A model generated the notes under the pieces. It was not told the origin of the DNA. It saw only the letters and a list, made by a program, of their open reading frames with translations, and did not search any database. From Acidimicrobiales bacterium (lineage in GTDB: Bacteria > Actinomycetota > Acidimicrobiia > Acidimicrobiales > VFJN01): DNA of 64,000 bases. The translations under genes and the position numbers were made by a program. Positions 1 through 64,000 of the stretch are shown here, in pieces. The stretch covers positions 21,510 to 85,509 of the forward strand of contig DATHJB010000033.1 in the NCBI GenBank assembly GCA_035316325.1. The letters run 5' to 3'. Within the stretch, counting starts at the first letter, position 1. Each line of letters starts with the position of its first letter.

Positions 1-1620
1 CTCATCGTCGTCGACGAAGCCCATTGCATCAGCGACTGGGGCCACGACTTCCGGCCCGACTACCGCCGGATCGGCCGCGTGCTCGGGATGCTGCCACGCT
101 CCGTCCCGGTCCTCTGCACCACCGCGACCGCCAACGACCGGGTGGTCGCGGACATCGACAGCCAGCTCGGCGGTATGGAGACCATCCGCGGGCCACTCGA
201 CCGGGCGTCGCTCGCCCTGGCCGTCGTGGCGCTGCCGCGGCAGGCCGAGCGGCTCGCGTGGCTGGCCGAGATGGTGCCGCGGCTGCCCGGTGCCGGGATC
301 GTCTACTGCCTCACGGTCGACGACACCGAACGGGTCGCCGGGTGGCTGCGGTCCCGGGGGATCGAGGCGGTCGCCTATCACGGTCAACAGGAAGACGAGC
401 TCCGGGTCACCTCGGAGGAGGACCTCCTGAGCAACGGTGTGAAGGCGCTGGTGGCCACCTCCGCGCTCGGCATGGGCTTCGACAAGCCGGACCTCGGCTT
501 CGTCGTCCACTACCAGAGCCCCGGATCGGCGATCGCCTACTACCAGCAGGTCGGCCGGGCCGGGAGGGCACTCGACCGGGCCGATGCCGTGCTGCTGCTG
601 GGTCACGAGGACCAACGCATCCAGGACCACTTCATCACCACGGCCTTCCCGCCGCAGGCGACGGCTGTCGCGGTCGTCGACCTCCTGGAGCGCAGCGGCG
701 AACCGGTCTCCCCGGTGGAGATCGAGCGCCACGTCAACGTCCGTCACACCGTGCTCGAGAACATGCTCAAGGTCCTCGAGGTCGACGGAGCGGTGGAGCG
801 CGTGCAGGGGCGGTGGCGTCGGACGCTGCAGGAATGGGCCTACGACGACGCCCGCGCCGAGCGGGTCACGGCGCTCCGGCGTCGCGAGCAGGCGGCGATG
901 CAGGACTACGGACTGACCGAGAGGTGCCGGATGGCGTATCTCCGAGAGCAGCTCGACGATCCGCCTTCCGGGCCGTGTGGGCGCTGCGACAACTGCTCCG
1001 GGCGCCGCATGGACCTGACCCTCGACGCTTCGCTGGTGGCTGCCGCGACCGACTACCTGCGCCGGCGGCCGGTCGTCGTGGAGCCACGTCGACGATGGAT
1101 CGCCGGCGGCTCCGATCGCCGTGGGGCCATACCGGCCGACGTGCAGGTGGGCGAGGGGCGCGCCTTGAGCCGGCTCGGCGACGGCGGCTGGGGCGACGTG
1201 GTGCGACGCTCGAAGGACGAGAAGGACCGCTATCCGGACGAGCTGGTCCGGGCGGCTGCTCGGGCTGTGGAGCAGTGGGCGCCGGAGCCTCGGCCGGCAT
1301 GGCTGACCTGTGTCCCGTCCGCATCGGGGCGCGGTGACCTGTGGGACTTCGCCCAGCGGTTGGCCTCCGAGCTCCGCCTGCCGCTCGAAGACGTCGTCCG
1401 GCGCCAACGGCCGTCGCTGCCGCAGAAGGAGATGGCGAACAGTGCGCAGCAGCTGCGCAACGTCAGCGGGGCCTTCGCGCTCGCGGGACCTCCGCCGTCG
1501 GGTCCGGTCCTGCTCCTCGACGACACGGTCGACTCCCGATGGACGCTGACGGTCGTCGGCGTCGCCCTGCGCGAGGCTGGCAGCGGTCCCGTCCACCCGT
1601 TCGTCCTCGCAAAGGCGTGA
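1..1620 (+). CDS. rqlH: RecQ-family SF2 DNA helicase, RqlH-like (5' end cut by window edge), with a C-terminal ComF/phosphoribosyltransferase-like domain
   Basis: Frame 1 is open from nt 1 (LIVVDEAHCISDWGHDFRPDY, the DEAH box) and runs into ORF 79..1620. Helicase motifs TATAN, ATSALGMGFDKPD and YYQQVGRAGR are present. A Zn-finger is seen at CRMAYL...CGRCDNC. The last ~107 aa (nt ~1297-1617) fit the ComF/PRTase pattern (LPQKEM..QQLRNVSGAF ... VLLLDDTVDSRWT). Confidence 0.85.
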   Translation, partial: LIVVDEAHCISDWGHDFRPDYRRIGRVLGMLPRSVPVLCTTATANDRVVADIDSQLGGMETIRGPLDRASLALAVVALPRQAERLAWLAEMVPRLPGAGIVYCLTVDDTERVAGWLRSRGIEAVAYHGQQEDELRVTSEEDLLSNGVKALVATSALGMGFDKPDLGFVVHYQSPGSAIAYYQQVGRAGRALDRADAVLLLGHEDQRIQDHFITTAFPPQATAVAVVDLLERSGEPVSPVEIERHVNVRHTVLENMLKVLEVDGAVERVQGRWRRTLQEWAYDDARAERVTALRRREQAAMQDYGLTERCRMAYLREQLDDPPSGPCGRCDNCSGRRMDLTLDASLVAAATDYLRRRPVVVEPRRRWIAGGSDRRGAIPADVQVGEGRALSRLGDGGWGDVVRRSKDEKDRYPDELVRAAARAVEQWAPEPRPAWLTCVPSASGRGDLWDFAQRLASELRLPLEDVVRRQRPSLPQKEMANSAQQLRNVSGAFALAGPPPSGPVLLLDDTVDSRWTLTVVGVALREAGSGPVHPFVLAKA

Positions 1621-1629
1621 ACACCCGAG

Positions 1630-2577
1630 ATGCCCCCGCGCTCCGATGGTTCGCTGGCGGCGCTGTTGCTGGTCCAGCGGCTGGTCGAGGTCGATGCCCG
1701 GCCTCTCAAGGCGTCGGAGTACTGGTCGCTGCTCGAACGCTTCCCTGATCCGGCGCGCTTGCTGGGCCTCGACGCCGCCGCGATCGCCGAGGTGGGCGGC
1801 ATCGGTGCCGACGAGGCAGAACGGATCGCCCGGCTGTTGGAGGCCGCCCCGGGGTTCGCCTTCCAGATGGACGACCTGCAACAGGGCGGCATCAGGCTGG
1901 TCGCCTCGGTCGATCCCGACTACCCCGCTCACCTGCGCGAACGCCTCGGCACGACGGCACCACCCGTCCTCCACGTCGCTGGCGACATCGCCCTTGCCGA
2001 CCGGCAGCTGCTCGGTGTCGTCGGCTCGCGCGACGTGAGCCCGGCCGGCGCCGAGGTCGTCGTCCGCGCCGTCGGCCAGGCCGCGCTGCATGACACGGGC
2101 GTCGTCGCCGGAGGCGCCGAGGGGGTCGACCAGATCGCCATGCAGGCTGCCCTCGGAGCGGGAGCTGCGGTCGTCGGTGTCCTCGCCGACTCGCTTCTCC
2201 GGGCGACCCGCGATCCCGACGTGCGGCGGGCGATCTCGTCGGGCCGGATGTGCCTGTGCACGCCCTACAAGCCGACCGCCGGCTTCACGGTGGCCAGCGC
2301 CATGGGCCGCAACAAGGTCGTCTACGCCCTCTCCGCCGCGACGTTCGTCGTCGCGGCCGACGCCGAACGTGGTGGCACATGGGCGGGTGCCGTCGAGGCC
2401 TTGCGCCACGGTTCAGCACCGGTCCTCGTCTGGACCGGCCCGGGCAGCGCCGCCGGCAACGCGCAACTCGTCACCCACGGCGCCCACCCCGTCAGCACCA
2501 CCGAGGCCCTCTTCCCCCTCCCGAACCCCGAGGACCGCCCCACTCCCTCACCGACCCAACTCGGCCTCGGCCTCTGA
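1630..2577 (+). CDS. DprA/Smf-like (SLOG-fold) DNA-processing protein paralog
   Basis: ORF 1630..2577 starts 9 nt after the helicase stop. Motifs LLGVVGSRDVS, GGAEGVDQIA, GRNKVVYALS and ERGGTWAGA follow the DprA Rossmann core. The N-terminal region looks HhH/SAM-like. Confidence 0.72.
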   Translation: MPPRSDGSLAALLLVQRLVEVDARPLKASEYWSLLERFPDPARLLGLDAAAIAEVGGIGADEAERIARLLEAAPGFAFQMDDLQQGGIRLVASVDPDYPAHLRERLGTTAPPVLHVAGDIALADRQLLGVVGSRDVSPAGAEVVVRAVGQAALHDTGVVAGGAEGVDQIAMQAALGAGAAVVGVLADSLLRATRDPDVRRAISSGRMCLCTPYKPTAGFTVASAMGRNKVVYALSAATFVVAADAERGGTWAGAVEALRHGSAPVLVWTGPGSAAGNAQLVTHGAHPVSTTEALFPLPNPEDRPTPSPTQLGLGL

Positions 2578-2646
2578 GACCGGATCGCCGGGATTGGTCG
2601 GGGCTTCCGGGCCTTGACTGTTACAGGGGGTCGGGATGATGGGGGC

Positions 2647-3624
2647 ATGTTCGAGATTCCTCGTGAGGTCATGGCTGCCCAGCACGCACTCGTCACCAGC
2701 GGGCAACTCCGGGAGGCGGGGTTCGACCACGAGGGCGAGCAGTGGCTCGTCCGCAACGGTCAGTTGGCGCCCGTCTCTCCCCGGGTCCTCCGGCTGCTCG
2801 GGGCGCCGCAGACTGAGGCGCAGCGGGTGTTGGCCGCGGTCCTCGACGCCGGGCCGGGCTCGGCTCTGTCCCACACGTCGGCGCTCGCCTGGTGGAGGCT
2901 GCCCGGGTTCACGCGGTGCGAGCTCCACGTCACCCGCACCGACGACGGGCGGCGTCGGTCCCGTCGCCTGGCTCTGGTCCACGACGCCGTGCCGTTGCCC
3001 GACCACCACGTCCGAGTCCTCGACGGCATCCCCGTGGTCAGCCCGGCCCGGGCCCTGTTCGACCTGGCGGGCATGCCGCGGATGCCGCGACAACGGATCG
3101 AGCGAGCGGTCGACAACGCCTGGAGCCTCCGGCTCGTCTCGGGCGCCACCCTCCACGCCATGTTGCGGGAGCTGACACGACGAAGACGCCCCGGCATCGC
3201 CACGATGCGCGACATCCTGCGGGTGCGCGGGCCCGACTACGTGCCGCCGGCCAGCGGGCTGGAGGGCCGGGTCGCGCAGATCCTCAAGGGCCGGTGGCGG
3301 ACGGAGCTGCGGCGCCAGGTGGACGTCGGCAGCGACGAGAGCTGGATCGGTCGCGTCGACTTCGCCGACCCGGAGCTCCCGTTCCTCCTCGAGGTGCAGA
3401 GCGAGCGCTTCCATGCCAGCCTGCTCGACCGGCAGGCCGACGCCGACCGTCGAACCCGGCTGGAAGCCGCCGGCTTCGTCGTCGTGAGGGTGTCCGAGAC
3501 GGACGTGTGGCACTACCCCGACGAGGTCGTCGAGCAGGTCCGCGCCGGGCGCAACGAGGCCCACCTCCGCGTCCTCCGGGGCGTCGTCGCCCCGAGCGCC
3601 GAGCTGGTCGGAGCTACTCGGTGA
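2647..3624 (+). CDS. DUF559 (Vsr-like endonuclease fold) protein with AbiEi_4-like N-terminal region
   Basis: ORF 2614..3624; the ATG at 2647 (MFEIPREVMAAQHALVTSGQL) is the likely start. The C-terminal VDFADPELPFLLEVQSERFH...AAGFVVVRVSETDVW is a typical DUF559 signature. Confidence 0.7.
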   Translation: MFEIPREVMAAQHALVTSGQLREAGFDHEGEQWLVRNGQLAPVSPRVLRLLGAPQTEAQRVLAAVLDAGPGSALSHTSALAWWRLPGFTRCELHVTRTDDGRRRSRRLALVHDAVPLPDHHVRVLDGIPVVSPARALFDLAGMPRMPRQRIERAVDNAWSLRLVSGATLHAMLRELTRRRRPGIATMRDILRVRGPDYVPPASGLEGRVAQILKGRWRTELRRQVDVGSDESWIGRVDFADPELPFLLEVQSERFHASLLDRQADADRRTRLEAAGFVVVRVSETDVWHYPDEVVEQVRAGRNEAHLRVLRGVVAPSAELVGATR

Positions 3625-4720
3625 GTTGGGCCGCGCGGCAGCCGGCCGGAGCGGAGAGAAGGTTGCAGCGGGCGGAGCCGCCGCCCGGCAGCGTCACCAC
3701 ATAGGAGGTGAAGCGAGGATCGGCGACCACGTAGTCGGTGGAGACGAGGTGAGCGGCGCTGGCCAAGGCGGCGTCGCGCATCGAGGTGTCGCCCGTCCGG
3801 GCCTGCACGGTGTCGGCGTCGGCCCGGGTACGGACGAGGTAGCCGTCGGCCACCAACGACTGGATCCCGGCCGTGTCGAACGGGTCGTTCATCACGACGA
3901 CGGCAGCTTCGGGGTCGGGCGGAGCGGCCGCGGCGAAGATCAGCCGGTCGCGCACCTGCGGTCGCAACGCCCGGTACAGCGCTCGCTCGGCGCCGGTGTC
4001 GTCGAGCGTGAACATCACGCGGCCCCGGGCGTCCGACAGCGTCGGCCACTGGTCGGCGAGCACCGCCTCACGCAGCGTGGCCTTGTCGCCGAGCACATCG
4101 GCCGGCCGGATCAGGCGCGACGCCGGGAACACCGAGGCGATCTCCGCCTCCAGGGTGCCGAACGCCGGAGTCGTCCACGGCAGCGGGTCGACGAAGCCGA
4201 GGCCCACCGGGTCGCCGATCGAGTCGTCCTTGGGCTCGAGCTGGATGACGATCGGCAGGTGGTCCGGGTGGGCGTCCGACCAGGCCTTCACCTCTTGCAG
4301 GCACGACACGAACGTCGGGCACGACGAGCGGAAGTCCACCTCCTGGACATGGAACACCTTGAGCCCCGGCTGGCTCATGCGCGGGTCGACCGGTGCCAGC
4401 CCCAGCAACGGCACCAACTTGGGCGAGGCGTAGTGGCCGCCCGCCGGTGAGTCGACGAACACGTCGAGCTCGATCGACCGCACGCCGTGGTCCAGCTCCG
4501 ACGCCAGCGGCAGGTGCGTGTACTCGAACCCGTTCGCCTGGTCGCCGATCACCCCTCGCAGGGCGCTCATCAGCGCCGGCTCCGGCTCGACGTGGTAGCT
4601 GTTGTGGCTCGCCAGGACCTGGATGTCGTTGAGCCGCAGCTCGGGACAATCGAGGTCGCCGGGCGCACAACAGGCGCCGACGAGCAGAGGTAACGACAGC
4701 ATTGCCCCCCGGTAACGCAT
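3614..4720 (-). CDS. Ca2+-dependent phosphoinositide phospholipase C-like secreted protein
   Basis: ORF 3614..4798, with likely start at MRYRGAMLSLPLLVGACC (signal-like). LRLNDIQVLASHNSYH and IELDVF match the PI-PLC X-box-like catalytic pattern (PI-PLC-C1 type). Confidence 0.68.
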   Translation of the reverse strand: MRYRGAMLSLPLLVGACCAPGDLDCPELRLNDIQVLASHNSYHVEPEPALMSALRGVIGDQANGFEYTHLPLASELDHGVRSIELDVFVDSPAGGHYASPKLVPLLGLAPVDPRMSQPGLKVFHVQEVDFRSSCPTFVSCLQEVKAWSDAHPDHLPIVIQLEPKDDSIGDPVGLGFVDPLPWTTPAFGTLEAEIASVFPASRLIRPADVLGDKATLREAVLADQWPTLSDARGRVMFTLDDTGAERALYRALRPQVRDRLIFAAAAPPDPEAAVVVMNDPFDTAGIQSLVADGYLVRTRADADTVQARTGDTSMRDAALASAAHLVSTDYVVADPRFTSYVVTLPGGGSARCNLLSAPAGCRAAQLTE

Positions 4721-4796
4721 GGGGTCAGCATGCTCGAACTCAGCGGCCCGTGCCCTTTTTTCGATAACCAGCCTTCCCAACGGGAATACTGACGGC

Positions 4797-5675
4797 ATGC
4801 CTCGCGCAATTTGGAGCGGTGCGGTCAGCTTCGGGCTCGTCTCGATCCCGGTGAAGCTCTACAACGCCGTGTCACGCAAGAGCGTGTCGTTCAACCAGAT
4901 CGACAGCCGCACGGGTGCGCGCATCCGCTACAAGAAGGTGTCCGACGCCGACGGCGAAGAGGTGCCGTCGGAGGCCATCGTCAAGGGCTACCAGCTCTCC
5001 AGCGGCGACTACGTGCTCCTCGACGACGCCGAGCTGGGGTCGCTCGACCCCGAGGCCAGCCGCACCGTCGAGATCGAGCAGTTCGTCGACCTCACCGAGA
5101 TCGACCCGATCTTCTACGACGCCGCCTACTACGCCGCCCCCGACAAGGCCGCCCGCAAGCCCTACGCCCTGCTGGTGCAGGCCATGGAGGAGCAGCAGCG
5201 GGTGGCGATCGCCCGGTTCGTGATGCGGTCGAAGCAGTACCTGGCGGTGCTGCGGGCCGACGACGGCGTGCTGGTGCTGTCGACGATGGTCTACGCCGAC
5301 GAGGTGAACGACCCGGCCGAGCTGGCAGAGCTCGACGGCGTCGAGGACGCCGACGTGTCCGAGCGGGAGCTCACGATGGCCCGCCAGCTGGTCGACTCGC
5401 TCACCGAGCCGTTCGACGCCGACCGCTTCAAGGACGACTACCGCATCCGGGTGCACGACCTCATCGAACGCAAGGCCGCCGGCGAAGAGCTGGTCGCCCC
5501 ACCCGCCGCCGCCACCGAGGAGAAGCTCGTCGACCTCATGGCGGCGCTCGAGGAGAGTGTCCGCGATGCGAAGGAGGCCCGCGGGCGCCACCCTACGGCC
5601 AAGCCGCCGGCTGAGGCGGCGAAGGCCCGCAAGAAGGCGGACGAGAAGGCTCCCGCCAAGCGCAAGTCGGCCTAG
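4797..5675 (+). CDS. ku: Ku, non-homologous end-joining DNA end-binding protein
   Basis: MPRAIWSGAVSFGLVSIPVKLYNA...SFNQI is the canonical bacterial Ku N-terminus. The C-terminal tail is Lys/Ala-rich. Confidence 0.93.
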   Translation: MPRAIWSGAVSFGLVSIPVKLYNAVSRKSVSFNQIDSRTGARIRYKKVSDADGEEVPSEAIVKGYQLSSGDYVLLDDAELGSLDPEASRTVEIEQFVDLTEIDPIFYDAAYYAAPDKAARKPYALLVQAMEEQQRVAIARFVMRSKQYLAVLRADDGVLVLSTMVYADEVNDPAELAELDGVEDADVSERELTMARQLVDSLTEPFDADRFKDDYRIRVHDLIERKAAGEELVAPPAAATEEKLVDLMAALEESVRDAKEARGRHPTAKPPAEAAKARKKADEKAPAKRKSA

Positions 5676-5690
5676 GCGTCTCTCTCCGGC

Positions 5691-6584
5691 ATGCCGATGG
5701 TCGAGGTTGAGGGGCGGCGCCTCAAGCTGTCGAACCTCGACAAGGTCCTCTATCCCGAGACGGGGACCACGAAGGCCGAGGTCATCGACTACTACGCCCG
5801 CGTCGCTCCCGTGATGGTGCCGCACGTGCGGAACCGGGGGGTCACGCTGCGGCGCTTCCCCGACGGCGTCGAGGGCAACTCGTTCTTCGAGAAGCGCTGC
5901 CCGTCGCACCGGCCCGACTGGCTGTCGACGGTCCTCGGCCCGGGCGACCGGCGGGGCGGCATCGACTACTGCTGCCTCGACTCGACGCCCGCCCTGGTGT
6001 GGGCCGCCAACATGGCAGGCCTGGAGATCCACGCCCCCATGGCCTACGGCGACGACATCGACTCACCGGCGATCTGCGTGTTCGACCTCGACCCGGGCGC
6101 CCCCGCCGCCATCCGGGAGTGCGCGGAGGTGGCCCTCGACATCCGCCACGCCCTCGACGGCCTCGGCCTGGAGGCGTTCCCCAAGACGTCGGGGTCGAAG
6201 GGCATGCAGGTCTACGTGCCGCTGAACTCGCCCCACACCCACGAGCAGTGCAGCGCCTTCGCCCAGGCGATCGCCCAGCTGCTGGAGCGGGCGGCGCCCG
6301 ATGCGGTCACCTCGACCATGGCCAAGGCCGTCCGGCCCGGCAAGATCTTCGTCGACTGGAGCCAGAACAGCCGGCACAAGACGACCGTGGCCGTCTACTC
6401 GCTCCGGGCCCGCCCGCAGCCCACGGTGTCGACACCGTTGAGCTGGGACGAGGTCGAGGCCGGATCGTCGGGCAAGGACCCACTGGTGTTCCTGATGGCC
6501 GACGTCCTCGCCCGTGTCGACGCCCACGGCGACCTCTTCGCCCCCGTCGCCACGATGGAACAGCACCTCCCCAAGATCGCCTGA
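5691..6584 (+). CDS. ligD: Stand-alone LigD polymerase/primase (PolDom) domain protein
   Basis: VEVEGRRLKLSNLDKVLYPETGTTKAEVIDYY...LRRFPDG...FFEKR and KIFVDWSQN match the LigD Pol domain. No ligase or PE domain is present in this ORF. Confidence 0.9.
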   Translation: MPMVEVEGRRLKLSNLDKVLYPETGTTKAEVIDYYARVAPVMVPHVRNRGVTLRRFPDGVEGNSFFEKRCPSHRPDWLSTVLGPGDRRGGIDYCCLDSTPALVWAANMAGLEIHAPMAYGDDIDSPAICVFDLDPGAPAAIRECAEVALDIRHALDGLGLEAFPKTSGSKGMQVYVPLNSPHTHEQCSAFAQAIAQLLERAAPDAVTSTMAKAVRPGKIFVDWSQNSRHKTTVAVYSLRARPQPTVSTPLSWDEVEAGSSGKDPLVFLMADVLARVDAHGDLFAPVATMEQHLPKIA

Positions 6585-6600
6585 CCGCCGGCGGGGGTCC

Positions 6601-7290
6601 TCAGCCGGGGGCGAAGGCGGCGGGAGGCGTCGGGGTCGACGCGGCGGCGGTGGCGAAGAGCGCGTCGATCTGGGCGGGGGTCAGCTCGCCGGTGACGCGT
6701 TGGACCACCTTGCCGTCGGCGTCGAGGGCGACCCAGAAGGGGAACGCCGAGAGCCCGTAGGCGGAGGCGGCGTGGTTGTCGCCGTCGGCGATCACCGGGG
6801 ATGTCCACCCCTCGTCGTCGAGCCAGTCGGAGGTCGGGTAGTTGGGCCGGGTCTGGTCCATCGCCGTGGCGACCGTCCGCAGGTCGACGCCCGAGGGCTT
6901 GCGCCCGGCCTCGAGCCACTGCTGCACCACCGGCACCTCGGCCTGGCAGTGCGGGCACCAGTGGGCCACGAAGAGGACGACGGTCGGCCGCCCCGCGGTG
7001 GGGAGGGCCACGTCGTTGCCCTCGAGGTCCTCGCCGAGCAGCGTGGGGGCGAGCCGCCCGACGGCGGGATCGGTGCCAGCGTCCTCGGGCAGCTCGGCCA
7101 GGCGCCTCCCCTCCACCGTGGCGAGGGCCGAGTCGAACTCGGTGTCCACCGCGTCCTCGCCCCGGAGCAACGACACCAGCAGAGCCAGCAGCGCGGCGGC
7201 GATGACGGCGCCGATGGCGATCACCGGCAGCGTGGTGGCGCGGGTGTGGCCGTCGTCGCCGGTCAGCAGGGTCGGGTTGCTCAGGCTCAC
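6601..7290 (-). CDS. TlpA/ResA-like membrane-anchored thiol-disulfide oxidoreductase
   Basis: WCPHCQ active site and an N-terminal TM helix (LPVIAIGAVIAAALLALLV). The GTG start at 7290 forms a GTGA overlap with the upstream small ORF. The ORF track's longer start at 7443 has an Arg/Pro-rich, non-coding-looking N-terminus. Confidence 0.75.
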   Translation of the reverse strand: MSLSNPTLLTGDDGHTRATTLPVIAIGAVIAAALLALLVSLLRGEDAVDTEFDSALATVEGRRLAELPEDAGTDPAVGRLAPTLLGEDLEGNDVALPTAGRPTVVLFVAHWCPHCQAEVPVVQQWLEAGRKPSGVDLRTVATAMDQTRPNYPTSDWLDDEGWTSPVIADGDNHAASAYGLSAFPFWVALDADGKVVQRVTGELTPAQIDALFATAAASTPTPPAAFAPG

Positions 7291-7556
7291 GGACGGGGCT
7301 CCAGGGCAGTGATGGTACGGATCGAACGGATCGGACGGGCAGGGATCAGCAGGGCCAGGATCGGGCCGCAGCCGCTGAGCGCGCGGCACACCGCGGCAAC
7401 CCCGCCGCCCTCGTCGACCTGCGGTCGGACGACGCCAGCCCACGCCTCCCGCGACCGGGCCCTGACCGCGCGGGTGGTGGCGACGCCGGCGATCGCGGGC
7501 GCGGCGACGAGGGTCAGGACGGTGAGGAACGAGAGGGCGGTAGCGGTCGAATCCAT
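7287..7556 (-). CDS. Small hypothetical membrane protein (89 aa), translationally coupled to the TlpA-like gene
   Basis: ORF 7287..7556 has high GC3 codon usage, two hydrophobic segments and a CRALSGC motif. Its stop overlaps the downstream GTG start (GTGA). Confidence 0.4.
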   Translation of the reverse strand: MDSTATALSFLTVLTLVAAPAIAGVATTRAVRARSREAWAGVVRPQVDEGGGVAAVCRALSGCGPILALLIPARPIRSIRTITALEPRP

Positions 7557-7634
7557 GTGGGCCCCAGCCCGCCGTCCGTGAGGTTAGTGGCGCACCTCCA
7601 GCGAGCCGCGCACCCGTGAGGTAGAACGGAGCGG

Positions 7635-8480
7635 ATGGCGCGATCGGGTTGGGTTGCGGTGGCGATCACGGCGTTGCTGGTGGCAGCGCTGGGGAGCCAG
7701 CCGGCGATCGATCAGGCCGTGGACGCCGACGCCCAGATCCGGCCGTTCCTCTCGTCGCTCACCACCTTCCCCGCCTGGTCGACCAACACGTTCGGTGGCG
7801 GGGGCGACATGGTCGGGCCGATCGTGTCGAAGGTCGTGCTGCTGCTCGTGGTGGTGTTCATCGGCGCGGGCATCTCCGGACAGGTCGGGTCGGCGCCCGC
7901 GTCGTTCCTGGCCGGCTGGGGCACGGTGATGGTCGGGGCGGCGCTGGCCGGCGGCGTGTTCCTGGCGGCGGCCGACGCATTCGCCCTCGACGGCACCCTC
8001 GCCGACTCGGTCGGCGGTGCCCTGCCCCTGGTGGTGCGCGGCTTCAACGACGGCGTGCAGTTCGGGCTGTACACCGGCTGGCTGGTGGGCCTCGGCATGG
8101 TGGTGACGGCGCGCCGCCTCCGGCCCGATCCCGACTGGATCGCCCCCACCGCCGGCCCCCCGGGCGTCCCCGCGGTCACCGGCGTCCCCGGTGGTCACAC
8201 TCCTCCCGGCTCCGCTCCCGGGTACCCGACGGTCTACCCGCCGTTGCCGTCGGGCGCCGACTGGTCGGGCCCGCTCACGCAGCCCGTGGCACGGCCGCAG
8301 TCGACGAAGGACCTGGTCGACAGCGGTTTCCCGTCCGACGGCGACTCACCCGGTCCGCCGACCCGGCCCGTGTGGCCCAGCCAGTTCCCCGGTGCGACGC
8401 CCGGCGGCGCCTACACGCGCGGCGACGAGGAGGAGGCCCCGCGCCCCAACTGGACCCGCTGGTCCGACCGCAGCGACTGA
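7635..8480 (+). CDS. Hypothetical integral membrane protein with Pro-rich C-terminal tail
   Basis: ORF 7635..8480 has several predicted TM segments (VVLLLVVVFIGAGI, VMVGAALAGGVFLAAA, YTGWLVGLGMVV). No recognisable catalytic motif. Confidence 0.6.
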   Translation: MARSGWVAVAITALLVAALGSQPAIDQAVDADAQIRPFLSSLTTFPAWSTNTFGGGGDMVGPIVSKVVLLLVVVFIGAGISGQVGSAPASFLAGWGTVMVGAALAGGVFLAAADAFALDGTLADSVGGALPLVVRGFNDGVQFGLYTGWLVGLGMVVTARRLRPDPDWIAPTAGPPGVPAVTGVPGGHTPPGSAPGYPTVYPPLPSGADWSGPLTQPVARPQSTKDLVDSGFPSDGDSPGPPTRPVWPSQFPGATPGGAYTRGDEEEAPRPNWTRWSDRSD

Positions 8481-8493
8481 GGGGAACACCCCC

Positions 8494-8548
8494 CCCGAAA
8501 CCTCGACAGAACTGGTCGCCAGAGGACCATCGGTGTCGAAGTTTCGGG
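8494..8548. repeat. REP-like ~55-bp palindromic intergenic element, copy 1 (probable bidirectional terminator hairpin)
   Basis: CCCGAAACCTCGACA...TGTCGAAGTTTCGGG arms pair 14/15. It lies between the convergent membrane-protein gene and metH. The same element occurs at 13110, 15229 and 54017. Confidence 0.8.
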
Positions 8549-8566
8549 TCGGGTCGGGTCGGGGCG

Positions 8567-12064
<3,498 letters not shown>

Positions 12065-12184
12065 AAGTACGGGCCAGGCTACTGGTCAGTCACTACCGGC
12101 TCCCTTCCGAATCGCTGTCACCTGCCGGGGCGGCCGGTTCGGGGCTGGTCGAAGGGGGAGTGTCGTCTGCGTAGATTCGGGTCG

Positions 12185-13105
12185 GTGAGGTCTTCTCGTG
12201 TAGCGGTGGCGCCGGCGGGGGTGCGGTCTTTCCTGGAGGATGCCGTGGTGGCGGGTGGCGGCGTCGTCGTGCCGCCGGAGGAAGCCGAGGGGGTGGTGTG
12301 GGCGGATGCCGGCGACGCGGGCGGTCTGTCGAAGCTGCTCGACGACCAGCCGGGGATCCGGTGGGTGCAGCTGCCGTGGGCGGGGATCGAGCCGTACGTC
12401 GAGGTGGTGCGGGCGCACGACGACCTGGTGTGGGCCTGCGCCAAGGGCGTGTACGCCGAGCCGGTGGGTGAGCACGCCCTGGCCCTGGCGCTGGCGTGCC
12501 GGCGCTCGCTGGGTGCGTTCGTCCGGGCCGGCCGGTGGACGAAGGGGCGGGGGGAGTACCTGCTGGGCTCCCGGGTGACGATCGTGGGCGGCGGCGGGAT
12601 CACCGAGACACTGCTGCGCCTCCTCGGTCCGTTCGGCTGCGAGGTGACCGTGGTGCGCTCGACGCCCCGGCCGCTGGCGGGGGCCGATCGGGTGGTGGCG
12701 TCGTCGGAGCTGGACGAGGCGCTGACCGGGGCCGACGTGGTGGTGCTGGCCCTGGCGTTGACCGCCGAGACGACGGGGCTGATCGACCGGCGGCGCCTCG
12801 ACCTGGTGGCGCCGGGTGGCGTGCTGGTCAACGTCGCCCGGGGGCAGCACGTGGTGACCGACGACGTCATCCCGGCGCTCGACGACGGGCCCCTGGCGGG
12901 TGCCGGGCTCGACGTCACCGACCCCGAGCCGCTGCCCGACGGCCATCCCCTGTGGTCCCGGCCCGACGTCATCATCACCCCGCACACGGCCAACACGCCC
13001 GAGATGGCGGTGCCGCTGCTGTCGGCCCGGGTGACCGACAACGTCCGCCGCCACATCGCCGGCGAGCCCCTCCTCGGCCTCGTCGACCCCGCCGCCGGCT
13101 ACTGA
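12185..13105 (+). CDS. D-isomer-specific 2-hydroxyacid dehydrogenase family protein
   Basis: This is the 3' part of ORF 9554..13105. It carries VTIVGGGGITETL (NAD fold), NVARGQHV and DVTDPEPLP...PHTAN. The GTG at 12185 is a candidate start and remains uncertain. Confidence 0.82.
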   Translation: MRSSRVAVAPAGVRSFLEDAVVAGGGVVVPPEEAEGVVWADAGDAGGLSKLLDDQPGIRWVQLPWAGIEPYVEVVRAHDDLVWACAKGVYAEPVGEHALALALACRRSLGAFVRAGRWTKGRGEYLLGSRVTIVGGGGITETLLRLLGPFGCEVTVVRSTPRPLAGADRVVASSELDEALTGADVVVLALALTAETTGLIDRRRLDLVAPGGVLVNVARGQHVVTDDVIPALDDGPLAGAGLDVTDPEPLPDGHPLWSRPDVIITPHTANTPEMAVPLLSARVTDNVRRHIAGEPLLGLVDPAAGY

Positions 13106-13109
13106 CTGA

Positions 13110-13164
13110 CCGAAATCTCGACAGAAGTGGTCGCCAGAGCGCCACGAGTGTCGAGGTTTCGGGG
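13110..13164. repeat. REP-like palindromic element, copy 2
   Basis: CCGAAATCTCGACAGAAGTGGTCGCCAGAGCGCCACGAGTGTCGAGGTTTCGGGG, located between convergent gene ends 13105 and 13177. Confidence 0.8.
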
Positions 13165-13176
13165 TTGGCCGCCCGG

Positions 13177-13719
13177 CTAGTCGACGTCGCGGCTGAGGAG
13201 GTGGTCGCCCTCGACCCAGCGGGCCTGGGCCCACAGGAGCGACGACAGGCGGTTGAGGTACGGCAGGACGTGGGAGCCCTCGGCCGTGGCGGCCACCGAC
13301 TCGCGCTCGGCCCGGCGGACCACCGTGCGGGCCACGTCGAGCTGGGCGGCCAGGGCCGTCTGCCCCGGCACCACGAACTCCTTGGGCACCTCGAAGCGGG
13401 TGCCCACCTCGTCGGTGAGCTGCTCCAGGTGGTGGACCATGTCGAGGCTGACACGGCTCTGGCCGTCGGTCAGCTTGTGCTGGTTCTCCGGCAGCGTCGC
13501 CAGCTCGGCCATCAGCACCCACAGGTCACGGCACACGTGGACGAGCTGGTCGTCGAGGTCGTCGCCGGGCTCGCACAGGGGACGAGCCGCCCCGATGGTG
13601 GCCTGGGCCTCGTCGACCGCGCCGCAGGCCCGGGGCTGGGCGGCGTCCTTGGCGACCCGCCCGCCGAACAGGAGTCCGGTGGTCCCGTCGTCGCCCTTGC
13701 CGGTGTAGAGCCGCGTCAT
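13177..13719 (-). CDS. PduO-type ATP:cob(I)alamin adenosyltransferase
   Basis: MTRLYTGKGDDGTTGL N-terminus and 180-aa length are typical of PduO/MMAB. This is the C-terminal part of the long ORF 13177..15228. Confidence 0.9.
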   Translation of the reverse strand: MTRLYTGKGDDGTTGLLFGGRVAKDAAQPRACGAVDEAQATIGAARPLCEPGDDLDDQLVHVCRDLWVLMAELATLPENQHKLTDGQSRVSLDMVHHLEQLTDEVGTRFEVPKEFVVPGQTALAAQLDVARTVVRRAERESVAATAEGSHVLPYLNRLSSLLWAQARWVEGDHLLSRDVD

Positions 13720-13764
13720 GCTCGGAACGCTAGTGGGGGGCGGACCCCCGTCTACCCTGCTCAC

Positions 13765-15222
13765 GTGCCGCTGCGTTTCCAGACCTCCCGTGCCGTTCCC
13801 GACAACGTCGACGCTCTCGCCGTGGGCGTCTTCTCCGACCGGGAGGCGCCGGCGCCGCTCGACCCGACGTTCCTGGCGGCACAGGGCTTCTCGGGCGCGG
13901 TGGGCGAGACGACCGTGGTCCGGACGGTCGGGGATGGCGAGGCCGGCCCGCCGGTGATCGTGGCCGTGGGCCTCGGCGAGCACGGCAAGGCCACGTCGGC
14001 CACCTACCGCCGGGCGGGCGCCGCGCTCGTCGGCGCCTCGACGCACCGCAAGCGGGTGGCGACCACGCTGCTGGCCGACCTGCCCGAGGGCATCGAGGTG
14101 GCGGACGCGGCCCGGGCGCTGGCCGAGGGCGTGGTGCTGGCCGGCTACCGCTTCACCACCTACAAGTCCGACCCCAAGCCGGTGGAGCTCGAGCGGGTCG
14201 TGGTGGTCGACGACGGCGGGCGGGCCACCACCACGGCGCTCACCACCGGGCAGGCCGTCGCCGACGCGGTGTGCGTCGCCCGGGACCTGTACAACGAGCC
14301 GGGCGGCACGCTGACGCCGTCGGTGTTCGCCGAGCGGGCCGTGAACCTGGGCCGCGACCACGGGTTCGCGGTGCGGGTGCGTGACGAGCGGGCGATCAAG
14401 CGGGCCCGGCTGGGTGGGCTGCTGGGCGTCAACCGGGGGTCGGTGGAGCCGGCGCGGTTCGTCGAGCTGTCGTGGGCGCCGGCCCGGCCCAAGGCGACGG
14501 TGGCCCTGGTGGGCAAGGGCATCACGTTCGACTCGGGCGGCCTGTCGCTCAAGAGCACCGAGGGCATGAAGACCATGAAGGGTGACATGGGCGGGGCCGC
14601 CGCCGTGCTCGGCACCTTCTGCGCCCTGGCCGCGGTGAAGCCCCCGGTGAAGGTGCTCGGCTACATCCCGCTGACCGACAACATGCCCGGCGGCGACGCC
14701 ACCCGCATCGGCGACGTGCTGCACATCCGCAACGGCACCACCGTCGAGGTGCTGAACACCGACGCCGAGGGGCGCCTGGTGCTCGCTGACGCCCTGGTGA
14801 TGGCCAGCGACGCCCGGCCGGCGGCGATCGTCGACCTGGCCACGCTCACCGGTGCCTGCAAGGTGGCGTTGGGCGACCGGATCGCCGGGCTCATGGGCAA
14901 CGACGACGAGCTGATCGGCAAGGTGCGGGCGGCTGCCGACTCGGCGGGCGAGATGGTGTGGCACCTGCCGCTGCCGGAGCACATGCGGTCGAAGCTCGAC
15001 TCCGAGGTGGCCGACCTGAAGAACGTCGCCGGCGGGCGCGACGGCGGTGCCCTGGTGGCGGGCCTGTTCCTGCAGGAGTTCGTGGCCGAGGGCATCCCCT
15101 GGGCGCACCTCGACATCGCCGGCCCGGCCGAGTCGTCCGAGAACGACGGCGAGCTGCGCAAGGGCGGCACCGGCTTCGGCGTCCGCACGCTGCTGCGCCT
15201 CCTGGAGTCGCTCCCGGGCTGA
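13765..15222 (+). CDS. pepA: Leucyl aminopeptidase (M17)
   Basis: VGKGITFDSGGLSLK and NTDAEGRLVLADAL are the M17 signatures. GTG start at 13765 (VPLRFQTS). Confidence 0.93.
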   Translation: MPLRFQTSRAVPDNVDALAVGVFSDREAPAPLDPTFLAAQGFSGAVGETTVVRTVGDGEAGPPVIVAVGLGEHGKATSATYRRAGAALVGASTHRKRVATTLLADLPEGIEVADAARALAEGVVLAGYRFTTYKSDPKPVELERVVVVDDGGRATTTALTTGQAVADAVCVARDLYNEPGGTLTPSVFAERAVNLGRDHGFAVRVRDERAIKRARLGGLLGVNRGSVEPARFVELSWAPARPKATVALVGKGITFDSGGLSLKSTEGMKTMKGDMGGAAAVLGTFCALAAVKPPVKVLGYIPLTDNMPGGDATRIGDVLHIRNGTTVEVLNTDAEGRLVLADALVMASDARPAAIVDLATLTGACKVALGDRIAGLMGNDDELIGKVRAAADSAGEMVWHLPLPEHMRSKLDSEVADLKNVAGGRDGGALVAGLFLQEFVAEGIPWAHLDIAGPAESSENDGELRKGGTGFGVRTLLRLLESLPG

Positions 15223-15228
15223 CGGCAA

Positions 15229-15282
15229 CCCGAAACCTCGACACAGGTGGCGCTATAGGCACCAGTTCTGTCGAGGTTTCTG
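15229..15282. repeat. REP-like palindromic element, copy 3 (inverted orientation)
   Basis: GAAACCTCGACA...TGTCGAGGTTTC forms a perfect 12-bp stem. The central part is the reverse complement of copies 1 and 4. It nearly fills the 61-nt gap between convergent pepA and the GH84 gene. Confidence 0.8.
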
Positions 15283-15283
15283 C

Positions 15284-17275
15284 TCAGGAGCGGGTGATGA
15301 AGGCGTCGAGGACCCCGTCGCCGACCAGGACCGGGCCCTCGGGGAGCGTCTCGCCGGCGATGGTGTGGACCGCCTGGGCCTGGGCGACGAGGTCGTCCGC
15401 CGCGGCGAAGCGGCTCTGGGCCGTCGCCTCGTCGCCGTCGACCTGCGACTGGAGCCCGTCGAGCCGGGTGACGAAGGCTTCGCCCCAACGGGACAGGGCG
15501 TCGAGCCATGGTCGGCAGTCGGCCAGGAACCCCTGGTCGGCGACGCCGGCGCGGATGCGCTCGGGTGCGGCGGCGAGCAGCTCGGCGTAGGGGCGCAGGC
15601 CGGTGATGGCACCGGCCCGGTCGCCGGACGCCCAGGTGCTGTCGAACGTGGCGATCCGCTCGGCCAGCACCGGTGCCTGCGGCTGCGACACGGTCGCTTC
15701 CGATCGGGCCGACGTGGGGGAGAGGGTCTCCAGGTCGAAGAACGCCAGCAGCGCCTCGACGGTCTGGCCGTGGTCGCCCCCGCCCCCGGCGGCCACCAGC
15801 TCGGCGGCGGCCCGGTGGGCGCGGGCCGGGTCGTACGCCGGGCTGTTCCAGGCGAAGTCGGCGACGCCCACCAGTGCCACCTTCGACGCCGCCGCCTGGT
15901 TCATCGGGTTGGAGATCAAGCCCGAGATCTCGCTCCCGAGCGCCGGTTCCCGGCGGGTGTAGGGCCCGAGCATCAGCCGGCCGGCGGTGCGGGGGAAGTC
16001 GTTGACCGGGTAGTTGTCCCACACGTAGACGGGACGGCCGAAGACCTCCCGGGCCGCCGCGGCCTGTGCGGCCGTGATCTCGGCGGGCACGACGATGTCG
16101 CCCGTCCACATCACCTGGACCGCCGGGTCGAGCTGGGCGCGGATCACCTGCCGGTACGGGCTGTCGTCGGTGTTGCGGTACTCGGTGGGCACGAGCGTGA
16201 GCGGCCGGGTGCCCTCGTGTGCCGCCACGAAGCCCTGCTGCAGCCCGTTGAGCAGCTCGACCTGGGCCCGGGCCGCGGTCTCGCCGGTGTTGGGGCCGTA
16301 CCGGGCACGGTCGGTGTCGCAGTTCCAGCGGTCGTAGGCGATGTCGTCGAGAGCGACGGCGAAGTCACGGACGCCCAGGTCGTACAGGGCGCCGAGCTTG
16401 GTCTCCAGCGCATCGACGTCGGCCGCGTCGGAGTAGCAGATCGACACGCCCGGCGAGACGGCGAACGTGAAGTGCACGTGGTGCTCGGCCGCGGCGGCGA
16501 CCAGCGTGCCGAGGGCGTCGAGCTCGGCCGCCGGGTAGGGATCGCGCCAGCGGTCGCGGTGGAAGGGGTCGGCCTTGGGGGCGTACATGTAGGTGTTGAG
16601 CTTCATGCGGCCGTAGAAGTCGAGCTGGTCGAGCCGCTCGTCCTGGGTCCACGGGCTGCCGTAGAAGCCCTCGACCACGCCGCGCCGCGGCAGCGTCGGG
16701 CTGTCGACCACCCCCACGCCCGCGACCCGGCCGTCGCCGACGAGCTGCCGCAGCGTCTGGGCGCCGTAGTAGATGCCCGCCGCGTCCTGGCCCCCGAGGA
16801 CGATCGCGTCGTCGGCCGCATCGACGGCGAGCACGTAGCCCTCGGCGGGGAGGTCCGGTGGCACCGCGATCTCGGCGCGGGCCAAGGCGTCGGCGATCAG
16901 CTCGTCGCCGACGAGGCCGGCCCGCACCACCAGGTCGGCGTCGTCGCCTTCGCCCTCGCGCTCGACGGTGCCGGCACCCGCCGAGCGGAGCGCCTCGACG
17001 ACGAGGTCGCCGGTCGGGCCGTCGACCCCGTCGCCGGCGACGAACGCCGCCGTGTCGGGTACCGCCACGTCGCTGTCGCCGAGCCAGCGGATCTCCCGGG
17101 GCGTGGGCACGACCTGGGGCAGGGGAGCGTCGGCCGGGCGCGGGCTGCTGGTGGTCGACTCGCCCGGGTTCTCGGAGCCGGGCGACGTGGCGGAGCTGCC
17201 CGAGCTGTCGTCGTCACCCGAGCAGCCCAGGGCGGCCACGAGCACCAGCAGCGGGACGACGACGTGGGAGCGCAC
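15284..17275 (-). CDS. GH84 family beta-N-acetylglucosaminidase (O-GlcNAcase/NagJ-like), secreted or lipoprotein
   Basis: RGVVEGFYGSPW, FAVALDDIAYD (catalytic DD pair) and YVWDNYPVND are present. The signal peptide ends in LVAALGCSG. The GTG start at 17275 is preceded by GGAGG. Confidence 0.85.
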   Translation of the reverse strand: MRSHVVVPLLVLVAALGCSGDDDSSGSSATSPGSENPGESTTSSPRPADAPLPQVVPTPREIRWLGDSDVAVPDTAAFVAGDGVDGPTGDLVVEALRSAGAGTVEREGEGDDADLVVRAGLVGDELIADALARAEIAVPPDLPAEGYVLAVDAADDAIVLGGQDAAGIYYGAQTLRQLVGDGRVAGVGVVDSPTLPRRGVVEGFYGSPWTQDERLDQLDFYGRMKLNTYMYAPKADPFHRDRWRDPYPAAELDALGTLVAAAAEHHVHFTFAVSPGVSICYSDAADVDALETKLGALYDLGVRDFAVALDDIAYDRWNCDTDRARYGPNTGETAARAQVELLNGLQQGFVAAHEGTRPLTLVPTEYRNTDDSPYRQVIRAQLDPAVQVMWTGDIVVPAEITAAQAAAAREVFGRPVYVWDNYPVNDFPRTAGRLMLGPYTRREPALGSEISGLISNPMNQAAASKVALVGVADFAWNSPAYDPARAHRAAAELVAAGGGGDHGQTVEALLAFFDLETLSPTSARSEATVSQPQAPVLAERIATFDSTWASGDRAGAITGLRPYAELLAAAPERIRAGVADQGFLADCRPWLDALSRWGEAFVTRLDGLQSQVDGDEATAQSRFAAADDLVAQAQAVHTIAGETLPEGPVLVGDGVLDAFITRS

Positions 17276-17289
17276 AGGAACCTCCGAAG

Positions 17290-17907
17290 CTACATCGCGG
17301 TGGCGACGGTGGGCCCGCGCCAGCGGTCGAGCGCCCAGTCGATGGCATCGCGGGCCATCTGAGCAGGGAACCGCCAACGTTCGAGCTGCCGCTCGGCGCC
17401 CTCGGCGTCTTCGCCGAGCTCCAGCAGCGACAGCGCCAGGCGCCGGGCGCGGTCGGTGAGCACGGCGTTGCGGGCGGCGTCGGGCGCGTCGGCCATCCAG
17501 CGCTCGTGCTCGGCCCGCAGGGCATCGCTGAGCCGGCTGAGCTGCCGTTGGCTCAGCGGGGCGAGCCTGCGCCGCACCTCCATGAGGTTGCGGTTGACCA
17601 TGCGGGCCACCCGGAACTCGCAGCACCGGGCCAGCGTCTTCGGGAGCGTGCCCGCCCGGCTCCCGCTGCGGCCGAGCCCGATCGAGGCGGCGCACGACTC
17701 GAAGTCGAGCACGAACTCGTCGGGCGTGCGGTCGAAGCGGTCGGCCACGTAGCGGGCGAACCAGGTGGCGCTGGGGCCGAGCGTGCCCAGCCAGAACCGT
17801 TCGACGTAGGGGGAGCGCGGGTCGTACCCGACCTGCTCGAGGACCGGGTCGACCCAGGGGCGGACGAGCAGGCGGTCGCAGTCGGGGGGAAGGACGAGGG
17901 CACGCAT
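17290..17907 (-). CDS. Conserved-looking hypothetical protein (205 aa), possibly DNA-binding
   Basis: ORF 17290..17907 has coding-like codon usage and sits 15 nt upstream of the GH84 gene on the same strand. No motif was recognised. Confidence 0.55.
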   Translation of the reverse strand: MRALVLPPDCDRLLVRPWVDPVLEQVGYDPRSPYVERFWLGTLGPSATWFARYVADRFDRTPDEFVLDFESCAASIGLGRSGSRAGTLPKTLARCCEFRVARMVNRNLMEVRRRLAPLSQRQLSRLSDALRAEHERWMADAPDAARNAVLTDRARRLALSLLELGEDAEGAERQLERWRFPAQMARDAIDWALDRWRGPTVATAM

Positions 17908-17987
17908 CGACGAGACTCCATATCGAGATAGATGAGCTGTTTTCCCGCTCTTTCAGTGTTTCACGTGCATGTAGTAGCCTGTCAAGC

Positions 17988-18791
17988 GTGGACGGGGAAC
18001 CGGTCGCCGACGAGGCGGCAGAGGCAACCGACGAGGAGATCGCCCAGGTCAGGGCCTGGATCGGCGAGGCGAACCGCATCGTCGTGCTCACGGGCGCGGG
18101 CATCAGCACCGAGAGCGGCATCCCCGACTACCGCGGTCCCCAGGGCGTGTGGACCCGCAACCCGGGGGCCGAGCGCATGGCCACCCTGGAGCACTACATG
18201 TCCGACCCCGAGACGCGGCGCCAGTCGTGGCGCAGCCGGTTGGGGCACCCCGCCTGGAGCGCCGAGCCCAACGCCGGCCATCTCGCCCTCGTCGCCCTCG
18301 AACGGCAGGGCAGGCTCGACACGCTCATCACCCAGAACGTCGACGGGCTGCACCACATCGCGGGGTCCGACCCGGCGCTCGTGGTCGAGGTGCACGGCAA
18401 CATGCGCGAGGTGGTGTGCATGTCGTGCGACGAGCGGGCGCCGATGGAGCGGGCGCTCGACCGGGTGCGGGCGGGCGAGGACGACCCGTCGTGCCGATCG
18501 TGCGGCGGCATCCTCAAGTCGGCCACGATCAGCTTCGGGCAGAACCTCGTGGCCGACGACCTGCGCCGTGCCGCCGAGGCCGCCCGCCGCTGCGACCTCC
18601 TCCTGGCCGTCGGCTCCACCCTGGCCGTGTACCCCGTCGCCGAGGTGGTGCCGCTGGCCGGCGCGAACGGCGCCCGGGTCGTGATCGTCAACGGCTCGGC
18701 CACCGTGATGGACCCGGTCGCCGACATCGTGCTCCGGGGCCCGATCGGCGACATCCTCCCCCGTCTCGTCCCGTCGGAAGGGCTTGGATAG
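17988..18791 (+). CDS. cobB: Sir2-family NAD-dependent protein deacylase
   Basis: VVLTGAGISTESGIPDYRGPQG, TQNVDGLH, Zn-ribbon cysteines CMSC...CRSCGG. Confidence 0.92.
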   Translation: MDGEPVADEAAEATDEEIAQVRAWIGEANRIVVLTGAGISTESGIPDYRGPQGVWTRNPGAERMATLEHYMSDPETRRQSWRSRLGHPAWSAEPNAGHLALVALERQGRLDTLITQNVDGLHHIAGSDPALVVEVHGNMREVVCMSCDERAPMERALDRVRAGEDDPSCRSCGGILKSATISFGQNLVADDLRRAAEAARRCDLLLAVGSTLAVYPVAEVVPLAGANGARVVIVNGSATVMDPVADIVLRGPIGDILPRLVPSEGLG

Positions 18792-19130
18792 GGGAGGAAT
18801 CCCAGGTGGTGGCCCAACGACGTGAACTGACCCTGTCGCGATCGGTAGCCTCTCGCCATCGCTACTTCGCTGCTCGAATCCGCGAAGCGCAGGAATCCAT
18901 TACCCACAGGAACTCTCGTTGTTGGGGCGGGACTCCTAGTCGCTGGTCTGTCGGCTTATGGGTTCATCGCGCTCTCGGCCCGGGTCCTCGGTGACGCCGA
19001 GAAGGCGCCGCTCGGGGCCCAGTGGGGCCTCGTCTTCCTGCTCGGCCCCGGCCTGTTCCTGCCGCTCGAGCAGGAGGTCAGCCGGGCCCTCGCCGAGCGA
19101 CGGACGCAGGGGCTCGGTGGCGCACCGCTG

Positions 19131-20201
19131 GTGCGTCGGGCGGCGACGATCGGCATCGGCCTCGCCCTCGGGGTGCTGGTCATCCTCATCGCCACGTCGC
19201 GCCTGCTGGTCGAGCACGTGTTCGACGAGCAGATCCTCCTGCTGGTGGGCCTGGCGATCGGCGTCGTCGCGGCGCTCGCGGGCCACCTCACCCGGGGCTG
19301 CCTCTCGGGCACGTCCCAGTTCAAGGCCTACGGCGTCTACCTGGGTGCCGACGGGCTGCTCCGCTTCCTGCTGTGCGTCGCCGTCGCCGTGATCGGCGTG
19401 AAGACGGCGGGCTGGTACGGCATCGCCGTCGGCCTCGCCGGCCTGCTGGCGGTGCCGGTGGCGCTGCGCGTCGAGCGCCCGAAGCTCGAGCCCGGGCCGG
19501 AGGCGGCCTGGCGTGAGATCTCCCGGGCACTCGGCTACCTGCTGGCGGCGTCGCTCTGCGCCTACACGCTGATGAACATCGGGCCGGTGCTGGTCAAGGT
19601 CCTGGCCACCGACGCCGAGACCAAGATCGCCGGTCGCTTCCTGTCGGCCGTCGTCGTGGCCCGCATCCCGCTGTTCCTGTTCCAGGCCATCCAGGCGGCG
19701 CTCCTGCCGAAGCTCACGGGTCTGGCCAGTGCCGGACGGTTGGGCGACTTCCGGGCGGGCCTGCGTCGGCTGCTGTCGGTGGTCGCGGTGCTGGCGCTGC
19801 TGGGCACGGTGGTCGGCTACGTGCTTGGGCCGATGGTCGTGAGGATGATGTCGGGCCCCGAGTTCGACATGACCCACCGCACGATGGGCCTGCTGGCGGC
19901 CGGCAGCGGCTTCTACATGATGGCGTTGGCGCTGGCGCAGGCGGTGATCGCCCTCGGCGGCCACCGGCGGCAGCTGGTGGGCTGGGCGTCCGGCGTGCTG
20001 GGCCTGCTGGTGACCACCTGGCTGATCAGCGACGACCTGTACCTGCGGGTCGAGCTGGGCCTGCTGGTGGGCAGCGTGGTCGCCTTCGTGGTGATGGGCT
20101 ACCTGCTGATCCGGCGGCTCGTCCTGTCGGGCCGCGGTGCCATCGAGGTCGAGTCGGGCGACTTCATGGACGCCCTGCACGACGTCGCCATCGAGCCGTA
20201 G
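19131..20201 (+). CDS. MOP/Wzx-type polysaccharide flippase (true start probably upstream, ~18858-18915, see findings)
   Basis: Multi-TM ORF 19131..20201. The same frame is open from 18849 and encodes two further TM helices typical of the family N-terminus (LVVGAGLLVAGLSAYGFIALSARVLG...WGLVFLLGPGLFLPLEQE). Confidence 0.75.
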   Translation: MRRAATIGIGLALGVLVILIATSRLLVEHVFDEQILLLVGLAIGVVAALAGHLTRGCLSGTSQFKAYGVYLGADGLLRFLLCVAVAVIGVKTAGWYGIAVGLAGLLAVPVALRVERPKLEPGPEAAWREISRALGYLLAASLCAYTLMNIGPVLVKVLATDAETKIAGRFLSAVVVARIPLFLFQAIQAALLPKLTGLASAGRLGDFRAGLRRLLSVVAVLALLGTVVGYVLGPMVVRMMSGPEFDMTHRTMGLLAAGSGFYMMALALAQAVIALGGHRRQLVGWASGVLGLLVTTWLISDDLYLRVELGLLVGSVVAFVVMGYLLIRRLVLSGRGAIEVESGDFMDALHDVAIEP

Positions 20202-20217
20202 CCCCCGCCTCCCGGGC

Positions 20218-21123
20218 ATGGCCTCGACGTCGCCGCAGCTCCGGACCTACCTGCACCTGTTGACGTTGGCGGCGCTGCCCGCCGACTCGACCGGGCCCCG
20301 GGCCGAGTCGGGCGACCCACGGGCGCTGCTGGAGACGCTGGCGGCCGCGGGGTACGAGGGCGTGCAGGGCTTCGAGATCGAGATCGCCGGCATCCCGGCC
20401 GCCGACCCGGCGCTGTGCCGGGAGCTGGGCCTCGGCTGTGCGACGGCGGGGCTGGTCCACCGGCCGGGCACGATCGACGGCGACGCGGCGCGCTGGGCCG
20501 ACCGGGGCTACGAGGCGGCGACGCTGCACGTCGGCCGGGGCAACGAGGACGACGACCTGGCCCACCGGCTGCTCGACGAGATCGTCGTCGCGGCCGACCG
20601 CCACGGCCTGCCGCTCTACGTGGAGACCCACCGGGGCACGGTCACCCAGGACACGTGGCGCACGGTCCAGCTGGTGCAGGCGCATCCGGACATCCGCTTC
20701 AACGGCGACTTCTCCCACTGGTACACCGGGTTGGAGATGACCTACGGCGACTTCGGGGAGCGGCTGCGCTTCCTGGCGCCCGTGTTCGAGCGGACCCGCT
20801 TCCTCCACGGCCGCATCGGCGACCCGGGCTGCATCCAGATCGACGTCGGCGACGGTGCAGCCGGCGCCGACCACCCCAGCGTCGCCCACTTCGAGGCCTT
20901 CTGGACGGCGGCGTTCAGGGGCTTCCTCGCCACCGCGGCCCCCGACGAGCACATCGTCTTCGCCCCCGAGCTCCTCCCGCCCCAGGTCCACTACGCCCGC
21001 ACCGTCCCCGGCCCCGCCGGCACCCGCGTCGAGGACAGCGACCGCTACCACCAGTCCCTGGTCCTGACCGAGATCGCCCGCCGCTGCTGGGACACCGCGA
21101 CCGCGACGACCGCCGAGGAATAG
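20218..21123 (+). CDS. Sugar phosphate isomerase/epimerase (xylose isomerase-like TIM barrel) family protein
   Basis: ORF 20137..21123 with likely ATG at 20218. The AAGYEGVQ..., LHVGRG, YVETHRG and FSHWY pattern resembles the AP_endonuc_2 fold. Confidence 0.55.
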   Translation: MASTSPQLRTYLHLLTLAALPADSTGPRAESGDPRALLETLAAAGYEGVQGFEIEIAGIPAADPALCRELGLGCATAGLVHRPGTIDGDAARWADRGYEAATLHVGRGNEDDDLAHRLLDEIVVAADRHGLPLYVETHRGTVTQDTWRTVQLVQAHPDIRFNGDFSHWYTGLEMTYGDFGERLRFLAPVFERTRFLHGRIGDPGCIQIDVGDGAAGADHPSVAHFEAFWTAAFRGFLATAAPDEHIVFAPELLPPQVHYARTVPGPAGTRVEDSDRYHQSLVLTEIARRCWDTATATTAEE

Positions 21124-21166
21124 TGGGCTCGGAGGATTGTTGAGCTGGTGGGTAGGATTTTGAACG

Positions 21167-22339
21167 ATGCCGAGCTTCCGAGAACTGCTTTCCGCAACCA
21201 AGGCCGAGATCCGCGAGGTTGACACCGCGGAGGCCGACGAGATCCGGCGCCGGCCCGGGGCCGTGGTGCTCGACGTGCGCGAGCCCGACGAGTACGAGCA
21301 GGGCGCCATCCCCGGCGCCGTCCACATCGCCCGGGGCACGCTGGAGGGCAGCGTCGAGGGGCGCCTCACCGACAAGGCGGCGCCCATCGTCATCCACTGC
21401 GCCAGCGGGGTCCGCTCGGCCTTCGCCGCCAAGACCCTCACCGAGCTCGGCTACGAGGACGTCGTGTCCATGTCGGGCGGCTTCAACAAGTGGAAGGACG
21501 AGGGCCGCGACTGGAAGGCGCCGCAGGTCCTCAGCGCCGACCAGCGCAACCGCTACCAGCGGCACCTGCTGCTGCCCGAGGTCGGCATCGAGGGCCAGCA
21601 GAAGCTGCTGGGCGCCAAGGTGCTGCTGCTCGGAGCCGGCGGCCTGGGCTCACCGGCCGCCATGTACCTCACGGCCGCGGGCGTCGGGACGATCGGCATC
21701 GTCGACATGGACGTGGTCGACGAGTCGAACCTGCAGCGCCAGATCCTCCACAACATGGACCGGATCGGCGAGCGCAAGGTCGACTCGGCCAAGAAGACGC
21801 TGACGGCGCTGAACCCCGACGTCGACGTGGTCACCCACGACGTGCGGCTGGGCGCCGACAACGTGATGGAGATCCTGTCCGGCTACGACGTGGTGGTCGA
21901 CGGCGCCGACAACTTCCCGGTGCGCTACCTGCTCAACGACGCCGCCCTGAAGTTGGGCGTGAAGGTGGTGCACGGGTCGATCTTCCGGTTCGAGGGCCAG
22001 ATCACCGTGTTCAAGCCGCACGACGGCCCCTGCTACCGCTGCTTCCTCCCCGAGCCCCCGCCGCCGGAGCTGGCGCCGTCGTGCGCCGAGGCCGGCGTGC
22101 TGGGCGTGCTGCCGGGCATCGTCGGGTCGATCCAGGCGCTCGAGGCGATCAAGCTGATCCTCGACCTGGGCGACGACCTGTCGGGCCGCCTGCTCGCCTA
22201 CGACTCCCTCGAGCAGTCGTTCCGCACCTACAAGATCCTCCGCGACCCGCAGTGCCCCACCTGCTCGATCGACCCGGCCGACATCGTCATCGCCGAGTAC
22301 GACGAGCACTGCGCCCCCCACCGGGCCCACGCCCACTGA
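21167..22339 (+). CDS. Rhodanese-ThiF/MoeB fusion: sulfur-carrier protein adenylyltransferase/sulfurtransferase (MoeZ-like, reversed domain order)
   Basis: N-terminal rhodanese domain (VIHCASGVRS active-site loop) followed by a ThiF/MoeB domain (RYQRHLLLPEVG, LLLGAGGLGSP, CYRC...CPTC Zn site). Confidence 0.88.
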   Translation: MPSFRELLSATKAEIREVDTAEADEIRRRPGAVVLDVREPDEYEQGAIPGAVHIARGTLEGSVEGRLTDKAAPIVIHCASGVRSAFAAKTLTELGYEDVVSMSGGFNKWKDEGRDWKAPQVLSADQRNRYQRHLLLPEVGIEGQQKLLGAKVLLLGAGGLGSPAAMYLTAAGVGTIGIVDMDVVDESNLQRQILHNMDRIGERKVDSAKKTLTALNPDVDVVTHDVRLGADNVMEILSGYDVVVDGADNFPVRYLLNDAALKLGVKVVHGSIFRFEGQITVFKPHDGPCYRCFLPEPPPPELAPSCAEAGVLGVLPGIVGSIQALEAIKLILDLGDDLSGRLLAYDSLEQSFRTYKILRDPQCPTCSIDPADIVIAEYDEHCAPHRAHAH

Positions 22340-22402
22340 CCCCACCCGGCGCACCGGCCCCCCGTTCGGGGGCGGGTTCACGAAGGGGCGTAAGGTGGAC
22401 GG

Positions 22403-23365
22403 GTGATGCGGCGCCGTCTAGCTGGGGCATCGACAGCGGTGGGCGTGCTGCTGGCGGGCCTTGCCATCGTGTTCGTCGGCCAGCGGCTGACCAGCAGCTG
22501 GGACGAGGTCTCCGACAGCCTGGCCGACGCCCGCCTCGGGTGGATCGTCGTTGCCGTGGTGCTGGGCGCGCTGGGCATGTCGGCGATCGCCGTGCCCTGG
22601 CGGCGGGCGCTGAGGCTGCTCGGGGGCGACCTCTCGTTCTCGGACACGCTGGCCCGCTACTACCTCGGTGAGCTGGGCAAGTACCTGCCCGGTGGGTTGT
22701 GGCCGGTGGTGGGGCGCGGTGAGCTGGCCCGGCGCGCCGGTGTGTCCCGCGTCGCCGCCTACACCAGCGTGGCGCTGTCGCTGGCGGCCCTCTACCTGGC
22801 GGCGATGTTCCTGACGGTCGCCGCCGCGCCCGCCATCGTCAACAGCGACCGGGGCGAGAGCGGGGGAGCGGGCAAGTACCTGTGGGCGCTCGCGCTCCTG
22901 CCCGTCGGCCTCGCCTTCCTCCACCACGCCGTGCTCGAACGGGTGCGGGTCCTGGGCGAGAAGGTGCTGCGTCGGTCGATCAGCGCCGAGGTCCCCCGCT
23001 GGCGTGACAGCCTCACGCTGGTGGCCTGCTACGTGCCGGCCTGGCTGTTCGTCGGCACGGCCACGTGGGCGATCGCCCGGGGTCTCGGCCAGAGCGTGGG
23101 CTGGGCAGACGTGGCTCCCGCCGCGATCCTCTCGTGGATCATCGGCTTCGTGCTGGTGCCGGTGCCCGGGGGCGTGGGCGTCCGGGAGGCGGCCTTCATC
23201 GCCGCCGCCGGTTCCCTCGACGCCGGTGTCGCCGCCGCGGTCGCCATCGTCGCCCGCCTCGTCTTCGTCGCCGTCGACGCGACCGGCGCCCTGCTCGCCT
23301 CGGCCTGGCTGGCGCGCCGCACACCCGCCCCTGACGAACCGGCCGAGCTGGTCGGCACCGGCTAG
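22403..23365 (+). CDS. Lysylphosphatidylglycerol-synthase-TM (MprF/YbhN-like) 'flippase-like' membrane protein
   Basis: Multi-TM protein. RYYLGELGKYLPGGLWPVVGR and VPVPGGVGVREAAF are characteristic of the LPG_synthase_TM family. Confidence 0.75.
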   Translation: MMRRRLAGASTAVGVLLAGLAIVFVGQRLTSSWDEVSDSLADARLGWIVVAVVLGALGMSAIAVPWRRALRLLGGDLSFSDTLARYYLGELGKYLPGGLWPVVGRGELARRAGVSRVAAYTSVALSLAALYLAAMFLTVAAAPAIVNSDRGESGGAGKYLWALALLPVGLAFLHHAVLERVRVLGEKVLRRSISAEVPRWRDSLTLVACYVPAWLFVGTATWAIARGLGQSVGWADVAPAAILSWIIGFVLVPVPGGVGVREAAFIAAAGSLDAGVAAAVAIVARLVFVAVDATGALLASAWLARRTPAPDEPAELVGTG

Positions 23366-23488
23366 CGCGCCTGCGTCCGAGCTGTGCGGCCGGGCGATCT
23401 AACCTGGCGAGTTCCGGCGTGGCTGCGTAGCCTCCCCGGGTTGCTCGCCGGGGCCGCTGGTGCTCTGGCAGCGCATCGAGAACCCCTT

Positions 23489-24313
23489 ATGACCAAACTG
23501 CAAGAGATCACTTCGCGCCGCGAGCTGTTCGTCAACCTGACGCTGCGGGAGCTGCGGGGCAAGTACAAGCGCTCGGTCCTCGGGTGGGCCTGGTCGTTGC
23601 TGAACCCGTTGACGACGATGCTGGTGTACTCCATCGTCTTCACGCTGCTGGGCGCCGTCCCCGAGACCGGCGATCCGAGCGGGCTCAGGAGCTTCGCGTT
23701 CTTCCTGATGTGTGGCCTGATCCCGTACAACTTCATCTCGAACGGCCTCAACGGCGGGCTGATGTCGCTGCTGGGCAACGGCAACCTGGTGAAGAAGACG
23801 TACTTCCCGCGCGAGATCCTCGTGGCGGCGAGCACGTCGGCCGCCCTGGTCCAGTACCTGATCGAGCTGGGCCTGCTGGTGGTGGCGCTGCTCTTCGTCG
23901 GCAACGTCGTGCTTCCCTGGATCCCCGTCATCCTGCTGCTGGTGGTGTTCCAGACGTTGTTCGTGCTGGGCATCTCCCTGGTGCTGTCGGCCGCGGCGGT
24001 CTACTTCCGCGACCTGCAGCACCTCATGGGCCTGGTGCTCCAGGTGTGGTTCTTCAGCGCGCCGATCGTCTACTCGAGGGACCTCGTCGACCAGAACCTG
24101 CGGGATGGCTCGTTCAGCTCGAGGCTCTTCGACCTGAACTTCGCCATCAACCCGCTGGTGCGCTTCGTCTCCGCCTACCGGAGCCTGTTCTACGACCTGC
24201 GTTGGCCGGCCACGGCCGACCTGGTGTACATCGCCGTCGTGTCGCTGCTGACCCTTGCGGTGGGGTTCTGGGCGTTCGGTCGCCTGGAAGGCCGTCTGGC
24301 GGAGGAGCTGTAG
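23489..24313 (+). CDS. ABC-2 type polysaccharide exporter permease (Wzm/TagG-like)
   Basis: RELFVNLTLRELRGKYKRSVLGWAWSLLNPL signature followed by 6 TM segments. Confidence 0.88.
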   Translation: MTKLQEITSRRELFVNLTLRELRGKYKRSVLGWAWSLLNPLTTMLVYSIVFTLLGAVPETGDPSGLRSFAFFLMCGLIPYNFISNGLNGGLMSLLGNGNLVKKTYFPREILVAASTSAALVQYLIELGLLVVALLFVGNVVLPWIPVILLLVVFQTLFVLGISLVLSAAAVYFRDLQHLMGLVLQVWFFSAPIVYSRDLVDQNLRDGSFSSRLFDLNFAINPLVRFVSAYRSLFYDLRWPATADLVYIAVVSLLTLAVGFWAFGRLEGRLAEEL

Positions 24314-25521
24314 TGGCTGAGCATCCGATCGTGGCACGGGACGTCGCCAAGCGGTTCCGGCTCTACCACGAGCGCAACCAGAGCCTGAAGGCCGCCGTCA
24401 TGCGTGGCGGCCGGGCGAGCTACGAGGAGTTCTGGGCGCTCGACGACGTGAGCTTCGAGGTCGAGCAGGGCACGACCTTCGCCCTCGTGGGCGAGAACGG
24501 CTCGGGCAAGTCGACGATGCTCAAGTGCCTGGCCAAGATCCTGCGACCCGACCGGGGCACGATCGCGGTCGAGGGAAAGATGTCGGCGCTGCTCGAGCTG
24601 GGCGCCGGGTTCCACCCCGAGCTGTCGGGCCGCGAGAACGTCTTCCTCAACGGGTCGATCCTGGGGTTGTCGAAGAAGGAGCTGGAGGCCCGCTTCGACG
24701 ACATCGTCGCCTTCGCCGGGCTGGAGCGCTTCATCGACATGCCGGTGAAGAACTACTCGTCGGGCATGTACGTGCGCCTCGGCTTCTCGGTGGCGATCAA
24801 CGTCGACCCCGACGTGCTGCTGATCGACGAGGTGCTCGCGGTCGGCGACGAGCAGTTCCAGCGTCGCTGCCTCGAGCGTGTCGCCGAGCTGCGCGAGCAG
24901 GGCAAGACCATCGTCGTCGTGACCCACTCGCTCAACACGGTGCGCAACCTCTGCGACGCGGCGGTGTGGCTCGACCGGGGCAAGATCCGGGCGAACGGCC
25001 CGGCCGGCGAGGTGGCCGACGCCTACCTCGGTGAGGTCCATGTCGACAGGGAGGTGGCCGAGGGAGGCGGGGGGACCCGCTGGGGCAGCGGCGACGTCCG
25101 TTTCACCGCGGTCGAGCTGCTGGGCCCCAAGGGCGAGCCGACCGAGCAGGTGCGCACCGGCGACGAGGTGACGTTCCGCCTGCACTTCGACGCCACCAAG
25201 CCCGTGCCGCACCCCGTGTTCGGGCTCGGGGTCTACACGCTGGAGGGCATCCAGGTGACCGGGCCCAACACCCGCGAGGCCGGCGCCGTCGTCGACCACA
25301 TCGAGGGCGAGGGCCATGTCGACCTGCGGGTCGACCGGTTGCTGCTGTTGCCGGGGAGCTACACGGTGTCGGCCGCCTGCACGGACGAGACGGTGAGCCA
25401 CACGTTCGACCACCGCCACCGGGCGCTCCACTTCGACGTGAAGCCCGGCACGCCGCACGAGACCTTCGGCGGCGTCATGTCGTTCGACGGCCGCTGGCAG
25501 ATCGTCAGCGGCACCGGCTGA
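24313..25521 (+). CDS. ABC polysaccharide exporter ATPase (Wzt/TagH-like) with C-terminal Wzt_C carbohydrate-binding domain
   Basis: Walker A GENGSGKST, signature YSSGM, Walker B LLIDEV. The ~150-aa C-terminal beta-sandwich-like extension is Wzt_C-like. The GTG start overlaps the wzm stop (TAGTG). Confidence 0.92.
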   Translation: MAEHPIVARDVAKRFRLYHERNQSLKAAVMRGGRASYEEFWALDDVSFEVEQGTTFALVGENGSGKSTMLKCLAKILRPDRGTIAVEGKMSALLELGAGFHPELSGRENVFLNGSILGLSKKELEARFDDIVAFAGLERFIDMPVKNYSSGMYVRLGFSVAINVDPDVLLIDEVLAVGDEQFQRRCLERVAELREQGKTIVVVTHSLNTVRNLCDAAVWLDRGKIRANGPAGEVADAYLGEVHVDREVAEGGGGTRWGSGDVRFTAVELLGPKGEPTEQVRTGDEVTFRLHFDATKPVPHPVFGLGVYTLEGIQVTGPNTREAGAVVDHIEGEGHVDLRVDRLLLLPGSYTVSAACTDETVSHTFDHRHRALHFDVKPGTPHETFGGVMSFDGRWQIVSGTG

Positions 25522-25532
25522 GCGGCCCGGGG

Positions 25533-25557
25533 GCGAGCGGGGCTACGCCCGGCTCGC
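25533..25557. terminator. Candidate bidirectional terminator hairpin between the convergent wzt and methyltransferase genes
   Basis: GCGAGCGGGGC-TAC-GCCCGGCTCGC forms an 11-bp stem with 1 mismatch and a 3-nt loop. There is no U-tract, and it overlaps the stop of the minus-strand gene. Confidence 0.3.
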
Positions 25558-26409
25558 GTAGAGCAGGATGCTGGGCCCGTTGACGTGGCCGGGGTCGTCG
25601 CCGCCGATGCGGATCTCGCTGTAGCCGAGCAGTTCGAGCACGGCGAGCAGGTCGTCCTGCTCCATCCACTGGGCGTGCGACTCGGGGCCGCCGCAGAAGC
25701 CGCCCCACTGGAGGGCCTCGAGGTAGTAGCGCGGGTGCAGGGTGATCTCGCGGTCCTGGAACGTGACCGTGCGCGACGGCTTCTCGAAGTGCTGGGCGAT
25801 GCTCGGCGTCGACTGGACGGGGCCGGCGTCGTAGTAGTGCGTCCAGATGGCGATCTGGTCGGCCGCCCCCGCCATCAGCTCGAGCAGCCCGAGCGGATCG
25901 GTCGAGTGGTAGAGCACGCCGCTGGCGAGCAGCAGGTCGTAGTGCGCGCCCTGGTTGGCCTCGAGGTACTTCACGAAGTCGCCCAGGAGGAACGTGCACC
26001 CGGTCAGGCCCAGCAGCTCCTTGGCGATGAGGCACTTGAGGTAGGCGCGGGTGTTGGCCTCGACGGCCGTGACCGTGGCGCCGGCGGCGGCGAGCTGGTA
26101 GCTGTGGCCGGCCTCCAGCGGGCCCAGCTCGAGCACGCGGCGCCCGCTCAGGTCGCCGGTCTGCTCGAGCAGCCAGGTGATGCGCTTGTCGTCGAACAGC
26201 TCGACCGGCCCCGCCTCGACCGCGAGGCTGGCCGGCAACGCCGAGGACCACTCGCCCTTGAACACGTCCACGGCCACCTGCGGCGACGGCAGCTCACGGA
26301 TGTACTCGTCGAGGATCCGAGCCGGTTCGGGCGCGGCAGCTGTCGGCGTCGCTTCGGTCGGCGCAGCGCTCCGTCGGCGGTTGAGCAGGCCACTGCGGGA
26401 AATTCTCAT
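25543..26409 (-). CDS. Class I SAM-dependent methyltransferase
   Basis: VLELGPLEAGHS (motif I-like) and DLLLASGVLYHSTDP. Likely start at MRISRSG (26409) within ORF 25543..26610. Confidence 0.78.
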   Translation of the reverse strand: MRISRSGLLNRRRSAAPTEATPTAAAPEPARILDEYIRELPSPQVAVDVFKGEWSSALPASLAVEAGPVELFDDKRITWLLEQTGDLSGRRVLELGPLEAGHSYQLAAAGATVTAVEANTRAYLKCLIAKELLGLTGCTFLLGDFVKYLEANQGAHYDLLLASGVLYHSTDPLGLLELMAGAADQIAIWTHYYDAGPVQSTPSIAQHFEKPSRTVTFQDREITLHPRYYLEALQWGGFCGGPESHAQWMEQDDLLAVLELLGYSEIRIGGDDPGHVNGPSILLYASRA

Positions 26410-26487
26410 CGCGGCGAAGGTAGCAGGGCCTCTGGTCGCCGTTGACCGAAGCCAGCCGGGGATGACGCACCTATTTTCCCGGGTCGA

Positions 26488-27030
26488 ATGAACCGTGCGG
26501 TGGCTTGGAGCGTTCCTGTACCGATGGAGAGCCTCGACCCGAGCGGGTTCTGCGACCGTGTGAGCGGCCGCCTGGTGGGGTCGCTGACCCTCTACTGCGG
26601 CGATCGCCATCTGGCCGAGGAGTTGGCGCAGGAAGCCCTCGCCCGTGCCTGGGAGCGCTGGCCAGCCGTGAGTCGCATGGCCTCACCCGAGGCTTGGACC
26701 TTTCGCACGGCGGTCAACCTGGCCAACTCGCGCTTCCGTCGACGCGGTGCCGAGCGGCGGGCGCACGACCGGCTGCAAGCGGAGCACGACGCCTCGGGCG
26801 AGCGTGACGACGCGACGATCCTGGCCGTGCGCGCGGCGGTACGGCAGCTTCCTCCACGTCAGCGCGCCGTCGTCGTCGCTCGTTGGTTCCTCGGCTACGA
26901 CGTCGCCGAGACCGCAGAACTGCTCGACTGCGCGCCGGGGACCGTGAAATCCACGACACACAAGGCCTTGGCGCGGCTGCGCGCCAGCGGGTTGGCGGAG
27001 GCCACCGAGAGCGAGGAGCAGGTGCGATGA
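26488..27030 (+). CDS. ECF-type RNA polymerase sigma-70 family factor
   Basis: Region 2 (AEELAQEALARAWERW) and region 4 (LPPRQRAVVVARWFLGYDVAETAELLDCAPGTVKSTTHKALARLR). Confidence 0.9.
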   Translation: MNRAVAWSVPVPMESLDPSGFCDRVSGRLVGSLTLYCGDRHLAEELAQEALARAWERWPAVSRMASPEAWTFRTAVNLANSRFRRRGAERRAHDRLQAEHDASGERDDATILAVRAAVRQLPPRQRAVVVARWFLGYDVAETAELLDCAPGTVKSTTHKALARLRASGLAEATESEEQVR

Positions 27031-27617
27031 CGGCGTTGACCGAGGTCCTGTCCAAGGCTGCGGGGCCGGAGCAGGTCGGCTTCACGAGCGAGGACATCCG
27101 GCGCTGTGTCACCCGCCGGCAGCGTCGCCGGCGCCGTGCCCGTCTCGCCGGCGCCGGCGTGCTGGTCGCCGTCGTCGGACTCACGGCAGCGTTCGGTCCG
27201 CTGTCGGACGGGGATTCGCCCGAGGAGGTCGAGACGGTGGCCGACGAACCGGAGCAGATCATCGGGCGTTGGGAGCTCACGAGCATCACTGGAATCGCGG
27301 CGATCGAAGAGCCGGCGTCGATCGAGTTCCGTGACGACGGGCGGCTCAAGGGCGATACGGGGTGCAACCAGTTCGGTTACAGATGGAGCATCGTGGACGG
27401 GAGGCTCGTCACCCACGGCGGCGGAGGGACGCTCATGTTGTGCACGAACCCGAGCGGCACCGTCGAACGTCTACTGCAGGAGATGTTGAGCGGAGATCCG
27501 GCCATCGCCCCATCCGACGACGAGGAGATCCCGCGGTCGGGCACGGAGCCCTGGACGACGCTGCGGCTCACCGCGCCGGACGGCTCCTTCGCCCTCTTCG
27601 AGCGCAGCCTGCCCTAG
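27027..27617 (+). CDS. Single-pass membrane protein with extracytoplasmic META (HslJ-like) domain; putative cognate anti-sigma/sensor
   Basis: ATGA overlap with the sigma gene. Arg-rich cytoplasmic segment, then a TM helix (GAGVLVAVVGLTAAF), then a META pattern (GRWELTSI...GDTGCNQFGYRW...TLMLC). Confidence 0.7.
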   Translation: MTALTEVLSKAAGPEQVGFTSEDIRRCVTRRQRRRRRARLAGAGVLVAVVGLTAAFGPLSDGDSPEEVETVADEPEQIIGRWELTSITGIAAIEEPASIEFRDDGRLKGDTGCNQFGYRWSIVDGRLVTHGGGGTLMLCTNPSGTVERLLQEMLSGDPAIAPSDDEEIPRSGTEPWTTLRLTAPDGSFALFERSLP

Positions 27618-28234
27618 ACGGAGGTGCCGGAGGTCCTCGCGTGGGCACGCACGAACGTCCACGGCAGGGGCGTCCGCACTGCGACCGTGTCGAAGTGCTC
27701 TTCGACGAGGGCGGTGAACGCGCGCCGCGACCAGTGCTGGATGTGGCCCGGCGTGTTGCCGAGATCACGGATGTACTTGCCGCGGGCCAGGTTGGCGATG
27801 CGCCAGATGGGCTCACGGGGGACCGACAGGACGACGTCGTCGCGCGCGACCCGGGCGATCTCCCGCAGCGCCGCCGACGGATGGGGCACGTGCTCGAGCA
27901 CCTCGATGGCCATGACCAGATCGAACGACCGGTCAGCGAACGGCAGCCGGACGATGTCGGCGAAGGCGCCGTTCAACTTCTTCTCGTGCCACGCTTCGGC
28001 CAGCTGGGCATCCGGAAGGTCGATGCCGACGAGCTGTGCGGTGGGGAAGCGCTCACGCACCCGTTCGCTGATCTCACCCTCGCCGAGGCCCACCTCGAGG
28101 ATGGTCGTGGGCTCTTCGCTCGGGAGCAGCTTGCCGAGACAGTCGAAGAAGCCGCCCATCAGCCGCGCTTCGACCGGGTTGGTCGAGGCGTACTTGTCGT
28201 AGGTGTTCCCCTTGGGGATGGCCGTCGTCGTCAT
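27614..28234 (-). CDS. Class I SAM-dependent methyltransferase
   Basis: ILEVGLGEGE (motif I) and FDLVMAIEVLEHVP. Confidence 0.85.
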   Translation of the reverse strand: MTTTAIPKGNTYDKYASTNPVEARLMGGFFDCLGKLLPSEEPTTILEVGLGEGEISERVRERFPTAQLVGIDLPDAQLAEAWHEKKLNGAFADIVRLPFADRSFDLVMAIEVLEHVPHPSAALREIARVARDDVVLSVPREPIWRIANLARGKYIRDLGNTPGHIQHWSRRAFTALVEEHFDTVAVRTPLPWTFVRAHARTSGTSV

Positions 28235-28307
28235 AGGCCGTGGTCCTGCTGCATCCTCAGTATGCCATCGCCTTCAGACAACGGCGGGTCCGCACGCCGA
28301 CGCGTGA

Positions 28308-29255
28308 TCATCGCGACCGTAGCTCCCCTGGCGACGACGAGTTGGACGAGTGACGTCTCCCGCGCACCTGCGAGATCCCGGCGAGCGATGCCTCGGCGAC
28401 CAGGCCCACCAGCCGGTGGACGGCGGACACCGCGGCCACCGTTCCCAGGCTGAGGCTCGGGATCGTCGCCAACAGAACCGTCTCGCGGACGCCCAGCCCA
28501 CCGGGGACGACGAGCGCGAGGTAGCCGACGACCCAGCCGAGGCACATGGCGGCGGCGGCTTCGACCGCGCCCACATCGGCCACGTCGCGCAGGAGCACGA
28601 CGAACGCGATCGAGAAGGCGGCCATGTTGCCGAGGGCCCAGGCGTAGCAGCGCAGGATCGCCTCCTGGGGCGGCAGGGCGTCGCCCTCGGGCAGGCGGCG
28701 CACGAAGCGACGCGCCACCCCGAGCAGCCAGCGCAGGACGCGGCGGTCGAGCACGACCACAGTGGCGAGGCTCGCGCCGGCGAGCAGCCGTCCCCAGGTG
28801 GGCAGGTCGCTGTCGAGCGCCAACGACGATCCCAGCGTGGTGCTCGCGGCGACGAAGCAGGCCGAGAAGACCGGCAGGCGCAGGGCCGCCACCGCCAGGC
28901 CGCCCTGCTCGGCCGAGAGCGCGACCTGGCTGGCCGTCTGCACGAAACCGCCTGCCGGCAGGTACTTCGTGAGCTGCGACAGGTAGATCCCCCTGGCCAG
29001 GGCGCGCCGGTCGGCATCGGGAGGGAACAGCGCGACCCAGGCACGGGCGCCACAGACCAGCGCGACGAGGTGCAGGCCGAGCGCCTCGGCGAGCACGACC
29101 GGGTTGGTGAGGTCGTCCTTGACCTCGTCGAACGAGGTGAACGCCGCGATCATCAGCCCGACCAGAGCCGCCAGCCCCAGCACGGCTTTCCACCGGGCCT
29201 TCTTCGGCCGGCTCGTGGTGCTCGGGGCAGCGACGGCCGTCTCGCCGCTGGTCAC
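28308..29255 (-). CDS. LPG_synthase_TM/'flippase-like' membrane protein (second paralog)
   Basis: YLSQLTKYLPAGGF and VVPGGLGVRETVLL motifs, multi-TM. The GTG start at 29255 forms a GTGA overlap with the upstream methyltransferase. Confidence 0.7.
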   Translation of the reverse strand: MTSGETAVAAPSTTSRPKKARWKAVLGLAALVGLMIAAFTSFDEVKDDLTNPVVLAEALGLHLVALVCGARAWVALFPPDADRRALARGIYLSQLTKYLPAGGFVQTASQVALSAEQGGLAVAALRLPVFSACFVAASTTLGSSLALDSDLPTWGRLLAGASLATVVVLDRRVLRWLLGVARRFVRRLPEGDALPPQEAILRCYAWALGNMAAFSIAFVVLLRDVADVGAVEAAAAMCLGWVVGYLALVVPGGLGVRETVLLATIPSLSLGTVAAVSAVHRLVGLVAEASLAGISQVRGRRHSSNSSSPGELRSR

Positions 29256-29953
29256 CTGCGTCGAGCCTGCACCAAGAGCACCGCGCCCTGCGTCGACTTG
29301 CTGCGGCGGTCGCTGAGCGCCACCACCGGTCCCAACGGCGCCAGCGCGTTGGGGGCGTACTTCCAGCGGTGCAGCCGCATGTAGACGCCCTGCGCCCAGA
29401 CCTCGCGGAACAGGTACTCGGTGTTCTGCACCTCGAAGCCGGTGGCTTCGAGGAGGTCGGTGAGCTTGGCCTCGTCGTAGGTGTCGACGACGGCGTAGCG
29501 ATCGCGGTGCCCCTCCGAGAGCGTGGGCCAGCGGTGCTCGGCGCACAGGGCGTCGGCCGAGAGGGCGAGTGAGCCGCCCGGGCGGGTGATGCGAGCCATC
29601 TCGGCCAGCGCCGCCTTGCCGTCGGGGAAGTGCTCGATGGCGCAGATCGACAGCGTGCCGTCGACGCTGTGGTCGGGGAACGGCAGCCGCAGGGCGTCAC
29701 CCTTCACCAGGCCGGGGGGCTCGGGCAGGGTGCGTCCACGGTGCAGCTTGGCCTCGGCCAGGTCGATGGCGACCGTGTAGGCCCCCCGCTTGGCGAGCTC
29801 GGCGGCCCAGTAGCCGTCGCCGCCGGCGATGTCGACGATCGCCTTGCCGTGGACGTCGCCCAGAGCGTCCAGCAGCCAGGCGGACTCGCGGCGGCGCACG
29901 ATGTGCACCTTGTGCCCGACGTAACCGACGGCCGTGCTTGCAAGACTGTTCAT
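29252..29953 (-). CDS. Class I SAM-dependent methyltransferase
   Basis: IVDIAGGDGYW (motif I), LPFPDHSVDGTLSICAIEHFPD, ARITRPGGSLAL. Confidence 0.85.
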   Translation of the reverse strand: MNSLASTAVGYVGHKVHIVRRRESAWLLDALGDVHGKAIVDIAGGDGYWAAELAKRGAYTVAIDLAEAKLHRGRTLPEPPGLVKGDALRLPFPDHSVDGTLSICAIEHFPDGKAALAEMARITRPGGSLALSADALCAEHRWPTLSEGHRDRYAVVDTYDEAKLTDLLEATGFEVQNTEYLFREVWAQGVYMRLHRWKYAPNALAPLGPVVALSDRRSKSTQGAVLLVQARRR

Positions 29954-29996
29954 CGCGGGCTCCACGGCCGGGGAAAAGGGACGAGGGTAGTAGGCG

Positions 29997-31082
29997 TCAC
30001 GGGCCGTCGACTCCGGCGACCTTGAAGACGGCTGAGGCGACGTCGTCCCAGGTCGGCGTCTCGTCACGGGTGCGGGCGGCCAGCTCGGGGAGGTGCTCGG
30101 CGCAACGCTCGATGGCGCTCGCCAACGACTTGGGATCGCCCGGCTCGGCGAGGGTGCCGTTGACCCCGTCGGTCACGGCCTCGATGATGCCGCCCACCGC
30201 GGTGGCGATCACCGGCCGGCCCGCCGACATGGCGACCGGCACGATGCCCGACTGGCTGGCGCTGCGGTAGGGGAGCAGCACCGCGTGGTGCGCCGCCAGG
30301 AGATCGCTCACCTCCGCGTCGGGGACGTAGCCGGGGTGCAGCTCCACCTGGTCGCCGAGGCCCAGGTCGTCGATCCGGCGATGCCAGGGTTCGACGTCCT
30401 CCCAGAACTCGCCGACCACGCTGAGCTGGGGGCGGATGCCGTGCTCGCCCAGCAGCACGAGGGCGTCGAGGGCCACGTCGAGACCTTTGTAGGGGCGCAC
30501 GAAGCCGAAGAACAGCAGGCGCAGCGGGTCGGCCTCGGGCATCGGCTGGGGGGTCACCTCGATCAGCGGTGGCATCGGGGTGGTCACCGCCTCGACGTCG
30601 AGATCGAGGCGTCCCACCTCTTCGGCCACCGTCGACGCATGGTCGACCAGTCCGTCGCAGTGCCCCAGCACCCAGCGTGTCAAGGGCCGTTGCAGCGGCA
30701 GCCGTTCGTGGGGCACCGCGTTGTGCACCACGGCGACGCGCCGTGGGGTGGAGCCCGCGGCCCACATGATGACCCGATACGGCAGGGCGTGGAACGGCGT
30801 CGTCCAGGTGAGCGCCAGCACGTCGCTGTGCCGGGCGATGCGGCCGGCGCGCCACCACGAGAGGGGGTCCCACCAGCGGAGGTTGAAGCGTGCGGTGGGG
30901 TGCGGCGTGGCCGTGGCGTCGCGTTGCCGGTGCCGGAAGAGCAGCTTCGGATACTGGTGCTGCCAGGACAGCACGGTCACGTCGGCTCGCCTGGACAGGG
31001 CCGCGGTCAGGAAGCCGCCGTGCTGAGCGATGCCACTGCAGAAGGGGGGCACAGGGCCGATGAAGGTGATGCGCGTGCTCAT
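29997..31082 (-). CDS. GT4-family (GT-B) glycosyltransferase
   Basis: Its C-terminal half (LLPYRSASQSGIVPVAMSAGRPVIATAVGGIIEAV) matches the GT4 EX7E region. Confidence 0.88.
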   Translation of the reverse strand: MSTRITFIGPVPPFCSGIAQHGGFLTAALSRRADVTVLSWQHQYPKLLFRHRQRDATATPHPTARFNLRWWDPLSWWRAGRIARHSDVLALTWTTPFHALPYRVIMWAAGSTPRRVAVVHNAVPHERLPLQRPLTRWVLGHCDGLVDHASTVAEEVGRLDLDVEAVTTPMPPLIEVTPQPMPEADPLRLLFFGFVRPYKGLDVALDALVLLGEHGIRPQLSVVGEFWEDVEPWHRRIDDLGLGDQVELHPGYVPDAEVSDLLAAHHAVLLPYRSASQSGIVPVAMSAGRPVIATAVGGIIEAVTDGVNGTLAEPGDPKSLASAIERCAEHLPELAARTRDETPTWDDVASAVFKVAGVDGP

Positions 31083-32806
31083 CGTGGTCTCAGACCGGCC
31101 ATCTTGTCATCCGCGGCGACCAGCTGTTCGTCGGTAGCCCGAATCGCCAGCGCGATCGCCTGTGCGGCGGCAGCCAGCACCACAAGACCGGCGATCACCA
31201 GGCCCGCGCCGATCATCTCGCCGGGCAGCGGCGACCACGCGACGACCGCTCGCACGCGTTCGCTCAGCGCGCTGTGCGGGGCGCCCCAGTAGTGGCCGAG
31301 CAGGGTCGTCACGCCGAAGCCCTGCATCACGAGGACGGCGACGAGCATGAGCAACGGCAGGCGCTGCAGCGAGCGGCGCATGAGGTTGGCCAGACCGAGG
31401 GCCACGACGACGGCGACACCGGCGAGGGCGCCGAACCAGTAGCGGCCCTGGAGCCCCGGCAGTCGCCCGGTGGTCGAGTAGGCGCGGAAGGCGTTGCCCA
31501 TCTGCAGGGCGACGAGCATCAGCAGCGGTGCCGCGAGGATGAAGCGGTCGCCCGACAACGTCGAGCCGACCCGGTCGCTGCGCAGCAGGGCGAGAGCGAT
31601 GGCGGCGATCACCACGACGGTGGCCACCCCGAAGACCGGGGCGGGGATGGCGGTGTCGAACCAGCCGAAGTCGCCCCAGAAGCGCCGCGTCGTCCGGTAG
31701 GCCCAGGTCCGGACGAACTCGTCCAGGTCGACCTTGATCTCCTCGGCAGGAGGGAGCAGCTCGCTGAAGCGGGATGGCGCGAGGTTGCCGTAGAGCACGA
31801 GGTTGCGCAGCCACCACCATCCACCGGTCACGAAGGCGGTGACGGCATAGATCGCACCCGTGTTGACGGCCGGTCGGAGGCTGTCGCGGCCGCCCCGGCG
31901 CAGCGCGATGAGCAGCGCGCCGCCGATCCACAGCGGGAGCACCACCGCGAAGCCCTTGGTGAGGGCGGTCATGCCGGTGAGCGCGCCGGCGAGCATCGCC
32001 GTGCGCGGGTTGAGGGCGCCCTTGGCGATGCGCAGGATGACGGGCGTCGACAGCCAGAACCCGAGCATAAGGAGGCTGTCGTTGTTGACGGCCGAACCGA
32101 TGTGGGTGAACTGCGGGATCGTCAGCGGCACGAGTGCTGCGGCGATGCCGACCGCTCGGGGCAGGTTCAGCAGTTGGGCGATGCGCCAGATCACCAGCGG
32201 CAGCGGTGCCACCAACGCGATGCTCACGAGGCGGTAGATCCACACCTCGAGGTCGAAGGGCAGGTCGCCGCCGGTCACGGTCTCGACGGCCCGCTCGGTG
32301 TTGCCGGCCACCAGGTAGTAGAGCGGCGGGTGCTGCGAGTTCTGGTTGATGCCCGTCGGGCGGGGTGGTGTGTCGAGGTCCTCGATGGACGGTCGCTCGC
32401 CCTTCGGCGGCGCCTCGTCGCTCGTCAGGTGCGCCGACGAGCGTGGGATGTGGAAGAAGACCTCGTCGAGCGACTGCTGGAGGCCGGGGGCCAGGTCACG
32501 CTCGTCCCAGGCGGGATAGTCCCACTCCTCGGACATCACGTGCGCGAGGTCGGCGTGCTGCGGCTCGTCGGGGGCGCGGTAGGTCGGTAGCAGGACCGAG
32601 TAGCCGAGCAGGATCGTGAGGTGGAGCGCGGTGATGGTCCACACCAAGAGCGGTACGCGCCGCACGGTGGCGACCGCTCGCCGGCGGAGCGGCTCCCGGG
32701 CGGGGGTGGAGTCCTCGGCTGAGTCGGTACGCGGCAACGTGGTCGCGGTTGGCTCACTCAGTTGCAACTCTGACTCCGAACTTCCTGTCGGCCTGTGGGG
32801 AGGCAC
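31079..32806 (-). CDS. DUF2142/GT-C-like polytopic membrane protein (putative polyprenyl-P-sugar-dependent glycosyltransferase)
   Basis: PTYRAPDEPQHADLAHV first-loop motif, HPPLYYLVAG, more than 10 TM segments. ATGA overlap with the downstream GT4 gene. Confidence 0.8.
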   Translation of the reverse strand: MPPHRPTGSSESELQLSEPTATTLPRTDSAEDSTPAREPLRRRAVATVRRVPLLVWTITALHLTILLGYSVLLPTYRAPDEPQHADLAHVMSEEWDYPAWDERDLAPGLQQSLDEVFFHIPRSSAHLTSDEAPPKGERPSIEDLDTPPRPTGINQNSQHPPLYYLVAGNTERAVETVTGGDLPFDLEVWIYRLVSIALVAPLPLVIWRIAQLLNLPRAVGIAAALVPLTIPQFTHIGSAVNNDSLLMLGFWLSTPVILRIAKGALNPRTAMLAGALTGMTALTKGFAVVLPLWIGGALLIALRRGGRDSLRPAVNTGAIYAVTAFVTGGWWWLRNLVLYGNLAPSRFSELLPPAEEIKVDLDEFVRTWAYRTTRRFWGDFGWFDTAIPAPVFGVATVVVIAAIALALLRSDRVGSTLSGDRFILAAPLLMLVALQMGNAFRAYSTTGRLPGLQGRYWFGALAGVAVVVALGLANLMRRSLQRLPLLMLVAVLVMQGFGVTTLLGHYWGAPHSALSERVRAVVAWSPLPGEMIGAGLVIAGLVVLAAAAQAIALAIRATDEQLVAADDKMAGLRPR

Positions 32807-32931
32807 TGACGCCAGCCAGCCACCCTACAGGCGGTGACCAGGCGTCGCCGGACGACGCGGGAGGGGCCAGCGCTCGCGCGCTGGCCCCTCGCCGGATCGG
32901 ATCCGTCCAGCTCGCCGGACGAACGTGGGTG

Positions 32932-34005
32932 CTAGCTGTGGCTGTCCACCGTGCCGACCTGCGTGGCCGAGCCGATGCCGTCCACTGCCGTGTCGGGACC
33001 GGCGGCCGAGCGCCCGGAGGCCTCGGGTGCCACGGGCAGGTACTCCCACAGGTCGATCTGACCGTTCGCGAAGTCGGGCGCGTAGTCCCAGATCGTCAGG
33101 CCGGCTTCGCCGAACCAGAAGACGTCCGAGTGCCCGTCGCCGAGGAAGTCCCCGGCCACCGCGGTCTGTGCCCCGTCGATGTTGCCGAACGCGGCGTTGA
33201 ACTTGGTGCCGAGGAGGTAGTCGAAGATCGAGTCCGGACCGCTCGGGGAGAACCAGTAGATGTCCTCGCCCCTCCAGCCGTCGTTGAAGATGTCGACCTT
33301 GAGCGGCTCGTAGAAGCCGTTCACCGGCGTGGCGATGCTGGTGTAGTTGAAGGTGTTGACCTTGTAGTCCCAGAGGGAGTCGGGGCCGGTGCCTTCCTTG
33401 TACCAGAAGATGTCGTCGGTGTTGTCCTTGCCGAACGACCCGGAGATCGGCGTGTAGCTGCCGTTCACCGTGCGGGGGATGGCCGTGTACGCGCCGTTGG
33501 CGTTGTACTCCCACAGGGAGTCCGCCCCGGTGCCCGCCTTGTACCAGAGGATGTCGTCGACGTGGTCGCCGGTGTAGTCACCGACCACCGGCTCGTAGTA
33601 GCCGTTCACCGTGTAGGGCTTCGACGTGTGTGACGTCCACGCGGGGAAGTTCCACACGAAGTCCGCCGTCGGGCCCGGCGCGTACCAGAGGATCTCGTCG
33701 AAGGCATCGCCGTCGAAGTTTCCGACGAACGGAGAGTAGGTACCGTTCACCTGGTGGTTCGTGAGCTCTGTCGATGTGATCTCGCCGCCGCTGTTGCCGT
33801 TGTTGGTCAACGAGACCAGGTAGTCGGTCGCAGGACCGGCTGTGTACTCGAATATCTCGTCACGGGAATCGCCCACGAAGTTGCCGCTCAGGAGAGCCGT
33901 TCCGGGACCCTCCTGCGCGCCCGCCGGCGTCGGCACGCTGAGTGCCGCCGTGCTCGCTGCGATCGCGGCCGCCGTTGCGGCGGCCACGAACCTGCCTGTC
34001 TTCAT
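32932..34005 (-). CDS. Secreted FG-GAP/VCBS-like repeat (beta-propeller) protein
   Basis: Signal peptide (AAIAASTAALSVPTPAGA). Six ~50-aa repeats of G[ND]FxGDxxD[DE]I[FL]WYxxGxxxDxxW. The ATG at 34005 is preceded by GGAGGG. Confidence 0.8.
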   Translation of the reverse strand: MKTGRFVAAATAAAIAASTAALSVPTPAGAQEGPGTALLSGNFVGDSRDEIFEYTAGPATDYLVSLTNNGNSGGEITSTELTNHQVNGTYSPFVGNFDGDAFDEILWYAPGPTADFVWNFPAWTSHTSKPYTVNGYYEPVVGDYTGDHVDDILWYKAGTGADSLWEYNANGAYTAIPRTVNGSYTPISGSFGKDNTDDIFWYKEGTGPDSLWDYKVNTFNYTSIATPVNGFYEPLKVDIFNDGWRGEDIYWFSPSGPDSIFDYLLGTKFNAAFGNIDGAQTAVAGDFLGDGHSDVFWFGEAGLTIWDYAPDFANGQIDLWEYLPVAPEASGRSAAGPDTAVDGIGSATQVGTVDSHS

Positions 34006-34014
34006 CTCACCCTC

Positions 34015-34044
34015 CCCCGCCACGCCCCAACGGCGTGAGCGGGG
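34015..34044 (-). promoter_or_regulatory. 5'-leader hairpin abutting the Shine-Dalgarno sequence of the FG-GAP gene
   Basis: CCCCGC-CACGCC-[CCAAC]-GGCGTG-A-GCGGGG forms 12 bp with one bulge. On the minus strand the 3' arm GCGGGG runs directly into GAGGGTGAGATG. Confidence 0.3.
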
Positions 34045-34135
34045 CGACCATAGACGGAGAGTGGTCATGGCGTGCAGCGCGGATCAGGCAGGCTCTGAAC
34101 CACGTGGTCACCGCCGGTGGCTAGTGTGGCCCGCC

Positions 34136-35833
34136 ATGGGTCGCACGGCGGGATCCTCTGCTGACTCCTCTGGCGCCTTCGCGCCTGGTCACGACCGGCG
34201 TGTCGGCGCGTCGTTCGCGTCGCGTCGCGTCCGTCTGGGCGTGGCGGGCGCCCTCTTGACGTTGCTGTGCGGCGGGCTGGTCGCGTTGCTCGCGACACCG
34301 CCGTTCATGCCCGCGGACGAGAGCGGTCACGCCGGCTACGCGCTCGAAGTGGTCGACGGGGACCTGCCGACGACGGACGAGATGGTCGAGGTCGAACTGC
34401 CGGGCCAGAAGCCGACCCGGATGTTCGTGGCGAACCATCCGCCGCTCTACTACGTGCTCGTCGGGCCGGTGCTGGCGTGGGGACGCGACAGCGACCACGC
34501 GTACGCCGGGATCCGCCTGGCGAAGGGGTTCTCGCTCGCGCTCGCCGGGGGCACGGTGGTCGGTGCCGCGGCGATGGCGGGGGTGTTGGTGCGCAGGCGC
34601 CGAGCCGAGGCGATGGTGCTGACCGCGGGGTTGACCGCGACCGTGCCGACGCTCGTGTTCACGTCGACCGCGGTGCACAACGACCTGCTGGCGGTGTTCG
34701 CGGGCGTGGTCGCCTACTCCGCCGCCCTGGCCGCGCTGGTCAGCGGCCCGCGCCGGTCGCACGTGCTGCTGGTCTGCCTGGGCGCGGCCGTCACGATGGC
34801 GACGCGGTTCTCGGGCCTCGGCGTGGTGCTGCTGGCCGCTGCCGGTCTCGGTGCCGCCTTCCTGTTCCACAACGCCGGCAGCTGGCGGCGTCGCCTGGGC
34901 GCAGGGGTGCTGTTCGGTGCGGCCCCGCTGGTCAGCGCCCTGGTGGCAGCCGGTTGGTACTACCAGCGCAACAAGCGCCTCTACGGCGACTACGCGGGGA
35001 TCAACGACAACATCGAGTTCCTGCAGCGCGCCGACAGGTACACCCTGGTCGGGTACCTCACCGATCGCCTCAGCCTGCCCGACCTGCTGACGCGGATGGA
35101 GGGCGGCGGGGGCTGGCGCGGCACGCCCTACTTCGGGTGGTACGACCGCAAGCTGCTGGCGGTCGTCGTGGCGGCCGTCGCGCTGGGCGCGCTGCTGCGC
35201 GCGGCCGGCGGCCTGCGGTCGTGGATCGTGAGCCGCCGAGAAGGCCGTACACCCGCCCGCCCGCTCGACGACCTACCGATCACCGTGCGGTTGACGGTCG
35301 TGACGATGCTCCTGGGTCTGCCGTTGCTGCTCTGGGTCCAGCTCGCCGGGTTCGTCTCCCAGACCGGTGCGCCGCACCCGCGCTACATGTTCGCCGCGAT
35401 CCCGGTGCTGGCGTTGCTGATCGCGCTGGCGTTGCTGGGCTTCCCCCGCCGGCTCGCCGGCCTGGTGGGGACGGCGATCGTGGCGTTCCAGGTCGTCCTG
35501 ATCGTCACGACGACGGGGCGCTTCGTCAGCCGGCGCCTGGGTGCTCCCCCGGCGAACCCCCTCCGGCAGGTCCGCGACGCCTTGGAGCACGCGGGCATCC
35601 CGAACCCGTGGCTCGCGCTCGGCCTGCTCGGCACCGGCGCCGCGGCCGGCATCGCCCTGCAGCTCGTCGCCGTGTGGAAGCCGGCCGAGGTGCAGCTCGC
35701 CGCCGCGGGCCCTGGGGTGCTGGACCTCTCGGCGGACTCGGCCGACTCGGCCGACTCGGGTGGCGCGACCGGCGCCAACGGTGCGGATGGCACCGGCCCC
35801 ACCCTGCCTCAGGTCTCGGTGCCGTCGACCTGA
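34136..35833 (+). CDS. GT-C-like polytopic membrane protein, paralog of 31079..32806
   Basis: PPFMPADESGHAGYA and ANHPPLYYVLVG mirror the DUF2142 motifs of the paralog. More than 10 TM segments. The start is either ATG 34136 or GTG 34124. Confidence 0.75.
   Translation: MGRTAGSSADSSGAFAPGHDRRVGASFASRRVRLGVAGALLTLLCGGLVALLATPPFMPADESGHAGYALEVVDGDLPTTDEMVEVELPGQKPTRMFVANHPPLYYVLVGPVLAWGRDSDHAYAGIRLAKGFSLALAGGTVVGAAAMAGVLVRRRRAEAMVLTAGLTATVPTLVFTSTAVHNDLLAVFAGVVAYSAALAALVSGPRRSHVLLVCLGAAVTMATRFSGLGVVLLAAAGLGAAFLFHNAGSWRRRLGAGVLFGAAPLVSALVAAGWYYQRNKRLYGDYAGINDNIEFLQRADRYTLVGYLTDRLSLPDLLTRMEGGGGWRGTPYFGWYDRKLLAVVVAAVALGALLRAAGGLRSWIVSRREGRTPARPLDDLPITVRLTVVTMLLGLPLLLWVQLAGFVSQTGAPHPRYMFAAIPVLALLIALALLGFPRRLAGLVGTAIVAFQVVLIVTTTGRFVSRRLGAPPANPLRQVRDALEHAGIPNPWLALGLLGTGAAAGIALQLVAVWKPAEVQLAAAGPGVLDLSADSADSADSGGATGANGADGTGPTLPQVSVPST
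35732..35758. repeat. 9-bp x3 tandem repeat (GCNGACTCG) encoding (ADS)3 in the C-terminal tail of the GT-C-like protein
   Basis: gcggactcg gccgactcg gccgactcg, read directly from the sequence. Confidence 0.6.
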
Positions 35834-37398
35834 TCGTCGGCGCTGGTCGCGCTCTCGGGCGACGTCGACACCTGGTTGCGGAGCACGAGCGCCACGGCGA
35901 AGGCGGCGGCGACACCTCCGGTGGGCACGGCCGGGATCACGTAGCGCAGGTCGTACTGGGCGGTGAACGGCGGGATCACGACCAGCGCCATCGTCACGCC
36001 CCAGAACAGCGCCACCGGCCAGACGAGCTCGGGCTTGCGTCGCAGCGCCAGCACGAGGCCGACACCACCGGCCACCAGCAGCATCAGCAGGAAGGGCCCG
36101 CGCACCGCGAAGACGCGCTGGTACTGCGTCATCCACTCGGCGAACGGCTCGATGCGGCGGGTGTCGGCGGCCCCGTGCTCGTACTCGGTGGTGTCCTGCC
36201 GGGCGGTGAGGTCGGGGACGAAGACCCGGTCGGGGATCGGGAACAGGTTCTCGCCGAACGGGAACTGTGAGTAGGCGGTGACGTTCGGGAAGGGCTCACG
36301 GCCCCACTGGAACGTGCGCACCAGGTCGTTCCAGCCGACCCGCAGGTAGTCGATCGGCTGCGCCAGGATCGTGGCACGTGCGAACTCGCCGGCCGGGCCG
36401 TTGCGGTCGGCGGAGAAGCGCTCCACCGGCAGCATCGGCTCCTGCTGCGTCCCCGGGATGTCGTTCAACGGCGACCGGTGCCACAGGTAGTTCGACGAGA
36501 CGTCGCCGCGCGCCGACGGGTCGCTGTCCTCGCACATGACGGCGAGGTCCTCGGGCGGGTCGATCTTGTCGCAGTCGGCGAAGATCGCGACGCGGCTGTA
36601 GAGGAAGATGCCGTCGCTGGTCGACAGCGCGAACTGGCCGTGCACCGATTGGAACCAGGCCGCGTAGCCGAGCAGGGGCAGTGCCGCGGCGGCGCCGAAG
36701 GCGACCACGGGTCGCCAGCCGACCCGCCACACGAGCAGCAGGAGCAGCCCGAACGCCAGGACGGGCAGGCCGACCACCCGGGTCAGGGTGGCGCCCGCCA
36801 GCAGCAGCCCTGCCGCCGCCGTGATCGGCCACGACGGGTCGGGCCGCCAGGCCAGCAACACGATGCCGCCGACCAGCAGGATCGTGAACAGGGTGTCGGA
36901 CAGGACGACGTGCTCGAGTTGCACCTGGTTGGCGTCGAGCAGCTGTGGCAGCGCGCCGAGGGCTGCGAGCCAGCCGGGCAGCCCCCAGTGGCGCAGCAGC
37001 GCGTAGAGCATCACCGCGATGCCCAGGCCCATGAGGTGCTGCGCCACCGTGACCAGGGCGAAGCTGTGGAACGGCTCCATGATCCGCAACATGGCGCTGT
37101 AGCCGTTCGGCCGGATGGGGTACGGGTCGAAGCGGCGGGCGACGCCCACGTACTCGAAGGCGTCGTTGAACCACATCGCCGGGCGGAACCCGAGCACGGC
37201 GATCGCCCGCACCAGCGCGCCGGCGGCGAGCGCGGCGACGAAGGGGCGATGCCGGCCGACGGCGTCGAGCACGACGACCGCGCGGGACCGCGGCACCCGC
37301 TCGCCGGTGTCGGCGGCGGCGTCGCCGTCGCCGTCGGAGGGGGTCGACGTGCCGGGACTGCGCGCCTCGTCCGGTGTGTCCACTGCCGCTGTCCGCAT
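35809..37398 (-). CDS. GT-C-like polytopic membrane protein with large extracytoplasmic domain (putative polyprenyl-P-dependent glycosyltransferase)
   Basis: 529-aa ORF. MWFNDAFEY first-loop acidic motif, ~8 N-terminal TM segments, a ~200-aa soluble region and 2 C-terminal TM segments. Its 3' end overlaps the convergent gene by 25 nt. Confidence 0.7.
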   Translation of the reverse strand: MRTAAVDTPDEARSPGTSTPSDGDGDAAADTGERVPRSRAVVVLDAVGRHRPFVAALAAGALVRAIAVLGFRPAMWFNDAFEYVGVARRFDPYPIRPNGYSAMLRIMEPFHSFALVTVAQHLMGLGIAVMLYALLRHWGLPGWLAALGALPQLLDANQVQLEHVVLSDTLFTILLVGGIVLLAWRPDPSWPITAAAGLLLAGATLTRVVGLPVLAFGLLLLLVWRVGWRPVVAFGAAAALPLLGYAAWFQSVHGQFALSTSDGIFLYSRVAIFADCDKIDPPEDLAVMCEDSDPSARGDVSSNYLWHRSPLNDIPGTQQEPMLPVERFSADRNGPAGEFARATILAQPIDYLRVGWNDLVRTFQWGREPFPNVTAYSQFPFGENLFPIPDRVFVPDLTARQDTTEYEHGAADTRRIEPFAEWMTQYQRVFAVRGPFLLMLLVAGGVGLVLALRRKPELVWPVALFWGVTMALVVIPPFTAQYDLRYVIPAVPTGGVAAAFAVALVLRNQVSTSPESATSADDQVDGTET

Positions 37399-37417
37399 CC
37401 GAAGCCCGCCGAGTCGT

Positions 37418-39040
37418 CTAGGTGATGCTGCCGTCGGACAGGTAGACGGGCGGGATGAAGTCGACCGTGTGCGGCCCGAAGTTGGGGTTGTAGTACGGGT
37501 CGGGGTCGAAGGTGTGCAGCCAGCGGTCGTCGAGCAGGTGGTGCTCCCAGTCGACGACCTTGGGCGAACGGCTGGACGACTCGAAGTGGTAGAGCTGCGC
37601 GTCGGGGTCGAGCACCACGCGGTAGCCCTGCGCCCGCAGCTTGAGGCAGTAGTCCATGTCGTTGAAGTTGACGGGGAACCGCTGCGACAGGCCGCCGACC
37701 TGCTCGAACACCGCCCGGCGCGACATCACGCAGGCGCCGGTGACCGCGGTGTAGTTGGCCGCGACCAGGGCGTTGGCGTAGTAGCCGGTGTGGTCGCGGG
37801 CGAACCCGCGGTACACGTGCCCGGGGCCCGACGGCAGGAACACCACGCCGGTGTGCTGGATGCGCCCGTCGCCGAAGAAGAGCTTCGCACCGACTGCGCC
37901 GACACCGGGCTGGCGCGAGTACATCACCATCCGCTCGATCCAGTCGGGCGAGATGACCTCCATGTCGTCGTTGAGCATGAGGAGGTGCTCGCCCTGGCTG
38001 GCGATGGCGCCGACGTTGATCTTCTGCGAGTAGTGGAACGGGCGCGAGAACGGCACGATGCGCAACCGGTCACCGGCGATCTCGACCAGCTCGTCGCGCA
38101 CGTCGGGCTGCACGCTGTCGTCGACGACGACGATCAGCTCGTAGTTCGAGTAGGTGGACGTCCGGACGACGCTGCGCACGCAGTGCGTGATCAGGGTGAC
38201 GCCTTCGGCCCTGACCTCGCGGGGCGTGCCCGCGGTGGGGATGACGATGCTGACCAGGGGCTGCTCTCGCAGGGCCGGCTGCAGGTGGTACACGCCGCCC
38301 AGTGTCGGGTCGGCGACGACGGTGGCCTCGAAGCCGATCCGGTCGCAGTGGGCCTGCAGCGCCCGCGTGCCCGCCTCGAAGGCGTAGGGCTTGGCTTCCT
38401 GGGCGTTGGCGCTGGCGGTCGACGTGGGCAGCGTGCGCCAGTGGTAGAGCACCTTGGGCACGTGCACGACGTCACGGGCCTGCTCGGTGACCCGCAGCAC
38501 CAGGTCCCAGTCCTGTGAGCCCTCGAAGCCGTCGTGGAAGCCGCCGACCTCCTCGACGAGGCTGCGCCGCAGCACGCTCATGTGGCACGTGTACATCTGC
38601 GTGCGGAACCGGTCGGGGGACCAGGCGGGCTTGAAGAACGCGGCCGAGTGCCGGCCCTGCTCGTCGATCTTGTCCTCGTCGGTGTAGGCGTAGTCGGCCT
38701 CGGGCGTGGCCTCGAGCTTCTCGTGCACCAGGAGCAGGGCGTCGGGGTGCAGCTCGTCGTCGTGGTCGAGCAGCGCCACGAACTCGCCGCTCGCCATGGC
38801 CAGGGCGTCGTTCGAGGCGGCCACGATGCCGCCGTTGGCGGCGCGGCGCCCGATCCGCACCCGGGGGTCCTTCTTGGCGGCCTTCTGCAGGATCTCCTGC
38901 ACGTGTGGCGACGGCGATGCGTCGTCGACCAGGCAGTGCTCCCAGTCGCCGAAGGTCTGGGCCTGCACCGACGCGAGCATCGCCTCGAGGACGGCGGGTG
39001 GCGGGTCGTAGACGGGTGTGACGATGGAGAAGCGGGGCAC
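37418..39040 (-). CDS. Bifunctional glycosyltransferase with two GT2 domains
   Basis: Domain 1: FSIVTPVYDPP...DDASP...LDHDDEL...DEDK. Domain 2: VSIVIPTAG...VVDDS...LNDDMEV. Confidence 0.9.
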   Translation of the reverse strand: MPRFSIVTPVYDPPPAVLEAMLASVQAQTFGDWEHCLVDDASPSPHVQEILQKAAKKDPRVRIGRRAANGGIVAASNDALAMASGEFVALLDHDDELHPDALLLVHEKLEATPEADYAYTDEDKIDEQGRHSAAFFKPAWSPDRFRTQMYTCHMSVLRRSLVEEVGGFHDGFEGSQDWDLVLRVTEQARDVVHVPKVLYHWRTLPTSTASANAQEAKPYAFEAGTRALQAHCDRIGFEATVVADPTLGGVYHLQPALREQPLVSIVIPTAGTPREVRAEGVTLITHCVRSVVRTSTYSNYELIVVVDDSVQPDVRDELVEIAGDRLRIVPFSRPFHYSQKINVGAIASQGEHLLMLNDDMEVISPDWIERMVMYSRQPGVGAVGAKLFFGDGRIQHTGVVFLPSGPGHVYRGFARDHTGYYANALVAANYTAVTGACVMSRRAVFEQVGGLSQRFPVNFNDMDYCLKLRAQGYRVVLDPDAQLYHFESSSRSPKVVDWEHHLLDDRWLHTFDPDPYYNPNFGPHTVDFIPPVYLSDGSIT

Positions 39041-39043
39041 CAG

Positions 39044-40063
39044 CTACTGACCCGGCCGTCGGATCTTGCGCACCGGCGCGCCCGCGGCCCAGACCATGCG
39101 CCACGACCTCGAGCCCAGGATGGCCTCGAGGCGCTGCCGCATGCTCTCGTACTGCTGGATGTGGGCGTCCATCTCGGCGATGCGGCCCCGTGCGCCACCG
39201 AGCTCGGCGTCCTTGCCGATCACCTCGTCGCGCAGGCGCAGGACCTCTTCCTTGAGCTCGGCCTGCTGCCTGCGAAGCGCGGCGACCTCGGAATCCTCGG
39301 TATCGAGCAAGCCCAGTTTCTCCTGGAGGTCGAGGACCTTGGTCCGTACCTCGGTGACCTCTTCGTGGAGGCGCCACCAGGCACGGTCGTAGTCGCGGAC
39401 GTAGTCGGCGGTGGTGCCGGGATGCCGTACGTACAGCGCGGCCCAGGGCGTGAGGTACGAGGCGTCGTAGTCGAACTCGCGCACGAACCCGTTGGCCGCC
39501 ATGATCGACGACCAGTACTCGGGCGGTTGCACGTTGAAGTGCGTCGGCTCGCCGTAGTCGAACGGCGACGACGAGAACAGCACCCGGTCGGCGGCCGAGC
39601 ACAGGTTGGCGATCGCGGCGCGGGCATCGGCCGCGGGCAGGTGCTCGATCACCTCGACGCACGTGACCAGGTCGAAGCGGCGGCCGATCGGCTCGGTCAG
39701 CGAGGCCACCCAGCAGTGCTCGCGCACCTCCTCGGGCATCTGCGAGATGGCGTACTCGGAGATGTCGACACCGGCGGCGTCGACGCCCCGGTTGCGCAAC
39801 TGCTCGACCAGCAGGCCGATCGCGCAGCCCGCGTCGAGCACGGTGGCCGGCTTGAGGTCGTCCACGATGTGGCCGGCGATGCCCCCGAAGAAGTTGAGCC
39901 AGTGCTCGGACCGCTCGTACGGGATGCCGCAGTCGTGGGCGTAGTAGTACTCGCCGAACGTCTTGCCATCGACCGCCGCAGGTGTCGGCGATTGCTTGTC
40001 TGCGGCCGCGCCGACCGTGACACCGGTGGCGTCGTGTTCGGCCGTGGGGGTGGGTTCGGGCAC
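39044..40063 (-). CDS. SAM-dependent methyltransferase with ~90-aa C-terminal coiled coil (WbdD-like terminator/ruler candidate)
   Basis: VLDAGCAIGLLV (motif I) and FDLVTCVEVIEHLP. The heptad-rich tail is EEVTEVRTKVLDLQEKL...AELKEEVLRLRDEV...IAEMDAHIQQYESMRQRLEAIL. The start is uncertain: GTG 40063 is preferred, because ORF start 40210 would overlap the divergent gene. Confidence 0.78.
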   Translation of the reverse strand: MPEPTPTAEHDATGVTVGAAADKQSPTPAAVDGKTFGEYYYAHDCGIPYERSEHWLNFFGGIAGHIVDDLKPATVLDAGCAIGLLVEQLRNRGVDAAGVDISEYAISQMPEEVREHCWVASLTEPIGRRFDLVTCVEVIEHLPAADARAAIANLCSAADRVLFSSSPFDYGEPTHFNVQPPEYWSSIMAANGFVREFDYDASYLTPWAALYVRHPGTTADYVRDYDRAWWRLHEEVTEVRTKVLDLQEKLGLLDTEDSEVAALRRQQAELKEEVLRLRDEVIGKDAELGGARGRIAEMDAHIQQYESMRQRLEAILGSRSWRMVWAAGAPVRKIRRPGQ

Positions 40064-40182
40064 GGGCGGCGAGTTTACCGTTGACGACGGCGCCTGCCGG
40101 AACGGGCGCCACCGGTGGGTCTTCAAGCCCTCGACGAGCGGAGCTATAGTCGCCGGGTTCTGCGATTGCGGCAGGAGCCGAT

Positions 40183-41196
40183 GTGATCGCCCGACCGAGC
40201 GGGTGGGCACCCAGCGTGAGCGAGAGTCAAACCGAGTCGTGGGACGGGCCCCAGCTCGACGTGAGCATCCTCGTCCCGGTGCTCAACGAGGCCGTCACCC
40301 TGGTGACGGTCGTCGAAGAGATCGAGACGGCGTTCACCGAGCTGCCTGACCTGGCCTTCGAGGTCGTCTTCATCGACGACGGCAGCACCGACGAGAGCTG
40401 GAAGACGATCTCCGAGCTCGCCGCCGGCCACCCGGCGGTCCGGGGCGTGAGGCTGCGCCGCAACCTCGGCAAGGCCGCGGCGCTGAAGGTGGGCGTCGAG
40501 ACGTCGACGGGCAAGGTCATAGTGACCATGGACGCCGACCTCCAGGACGACGCCGCCGAGCTGCCCCGGTTCCTCGAGGAGCTCGACACCGGCTACGACC
40601 TGGTCTCCGGCTGGAAGCACGACCGCAAGGACCCGCTGGGCAAGCGCCTGCCGTCGAAGGTCTTCAACTCGATCACCGGCATCGTCACCGGGGTGCGCCT
40701 GCACGACCACAACTGCGGCTTCAAGGCGGCCAGCCGCCAGGTCTACGAGCAGGTGCCGCTGTACGGCGAGCTGCACCGCTACGTGCCGGTCACGGCGTTC
40801 AGCCTCGGCTACCGCATCGGCGAGATCCCTGTGAACCACCGTCCCCGGACGCACGGCAAGTCGAAGTACGGCATCGAGCGCTACGTGCGCGGCTTCCTCG
40901 ACCTGCTCACCGTGTTCATGCTGACCCGCTACGGGCGCCGCCCGGGCCACCTCTTCGGCGGCGCGGGCATCATCTTCGGGGTCGTGGGCTTCCTGGTCCT
41001 CGCCTACCTCAGCGGGGTCTGGGCTTTCACCGACCAGCCGATCGGCACCCGGCCACTGCTCTTCTTCGGCATCCTGCTCGAGGTGGTGGCGGTGCAGCTC
41101 GTGTCGCTGGGCGTGCTCTCCGAGCTGGTGCAGAGCCGCACGGCCGACCGCTCGCTGGTCGATCCGGTCATCGACGACACGGAGCTGACCCGATGA
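40183..41196 (+). CDS. GT2 polyprenyl-phosphate glycosyltransferase (GtrB/ArnC/DPM1-like, two C-terminal TM helices)
   Basis: VSILVPVLNE, FIDDGSTD, MDADLQDD, two C-terminal TM helices. AGGAG lies 5 nt upstream of GTG 40183. Confidence 0.88.
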   Translation: MIARPSGWAPSVSESQTESWDGPQLDVSILVPVLNEAVTLVTVVEEIETAFTELPDLAFEVVFIDDGSTDESWKTISELAAGHPAVRGVRLRRNLGKAAALKVGVETSTGKVIVTMDADLQDDAAELPRFLEELDTGYDLVSGWKHDRKDPLGKRLPSKVFNSITGIVTGVRLHDHNCGFKAASRQVYEQVPLYGELHRYVPVTAFSLGYRIGEIPVNHRPRTHGKSKYGIERYVRGFLDLLTVFMLTRYGRRPGHLFGGAGIIFGVVGFLVLAYLSGVWAFTDQPIGTRPLLFFGILLEVVAVQLVSLGVLSELVQSRTADRSLVDPVIDDTELTR

Positions 41197-41894
41197 TCCG
41201 CCGCGCCTACGTGCGGGTCAGCCGTCTCGGCGCCGCCGCCCTCGACCGACTCGGCGTGCTGGGCTGGCTGTCCCGGCGACGCAGCCCCTTCGGCCGGCAC
41301 GTCTACTCGCTGTTCGCCATCTACGACGTCGACCGCATGATCGCCGTCGGCCTGCCGTGGTGGACCTACGGGGCGATCGCCGAGGTCGACGACTTCCTGA
41401 GCGGGCGCCGCGGCGACGTGCGGGTCTTCGAGTTCGGTGCCGGTGCCAGCACCCTGTGGCTGGCCGAACGGGCGACCGAGGTGCACTCGGTCGAGCACGA
41501 CCTCTCCTTCGTGCAGATCCTCGAACCGCGGCTGAAGCGCCACGACAACGTCGACCTGCGGGGGGTCGAGGCCGGCGAGCGCACGGACGACTCCACCGCG
41601 GTGTCCGAGCGCAAGGGTCACGAGCAGCTCGACTTCGCCGACTACGTCCGGACCATCGACGACGTCGGCGGCCTGTTCGACCTGATCGTGGTCGACGGCC
41701 GGGCCCGGTCCGCCTGCCTGCAGGCGGCTCTCCCGCACCTGGCCGACGACGGCATGGTGGTCTTCGACAACGCCGGCCGCAGCCGCTACGCCGCGGCGAT
41801 CGCCGGGTCGGGCATCGAGGTCGACGTCAAGCGCGGTTGGGCACCCAGCCTCCCTTACCGCGAGGCGACGGCCTTGCTGCGGAAGCCGGCCTGA
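41193..41894 (+). CDS. Class I methyltransferase-fold protein
   Basis: VFEFGAGASTLWLA (motif I), DLIVVDGR, VVFDN. ATGA overlap with the upstream GT2 gene. Confidence 0.62.
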   Translation: MIRRAYVRVSRLGAAALDRLGVLGWLSRRRSPFGRHVYSLFAIYDVDRMIAVGLPWWTYGAIAEVDDFLSGRRGDVRVFEFGAGASTLWLAERATEVHSVEHDLSFVQILEPRLKRHDNVDLRGVEAGERTDDSTAVSERKGHEQLDFADYVRTIDDVGGLFDLIVVDGRARSACLQAALPHLADDGMVVFDNAGRSRYAAAIAGSGIEVDVKRGWAPSLPYREATALLRKPA

Positions 41895-41954
41895 CCCGCG
41901 GCGCCCGGCCGAGAAAACCAGGCTGGGAGCCAACGACTACCGTGGTCGACGTCC

Positions 41955-42968
41955 ATGAAACTGATCATCCAGATCCCCTGTCTCAACGAAGAGCAGCAGC
42001 TACCTGCGACTCTCGGTGACTTGCCCCGGAAGGTCGACGGTTTCGACGAGGTCGAGTGGCTGGTCATCGACGACGGCTCCACCGACCGCACCGTCGAGGT
42101 GGCGCTGGAGTGCGGGGTCGACCACATCGTGCGGCTCACCAACAACCGGGGCCTCGCCTCCGCCTTCCAGGCGGGCCTCGACGCCTGCCTGAAGCTCGGC
42201 GCCGACGTGATCGTCAACACCGACGCCGACAACCAGTACTCCGCGGCCGACATCCCCGCGCTCGTCAAGCCCATCCTCACCGGCGACGCCGACATGGTGG
42301 TGGGCGACCGCAACGTGATGGGCATCGAGCACTTCTCGTTCGCGAAGAAGCGGCTGCAGCGCTTGGGTTCGTGGGTCCTGCGGCAGGCGTCCGACACCAA
42401 CGTGCCCGACGCCACCTCGGGCTTCCGGGCCTACAACCGTGAGGCCGCGCTGGGCCTCACCGTCGTCAACAAGTTCACCTACACGCTCGAGTCGCTGATC
42501 CAGGCGGGCAAGAGCCTGGTGGCCGTGAGCCACGTCACCGTCGGCACCAACGAGAAGACGCGCGAGTCGCGGCTCTTCGGGTCGATGTGGACGTACATCC
42601 GCCGCAACGTGGGGGCGATCTTCCGCATCTACACCGGCTACGAGCCGCTGCGGGTGTTCTCCACGCTGGCCGCGGCGCTGGCGTTGTTCGCCGTGGCGGC
42701 CTGGGTGCCGTTCCTGTACGACTGGCTGCGCTACGGCGACCGTGCCGGCCACCTCCAGTCGCTGGTGCTGGGAGGCGTGCTGTTCATGGCCGCCCTCCAG
42801 GTGTTCGCCCTGGGGGTCATCGCCGACGCCATCTCGGCGAGCCGCACGGTGACGCAGCGCACGCTCGAGCGCGTGCGGCGCATCGAGCTGCAGCTGGGCG
42901 TCCCGCCGTCGCACTACATCGCCGGACGTGAGGGCGGGGGCGATACCGAGCTCGATGTCGAGCCCTGA
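41955..42968 (+). CDS. GT2 polyprenyl-phosphate glycosyltransferase (DPM1/GtrB-like, C-terminal TM helices)
   Basis: IIQIPCLNEE, VIDDGSTD, NTDADNQY, two C-terminal TM helices. Confidence 0.88.
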   Translation: MKLIIQIPCLNEEQQLPATLGDLPRKVDGFDEVEWLVIDDGSTDRTVEVALECGVDHIVRLTNNRGLASAFQAGLDACLKLGADVIVNTDADNQYSAADIPALVKPILTGDADMVVGDRNVMGIEHFSFAKKRLQRLGSWVLRQASDTNVPDATSGFRAYNREAALGLTVVNKFTYTLESLIQAGKSLVAVSHVTVGTNEKTRESRLFGSMWTYIRRNVGAIFRIYTGYEPLRVFSTLAAALALFAVAAWVPFLYDWLRYGDRAGHLQSLVLGGVLFMAALQVFALGVIADAISASRTVTQRTLERVRRIELQLGVPPSHYIAGREGGGDTELDVEP

Positions 42969-44313
42969 GCCGCCGCCCGGGCCGCCCCGGGTGCGGTTGG
43001 TGGTGCTCAACTACAACGGCGGCGACTTCGTCGTCCGTTGCATCGAGGCGCTGACCAAGCTCGACTGGCCCGCCGACCGCCTGGACCTGGTGGTGGTCGA
43101 CAACCTGTCGACCGACGGCAGCACCGCCGTCGTGTCGGAGCGCTTCCCTCCGTCGACCGTGCGGGTCCTGCGCAACACCGCCAACACGGGGTTCCCGGCC
43201 AACAACCTGGCCATGCGCGACCTCGCCGGCGTCGACTACGTGGGGCTGGTCAACTCCGACGCCTTCGTCGAGCCGGACTGGCTGCACCACATGGTCGCGG
43301 CCCTGGCAGCCGATGCGGAGCTGGGCGCGGTGTCGGCCAAGATGCTGTTCGCCGACCGGTTCGTGGAGGTGTCGGTGGAGTCGCCGACCTTCGTGCCGGG
43401 CGTGGCCGATGCCCGGGAGCTGGGCGTGATGGTGAGCGGCGTACGGGTCGACGGGATCGACCGCTGGCGCGACGCCCAGCTCGCCGAGGGCGGCTGGGGC
43501 CTGGAGCACGGGCGCGACGGGACCTTCCAGTGGACCCGGGGTCGGGCCCTGGTGCGGATCCCCGTCGGCGGCGTCGGCGAGGTGCGGTTGGCGGCGGAGT
43601 CGGCGAAGACCGTGACGCTGCGCTGCGGGGCTCGAGAGCTGGCGGTGGAGGTCGGCGTCGAGCCGGCGTGGTTCGAGGTGCCTCTGGACGGCACGCCGAT
43701 CGACGTGGTCAACAACGTCGGGTCGGTGGTGTTCGACGACGGGTCGGGCGCCGACCGGGGCTACCTGGAGGTCGACCGGGGGCAGTACGACGAGCCGGCC
43801 GACGTGTTCGCCTGGTGCGGCGGCAGCGTCCTGTTCCGGCCGGAGTACCTGGCCGACGTGGGGCTGTTCGACGAGCGGTTCTTCCTCTACTACGAGGACA
43901 CCGACCTGTCGTGGCGGGGGCAGAGCCGGGGGTGGCGCTACCGCTACGTGCCGGGGGCCGTGACCCGCCACATCCATGCCGCGTCGACGGGCGAGGGGTC
44001 GCCGATCTTCCAGCACTACGTCGAGCGGAACCGGCTGTTCATGCTGGTGAAGAACGCGCCCCGCTCGATGGCGTCGCGGGCGGTGTGGCGCTACCTGCTG
44101 GTCACCGCGTCGTACGCCCGGCGCGACCTGGTCCGCCCGGTGCTGCGGGCGCGGCGGCCCAACCCGACGCAGGTGCTGCGCCGGGCCAAGTCGTTCCTCG
44201 GTTTCCTGCGGCTGCTCCCCGGCGCGCTCGTGGCGCGGCGCCGGATCCGTCGAGCCGCCACGGTGTCCGACGAGGTGCTGCTCGGCCGCCTCACCCCGAC
44301 GCCGGCGCGATGA
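42955..44313 (+). CDS. GT2 glycosyltransferase (WbbL/rhamnosyltransferase-like) with ~115-aa internal insertion
   Basis: VVLNYNGG, VVDNLSTDGS, NSDAF, FFLYYEDTDLSWR. The insert lies at ~nt 43360-43704. Confidence 0.85.
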   Translation: MSSPEPPPGPPRVRLVVLNYNGGDFVVRCIEALTKLDWPADRLDLVVVDNLSTDGSTAVVSERFPPSTVRVLRNTANTGFPANNLAMRDLAGVDYVGLVNSDAFVEPDWLHHMVAALAADAELGAVSAKMLFADRFVEVSVESPTFVPGVADARELGVMVSGVRVDGIDRWRDAQLAEGGWGLEHGRDGTFQWTRGRALVRIPVGGVGEVRLAAESAKTVTLRCGARELAVEVGVEPAWFEVPLDGTPIDVVNNVGSVVFDDGSGADRGYLEVDRGQYDEPADVFAWCGGSVLFRPEYLADVGLFDERFFLYYEDTDLSWRGQSRGWRYRYVPGAVTRHIHAASTGEGSPIFQHYVERNRLFMLVKNAPRSMASRAVWRYLLVTASYARRDLVRPVLRARRPNPTQVLRRAKSFLGFLRLLPGALVARRRIRRAATVSDEVLLGRLTPTPAR

Positions 44314-45905
44314 AGGTCGCGGTCTACGACCGCTACTGGCCGACGGCCGGTGGGGGCGAGAAGTTCGCGGCGGGGATCGCCGCGGCGCTGGCGGCCGACC
44401 ACGACGTGACGTTGCTGGCCCACGAGCCGCTGGACCTGGACCGGCTGGGGGAGCGGCTCCAGCTCGACCTGTCCGGCGTCGACGTGCACCAGGTGGAGGC
44501 CGACCGGGCCGGGGCGGTGTCGGCGGCGACGGCGGGGTTCGACCTCTTCGTCAACGCCTCGTTCCTCAGCCGTGACACCAACCGGGCCCGCCGGGGTGTG
44601 TACGTGGTGCACTTCCCGGGGTTCCGGCCGTCGGCGCGGCACCGGGCCGTGGGGCGGGTGGGTCGGGTCGCCCGGACGTTGGGCCTGTCCGGTGGTGTCG
44701 AGGTGTCGCTGGGCGACGGGTTCTACTCGCCCGAGTCGGCCCGGCTGCACACGCTGCACTGGACGTCCGGCGAGGCCGAGCTGAGGGTGCGGGCGGCGAA
44801 GCCCGGCCGCCACCAGGTCACCCTGCTCCTGGGCCGCTACGTCCCGCCGGCCCTGGCCCCCACCGAGGTGACCGTCGAACACGACGGCCAGGTCCTCGGC
44901 CGCGTCACGATCACCCCACCGTCGGGCCGCCTCGACCGCCACCGCACGATCCCCCTCACGTTCTCGGTCGACATCCCCGCGGCCCGGGGGCCCACCCCAC
45001 CGCGGCCGGCCACGGAACCCGTGACGGTGACGTTGTCGAGTGCGGGGTGGGTGCCGCACGTGTTGGGGCTCGGGGCCGACACCCGGGTGTTGGGCGTGCC
45101 GGTGGCCGGGTGGTACGGCGGCCAGGGGTGGCGGGCCAGGATCGCCGCGGCGGTGCCGTTGCTGGCGACCGAGCAGGGCGAGCGGTTCGACGCCCTCGAC
45201 AGCTACGACCGCGTGCTGTCGAACTCGCGGTACACCCAGGGCTGGGTGGCCCGGATGTGGCAACGCGACAGCGGCGTCCTCTACCCGCCGGTGCCGTCGT
45301 TCGCCCGAGCCGACGAGAAGAAGCCGATCATCCTGGGCGTCGGCCGGTTCTTCGTTCCCGGCACCGGCCACAACAAGAAGCAGCTGGAGCTGGTGGGGGC
45401 GTTCCGGCAGCTGGTCGAACGGGGCCAGGCCGACGGCTGGGAGCTCCACCTCGTCGGCGGCTGCGCTCCCGAGCACCAGGCCTACCTCGACCAGGTCCGC
45501 GACGCCGCCACCGGGCTACCGGTGGTGCTCCACCCCGACGCCACCGGCGCCGAGCTGCGCACCCTCTACGGCGAGGCGGCGGTCTTCTGGCACGCCGCCG
45601 GGCTGGGCGAAGACGTCGAGCGGCACCCCGAGCGCCAGGAGCACTTCGGCATCACCACGGTCGAGGCGATGTCGGCGGGGGCCGTGCCCGTCGTGATCGA
45701 CGCCGCCGGTCAGGCCGAGATCGTGGAGCAGGGCGTGTCCGGGTTCCGCTTCGGCACCGTGGAGGAGCTCGTCACCCACACCGAGCGCCTGGTCGGCGAC
45801 GCCGAGCTGCGGGCCACGATGTCGACGGCCGCCGAGGCACGGGCTCGCGATTTCGGTTGGGATGCGTTCGTGGCGAGCGTCCGATCGCAGGTCCTCCCTT
45901 CGTAG
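44310..45905 (+). CDS. GT4 glycosyltransferase with ~140-aa internal insertion
   Basis: GGGEKF N-terminus and C-terminal EHFGITTVEAMSAGAVPVVIDAAGQAEIV (EX7E). The insert lies at ~nt 44691-45119. ATGA overlap with the upstream GT2 gene. Confidence 0.85.
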   Translation: MKVAVYDRYWPTAGGGEKFAAGIAAALAADHDVTLLAHEPLDLDRLGERLQLDLSGVDVHQVEADRAGAVSAATAGFDLFVNASFLSRDTNRARRGVYVVHFPGFRPSARHRAVGRVGRVARTLGLSGGVEVSLGDGFYSPESARLHTLHWTSGEAELRVRAAKPGRHQVTLLLGRYVPPALAPTEVTVEHDGQVLGRVTITPPSGRLDRHRTIPLTFSVDIPAARGPTPPRPATEPVTVTLSSAGWVPHVLGLGADTRVLGVPVAGWYGGQGWRARIAAAVPLLATEQGERFDALDSYDRVLSNSRYTQGWVARMWQRDSGVLYPPVPSFARADEKKPIILGVGRFFVPGTGHNKKQLELVGAFRQLVERGQADGWELHLVGGCAPEHQAYLDQVRDAATGLPVVLHPDATGAELRTLYGEAAVFWHAAGLGEDVERHPERQEHFGITTVEAMSAGAVPVVIDAAGQAEIVEQGVSGFRFGTVEELVTHTERLVGDAELRATMSTAAEARARDFGWDAFVASVRSQVLPS

Positions 45906-45926
45906 GTCGCAAGAGCCGGAGCGGGT

Positions 45927-46799
45927 TCAGGGCCGGGTGCAGTCCCAGGCGAGGTACTGGTACGCGGGCTCGATGCCGAGGCGGGTGGCCTGGTGGCCGT
46001 CGGCGATCACCGTCAGGTCCTCCGGGATGACGCCGGCGAGGATGTCGGGCACGTCGAACGGCGCCGCCCACGTGGGCCACGGGTTGTCGTCGGCGTAGAC
46101 GGCGCTGTCGAAGGCCGCCGTGCAGAGCAGGTCGACGTGGAAGCCGGCGGCGCGGAGCGGGGCGGTGAGGTCGAACCCGAAGCGCCAGAAGACCGGCGTG
46201 TCGTCCTCGTGGAACTCGGGGCCGACGGGTGGGGCGGTGCGGGCCTGCAGCACCGGCACCTGCAGCAGCAGGTGGCCGCCGGGCGCCAGCACCCGGTGCA
46301 GCTCGGCCAGGGCTCGACCAGTGTCGCGCACGTGCTCGAGGACGTGGGCGCACAGGACCACGTCGAGGGAGGCGTCGGGCAGGTCGATCGCCTGGAGGTC
46401 GATCCGCAGGTTGCCGGCGTGGGAGCGCATGTCGTAGTCGCTGGTCTGGTACGAGAACCACGCCGCCATGGCGTTGCGGTAGGCCGGACCGAGCCGGGGG
46501 CTGCACTCGACCACCCGCAGGCCGCGGTGCAGGCCGACCCGCTCGGCCAGGCACCAGTGCAGGAAGCGGTCGCGGCCGTTGCTGCCGCAGCGGGGGCAGT
46601 GGGTGAGCTCGACGTGGCCGGGCCGCTCGAACTCCCTGCCCCGCCAGCGACACACGTTGCAGTAGGCGCCACTCAGCCGGCGCAGGTCGGGTGTCGGGGA
46701 CCACGGCGGCACCGCCGGGTTGGGATGCGGCGGGTGCGCCACCGCCCACATCCGCCGCCCGACCCGGGCCGCCTTCCGCACCGCCACGGGATAGGCCAC
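45927..46799 (-). CDS. Methyltransferase type 11-like protein with N-terminal Cys4 zinc ribbon
   Basis: CNVCRW...CPRCGS, then LDVVLCAHVLEHVRD and LAPGGHLLLQVP. The GTG start directly abuts the meaB stop (TAG-GTG), and a later ATG start is possible. Confidence 0.72.
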   Translation of the reverse strand: MAYPVAVRKAARVGRRMWAVAHPPHPNPAVPPWSPTPDLRRLSGAYCNVCRWRGREFERPGHVELTHCPRCGSNGRDRFLHWCLAERVGLHRGLRVVECSPRLGPAYRNAMAAWFSYQTSDYDMRSHAGNLRIDLQAIDLPDASLDVVLCAHVLEHVRDTGRALAELHRVLAPGGHLLLQVPVLQARTAPPVGPEFHEDDTPVFWRFGFDLTAPLRAAGFHVDLLCTAAFDSAVYADDNPWPTWAAPFDVPDILAGVIPEDLTVIADGHQATRLGIEPAYQYLAWDCTRP

Positions 46800-47783
46800 C
46801 TACTCGTCTCCCTCCCGGTCGAGCAGGGCGCGGGCGGCGCTGGCGGGGGAGAGGTGGCCGGAGCGGACGGCGGACTCGACCTGGGGCCAGCGGGCAGCGA
46901 CCGACGGGTCGTGGCGGAAGCGGTCGAGGAGGGTCTCGCGGATCTCGTCCCACATCCAGGCGACCGCTTGGGACGAGCGCAGCTGCTCCAACGCCCCGGT
47001 GGTGCGCAGGTGGGCGGTGCACGCCTCGATCGCCGCCCACGTTTCGGCGATGCCGCTGCCCTGCAGGGCCGAGGCGGGCAGCACCGGCACCTCCCAGCCC
47101 TCGTGCTTCGGTCGCAGCAGGTGCACCGCATGGCGGTAGTCGGCGACCGCCCGGTTGGCCGCCGGCAGCAGGTCGCCGTCGGCCTTGTTGACCACCACCA
47201 CGTCGGCCAGCTCCATGATCCCCCGCTTGATGCCCTGCAGCTCGTCGCCGCCACCGGGAGCCGCCAGGAGCACGAAGCAGTCGACCATGTCGGCCACGGC
47301 GATCTCGGACTGGCCCACGCCCACCGTCTCGACCACCACCACGTCGAACCCCGCCGCCTCGCACAGCAGGCCGGCCTCCCGGGTGCGCCGGGCCACACCG
47401 CCGAGCGCTCCACCGGAGGGCGACGGCCGGATGAACGCCTGCGGGTCGCGCGCCAGCCGCTCCATGCGGGTCTTGTCGCCGAGGATCGAGCCGCCGCTGC
47501 GTCGACTCGACGGATCGACCGCCAGCACCGCCACCCGGTGTCCCTCGCCGGTGAGCCGCGTGCCCAGCTCCTCGACGAACGTCGACTTCCCCGCGCCCGG
47601 CGTGCCGGTGATGCCGACCCGCACCGCCGTGCCGGTGGCGGGCAGGACGGTGTCGAGCAGCGCCGTGGCCTCCTCCCGGTGGTCGGGCCGGGTGGACTCG
47701 ACCAGCGTGATCGACCGCGCCAACGCCCGACGATCGCCCGCGAGGAGGGCGTCGGCGAGGGCTTCGGGAACGGCTTCGGTCAC
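46800..47783 (-). CDS. meaB: Methylmalonyl-CoA mutase-associated G-protein chaperone MeaB/ArgK
   Basis: [12 protein letters not shown] (P-loop), [33 protein letters not shown] start at 47783. Confidence 0.92.
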
Positions 47784-47855
47784 GGAGCCAACACTAGGCA
47801 AGGGGTGTGACAGTCGAGGCCGCTCGGGCCGTCCCGAGTCATCCGTGGTCGCCGA

Positions 47856-47931
47856 TCCACAGTCGAGTCGTCCGTCGTCGGAGACCGACCACAAGCGACT
47901 CGAGAACAACAAAACGACCACAAACGACTCG
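47856..47931. promoter_or_regulatory. Three ~30-bp-spaced direct repeats (CCACA-NN-CGA-N-TCG) in the meaB/DHFR-like divergent intergenic region
   Basis: cgaccacaagcgactcg (47886-47902) and cgaccacaaacgactcg (47915-47931) match 16/17. A degenerate third copy, tccacagtcgagtcg, lies at 47856-47870. Confidence 0.35.
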
Positions 47932-47980
47932 CCAACCCCCTTGGAACTCGACCCCTGGCCGGCGTGGCAGGATCGCGCCC

Positions 47981-48549
47981 ATGGGTCGCCTGATCGTGAG
48001 CAACGCCGTGTCCGTCAACGGTGCCTTCGAGGCGCCCGAGCGGGAGCCCGACGGGTGGCTCGTCCTCGACCCGGACAGCCAGGCTGCCTCCCTCGACATG
48101 TGGGAGGCGGCCGACGCGATGGTGATGGGTCGCAAGACCTACGAAGGGCTGGCCGCCGTCTGGCCGCAGCTGGCCGACGTCCCCGGCCTGGAGGCTTTCG
48201 CCGCCCGGATGAACGGCATGCCGAAGTACGTCGCGTCCCGGAAGTTGACCGCACCGCTGGAGTGGAACGCCACGCTCCTCGAAGGCGACCTCGCGGCCGG
48301 CATGTCCTCCCTGAAGGAGAGCCATGCCGGCGACCTGGTCGTCACCGGGTGCGGCGAGCTGGCCCGCGGCCTGCTCGACCTCGGCCTGGTCGACGAGCTG
48401 TGGTTCTGGGTCAGCCCGGCCGTCTGGCCCACCGGTCCCCGGATCCTCGACGACATCGGCCCGCTCCGCCTGCAGCTCCTGGCGGCGGAGACGTTCGACT
48501 CGGGCGTCGTCCGCCTCGCGTACGGCGTGAGCCCGAGCCCCGACCCGAG

Positions 48550-48553
<4 letters not shown>
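47981..48553 (+). CDS. Dihydrofolate reductase-like (RibD C-terminal domain) family protein
   Basis: [14 protein letters not shown]...MGRKTYE...KYVASR...[11 protein letters not shown] fits the RibD_C/DHFR-like pattern. Confidence 0.8.
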
Positions 48554-50706
<2,153 letters not shown>

Positions 50707-50737
50707 GCGCGAGAGCCTAAGCAGGGACCTCTAACAT

Positions 50738-51481
50738 GTGCGATTCATGGGACAGATCGAACCTTGCCTCTCCGTCGTCGTGCCCTGTTACAACGAGGAG
50801 GCGACGGTCGCAGCATTGATCGACCGCGTGCTCGCCTCGCAGTGGACGGCGGAGGTGGTGGTGGTCGACGACGGGTCGACCGATGGCAGCCGCAAGGTGC
50901 TCGAGGACCTGGTGGGCACCTCCGGCTACGAGCGCGTGCGGGTCTTCGACCAGGGCCACAACCAGGGGAAGGGTGCCGCGCTGCGACGGGGGTTCGCCGA
51001 GGCGACCGCACCGTTCGTGATCGTGCAGGACGCCGACCTCGAGTACGACCCGGCCGAGTACGGCTCGCTGGTGAAGCCGCTGCTCGACGACCAGGCCGAC
51101 GTCGTCTACGGCTCGCGGTTCCACTCCAGCCACCCGCACCGCGTCCTGTACTTCTGGCACTACCTCGGCAACAAGTTCCTGACCCTGCTGTCGAACATGT
51201 TCACCAACCTGAACCTCACCGACATGGAGACCTGTTACAAGGTCTTCCGGCGCGAGGTGATCCAGTCGATCGAGATCGAAGAGGACCGCTTCGGCTTCGA
51301 GCCGGAGGTCACCGCAAAGATCGCCCGGGGGAACTGGCGGGTGTACGAGCTCGGGATCGGCTACGCCGGACGTACCTACGACGACGGCAAGAAGATCGGC
51401 TGGCGCGACGGCGTGCGGGCCGTGGTGTGCATCGTGAAGTACTCGTCGGTGGGCGACAAGGTGCGGCGTTTCACCAGCTAG
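50738..51481 (+). CDS. GT2 glycosyltransferase (soluble DPM1/Ppm1-like)
   Basis: LSVVVPCYNEE, VVDDGSTDGS, QDADLEYDP. The start is GTG 50738 or ATG 50747. Confidence 0.85.
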   Translation: MRFMGQIEPCLSVVVPCYNEEATVAALIDRVLASQWTAEVVVVDDGSTDGSRKVLEDLVGTSGYERVRVFDQGHNQGKGAALRRGFAEATAPFVIVQDADLEYDPAEYGSLVKPLLDDQADVVYGSRFHSSHPHRVLYFWHYLGNKFLTLLSNMFTNLNLTDMETCYKVFRREVIQSIEIEEDRFGFEPEVTAKIARGNWRVYELGIGYAGRTYDDGKKIGWRDGVRAVVCIVKYSSVGDKVRRFTS

Positions 51482-51673
51482 ACGGCATCGTCGCCACCTG
51501 AGGCGCCGAATTTCGCGCTGATCTGGGCCCGCTCGGGCAGCACATCCACGAATCGGCCTGACGGTGTAACTACTATCGGCGCTCCGGTGGGCACCCGAAT
51601 TCTGCGACGAAAGTTCCTCATGCGCGTAATTTCCCGTGTCCGCCGCCGGCTTTCCCTGAATCGCCGCCGTTCG

Positions 51674-52555
51674 ATGACGCCCGGAGAGGCTCTATCAACG
51701 GTTGTCGACCCCGTGCCTTCGCCTGCCGATCTCGCCGGTGAACGCAAGATCCTCAGCGAGGCGCAGCTCGCCGACTGGGCCGAGAACGGCTACCTCGTGC
51801 TGCCCCGCTTCATGCCGCACGGCCGGCTCCGCGAGCTGAACGGGCAGCTCGACGCCCTGTGGCGCGAGCGCAAGAAGAACGACCACGGCCTGGTGATCGA
51901 CGTCTTCACCGGCACGCACCGGGAACGTCGCATCCCGCTCGCGAAGGCCACCGACCGGGCCCGGGCCAAGCCCTACCGTCTCAACGACCTCTACCTCGAC
52001 TCCCCGCTGGTGCGCGAGACGCTGCTCGACCCCGAGCTGGTCGAGGTGCTCGACGACCTGCTCGAAGGCGCCCCCATCCTGGCCGACTCGGTGAGCATGG
52101 AGCGGGGCAGCCAGCAGCGCCTCCACGTCGACACCTTCTACGCCGCGCCGCCCGAGCCCGGCCGCATGGTCGGCGCGATGGTGCTGCTGGAGGACACGTC
52201 GCCGGGCTCCGGGCCGTTCCGCTTCTACCCGGGCAGCCACGCCGTCGAGCCCTTCCGCTTCTCCGACGGCCGCCTCGACGTGAACGACGACGAGCTGGGC
52301 GCCTTCGACGACTACGTCGCCGAGGAGCTGGCGGAGCGCGAGCTGGCGCCGGTCGACTTCGAGGGCAACGCGGGGGATGTCGTCGTGTGGCACCCGCAGC
52401 TGCTCAACGCCGGGGCGCCGATCGCCGACATGGAGCTCACCCAGAAGACGATCCTCGCCCACTACTGGCGGGCCAAGGACGTCGACCCGAACGAGCGCGG
52501 CGACATCGGCGGCGACCGCTACTACCTGGAGCGCGATCACAAGCCCGTCGGCTGA
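51674..52555 (+). CDS. Phytanoyl-CoA dioxygenase (PhyH) family Fe(II)/2-oxoglutarate oxygenase
   Basis: LSEAQLADWAENGYLVLPRF and QQRLHVDTFY (HxD) are present. ATG 51674 is preferred because codons upstream have low GC3. Confidence 0.78.
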   Translation: MTPGEALSTVVDPVPSPADLAGERKILSEAQLADWAENGYLVLPRFMPHGRLRELNGQLDALWRERKKNDHGLVIDVFTGTHRERRIPLAKATDRARAKPYRLNDLYLDSPLVRETLLDPELVEVLDDLLEGAPILADSVSMERGSQQRLHVDTFYAAPPEPGRMVGAMVLLEDTSPGSGPFRFYPGSHAVEPFRFSDGRLDVNDDELGAFDDYVAEELAERELAPVDFEGNAGDVVVWHPQLLNAGAPIADMELTQKTILAHYWRAKDVDPNERGDIGGDRYYLERDHKPVG

Positions 52556-52589
52556 CCCGGCCTCGACCTGGGGCTCTGTAGTCCCACCG

Positions 52590-52615
52590 ACCACCCCGCC
52601 GCCGCCCCAAGCGGT
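52590..52615 (+). repeat. 26-nt exact repeat ACCACCCCGCCGCCGCCCCAAGCGGT, copy A (upstream of the lpdA-like gene)
   Basis: Identical 26-mer at 61625..61650. Followed by the hairpin CTCGGC-TGTC-GCCGAG. Confidence 0.85.
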
Positions 52616-52648
52616 CTCGGCTGTCGCCGAGGCAACTAGCCTCAATCC

Positions 52649-54010
52649 ATGGCCGTGCGCTTCGTGATCGTGGGCGGGGGGCCCGCAGGTAACACCGCTG
52701 CAACCGTCGCCGCCCGCATGGGCGCGGACGTCACGCTGATCGAGCGCGACGTCGTCGGTGGCGCCGCGCACCTGTGGGACTGCATCCCCTCCAAGGCGAT
52801 GATCGCCACGGCCGGAGCGATGGGCTTCATCGACCGCAGCCGCGGCATGGGGCTGGCCGACACGTCGGTCAGCCTCGACGTCGACGCCCTGAAGTCTCGC
52901 ATCGGCGGGATCGAGGCCCGGCTCGAGTCGAACGTGGTGCAGCTGCTGTCGAGCCAGGGCGTGCGCATGGTGAAGGGGACGGGCTCGCTGCTCGACCCCC
53001 ACCACGTGGCCGTCACCACCGCCGAGGGCACGCAGACGATCGAGGCCGACGCCATCCTGGTGTCGACCGGCAGCCGCCCCCGCATCCCCGAGTGGGCCGA
53101 CGTCGACGGCGAACGGGTGCTCACCACCCGCCACGCCTACCCGCCGGCCGAGTTGCCGGCGCACCTGGTGGTCATCGGCTCGGGCGTCACCGGCGTGGAG
53201 TTCGTCCACATGTTCTCGTCGCTGGGCAGCCGGGTGACGCTCATCGTCAGCCGCCAGCAGGTGCTCCCCCAGAAGGACCCGGAGGTGGCCGCGGCGCTGG
53301 AGTCGGAGCTGCTCAACCGGGGTGTGCGCCTGTTCAAGGGCGCCCGGGCGCAGGCTCTCGACCGCACGGCCGAGGGGGTGGCGGTGCGCTGCGACGACGG
53401 CCGGGTGGCCTCCGGCAGCCATGCCCTGCTGGCCATCGGGTCGATCCCGAACAGCGACGGGCTCGGGCTCGACCTGGCGGGCGTGAAGGTCGACGACGGC
53501 GGCTACGTCACCATCGACCACCACTGCGTCACGTCGGTGCCCCACATCTACGCGGCCGGCGACCTGTCGGGGAAGCTGCCGCTGTCCTCGGTGGCGTCGA
53601 TGCAGGGCCGCAAGATCGCCGAGCGGGTGATGGGCCTGCAGACCCGGGGCCACCGCCACCTCGACTACGACAAGGCGGCCTCCGCCATCTTCACCGAGCC
53701 CGAGATCGCGGATGTCGGTATGGCCGAGGCCGACGCCTTCGCCGAGGGCCGCAAGATCCGGGTGACCAAGGTGCCGTTCTCGGCGTCGGCCAAGGCCCTG
53801 ATCAACGACGACCCCCGGGGCTTCGTGAAGATCCTGTCCGACCCGGCCACCGGCGTGGTGCTGGGCGGGTCGATCGTGGGGACCCAGGCGGCGGAGCTGA
53901 TCTCGATCATCGCGGTGGCGGTCACGAACGGCCTGCGGGTGACCGACATCGTCGACAGCCTCCTGGTGCACCCCTCGCTCTCCGAGGCCCTGGCCGAAGC
54001 CGCCGAGTGA
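52649..54010 (+). CDS. lpdA: LpdA-like flavoprotein (pyridine nucleotide-disulfide oxidoreductase family) lacking the first redox Cys; probable NAD(P)H-quinone reductase type
   Basis: VIVGGGPAG, then GGAAHLWDCIPSK instead of GGTCLNxGCIPSK. A second dinucleotide fold (VVIGSGVTGVE) and C-terminal HPSLSE are present. Confidence 0.88.
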   Translation: MAVRFVIVGGGPAGNTAATVAARMGADVTLIERDVVGGAAHLWDCIPSKAMIATAGAMGFIDRSRGMGLADTSVSLDVDALKSRIGGIEARLESNVVQLLSSQGVRMVKGTGSLLDPHHVAVTTAEGTQTIEADAILVSTGSRPRIPEWADVDGERVLTTRHAYPPAELPAHLVVIGSGVTGVEFVHMFSSLGSRVTLIVSRQQVLPQKDPEVAAALESELLNRGVRLFKGARAQALDRTAEGVAVRCDDGRVASGSHALLAIGSIPNSDGLGLDLAGVKVDDGGYVTIDHHCVTSVPHIYAAGDLSGKLPLSSVASMQGRKIAERVMGLQTRGHRHLDYDKAASAIFTEPEIADVGMAEADAFAEGRKIRVTKVPFSASAKALINDDPRGFVKILSDPATGVVLGGSIVGTQAAELISIIAVAVTNGLRVTDIVDSLLVHPSLSEALAEAAE

Positions 54011-54016
54011 GCCAGC

Positions 54017-54070
54017 CGGAAACTTCGACAGAACTGGTGGCCATGGCGCCGTCTCTGTCGAGATTTCGGG
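54017..54070. repeat. REP-like palindromic element, copy 4
   Basis: CCGGAAACTTCGACAGAACTGGTGGCCATGGCGCCGTCTCTGTCGAGATTTCGGG, immediately after the lpdA-like stop. Confidence 0.8.
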
Positions 54071-54098
54071 TGGAGGTGGTGGTGGCGGTGGTGGGGAC

Positions 54099-54623
54099 GT
54101 GATCGCGGGGGTCGTCGGCGCCGCCGCGCTGCTCCTGGTGATCGCCGGGGCGGGGAAGGTGGTCGACCCGACGCGCACGGTCGGGGCGCTGCGGGCGGTC
54201 GGGTGGCCGGCGTCGGGGCTGCTGGTGCGGGCCGGGGCGGTGGGGGAGACGCTGCTGGGCGCGGCGACGCTGACCTACGGCGGGCGGGTGCTGCCGTTGC
54301 TGGTGGCCGCCAGCTACCTGGGCTTCGCCCTGTTCGTGATGACGGCGCTGCGGGCGGGCACCCCGGTGGCGACCTGCGGCTGCCTCACCCGGGCCGACAC
54401 CCCGCCCAGCGTCACCCACGTCGTCGTGAACGGCCTGCTCGCCGCCGGTGCGGTCGCGGCGGGAGCGACCGACGCACCCGCCCTCCTGGACGCCTCCTGG
54501 CCGGCGTGGGTGGTCGCCGGGGCGCTCACGGCCTACGTCGTGCTGGCGTTCCTGGCCGCCGCGCCGGGTAGAACGCAACAGGATGAGCGACGAGCCGCTG
54601 GCGGAGTACCGCCGCAAGCGTGA
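54099..54623 (+). CDS. MauE/DoxX-like small membrane protein
   Basis: Four TM segments and a TCGCL motif (family consensus CGCFG). The 3' end overlaps the next gene by 41 nt. Confidence 0.62.
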   Translation: MIAGVVGAAALLLVIAGAGKVVDPTRTVGALRAVGWPASGLLVRAGAVGETLLGAATLTYGGRVLPLLVAASYLGFALFVMTALRAGTPVATCGCLTRADTPPSVTHVVVNGLLAAGAVAAGATDAPALLDASWPAWVVAGALTAYVVLAFLAAAPGRTQQDERRAAGGVPPQA

Positions 54624-55638
54624 CTTCACGGCGACGCCGGAGCCGGAAGGAGCCGTGCCCACGCCGGACCCGGCGACCGGCGAGCCCCGCCGCTTCACCG
54701 TCCACCAGCACGACGCCACCCGCCTCCACTGGGACCTCCGCCTGGAGAACGACGGGGTCCTGTGGTCGTTCGCCATCCCCCGGGGCATCCCCTGGGACCC
54801 GGGCCGCAACGGCCTGGCGGTCCACACCGAGGACCACCCGATGGAGTACCTCGGCTTCGAGGGCGACATACCGTCGGGCACGTACGGCGCCGGCCACATG
54901 TTCGTCTGGGACTCCGGCACCTACGACCTGCTGGAGCACGAGGACCGCAAGCTGATGATCGACCTCCACGGCGAACGGGTGCGGGGCCGCTACGCCCTGT
55001 TCCAGACCCGGGGCGACCGCGACTGGATGATCCACCGCATGGACCCCCAGCCCGACCCCGACTGGCGCTGGCCGCCGGAGGTCGTCGCCCCGATGCGGGC
55101 CGAGCCGGGCGAGCCCGTCGCCGGCGACGAGTGGGCCTGGGAGGTGCGGCTGTCCGGTCTGCGGGTGATGACGACGCTGCTGGCGGGCGCGGTGCGGATG
55201 CACGACGCCGGGGGCAACGACGTGGGCGACCGGTTCGTCGACGTGCGGCGGATCGGCCGGGCCACCGGGTCGGTGGAGGCGGTGCTCGACGGCGTGGTGG
55301 TCGGCGAGCCCGACCACCTGGCCCGCCGGTTCAAGGGGCGGCCCATGAGCGGTGAGCGGGCGTCGACCAGCGCGCCCGTGAAGCTCATGGTGTTCGACCT
55401 GGTGTGGCTCGACGGCTACCCCCGGTTCGAGGCCCCCTGGGAGGACCGCCGGGCCGACCTGGAGGCGCTGGAGCTCGACGGGCCGGCCTGGTCCACCGCC
55501 ACCGCCCACCGCGGCGACGGCCTGGCCCTGGTCGAGGCCGCGGGGCAGCACGGGGTCGCCGGCCTGGTCGGCAAGCGGCGCGACGCTCCCTACCGCCCCG
55601 GCCGGACGTCGCCCGACTGGATCGACGTCGCCCTCTGA
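54583..55638 (+). CDS. LigD 3'-phosphoesterase (PE) domain fused to a truncated, catalytically degenerate ATP-dependent ligase-like domain
   Basis: The PE domain looks intact: FTVHQHDATRLHWDLRLE, HTEDHPMEY. In the ligase-like part, motif I reads EVRLSGLR (expected E-K-DG-R), motif III LDGVVV (expected LDGE), and motif IV AGLVGKRRDAPYRPGR. The ORF stops before any OB-fold domain. Confidence 0.8.
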   Translation: MSDEPLAEYRRKRDFTATPEPEGAVPTPDPATGEPRRFTVHQHDATRLHWDLRLENDGVLWSFAIPRGIPWDPGRNGLAVHTEDHPMEYLGFEGDIPSGTYGAGHMFVWDSGTYDLLEHEDRKLMIDLHGERVRGRYALFQTRGDRDWMIHRMDPQPDPDWRWPPEVVAPMRAEPGEPVAGDEWAWEVRLSGLRVMTTLLAGAVRMHDAGGNDVGDRFVDVRRIGRATGSVEAVLDGVVVGEPDHLARRFKGRPMSGERASTSAPVKLMVFDLVWLDGYPRFEAPWEDRRADLEALELDGPAWSTATAHRGDGLALVEAAGQHGVAGLVGKRRDAPYRPGRTSPDWIDVAL

Positions 55639-55655
55639 GGCTCAGTGAGGCTCAG
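55636..55655. repeat. Tandem 10-bp duplication TGAGGCTCAG x2 supplying the stop codons of both convergent genes
   Basis: Read directly from the sequence. TGA at 55636 ends the plus-strand gene, and tca at 55652-55654 is the stop of the minus-strand gene. Confidence 0.7.
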
Positions 55656-57436
55656 GTGATGACGACGACGACGTCGCCCGAGCCGACCGACTGGCCCGGC
55701 TCGACCTTGATGTCCTTCACGGTGCCGTCCCGGTCGGCGGAGATGTTGTTCTCCATCTTCATCGCCTCCAGCACGCACACGGTCTGGCCCGCTTCGACCG
55801 TGTCGCCCTCGGCCACCAGGACCTTCACGATCGTGCCCTGCATCGGGACGGTCACCTCGCCGCTGCCGGCACTGCCGCCCGCGCCCGACGCGGCCCGCCT
55901 GGCCCGAGGCGCCGCGGCCCGCCCGGCGGCCACACCCGCGGCGACGACCGCGCCCACCTGCGACTCCGGCACCCACACGCTCACGGCGAAGCGGCGCCCG
56001 TTGACCTCCACGTCGACGTCACGGCGCACCTTGGGCTCGGCGACGGTGTCGGCGTCGTCGGTCGACGGGGTGGCGGCCGCTCCACCCACCCCCGTGAGGT
56101 CGAGGCGCTCCTCCACCCACTTGGTGGAGTGCTCGCCGGCCACGAAGTCGTCGTGGCGCAGGACCGCCAGGTCGGCCGGGATCGTGGTGGCGATGCCGTC
56201 CACCTGGAACTCCTCCAGGGCCCGGATGGTGCGGGCGATCGCCGTCGGCCGGTCGGCGCCCCACACGACCAGCTTGCCGACGAGGTTGTCGTAGTACTGG
56301 CTGACCTCGTCGCCGGCCTCGTAGCCGCCGTCCCAACGCACCCCGAAGCCCTGCGGCACCTGCAGCTTGCCGATGGCGCCGGGCGACGGCAGGAACCTCC
56401 CGCCGGCCGGGTCCTCGGCGTTGATGCGCACCTCGATGGCGTGGCCGCGGCGCACGATGTCGTCCTGGGTGAAGCTCAGCGGCTCGCCCGACGCCACCCG
56501 GATCTGCTCGGCGACCAGGTCGAGGCCGGTCACCAGCTCGGTCACCGGGTGCTCCACCTGCAGGCGGGTGTTCATCTCCAGGAAGAAGAAGTCGCCCTCC
56601 TGGTAGAGGAACTCGACGGTGCCGGCGTTGACGTAGCCGCACGCCTTGGTCACCTTCACCGCGGCCTCGCCCATCGCCTGGCGGGTCTCGTCGGGGAAGA
56701 GGGGCGCGGGGCTCTCCTCGATCAGCTTCTGGTGGCGGCGCTGCACGGAGCAGTCGCGCTCGCCCACCCACACCGCGTTGCCGTGGGTGTCGGCGAACAC
56801 CTGCATCTCCACGTGGCGGGGCCAGGTGAGGTAGCGCTCGACGTAGCACTCGCTGCGCCCGAAGCCCTTCAGCGCCTCCGACTGTGCCGAGTCGAGCGCC
56901 TCGGCGGCGTCCTCCGGAGCCCGGACGACCCGCATGCCCCGGCCACCGCCGCCGTAGGCCGCCTTGATGGCCACCGGCCAGCCGTGCTGCTCCCCGAAGG
57001 CGACGACCTCGTCGGAGGACGTGAGGAACTGGGTGGTGCCGGGCACGCCGTCGACACCCGCCTCCTGGGCGGCGATGCGCGACGACACCTTGTCGCCCAT
57101 GACCTCGATGGCCTCGGGCGGAGGGCCGATGAACGTGACGCCGCGGGCGGTGATGGCCCGGGCGAAGTCGGTGTTCTCGCTGAAGAAGCCGTAGCCCGGA
57201 TGGACGCCGTCGGCCCCGCTGCGCTCGATGATCTCGAGGATCTTGTCGGTGTTGAGGTAGCTCTCCGCCGCCGCCTGGCCGCCGAGCGCGTAGGCCTCGT
57301 CGGCGAGTCGGACGTGCAGGCTGTCCCGGTCGAGGTCCGAGTAGACGGCCACCGATGTGATGCCGAGCTCACGGCAGGCACGGGCGACCCGGACGGCGAT
57401 CTCGCCCCGGTTGGCGATCAGGATCTTGGAGAGCAC
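55652..57436 (-). CDS. Acetyl/propionyl-CoA carboxylase alpha subunit (biotin carboxylase + BCCP domains)
   Basis: KILIANRGEIAVR, ATP-grasp motifs and a C-terminal biotinylation motif LEAMKMEN. GTG start at 57436. Confidence 0.95.
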   Translation of the reverse strand: MLSKILIANRGEIAVRVARACRELGITSVAVYSDLDRDSLHVRLADEAYALGGQAAAESYLNTDKILEIIERSGADGVHPGYGFFSENTDFARAITARGVTFIGPPPEAIEVMGDKVSSRIAAQEAGVDGVPGTTQFLTSSDEVVAFGEQHGWPVAIKAAYGGGGRGMRVVRAPEDAAEALDSAQSEALKGFGRSECYVERYLTWPRHVEMQVFADTHGNAVWVGERDCSVQRRHQKLIEESPAPLFPDETRQAMGEAAVKVTKACGYVNAGTVEFLYQEGDFFFLEMNTRLQVEHPVTELVTGLDLVAEQIRVASGEPLSFTQDDIVRRGHAIEVRINAEDPAGGRFLPSPGAIGKLQVPQGFGVRWDGGYEAGDEVSQYYDNLVGKLVVWGADRPTAIARTIRALEEFQVDGIATTIPADLAVLRHDDFVAGEHSTKWVEERLDLTGVGGAAATPSTDDADTVAEPKVRRDVDVEVNGRRFAVSVWVPESQVGAVVAAGVAAGRAAAPRARRAASGAGGSAGSGEVTVPMQGTIVKVLVAEGDTVEAGQTVCVLEAMKMENNISADRDGTVKDIKVEPGQSVGSGDVVVVIT

Positions 57437-57441
57437 CCCAT

Positions 57442-58311
57442 ATGTTTACGGGGGTGCCCGGCGACCGTGCCAGTAACCAGGCGGAGCTTGCGACTTCCTT
57501 GCTGGCCGAGACCCGGTTCCACCGGCTCCGCTGGGTGGCGGAGACCGGCTCCACGAACAGCGACGCGATGGCTTCGGCGCGTGACGGAGCCCCGGAGGGC
57601 GTCGTGGTGGTGGCCGACCACCAAGGGGCCGGGCGGGGACGCCTCGGCCGGACGTGGACCGCCCCGCCGGGCGCGTCGCTCCTGGTCTCGGTGCTGCTGC
57701 GGCCGCCGGCCGGGGTGGTCGGGGCGGTGGGGATGGCGGTCGGGCTGGCCATGGCGGAGGCCGTGTCGTCGCTCACGGTCGTGGTGCCGGGCCTCAAGTG
57801 GCCCAACGACCTCGTCGTCGCGGACCGTGGTGTCGACCGCAAACTTGGGGGGATCCTGGCCGAGGCCGATTGGCCGGCCGGGAGCACCGCTTCGTCGGGG
57901 TGGCGCGCGCCGCGCGACGACGAGCGGATGGTGGTCGTGGTGGGCGTGGGGGTGAACGTGAACTGGCCGGCGTCGCTGCCGGACGACCTCGCGGCGACGG
58001 CCACCGCCCTCAACCACCTCGTCGGCCACGACGTCGACCGGGTCGAGCTGCTGGTCGCCTTCCTGCGTCGCCTCGACGGTCACTACGGGGGGTTGGTCGC
58101 CGCGGGGTCGGCGTCGGGGGCCGGGCTGCTCGACGCCTGGCGCGCCCGATCGGCCACGTTGGGACGGCGGGTGCGGGTCGACCTGGGCAGCAGCGACGTG
58201 GAGGGCACGGCCGTCGACGTCACCCCCGAGGGCCACCTGGTGGTGGCGACCGACGAGGGCGACCGCCGGACGTTCGCCGCCGGCGACGTCGTCCACCTCC
58301 GCCCCACCTGA
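57442..58311 (+). CDS. birA: Biotin-[acetyl-CoA-carboxylase] ligase, class I (no HTH domain)
   Basis: VAETGSTNSD and HQGAGRGRLGRTWTAPPG (GRGRxGR motif). The start codon is uncertain: ATG 57442 or TTG 57499. Confidence 0.88.
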   Translation: MFTGVPGDRASNQAELATSLLAETRFHRLRWVAETGSTNSDAMASARDGAPEGVVVVADHQGAGRGRLGRTWTAPPGASLLVSVLLRPPAGVVGAVGMAVGLAMAEAVSSLTVVVPGLKWPNDLVVADRGVDRKLGGILAEADWPAGSTASSGWRAPRDDERMVVVVGVGVNVNWPASLPDDLAATATALNHLVGHDVDRVELLVAFLRRLDGHYGGLVAAGSASGAGLLDAWRARSATLGRRVRVDLGSSDVEGTAVDVTPEGHLVVATDEGDRRTFAAGDVVHLRPT

Positions 58312-58312
58312 G

Positions 58313-59173
58313 CTACGGATCGACGGTGCGGGCCTGGAGGGCGGCCAGGGCGGCGGCGGCCTGTTGCGCCACGGGGCCGTCGGCGCCGGGGAGGGCGCGG
58401 CCGTTGATCGCGTGCAGGGGCTGGGCGTCGCGGGTCGACGACGTGAGCAGCACCTCGGTCACGTCGTCGTCGGCCAGGCGCTCGATCGGCATGTCCTCCT
58501 CGTCGGCCCCGGGCAACTCCTCCAGGAGCAGCGCCCGGGTCACGCCACCGAGGCAGCCCGACAGCAGCGACGGCGTCAGGAGCCGCCCGTCGACCACCAC
58601 GAACACGTTGCTGCCCGTGCCCTCGCACAGGGCGCCGGCCAGGTTGGGGAAGATCGCCTCGGTCGCGCCCAGCTTGGCCGCCTCGGCCAGCGCCACCACG
58701 TTCTCGGCGTAGGACGTGGTCTTCAGCCCGGCGACGGCGCTGCGCTCGTTGCGGGGCCACGGCACGGTGATGGCGGTCGTCGACGGGTCCCACGACGTCG
58801 CCCGGGCCGCCACCACGACCAGCGTCGGCCCGGCACTGCCCCGGTCCGAGCCCAGCGGCGCCGGCCCGCCGGTCAGCGTGATCCGCAGCCGCCCGGCCGC
58901 AGGGCCGACCGCGGCGATCACCTCGTCCATGGCGATGCGCAGCTTGTCGGGCCCGATCGGGACGTCGAGGCCGAGCCCGACCGCCGAGCGCTCCAGCCGC
59001 GCGAGGTGGCGGGTCACCGCGAAGGGCCGGCCGTCGACCACCTTGAGCGTCTCGAACACCCCGTCGCCGACGGTGAAGCCGTGGTCGAAGACCGACACTG
59101 ACGCCTCGTCGGGGTCGACGAGCGCCCCGTTGATCCACACTGCCCGGTCGGCGGCACCTGGTGCTGTTGTCAT
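58313..59173 (-). CDS. pabC: Class IV aminotransferase-fold protein, aminodeoxychorismate lyase-like
   Basis: VSVFDHGFTVGDGVFETLKV and the fold-type IV pattern. Proximity to pabB supports ADC lyase over IlvE. Confidence 0.75.
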   Translation of the reverse strand: MTTAPGAADRAVWINGALVDPDEASVSVFDHGFTVGDGVFETLKVVDGRPFAVTRHLARLERSAVGLGLDVPIGPDKLRIAMDEVIAAVGPAAGRLRITLTGGPAPLGSDRGSAGPTLVVVAARATSWDPSTTAITVPWPRNERSAVAGLKTTSYAENVVALAEAAKLGATEAIFPNLAGALCEGTGSNVFVVVDGRLLTPSLLSGCLGGVTRALLLEELPGADEEDMPIERLADDDVTEVLLTSSTRDAQPLHAINGRALPGADGPVAQQAAAALAALQARTVDP

Positions 59174-59280
59174 GGGATTGGCATCTTGGCCGACCGGAGG
59201 GGCCGAGTCGACGATGATTACCCTCGCTCACGTCGAGCCCGGGGCATGGGGATGCCCGGGCCACACGCCGAGGGGGCAGG

Positions 59281-60540
59281 ATGACGCAGAGACTGCGTGC
59301 GTTCGGGGTCGGGGTGGTCGCGATGACGCTGGCCGGGTGCTGGTACCAGCCCGGCCAGGGGCCCGACCGGACGGGCTACAACCCGTTCGAGACCGTGATC
59401 AGCGCGGCCAACGTGGCCGACCTCACCGAGCAGTGGACCGCCCCGACCGACGAGGTCGGCGTGGGCGACCCGGTCGTGTCGAACGCCGGCGTCCACGTCA
59501 ACGCCGGAAACGGGTCCTACTACGGCTTCGACCCGGCGACCGGCACCCGCCTGTGGAAGCGCGATCTGGCGCCCGAGGGCTCCTTCCTCTTCGGGTCGCA
59601 GCCGTTCGCCGATGCCGGCACGCTGCTCGTCAGCTACGGGCGCGGCAACCTCGGTGGCAGCTACACCGTCGAGCGGCTCGACGGGGCGACGGGCGCGTCG
59701 CTCGGCATCGTCGACACCTTCGGCGTCGTCAACGGCCAGCGCGGGTCGCTGATGGTGCAGCACCGCGTGGGCTTCGGCTCGGGGGGCCCGGTGGCGACGT
59801 CGCTGAAGGTCTCGGACTCCGCCGACCCGGCGGTCGGCTGGTCGGGGATCGTCTACCCGTCGACCAACATGTCGGCCCCAGCCGTGACGCTGGGTGAGGC
59901 GGGCGTGTACCAGGCCGGCATCGGCTTCGTCTCGACGGCCGACCCGTTCACGTTCGGCAACGGCGTGCGGGCGTGGGCGCTGTCCGGGGTGGCGACCTGC
60001 GGATCGCCCGGGATCCGCTGCCCGAAGTGGGCCACGCCGCTCGACGGCTCGGGCACCATCCCGGTGCTGAACGACGCCGAGTCCGTGCTGTACACGGCGA
60101 CCGCAGCGGGCACGGCCTACGCCGTGAGCACGGCCGACGGCTCGATCCTGTGGTCGGCCCCGCTGGGCGCGCCGGCGTCGGCCATCCCGGCGCTGGCCGA
60201 CGGGGTGCTGTACGTCCCGACCGCCGACGGCCGCCTGGTGGCTCTCGACGGCGACGGCTGTGGTGCCGTCACGTGTTCCCCGTTGTGGTCCGCCACGGGC
60301 GGTGCCGGCACGACGGGCTCGATCGGCGACCAGCCGGCGGTCGCCGGGGGCGTGGTGTTCACGGGCTGGGGCGACGGGTCGGTGCACGCGTTCGCCGCGG
60401 CCGGCTGTGGTTCGGCGACGTGCTCGCCGCTGTGGTCGGCGTCGACCGGCAGCGCCATCTCGGGCGCCCCGGCGGTGTCCAACGGGCAGCTCTACGTCGG
60501 CACGCAGGACGGCCGCGTGGTCGCCTACGGGCTCGACTAG
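59281..60540 (+). CDS. PQQ-like beta-propeller repeat lipoprotein
   Basis: Lipobox MTLAGC. Repeated YGFDPATGTRLW / AVSTADGSILW / LVALDG motifs. Twin GCG(A/S)xTCSPLWSA motifs. Confidence 0.8.
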   Translation: MTQRLRAFGVGVVAMTLAGCWYQPGQGPDRTGYNPFETVISAANVADLTEQWTAPTDEVGVGDPVVSNAGVHVNAGNGSYYGFDPATGTRLWKRDLAPEGSFLFGSQPFADAGTLLVSYGRGNLGGSYTVERLDGATGASLGIVDTFGVVNGQRGSLMVQHRVGFGSGGPVATSLKVSDSADPAVGWSGIVYPSTNMSAPAVTLGEAGVYQAGIGFVSTADPFTFGNGVRAWALSGVATCGSPGIRCPKWATPLDGSGTIPVLNDAESVLYTATAAGTAYAVSTADGSILWSAPLGAPASAIPALADGVLYVPTADGRLVALDGDGCGAVTCSPLWSATGGAGTTGSIGDQPAVAGGVVFTGWGDGSVHAFAAAGCGSATCSPLWSASTGSAISGAPAVSNGQLYVGTQDGRVVAYGLD

Positions 60541-61562
60541 GACGTGCTCGAGGCGACGGCGAGGAGGCGGTGGGCCTTGAGCTCGGTCTCGGCCCACTCG
60601 CCCTCGGGTGTCGAGTCCCAGGTGATGCCGCCGCCCGTGCCGAGGTGGAGGAGCCCGTCGTCGATCCAGAAGGTGCGGATGGCGACGTTGAGGTCGCCCT
60701 GGCGGCGGTCGGCGTCGACCCAGCCCACCGCGCCGCAGTAGACGCCCCGGGGCACCGGCTCCAGGCGGGAGATGACGTCGAGCGCCGCCAGCTTGGGGGC
60801 GCCGGTGACCGACCCCGGCGGGAAGGTGGCGGCGATCACCTCGGGCCAGCCGACGCCGTCGCGCAGGCGTCCGGTCACCGTCGAGACCAGGTGGACCAGG
60901 CCGGGGTGGGGCTCGACGGCGCACAGTGCGGGCACCTCCACGGACCCCCACTCGCATACCCGGCCCAGGTCGTTGCGGACGAGGTCGACGATCATCACGT
61001 TCTCGGCCCGGTCCTTGGGCAGGAGGTCCTCGGGGCGGGCGGCGGTGCCCTTGATGGGCGACGACGCGACGTCGCGGCCGTCGCGGCGCAGGAAGCGCTC
61101 CGGCGAGGCGGAGGCGACGTGGCAGCCGATCTGGGGGATGCGGACGACGGCCGAGTAGGGGGCGGGGTTGCCGGCGCCCAGGGCGGCCCCGAGGGCGGCG
61201 ACGTCGGGCTCGCCGTCGCCGTGGTCGGGGAGGGGGGCGGCCAGCCGGCGGGTGAGGTTCACCTGGTAGACGTCGCCGGCGGCGATCGACTCCCGGATCG
61301 ACTCGACGCCGGCGCAGAACTTGCCCTCGTCGAGCGAGGAGACCCAGGAGTCCGGATGGGGGCCGCGCCACGGCGGGCCGGGCCAGGGACGGGCGGGACG
61401 GACGGTGGCGAAGCGGGCGCAGATGGCCGGGCCCTCGAAGGGCACCACCACCGCCCACTGGCCCTCGCTGTCGAGCGCGGCCAGGTCGGAGGTGACGTCG
61501 ACCAGGTTGGTCAGCAACCGGCCGCCCACCACGGCCAGCGGCGCGAGATCGGTCAGGGCCAC
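60537..61562 (-). CDS. pabB: Aminodeoxychorismate synthase component I (chorismate-binding enzyme)
   Basis: SPERFL, PIKGT, MIVDLVRND, TFPPGSVTGAPK, RGVYCGAVGW. Confidence 0.85.
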   Translation of the reverse strand: MALTDLAPLAVVGGRLLTNLVDVTSDLAALDSEGQWAVVVPFEGPAICARFATVRPARPWPGPPWRGPHPDSWVSSLDEGKFCAGVESIRESIAAGDVYQVNLTRRLAAPLPDHGDGEPDVAALGAALGAGNPAPYSAVVRIPQIGCHVASASPERFLRRDGRDVASSPIKGTAARPEDLLPKDRAENVMIVDLVRNDLGRVCEWGSVEVPALCAVEPHPGLVHLVSTVTGRLRDGVGWPEVIAATFPPGSVTGAPKLAALDVISRLEPVPRGVYCGAVGWVDADRRQGDLNVAIRTFWIDDGLLHLGTGGGITWDSTPEGEWAETELKAHRLLAVASSTS

Positions 61563-61624
61563 GATCCTCCGCAGCCTACGAGTGGGGCGTTCACGGCGGT
61601 GAACCCTTAGTTGTCACCCATCCA

Positions 61625-61650
61625 ACCACCCCGCCGCCGCCCCAAGCGGT
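61625..61650 (+). repeat. 26-nt exact repeat ACCACCCCGCCGCCGCCCCAAGCGGT, copy B (upstream of the acyl-CoA dehydrogenase gene)
   Basis: Identical to 52590..52615. Followed by the hairpin GAAGG-GCTGCG-CCTTC. Confidence 0.85.
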
Positions 61651-61697
61651 GAAGGGCTGCGCCTTCACTGTCACACCCTGGCCGTACGATCCCTTCC

Positions 61698-62867
61698 ATG
61701 CACGTGGAGCTCACGGACGAGCAGGAGCAGCTTCGAGAGGTCGTCCGAGACTTCGCGGCGGCGGAGATCGCGCCCTGGGCCTACGAGTGGGACCGCGACC
61801 ACGCCTTCCCCGTCGACACCGTGCTGAAGATGGGGGAGCTGGGGCTGTTCGGCATCCCCTTCCCGGAGCGCTACGGCGGCGGGGGCGCCGACCTCACCAC
61901 CCTGTGCATCGCCATCGAGGAGCTGGGCCGGGTCGACCAGTCGTTGGCGATCACGCTCGAGGCCGCGGTCGGCCTGGGCGCCACGCCGATCCACCGCTTC
62001 GGCACCGAGGAGCAGCGGGAGCAGTGGTTGCCCGACCTGTGCGCCGGGCGGGCGCTCGCGGGGTTCGGGCTGACCGAGCCCGATGCCGGCAGCGACGCCG
62101 GCCGCACCCGCACCACCGCCACGCTCGACGAGGCCGCGGGCGAGTGGGTGATCGACGGCGAGAAGGCGTTCATCACCAACTCGGGCACGCCGATCACGTC
62201 GTTCGTCACGGTCACGGCCCGCACCGGGGAGCGGGAGCCCGGCGGCAAGCTCCCGGAGATCTCCACGATCATCGTGCCGGCGGGCACGCCCGGCTTCGAG
62301 GTGCAGCCGCCCTACCGGAAGATGGGCTGGCACGCGTCCGACACCCACGGGCTGAGCTTCAGCGGCTGCCGGGTGCCGGAGTCGAACCTGCTGGGCGGGC
62401 GGGGTCGGGGCTTCCCCCAGTTCCTGGAGACGCTCGACGAGGGGCGCATCGCCATCGCCGCACTGGCCGTGGGCGTCATCCGGTGCTGCCTCGACGAGTC
62501 GGTGCGCTACGCCAACGACCGCGTGGCGTTCGGCCAGGCGATCGGGTCGAACCAGGCGGTGGCGTTCGCCTGCGCCGACATGGCCGCCATGGCGGAGGCC
62601 GCCCGGCTGCTCACGTACCACGCCGCCTGGCTGTGCGACACCGGGCGACCGTTCAAACGGGCGGCGGCCATCGCCAAGCTGACCGCCACCGAGTCGGCGG
62701 TCACGGCCACCCGGATGGCCACCCAGGTGTTCGGCGGCTCGGGGTTCATGGACGAGACGCTGGTCGCCCGCCAGTACCGCGACGCCAAGGTGCTGGAGAT
62801 CGGTGAGGGCACCAGCGAGATCCAACGGTTGGTGATCGCCCGCGACCTAGGTTTGCCGGTCCGATGA
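61698..62867 (+). CDS. Acyl-CoA dehydrogenase
   Basis: GLTEPDAGSD, FITNSG, QVFGGSGF...YRDAKVLEIGEGTSEIQR. Confidence 0.93.
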   Translation: MHVELTDEQEQLREVVRDFAAAEIAPWAYEWDRDHAFPVDTVLKMGELGLFGIPFPERYGGGGADLTTLCIAIEELGRVDQSLAITLEAAVGLGATPIHRFGTEEQREQWLPDLCAGRALAGFGLTEPDAGSDAGRTRTTATLDEAAGEWVIDGEKAFITNSGTPITSFVTVTARTGEREPGGKLPEISTIIVPAGTPGFEVQPPYRKMGWHASDTHGLSFSGCRVPESNLLGGRGRGFPQFLETLDEGRIAIAALAVGVIRCCLDESVRYANDRVAFGQAIGSNQAVAFACADMAAMAEAARLLTYHAAWLCDTGRPFKRAAAIAKLTATESAVTATRMATQVFGGSGFMDETLVARQYRDAKVLEIGEGTSEIQRLVIARDLGLPVR

Positions 62868-64000
62868 GCGCTCCCGACCACGACGAGCCCGCGGGGCCGG
62901 GGCGCCACCACCCGCGGCGGCGACGGCGGGGGTGGCTGCAGCGGTTGGTGATCTTCGGCGGGATCATGAGCAGCCTGGCGTTGGCGGCGAGCGCGGGGAC
63001 CTTCGGCTACGTGTACCGCAAGGCCGAGAAGATCCCGCGGGTGGAGCTGTCGAGCGTCCTGGAGGACGCTCCGGAGGCGTCGGGCGAGCCGCAGAACTAC
63101 CTCATCGTGGGCGTCGACAACGCCGACGGGCTCCCCGTCGACGACCCGGTGCGCAACGACCGCGACTCGCAGATGCTCAACGACGTGGTGATGGTGCTGC
63201 GCATCGACCCGAGCGAGCGCAAGGCCGAGCTGCTGTCGCTGCCGCGCGACCTGTGGGTCCCCTACGGCGACACCGGCGACCACGCCCGCATCAACACCGC
63301 CATCTCCCGGGGCAACGGGCGGCCCGACGTGCTGATCGCCCTGATGCGCGACTACCTCGGCATCCCGATCCACCACTACGTCCAGCTCGAGTTCGCCGGG
63401 TTCCGCGACCTGGTGGCCGCCATCGACGGCGTGCCCGTCTACTTCCCGTACCCGGCCCGCGACCGGAACTCGGGCCTCAGCATCCTGCAGACCGGGTGCG
63501 TCACGCTCGATCCGGTCCAGGCGCTGGCCTACGCCCGGGCCCGCCACTACGACGAGCTCATCGACGGGGAGTGGGTGCGCGACCCCCGCTCCGACCTGGG
63601 TCGCATCGCCCGTCAGCAGGACTTCATCCGTCGGGCCCTCGACCGGGCCGCGAGCAAGGGCGCCCGCAACCCCGGCACGCTCGACCGCCTGCTCGACGTC
63701 GCGCTCTCCAGCGTCACCATCGACGACGCGCTGACCACCGGCGACATCTTCGACCTGGCCCAGCGGTTCCGGCAGTTCGACCCCGACAGCCTGAAGACCT
63801 ACACGGTGCCGGTGGAGCGCACCTTCAAGGGCGCGGCCGACGTGGTCCTGCTGCAGGAGGCCGCGGCCGAGCCGACCCTGGCCCGCTTCCGGGGCGACCC
63901 CGAGCCGGAGGACTCCGACGATTCGGGCGGCGACGATGACGACATCAGCGACATCGCGCCCGCCTCGGTGCGGCTGACGGTGCGCAACGGGTCGGGGGTA
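62864..64000 (+). CDS. LytR-CpsA-Psr (LCP) family cell-wall glycopolymer ligase (3' end cut by window edge)
   Basis: This ORF is not in the supplied track because it runs off the window; it was translated by hand. N-terminal TM helix (LVIFGGIMSSLALAASAG), then NYLIVGVD...DVVMVLRIDP...LLSLPRDLWV...INTA. ATGA overlap with the acyl-CoA dehydrogenase stop. Confidence 0.85.
   Translation, partial: MSAPDHDEPAGPGRHHPRRRRRGWLQRLVIFGGIMSSLALAASAGTFGYVYRKAEKIPRVELSSVLEDAPEASGEPQNYLIVGVDNADGLPVDDPVRNDRDSQMLNDVVMVLRIDPSERKAELLSLPRDLWVPYGDTGDHARINTAISRGNGRPDVLIALMRDYLGIPIHHYVQLEFAGFRDLVAAIDGVPVYFPYPARDRNSGLSILQTGCVTLDPVQALAYARARHYDELIDGEWVRDPRSDLGRIARQQDFIRRALDRAASKGARNPGTLDRLLDVALSSVTIDDALTTGDIFDLAQRFRQFDPDSLKTYTVPVERTFKGAADVVLLQEAAAEPTLARFRGDPEPEDSDDSGGDDDDISDIAPASVRLTVRNGSGV

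Follow-up and report, generated by a model that had tools for sequence, protein, structure and literature searches.

At the left end of the 64-kb stretch of DNA analysed here (the window), two genes follow one another on the plus strand. The first, psyrT / rqlH (1..1620), the presumed toxin gene, is represented by the last 539 codons and the stop of a 686-aa protein, as judged from the ORF, its translation and the PADLOC PsyrT model; in frame 1 no stop precedes the TGA at 1618-1620, and the ORF starts beyond the left window edge. The full length was obtained from a 99.8%-identical metagenome contig (L001), which places the 147 N-terminal residues, including motif I (GWGKS), outside the window. 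The second, psyrA / rqlI, the presumed antitoxin gene in a short form of 315 aa (1630..2577, plus strand; PADLOC PsyrA, Pfam DprA, AF2 and Foldseek), has its ATG at 1630, ends at 2577 and shares one reading frame with psyrT. The psyrT stop and the psyrA start are separated by a 9-nt intergenic spacer (ACACCCGAG, 1621..1629, plus strand; read from the sequence), in agreement with the gap and the 315-aa ORF given in a preliminary description of this DNA. A promoter and terminator consensus scan of 1..5000, uninformative at the 72% GC of this actinobacterial DNA, returned no matches, including no terminator-like site in the spacer. A search of the rest of the 64 kb found no further gene for a DprA-like protein or a PRTase domain.

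The part of the helicase core lying in the window (13..570, plus strand; Pfam, motifs and RecQ structures) comprises motif II, DEAH (nt 13-24), and the second RecA-like domain. In Pfam, the window part matches the end of DEAD (2.5e-6) and Helicase_C (3.2e-15, aa 96-190), and the RecQ structures 4tmu and 1oyw match the helicase at 5e-58 and 5e-57, respectively, with the match ending around aa 350 in full-length numbering. The 686-aa protein of L001 has GWGKS from aa 50, DEAH from aa 152 and QQVGRAGR from aa 329, and its RecQ-like SF2 ATPase motifs are intact, including the Walker A lysine and the motif II aspartate (K49 and D148 of RqlH); motifs from II onward were checked inside the window and motif I was read from L001. 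A tetracysteine RecQ-type zinc-binding module (ERC...GPCGRCDNC) follows, beyond an RqlH-specific linker, at 847..996 on the plus strand, with its four cysteines at window-frame aa 309, 326, 329 and 332 and a RecQ_Zn_bind score (24.9 bits) marginally below the Pfam cut-off of 25; its counterpart in M. smegmatis RqlH is the zinc-binding domain (PMC3378886). RecQ proper was rejected as an identity, since the window fragment reaches 209.6 bits on TIGR01389 against a cut-off of 640.2 and Pfam finds no HRDC domain in the helicase.

The C-terminal part of the same protein is an RqlH-specific domain of 190 aa (1048..1617, plus strand) holding a PRTase/ComFC-like fold, as supported by a 30-homologue profile, AF2 and Foldseek. 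Pfam Pribosyltran matches the window helicase weakly (aa 450-532, E 0.053), and when the C-domain was searched against the PDB as a single sequence, the only matches were spurious ones to repeat proteins. A profile was needed: built from 30 homologous C-domains, it matches PRPP synthetase, HGPRT and PurF of the PDB over the PRPP loop, with a best E of 7.9e-6 for PRPP synthetase. Using the AF2 model of the C-domain (pLDDT 93.9), Foldseek retrieves type I PRTases (about 3e-4), and the query TM-score is highest, at 0.57, for H. pylori ComF (7p0h). The PRPP-binding loop reads VLLLDDTVDSRWT (nt 1507-1545), the acidic loop corresponding to DIVD in E. coli RqlH, and both this catalytic DD/PRPP loop and the helicase motifs are intact. 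PADLOC, Pfam, the profile and the fold model thus bear out the preliminary description of an RqlH-type helicase with a ComF/PRTase-like C-domain. That description placed a module of ~107 aa at nt ~1297-1617; its PRTase identity stands, but its size does not, as the conserved C-domain is ~190 aa long with the PRTase core starting from ~nt 1300. A stand-alone PRTase-domain protein of 247 aa (P0176) was also found on a 690-kb contig, where ~900 uncalled bases lie upstream and the helicase is not called; this is probably a gene disrupted in a long-read assembly.

In the 315-aa protein, a helical SAM-like domain at the N-terminus (aa 1-85) is followed by a Rossmann domain (aa ~86-297) and a disordered tail. 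The four motif strings listed for it earlier are all present: VVGSR (nt 2017-2031), GGAEGVD (2110-2130), GRNKVVYALS (2305-2334) and ERGGTW (2365-2382). It scores 115.5 bits (2.4e-33) on Pfam PF02481 DprA against a cut-off of 29.6, and 20.7 bits on the SLOG family LDcluster4. Its AF2 model (pLDDT 92) matches DprA (3maj, 3uqz) and ShosA (8zva) at 1e-16 to 1e-15 in Foldseek, and its matches to LOG and MoCo-carrier proteins lie at 1e-7 to 1e-5. Hence the other SLOG families (LOG, MoCo carrier, LDcluster4), a better match to which would have spoken against the DprA call, are outscored by DprA in both Pfam and Foldseek. The protein is not canonical DprA (TIGR00732, 84.0 bits versus a cut-off of 191.15; PRK10736, 55.5 versus 495), yet its fold is still DprA-like, and the earlier domain call of a diverged DprA-fold neighbour was right.

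We assign the two genes to PsyrTA (= RqlHI), an anti-phage system of toxin-antitoxin type encoded by two genes, with a probability of roughly 0.85. The PsyrT PADLOC model (PDLC03928) matches the full helicase at 4.1e-258 (856 bits, residues 9-685 on model positions 7-683 of 689) and its window part alone at 5.6e-199, whereas the PsyrA model (PDLC03927) matches the 315-aa protein at 3.8e-81 over model positions 8-296 of 398. The next-best PADLOC family for the helicase, DpdF of the dpd DNA-modification system, was rejected (313 versus 856 bits for PsyrT; other dpd genes absent). ShosTA was likewise rejected, with ShosA HMMs at 5.3e-25 and 1.1e-8, far below PsyrA, and no ShosT model among the best 25 of 33 PADLOC matches of the window helicase part or among the 21 matches of the full helicase at E<=1e-10. 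Family membership of both proteins, their gene order, their tight coupling and their recurrence across phyla are direct observations. The window pair shares with E. coli F11 RqlH-RqlI and P. syringae PsyrTA the two-gene architecture and order, tight or overlapping gene junctions, the toxin layout (helicase, linker, four-cysteine zinc module and PRTase with the DD loop) and the antitoxin layout (N-terminal helical domain and DprA Rossmann domain). Indeed, the toxin-first order and the 9-nt gap, as in the published rqlHI arrangement, support the assignment. Identity to an E. coli plasmid pair is 46% for the toxin and 36% for the antitoxin. The window pair differs in its host, an uncultured high-GC actinobacterium with Acidimicrobiales MAGs as nearest relatives, and in its shorter antitoxin (315 aa versus about 400-485 aa), which lacks the C-terminal HTH/winged-helix region.

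The missing C-terminal region, about 100 positions of the PsyrA model, counts against the PsyrTA assignment: the match stops at model position 296 of 398, and the protein ends 19 residues past the fold. The absence of the HTH is not disqualifying, because E. coli RqlI 1-320, which lacks it as well, still neutralises RqlH fully according to Russell and Mulvey (2015) (PMC4670107). The partial model coverage, together with the loss of the partner in L005 and L006, whose helicases are the nearest relatives (59-61% identity), and in L007, could also point to a decayed or domesticated remnant in which the toxin is inactive and the short DprA-like gene is a truncated relic. We consider this very unlikely, given that both ORFs are intact with all catalytic motifs conserved, that the truncated E. 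coli protein is functional, and that proteins of the short form make up a conserved family of ~315 aa with a confident fold model. The 315-aa protein has 496 homologues at E<=1e-5, the best 120 of which are mostly ~315 aa long, and an alignment of 33 short-form homologues has 49 invariant columns. Short-form antitoxins recur in Acidimicrobiia, Chloroflexota, Stigonema and Armatimonadota, and the locus is a record of their conservation in Actinomycetota and Chloroflexota. Since about 290 of 400 residues align, a BLAST filter at 75% coverage, as applied by Russell and Mulvey (2015), would probably have overlooked the short form.

The linkage of the two genes extends well beyond the window. Among RqlH loci of other genomes, 77 were informative, and in 38 of these a DprA-like gene lies directly downstream of the helicase; the gap is -35 to +34 nt, apart from one of 248 nt. 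The paired loci span Proteobacteria, Cyanobacteria, Chloroflexota, Acidimicrobiia and other groups. Conversely, the helicase is directly upstream in all four further short-form homologues checked on long contigs. The helicase/DprA-like adjacency is far beyond chance; far from being absent elsewhere, it recurs across genomes, and this recurrence and the 9-nt gap support the operon-like linkage suggested at the outset. On plasmids, the pair is embedded in a type I R-M operon and in a BREX operon, while MAG copies lie inside a his operon or beside TA genes. Such placement within R-M and BREX operons and in shifting MAG contexts is typical of mobile defence cargo.

The system itself has already been described (2013–2022), so that the observation made in the preliminary description is real but the pair is not the "uncharacterised ssDNA-processing module" that it proposed: dedicated PADLOC models match a published system. 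PsyrTA was identified as a toxin-antitoxin pair by Sberro et al. (2013), as cited by Millman et al. (2022) (10.1101/2022.05.11.491447), and RqlHI was characterised by Russell and Mulvey (2015) (PMC4670107). Millman et al. (2022) reported phage resistance conferred by a PsyrTA that they tested, and they count the system, a PRTase toxin with a DprA-like antitoxin, as a validated defence system (10.1101/2022.05.11.491447). The earlier guess of a possible action against foreign DNA was right. Counting against the anti-phage reading, in one study E. coli PsyrTA gave no protection against the phages used, either when deleted in its native strain NILS69 or when expressed in K-12 MG1655 (10.1101/2024.12.20.629700).

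In E. coli F11, RqlH is reported to exert a PRTase-dependent genotoxicity that is neutralised by RqlI, and deletion of the PRTase domain or the D663A substitution abolishes toxicity (PMC4670107). By analogy, the window C-domain is presumed to be the toxic effector domain, and the ComF-like domain is not the orphan it was taken to be, being in E. coli the toxic moiety. A physical RqlH-RqlI interaction was measured in E. coli as well (PMC4670107), which answers the doubt whether any interaction between such partners is predicted or measured. Toxicity residing in the PRTase domain, neutralisation and binding by RqlI, and anti-phage activity would all be transferred to the window pair from these E. 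coli homologues.

On this analogy, PsyrT/RqlH would be a RecQ-like 3'-5' DNA helicase whose C-terminal PRTase (ComFC-like) domain acts as the toxic effector, and the DprA-fold PsyrA/RqlI would be translated off the same transcript. In the uninfected cell, PsyrA would bind PsyrT and, with the helicase domain, restrain the PRTase domain. The restraint might be lost on phage DNA or replication intermediates, or through shut-off of host expression and decay of the antitoxin. The freed PRTase would then presumably carry out a PRPP-dependent activity leading to DNA damage, SOS induction and growth arrest, and phage propagation would be blocked. A related case is ShosTA, whose toxin acts via a non-canonical PRTase that needs PRPP binding, with DNA damage and filamentation as the outcome (PMC12961424). 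Its antitoxin ShosA is DprA-like with the SAM-like plus Rossmann architecture of the 315-aa protein, and is among the closest solved structures to it (8zva; sequence 4.6e-8, fold 1.4e-15). Unlike PsyrT, however, ShosT is reported to contain PRTase and pyrophosphatase domains and no helicase (PMC12961424), and ShosA is reported not to bind ShosT directly (PMC12961424), whereas RqlI binds RqlH (PMC4670107).

Downstream of psyrA lie an AbiEi/DUF559-like gene (2614..3624), a PI-PLC gene on the minus strand (3614..4798), Ku (4719..5675) and LigD-Pol (5691..6584). This setting bears on the possibility that the pair is a housekeeping repair or recombination module, in which RqlH would serve as a RecQ surrogate and the DprA-like protein would cooperatively load RecA on exposed ssDNA. 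It is close to the earlier ssDNA-processing proposal and also to the view of Russell and Mulvey, who favoured cooperation of both proteins on DNA over a pure TA model (PMC4670107). Such a role would fit the chromosomal, non-island context near Ku and LigD-Pol, the bona fide 3'-5' helicase activity of RqlH from M. smegmatis, an organism without RecQ (PMC3378886), the binding of ssDNA and RecA by the related antitoxin ShosA (PMC12961424), and the position of the window helicase at the base of a clade of actinobacterial RqlH without partners. We nevertheless regard it as unlikely. Tblastn of the window AbiEi/DUF559, PI-PLC, Ku and LigD-Pol proteins found no match in the 83 other loci; linkage of AbiEi/DUF559, Ku and LigD-Pol to rqlH looks coincidental, and a single module of the pair with the NHEJ/nuclease genes was rejected. 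The positions noted previously for DUF559 and Ku/LigD-Pol beside the pair were accurate, but their value as supporting context is lost. Furthermore, the patchy and mobile distribution in plasmid R-M/BREX operons and varied MAG contexts is unlike that of a core repair gene, the DprA equivalog cut-off is failed, and in E. coli deletion of rqlHI causes no fitness or repair defect while deletion of rqlI alone is harmful (PMC4670107). Returning to PsyrTA, the local genes are ordinary chromosomal ones (ABC transporter, two-component system, PI-PLC, Ku, LigD-Pol and MetH), with neither an integrase nor a GC-content shift seen around the locus. The window copy thus lies in no recognisable defence island, which sets it apart from the known PsyrTA/RqlHI pairs and counts against the assignment.

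The three functional parts of ComFA/ComFC/DprA, an SF2 helicase, a ComFC-like PRTase fold (7p0h) and a DprA fold, are shared by the window pair. The analogy was made in the preliminary description; the likeness of folds holds, but the comparison had been drawn before, in the discussion of Russell and Mulvey (2015) (PMC4670107) and by Iyer et al. (2017) (PMC5512222). Taken at face value, the analogy, the best structural coverage of the PRTase domain by H. pylori ComF and the DprA fold of the partner would suggest a natural-competence module processing incoming transforming ssDNA. This is highly improbable: the helicase resembles RecQ rather than ComFA and forms one polypeptide with the PRTase; the partner is far below the dprA equivalog threshold; on L001, the genes called in the 10 kb to the left and right of the DprA-like gene include no com or pilus genes; the pair occurs inside R-M and BREX loci; and it is common in E. 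coli, in which Russell and Mulvey could detect no part in transformation (PMC4670107). The known role of the family is toxin-antitoxin/defence, not DNA uptake. Within the PsyrTA assignment, a more speculative and rather doubtful idea is that PsyrT works like a fused ComFA-ComFC and that the module is an immune sensor derived from DNA-uptake machinery. The helicase may then track ssDNA of invading or replicating foreign DNA, the PRTase domain may act on, or be switched by, the tracked ssDNA, and the DprA-fold PsyrA may be an ssDNA/RecA-coupled sensor. If this were true, short-form pairs of Acidimicrobiia and Chloroflexota would be the ancestral state of the solo RqlH of Actinomycetes, which would have arisen by antitoxin loss and detoxification, with the M. 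smegmatis enzyme assumed to be in that lineage.

For annotation, the two genes are better labelled PsyrT/RqlH and PsyrA/RqlI, as the public-record labels 'RecQ' and 'DprA, competence' are misleading in implying roles in recombination and transformation. The scientific gain from the locus is small; two modest additions are an actinobacterial copy with a short antitoxin lacking the HTH region that is dispensable in E. coli, and the basal position of its helicase relative to the actinobacterial RqlH lineage without partners.

The remaining 39 of the 77 loci, including 20 of 20 from Streptomyces, form one derived actinobacterial clade without a DprA-like gene, none being found within 4 kb of these solo RqlH genes in a survey that did not include M. 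smegmatis. Russell and Mulvey report an RqlI orthologue from no M. smegmatis strain and describe RqlI as nearly absent from Gram-positives (PMC4670107). In the phylogeny, the window helicase branches at the base of the solo clade, and this adjoining position counts against the PsyrTA reading of the window pair. At three of the loci (L005, L007 and L069), Pfam finds no substitute partner downstream of rqlH, but either nothing or a housekeeping homocysteine methyltransferase. Presumably, RqlH of the solo clade is non-toxic and has a housekeeping role, and a paired copy at the base of that clade could help explain how RqlH alone is tolerated there. The solo proteins (M. smegmatis MSMEG_5935 and Streptomyces) have the same helicase-linker-Zn-PRTase architecture as the window protein and retain the DD/PRPP loop, and one Streptomyces orthologue is 49% identical to it over the full length. 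Streptomyces-type solo C-domains have diverged, however, having lost a PQKxMxNSxQQxRN motif and gained an insertion, whereas the window gene has a partner and keeps the paired-type motifs.

The first two genes of the window are closely linked on the forward strand. Frame 1 has no stop from base 1 until the TGA at 1618–1620 (psyrT/rqlH, window 1–1620, 539 codons), and this ORF continues past the left window edge, and a 9-nt spacer, ACACCCGAG, separates this stop from the ATG at 1630 of a 315-aa ORF (psyrA/rqlI, 1630–2577). A consensus scan found no terminator-like site between the two genes, and GC content is even across the region, at about 72%. On a near-identical metagenome contig (L001, ENA ERZ27267804, k141_780630) the helicase is full length at 686 aa, so the window copy misses 147 N-terminal residues, including the Walker A motif (GWGKS), and the second protein is identical to that of the window. 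The two sequences are 99.8% identical across 12.6 kb (window 1–12,582 versus L001 8372–20,948), with 18 mismatches and one gap; the window is thus not the same record and comes from a different assembly or from a strain closely related to it. In the helicase, one of these differences swaps Ala for Gly (LALAVV in the window, LALGVV in L001). At window 1618–1632, psyrT and psyrA share a reading frame with one TGA and three sense codons between them, and read-through of this single stop would yield a toxin-antitoxin fusion; at most homologous loci, unlike here, the genes overlap by 4 nt and so lie in different frames.

By family membership and anatomy, both observed directly here, the pair belongs to PsyrTA, which is the same as RqlHI and for which dedicated PADLOC models exist for exactly such a pair. 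The full 686-aa helicase matches the PsyrT model at 4.1e-258 (856 bits, model positions 7–683 of 689) and the window fragment alone at 5.6e-199, while for the 315-aa protein the PsyrA model gives 3.8e-81 and the ShosA model a far weaker 5.3e-25. PsyrTA and RqlHI are treated as one system by Millman et al. (2022; 10.1101/2022.05.11.491447), citing Sberro et al. (2013) and Russell and Mulvey (2015), and their list of two-gene toxin-antitoxin systems active against phage includes PsyrTA, whose antitoxin is a DprA homologue and whose toxin contains a PRTase. The preliminary description had presented the pair as an uncharacterised module. Its observation is confirmed and its interpretation partly supported: the linkage and the identities of the parts and domains were correctly recognised, yet the system is already published and named, and both proteins match its models.

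In the window helicase, Pfam detects the end of DEAD, Helicase_C (3.2e-15), RecQ_Zn_bind (24.9 bits against a cut-off of 25) and a weak Pribosyltran match (E 0.053, aa 450–532). Independently, a profile built from 30 homologous C-domains and searched against the PDB matches PRPP synthetase (7.9e-6), HGPRT and PurF, centred on the PRPP loop VLLLDDTVDSRWT, whose DDTVD stretch falls at about residues 654–658 of the full-length protein. Furthermore, an AlphaFold model of the C-domain (window 1048–1617, 43 sequences, pLDDT 93.9) resembles type I PRTases, with a top query TM-score of 0.57 to H. pylori ComF (7p0h). Together, the profile and structural matches show that the proposed ComF/PRTase-like label was correct; the size then given, about 107 aa, was too small, as the conserved RqlH-specific C-domain spans about 190 aa. 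Several proteins of 226–247 aa consist of the RqlH C-domain only (P0176 at 5001–5744 of contig L085, P0185, P0209, P0213 and P0232, on contigs of 137–690 kb); L085 has about 900 uncalled bases upstream of P0176 and no helicase call. They could be pieces of split or interrupted psyrT genes, or real PRTase proteins that stand alone.

The 315-aa protein has a DprA fold without being orthologous to canonical DprA. PF02481 (DprA) gives 115.5 bits versus 20.7 bits for the SLOG family LDcluster4, but the score to the dprA equivalog model is 84 bits, well under its cut-off of 191; all four DprA/Smf motif strings quoted earlier were located in it. Its model (pLDDT 92) combines an N-terminal helical SAM-like domain with a Rossmann domain, and is closest to DprA (3maj and 3uqz, about 1e-16) and ShosA (8zva, 1.4e-15), with MoCo-carrier and LOG proteins at 1e-7 or worse. 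A sequence search of the PDB returned no structure of PsyrT or PsyrA.

The adjacency recurs. Using an HMM of the 315-aa family in all six frames, we searched GTDB species representatives at 80 loci encoding a full-length RqlH, of which 77 had enough downstream sequence; in 38 of the 77, the helicase gene is followed immediately by a PsyrA-like ORF. The gap between the genes ranges from −35 to +34 nt, with a 4-nt overlap very frequent and one outlier of 248 nt. Paired loci include essentially all those of Proteobacteria, Cyanobacteria and Desulfobacterota, most of Chloroflexota and four of six in Acidimicrobiia. Conversely, four of four further short-form PsyrA homologues (lacking the C-terminal HTH region) on long contigs have a RecQ-like helicase of 685–694 aa immediately upstream. 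An E. coli IncF plasmid carries the pair within a type I R-M operon, an Acinetobacter plasmid within a BREX operon and a Nostoc plasmid beside partition genes. In the first (L003, 1–9353) it is placed between hsdS and hsdR, and in the second (L004, 1–10,618) between pglX and pglZ; both are nested defence systems, and public annotation of the pair goes no further than 'RecQ family helicase' and 'DNA-processing protein DprA'. On a forest-soil MAG contig (L086, 2920–5936) the pair sits amid histidine-biosynthesis genes, with IGPD, GATase and His_biosynth upstream and PRA-CH downstream, a sign that the module may have been inserted into a his cluster. Such varied contexts (R-M, BREX, plasmid partition, his genes) are the behaviour of mobile defence or toxin-antitoxin cargo.

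The best-supported reading is a toxin-antitoxin-type defence module, in which co-translated, DprA-fold PsyrA would restrain the helicase-PRTase PsyrT, and loss of this restraint during infection would let the PRTase domain damage DNA in a PRPP-dependent manner and arrest growth. From what E. coli homologues do, PsyrT is expected to be toxic, PsyrA to bind and neutralise it, and the pair to act against phage. In E. coli, Russell and Mulvey (PMC4670107) showed that rqlH and rqlI share an operon and that their products interact physically; RqlH alone causes SOS induction, filamentation and mutagenesis, and this toxicity is lost on deletion of residues 509–690 or with D663A; and RqlI neutralises it, its C-terminal HTH being dispensable. 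The ComF-like domain, earlier regarded as an orphan with no assigned role, is therefore the PRTase domain needed for E. coli RqlH toxicity. The trigger would presumably resemble that of ShosTA, whose DprA-like antitoxin is an ssDNA- and RecA-binding protein and which responds to phage replication factors or host shut-off (PMC12961424); among defence-associated PRTases, only ShosT is characterised according to a 2025 preprint.

The chief alternative is a repair module in which helicase and DprA-like protein would act together on DNA. The comparison with ComFA, ComFC and DprA was offered as new, but is already in print: the discussion in Russell and Mulvey notes two links to transformation, the B. 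subtilis comF operon (helicase and PRTase) and DprA (PMC4670107), and the analogy is also drawn by Iyer et al. (2017; PMC5512222), who name DprA. Repair genes do lie nearby. Ku (4719–5675, forward, 2.4e-52) is followed after 15 nt by a stand-alone LigD primase-polymerase (5691–6584, forward, 9.4e-91) whose ORF contains no ligase or phosphoesterase domain, and the two look like a split NHEJ gene set. Between them and psyrA are a 336-aa protein (2614–3624, forward) with an AbiEi-like N-terminal region (PADLOC 9e-26, aa 18–192) and a C-terminus resembling DUF559/MTES_1575 nucleases (weak Pfam hits of 3.3e-4 and 4.8e-5, with MTES_1575 under its cut-off), with no AbiEii-type partner gene adjacent, and a 394-aa Ca2+-dependent phospholipase of the PI-PLC-C1 family (3614–4798, reverse, 3.9e-114). 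None of these four was found near rqlH among 83 other loci compared, so their nearness, earlier taken as supporting context, is no evidence that they function with the pair, and by this synteny test the NHEJ set is unrelated to it. We consider the repair module improbable, although it is not strictly exclusive of a defence role. Upstream of the pair, L001 carries an ABC transporter and a two-component system.

The putative antitoxin of the window is a short form, covering positions 8–296 of the 398-position PADLOC model for PsyrA. Short forms, about 315–340 aa long, are also present in Acidimicrobiia, Chloroflexota, one Stigonema and one genome of Armatimonadota. PsyrA proteins of Proteobacteria and of most Cyanobacteria reach 410–485 aa through an additional C-terminal stretch, which in Pseudomonas shows weak similarity to an HTH (TrmB). 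The family search found 496 homologues at E<=1e-5; most of the 120 top-scoring ones are near 315 aa in length, and these 120 derive from MAGs of Acidimicrobiia and other actinobacteria. The 315-aa protein aligns to about 290 of 400 residues of E. coli RqlI, so the rule of at least 75% coverage applied by Russell and Mulvey (PMC4670107) would probably have excluded short forms, which partly explains why Gram-positives there mostly carry RqlH alone (99.6% RqlH-only). Nevertheless, our HMM survey, covering 4 kb either side of rqlH, confirms genuine absence beside this gene in Streptomyces: the 39 of 77 loci with no PsyrA-like ORF there include 20 of 20 Streptomyces, other Actinomycetes and most Solirubrobacterales, in agreement with that Gram-positive finding as reported.

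In a rough neighbour-joining tree of 83 helicases, built without support values, partner-less rqlH genes group as a single derived clade of actinobacteria, and the window helicase lies at its base, adjoining the nearest partner-less helicases (L005 and L006). This arrangement hints at antitoxin loss within Actinomycetota. The DD/PRPP loop is kept in paired and partner-less RqlH; in the Streptomyces-type clade the motif PQKxMxNSxQQxRN is lost, and roughly 8 inserted residues precede the loop. Across the partner-less members (L048–L084, Streptomyces and other Actinomycetes; L023–L066, Solirubrobacterales), the loop is retained throughout.
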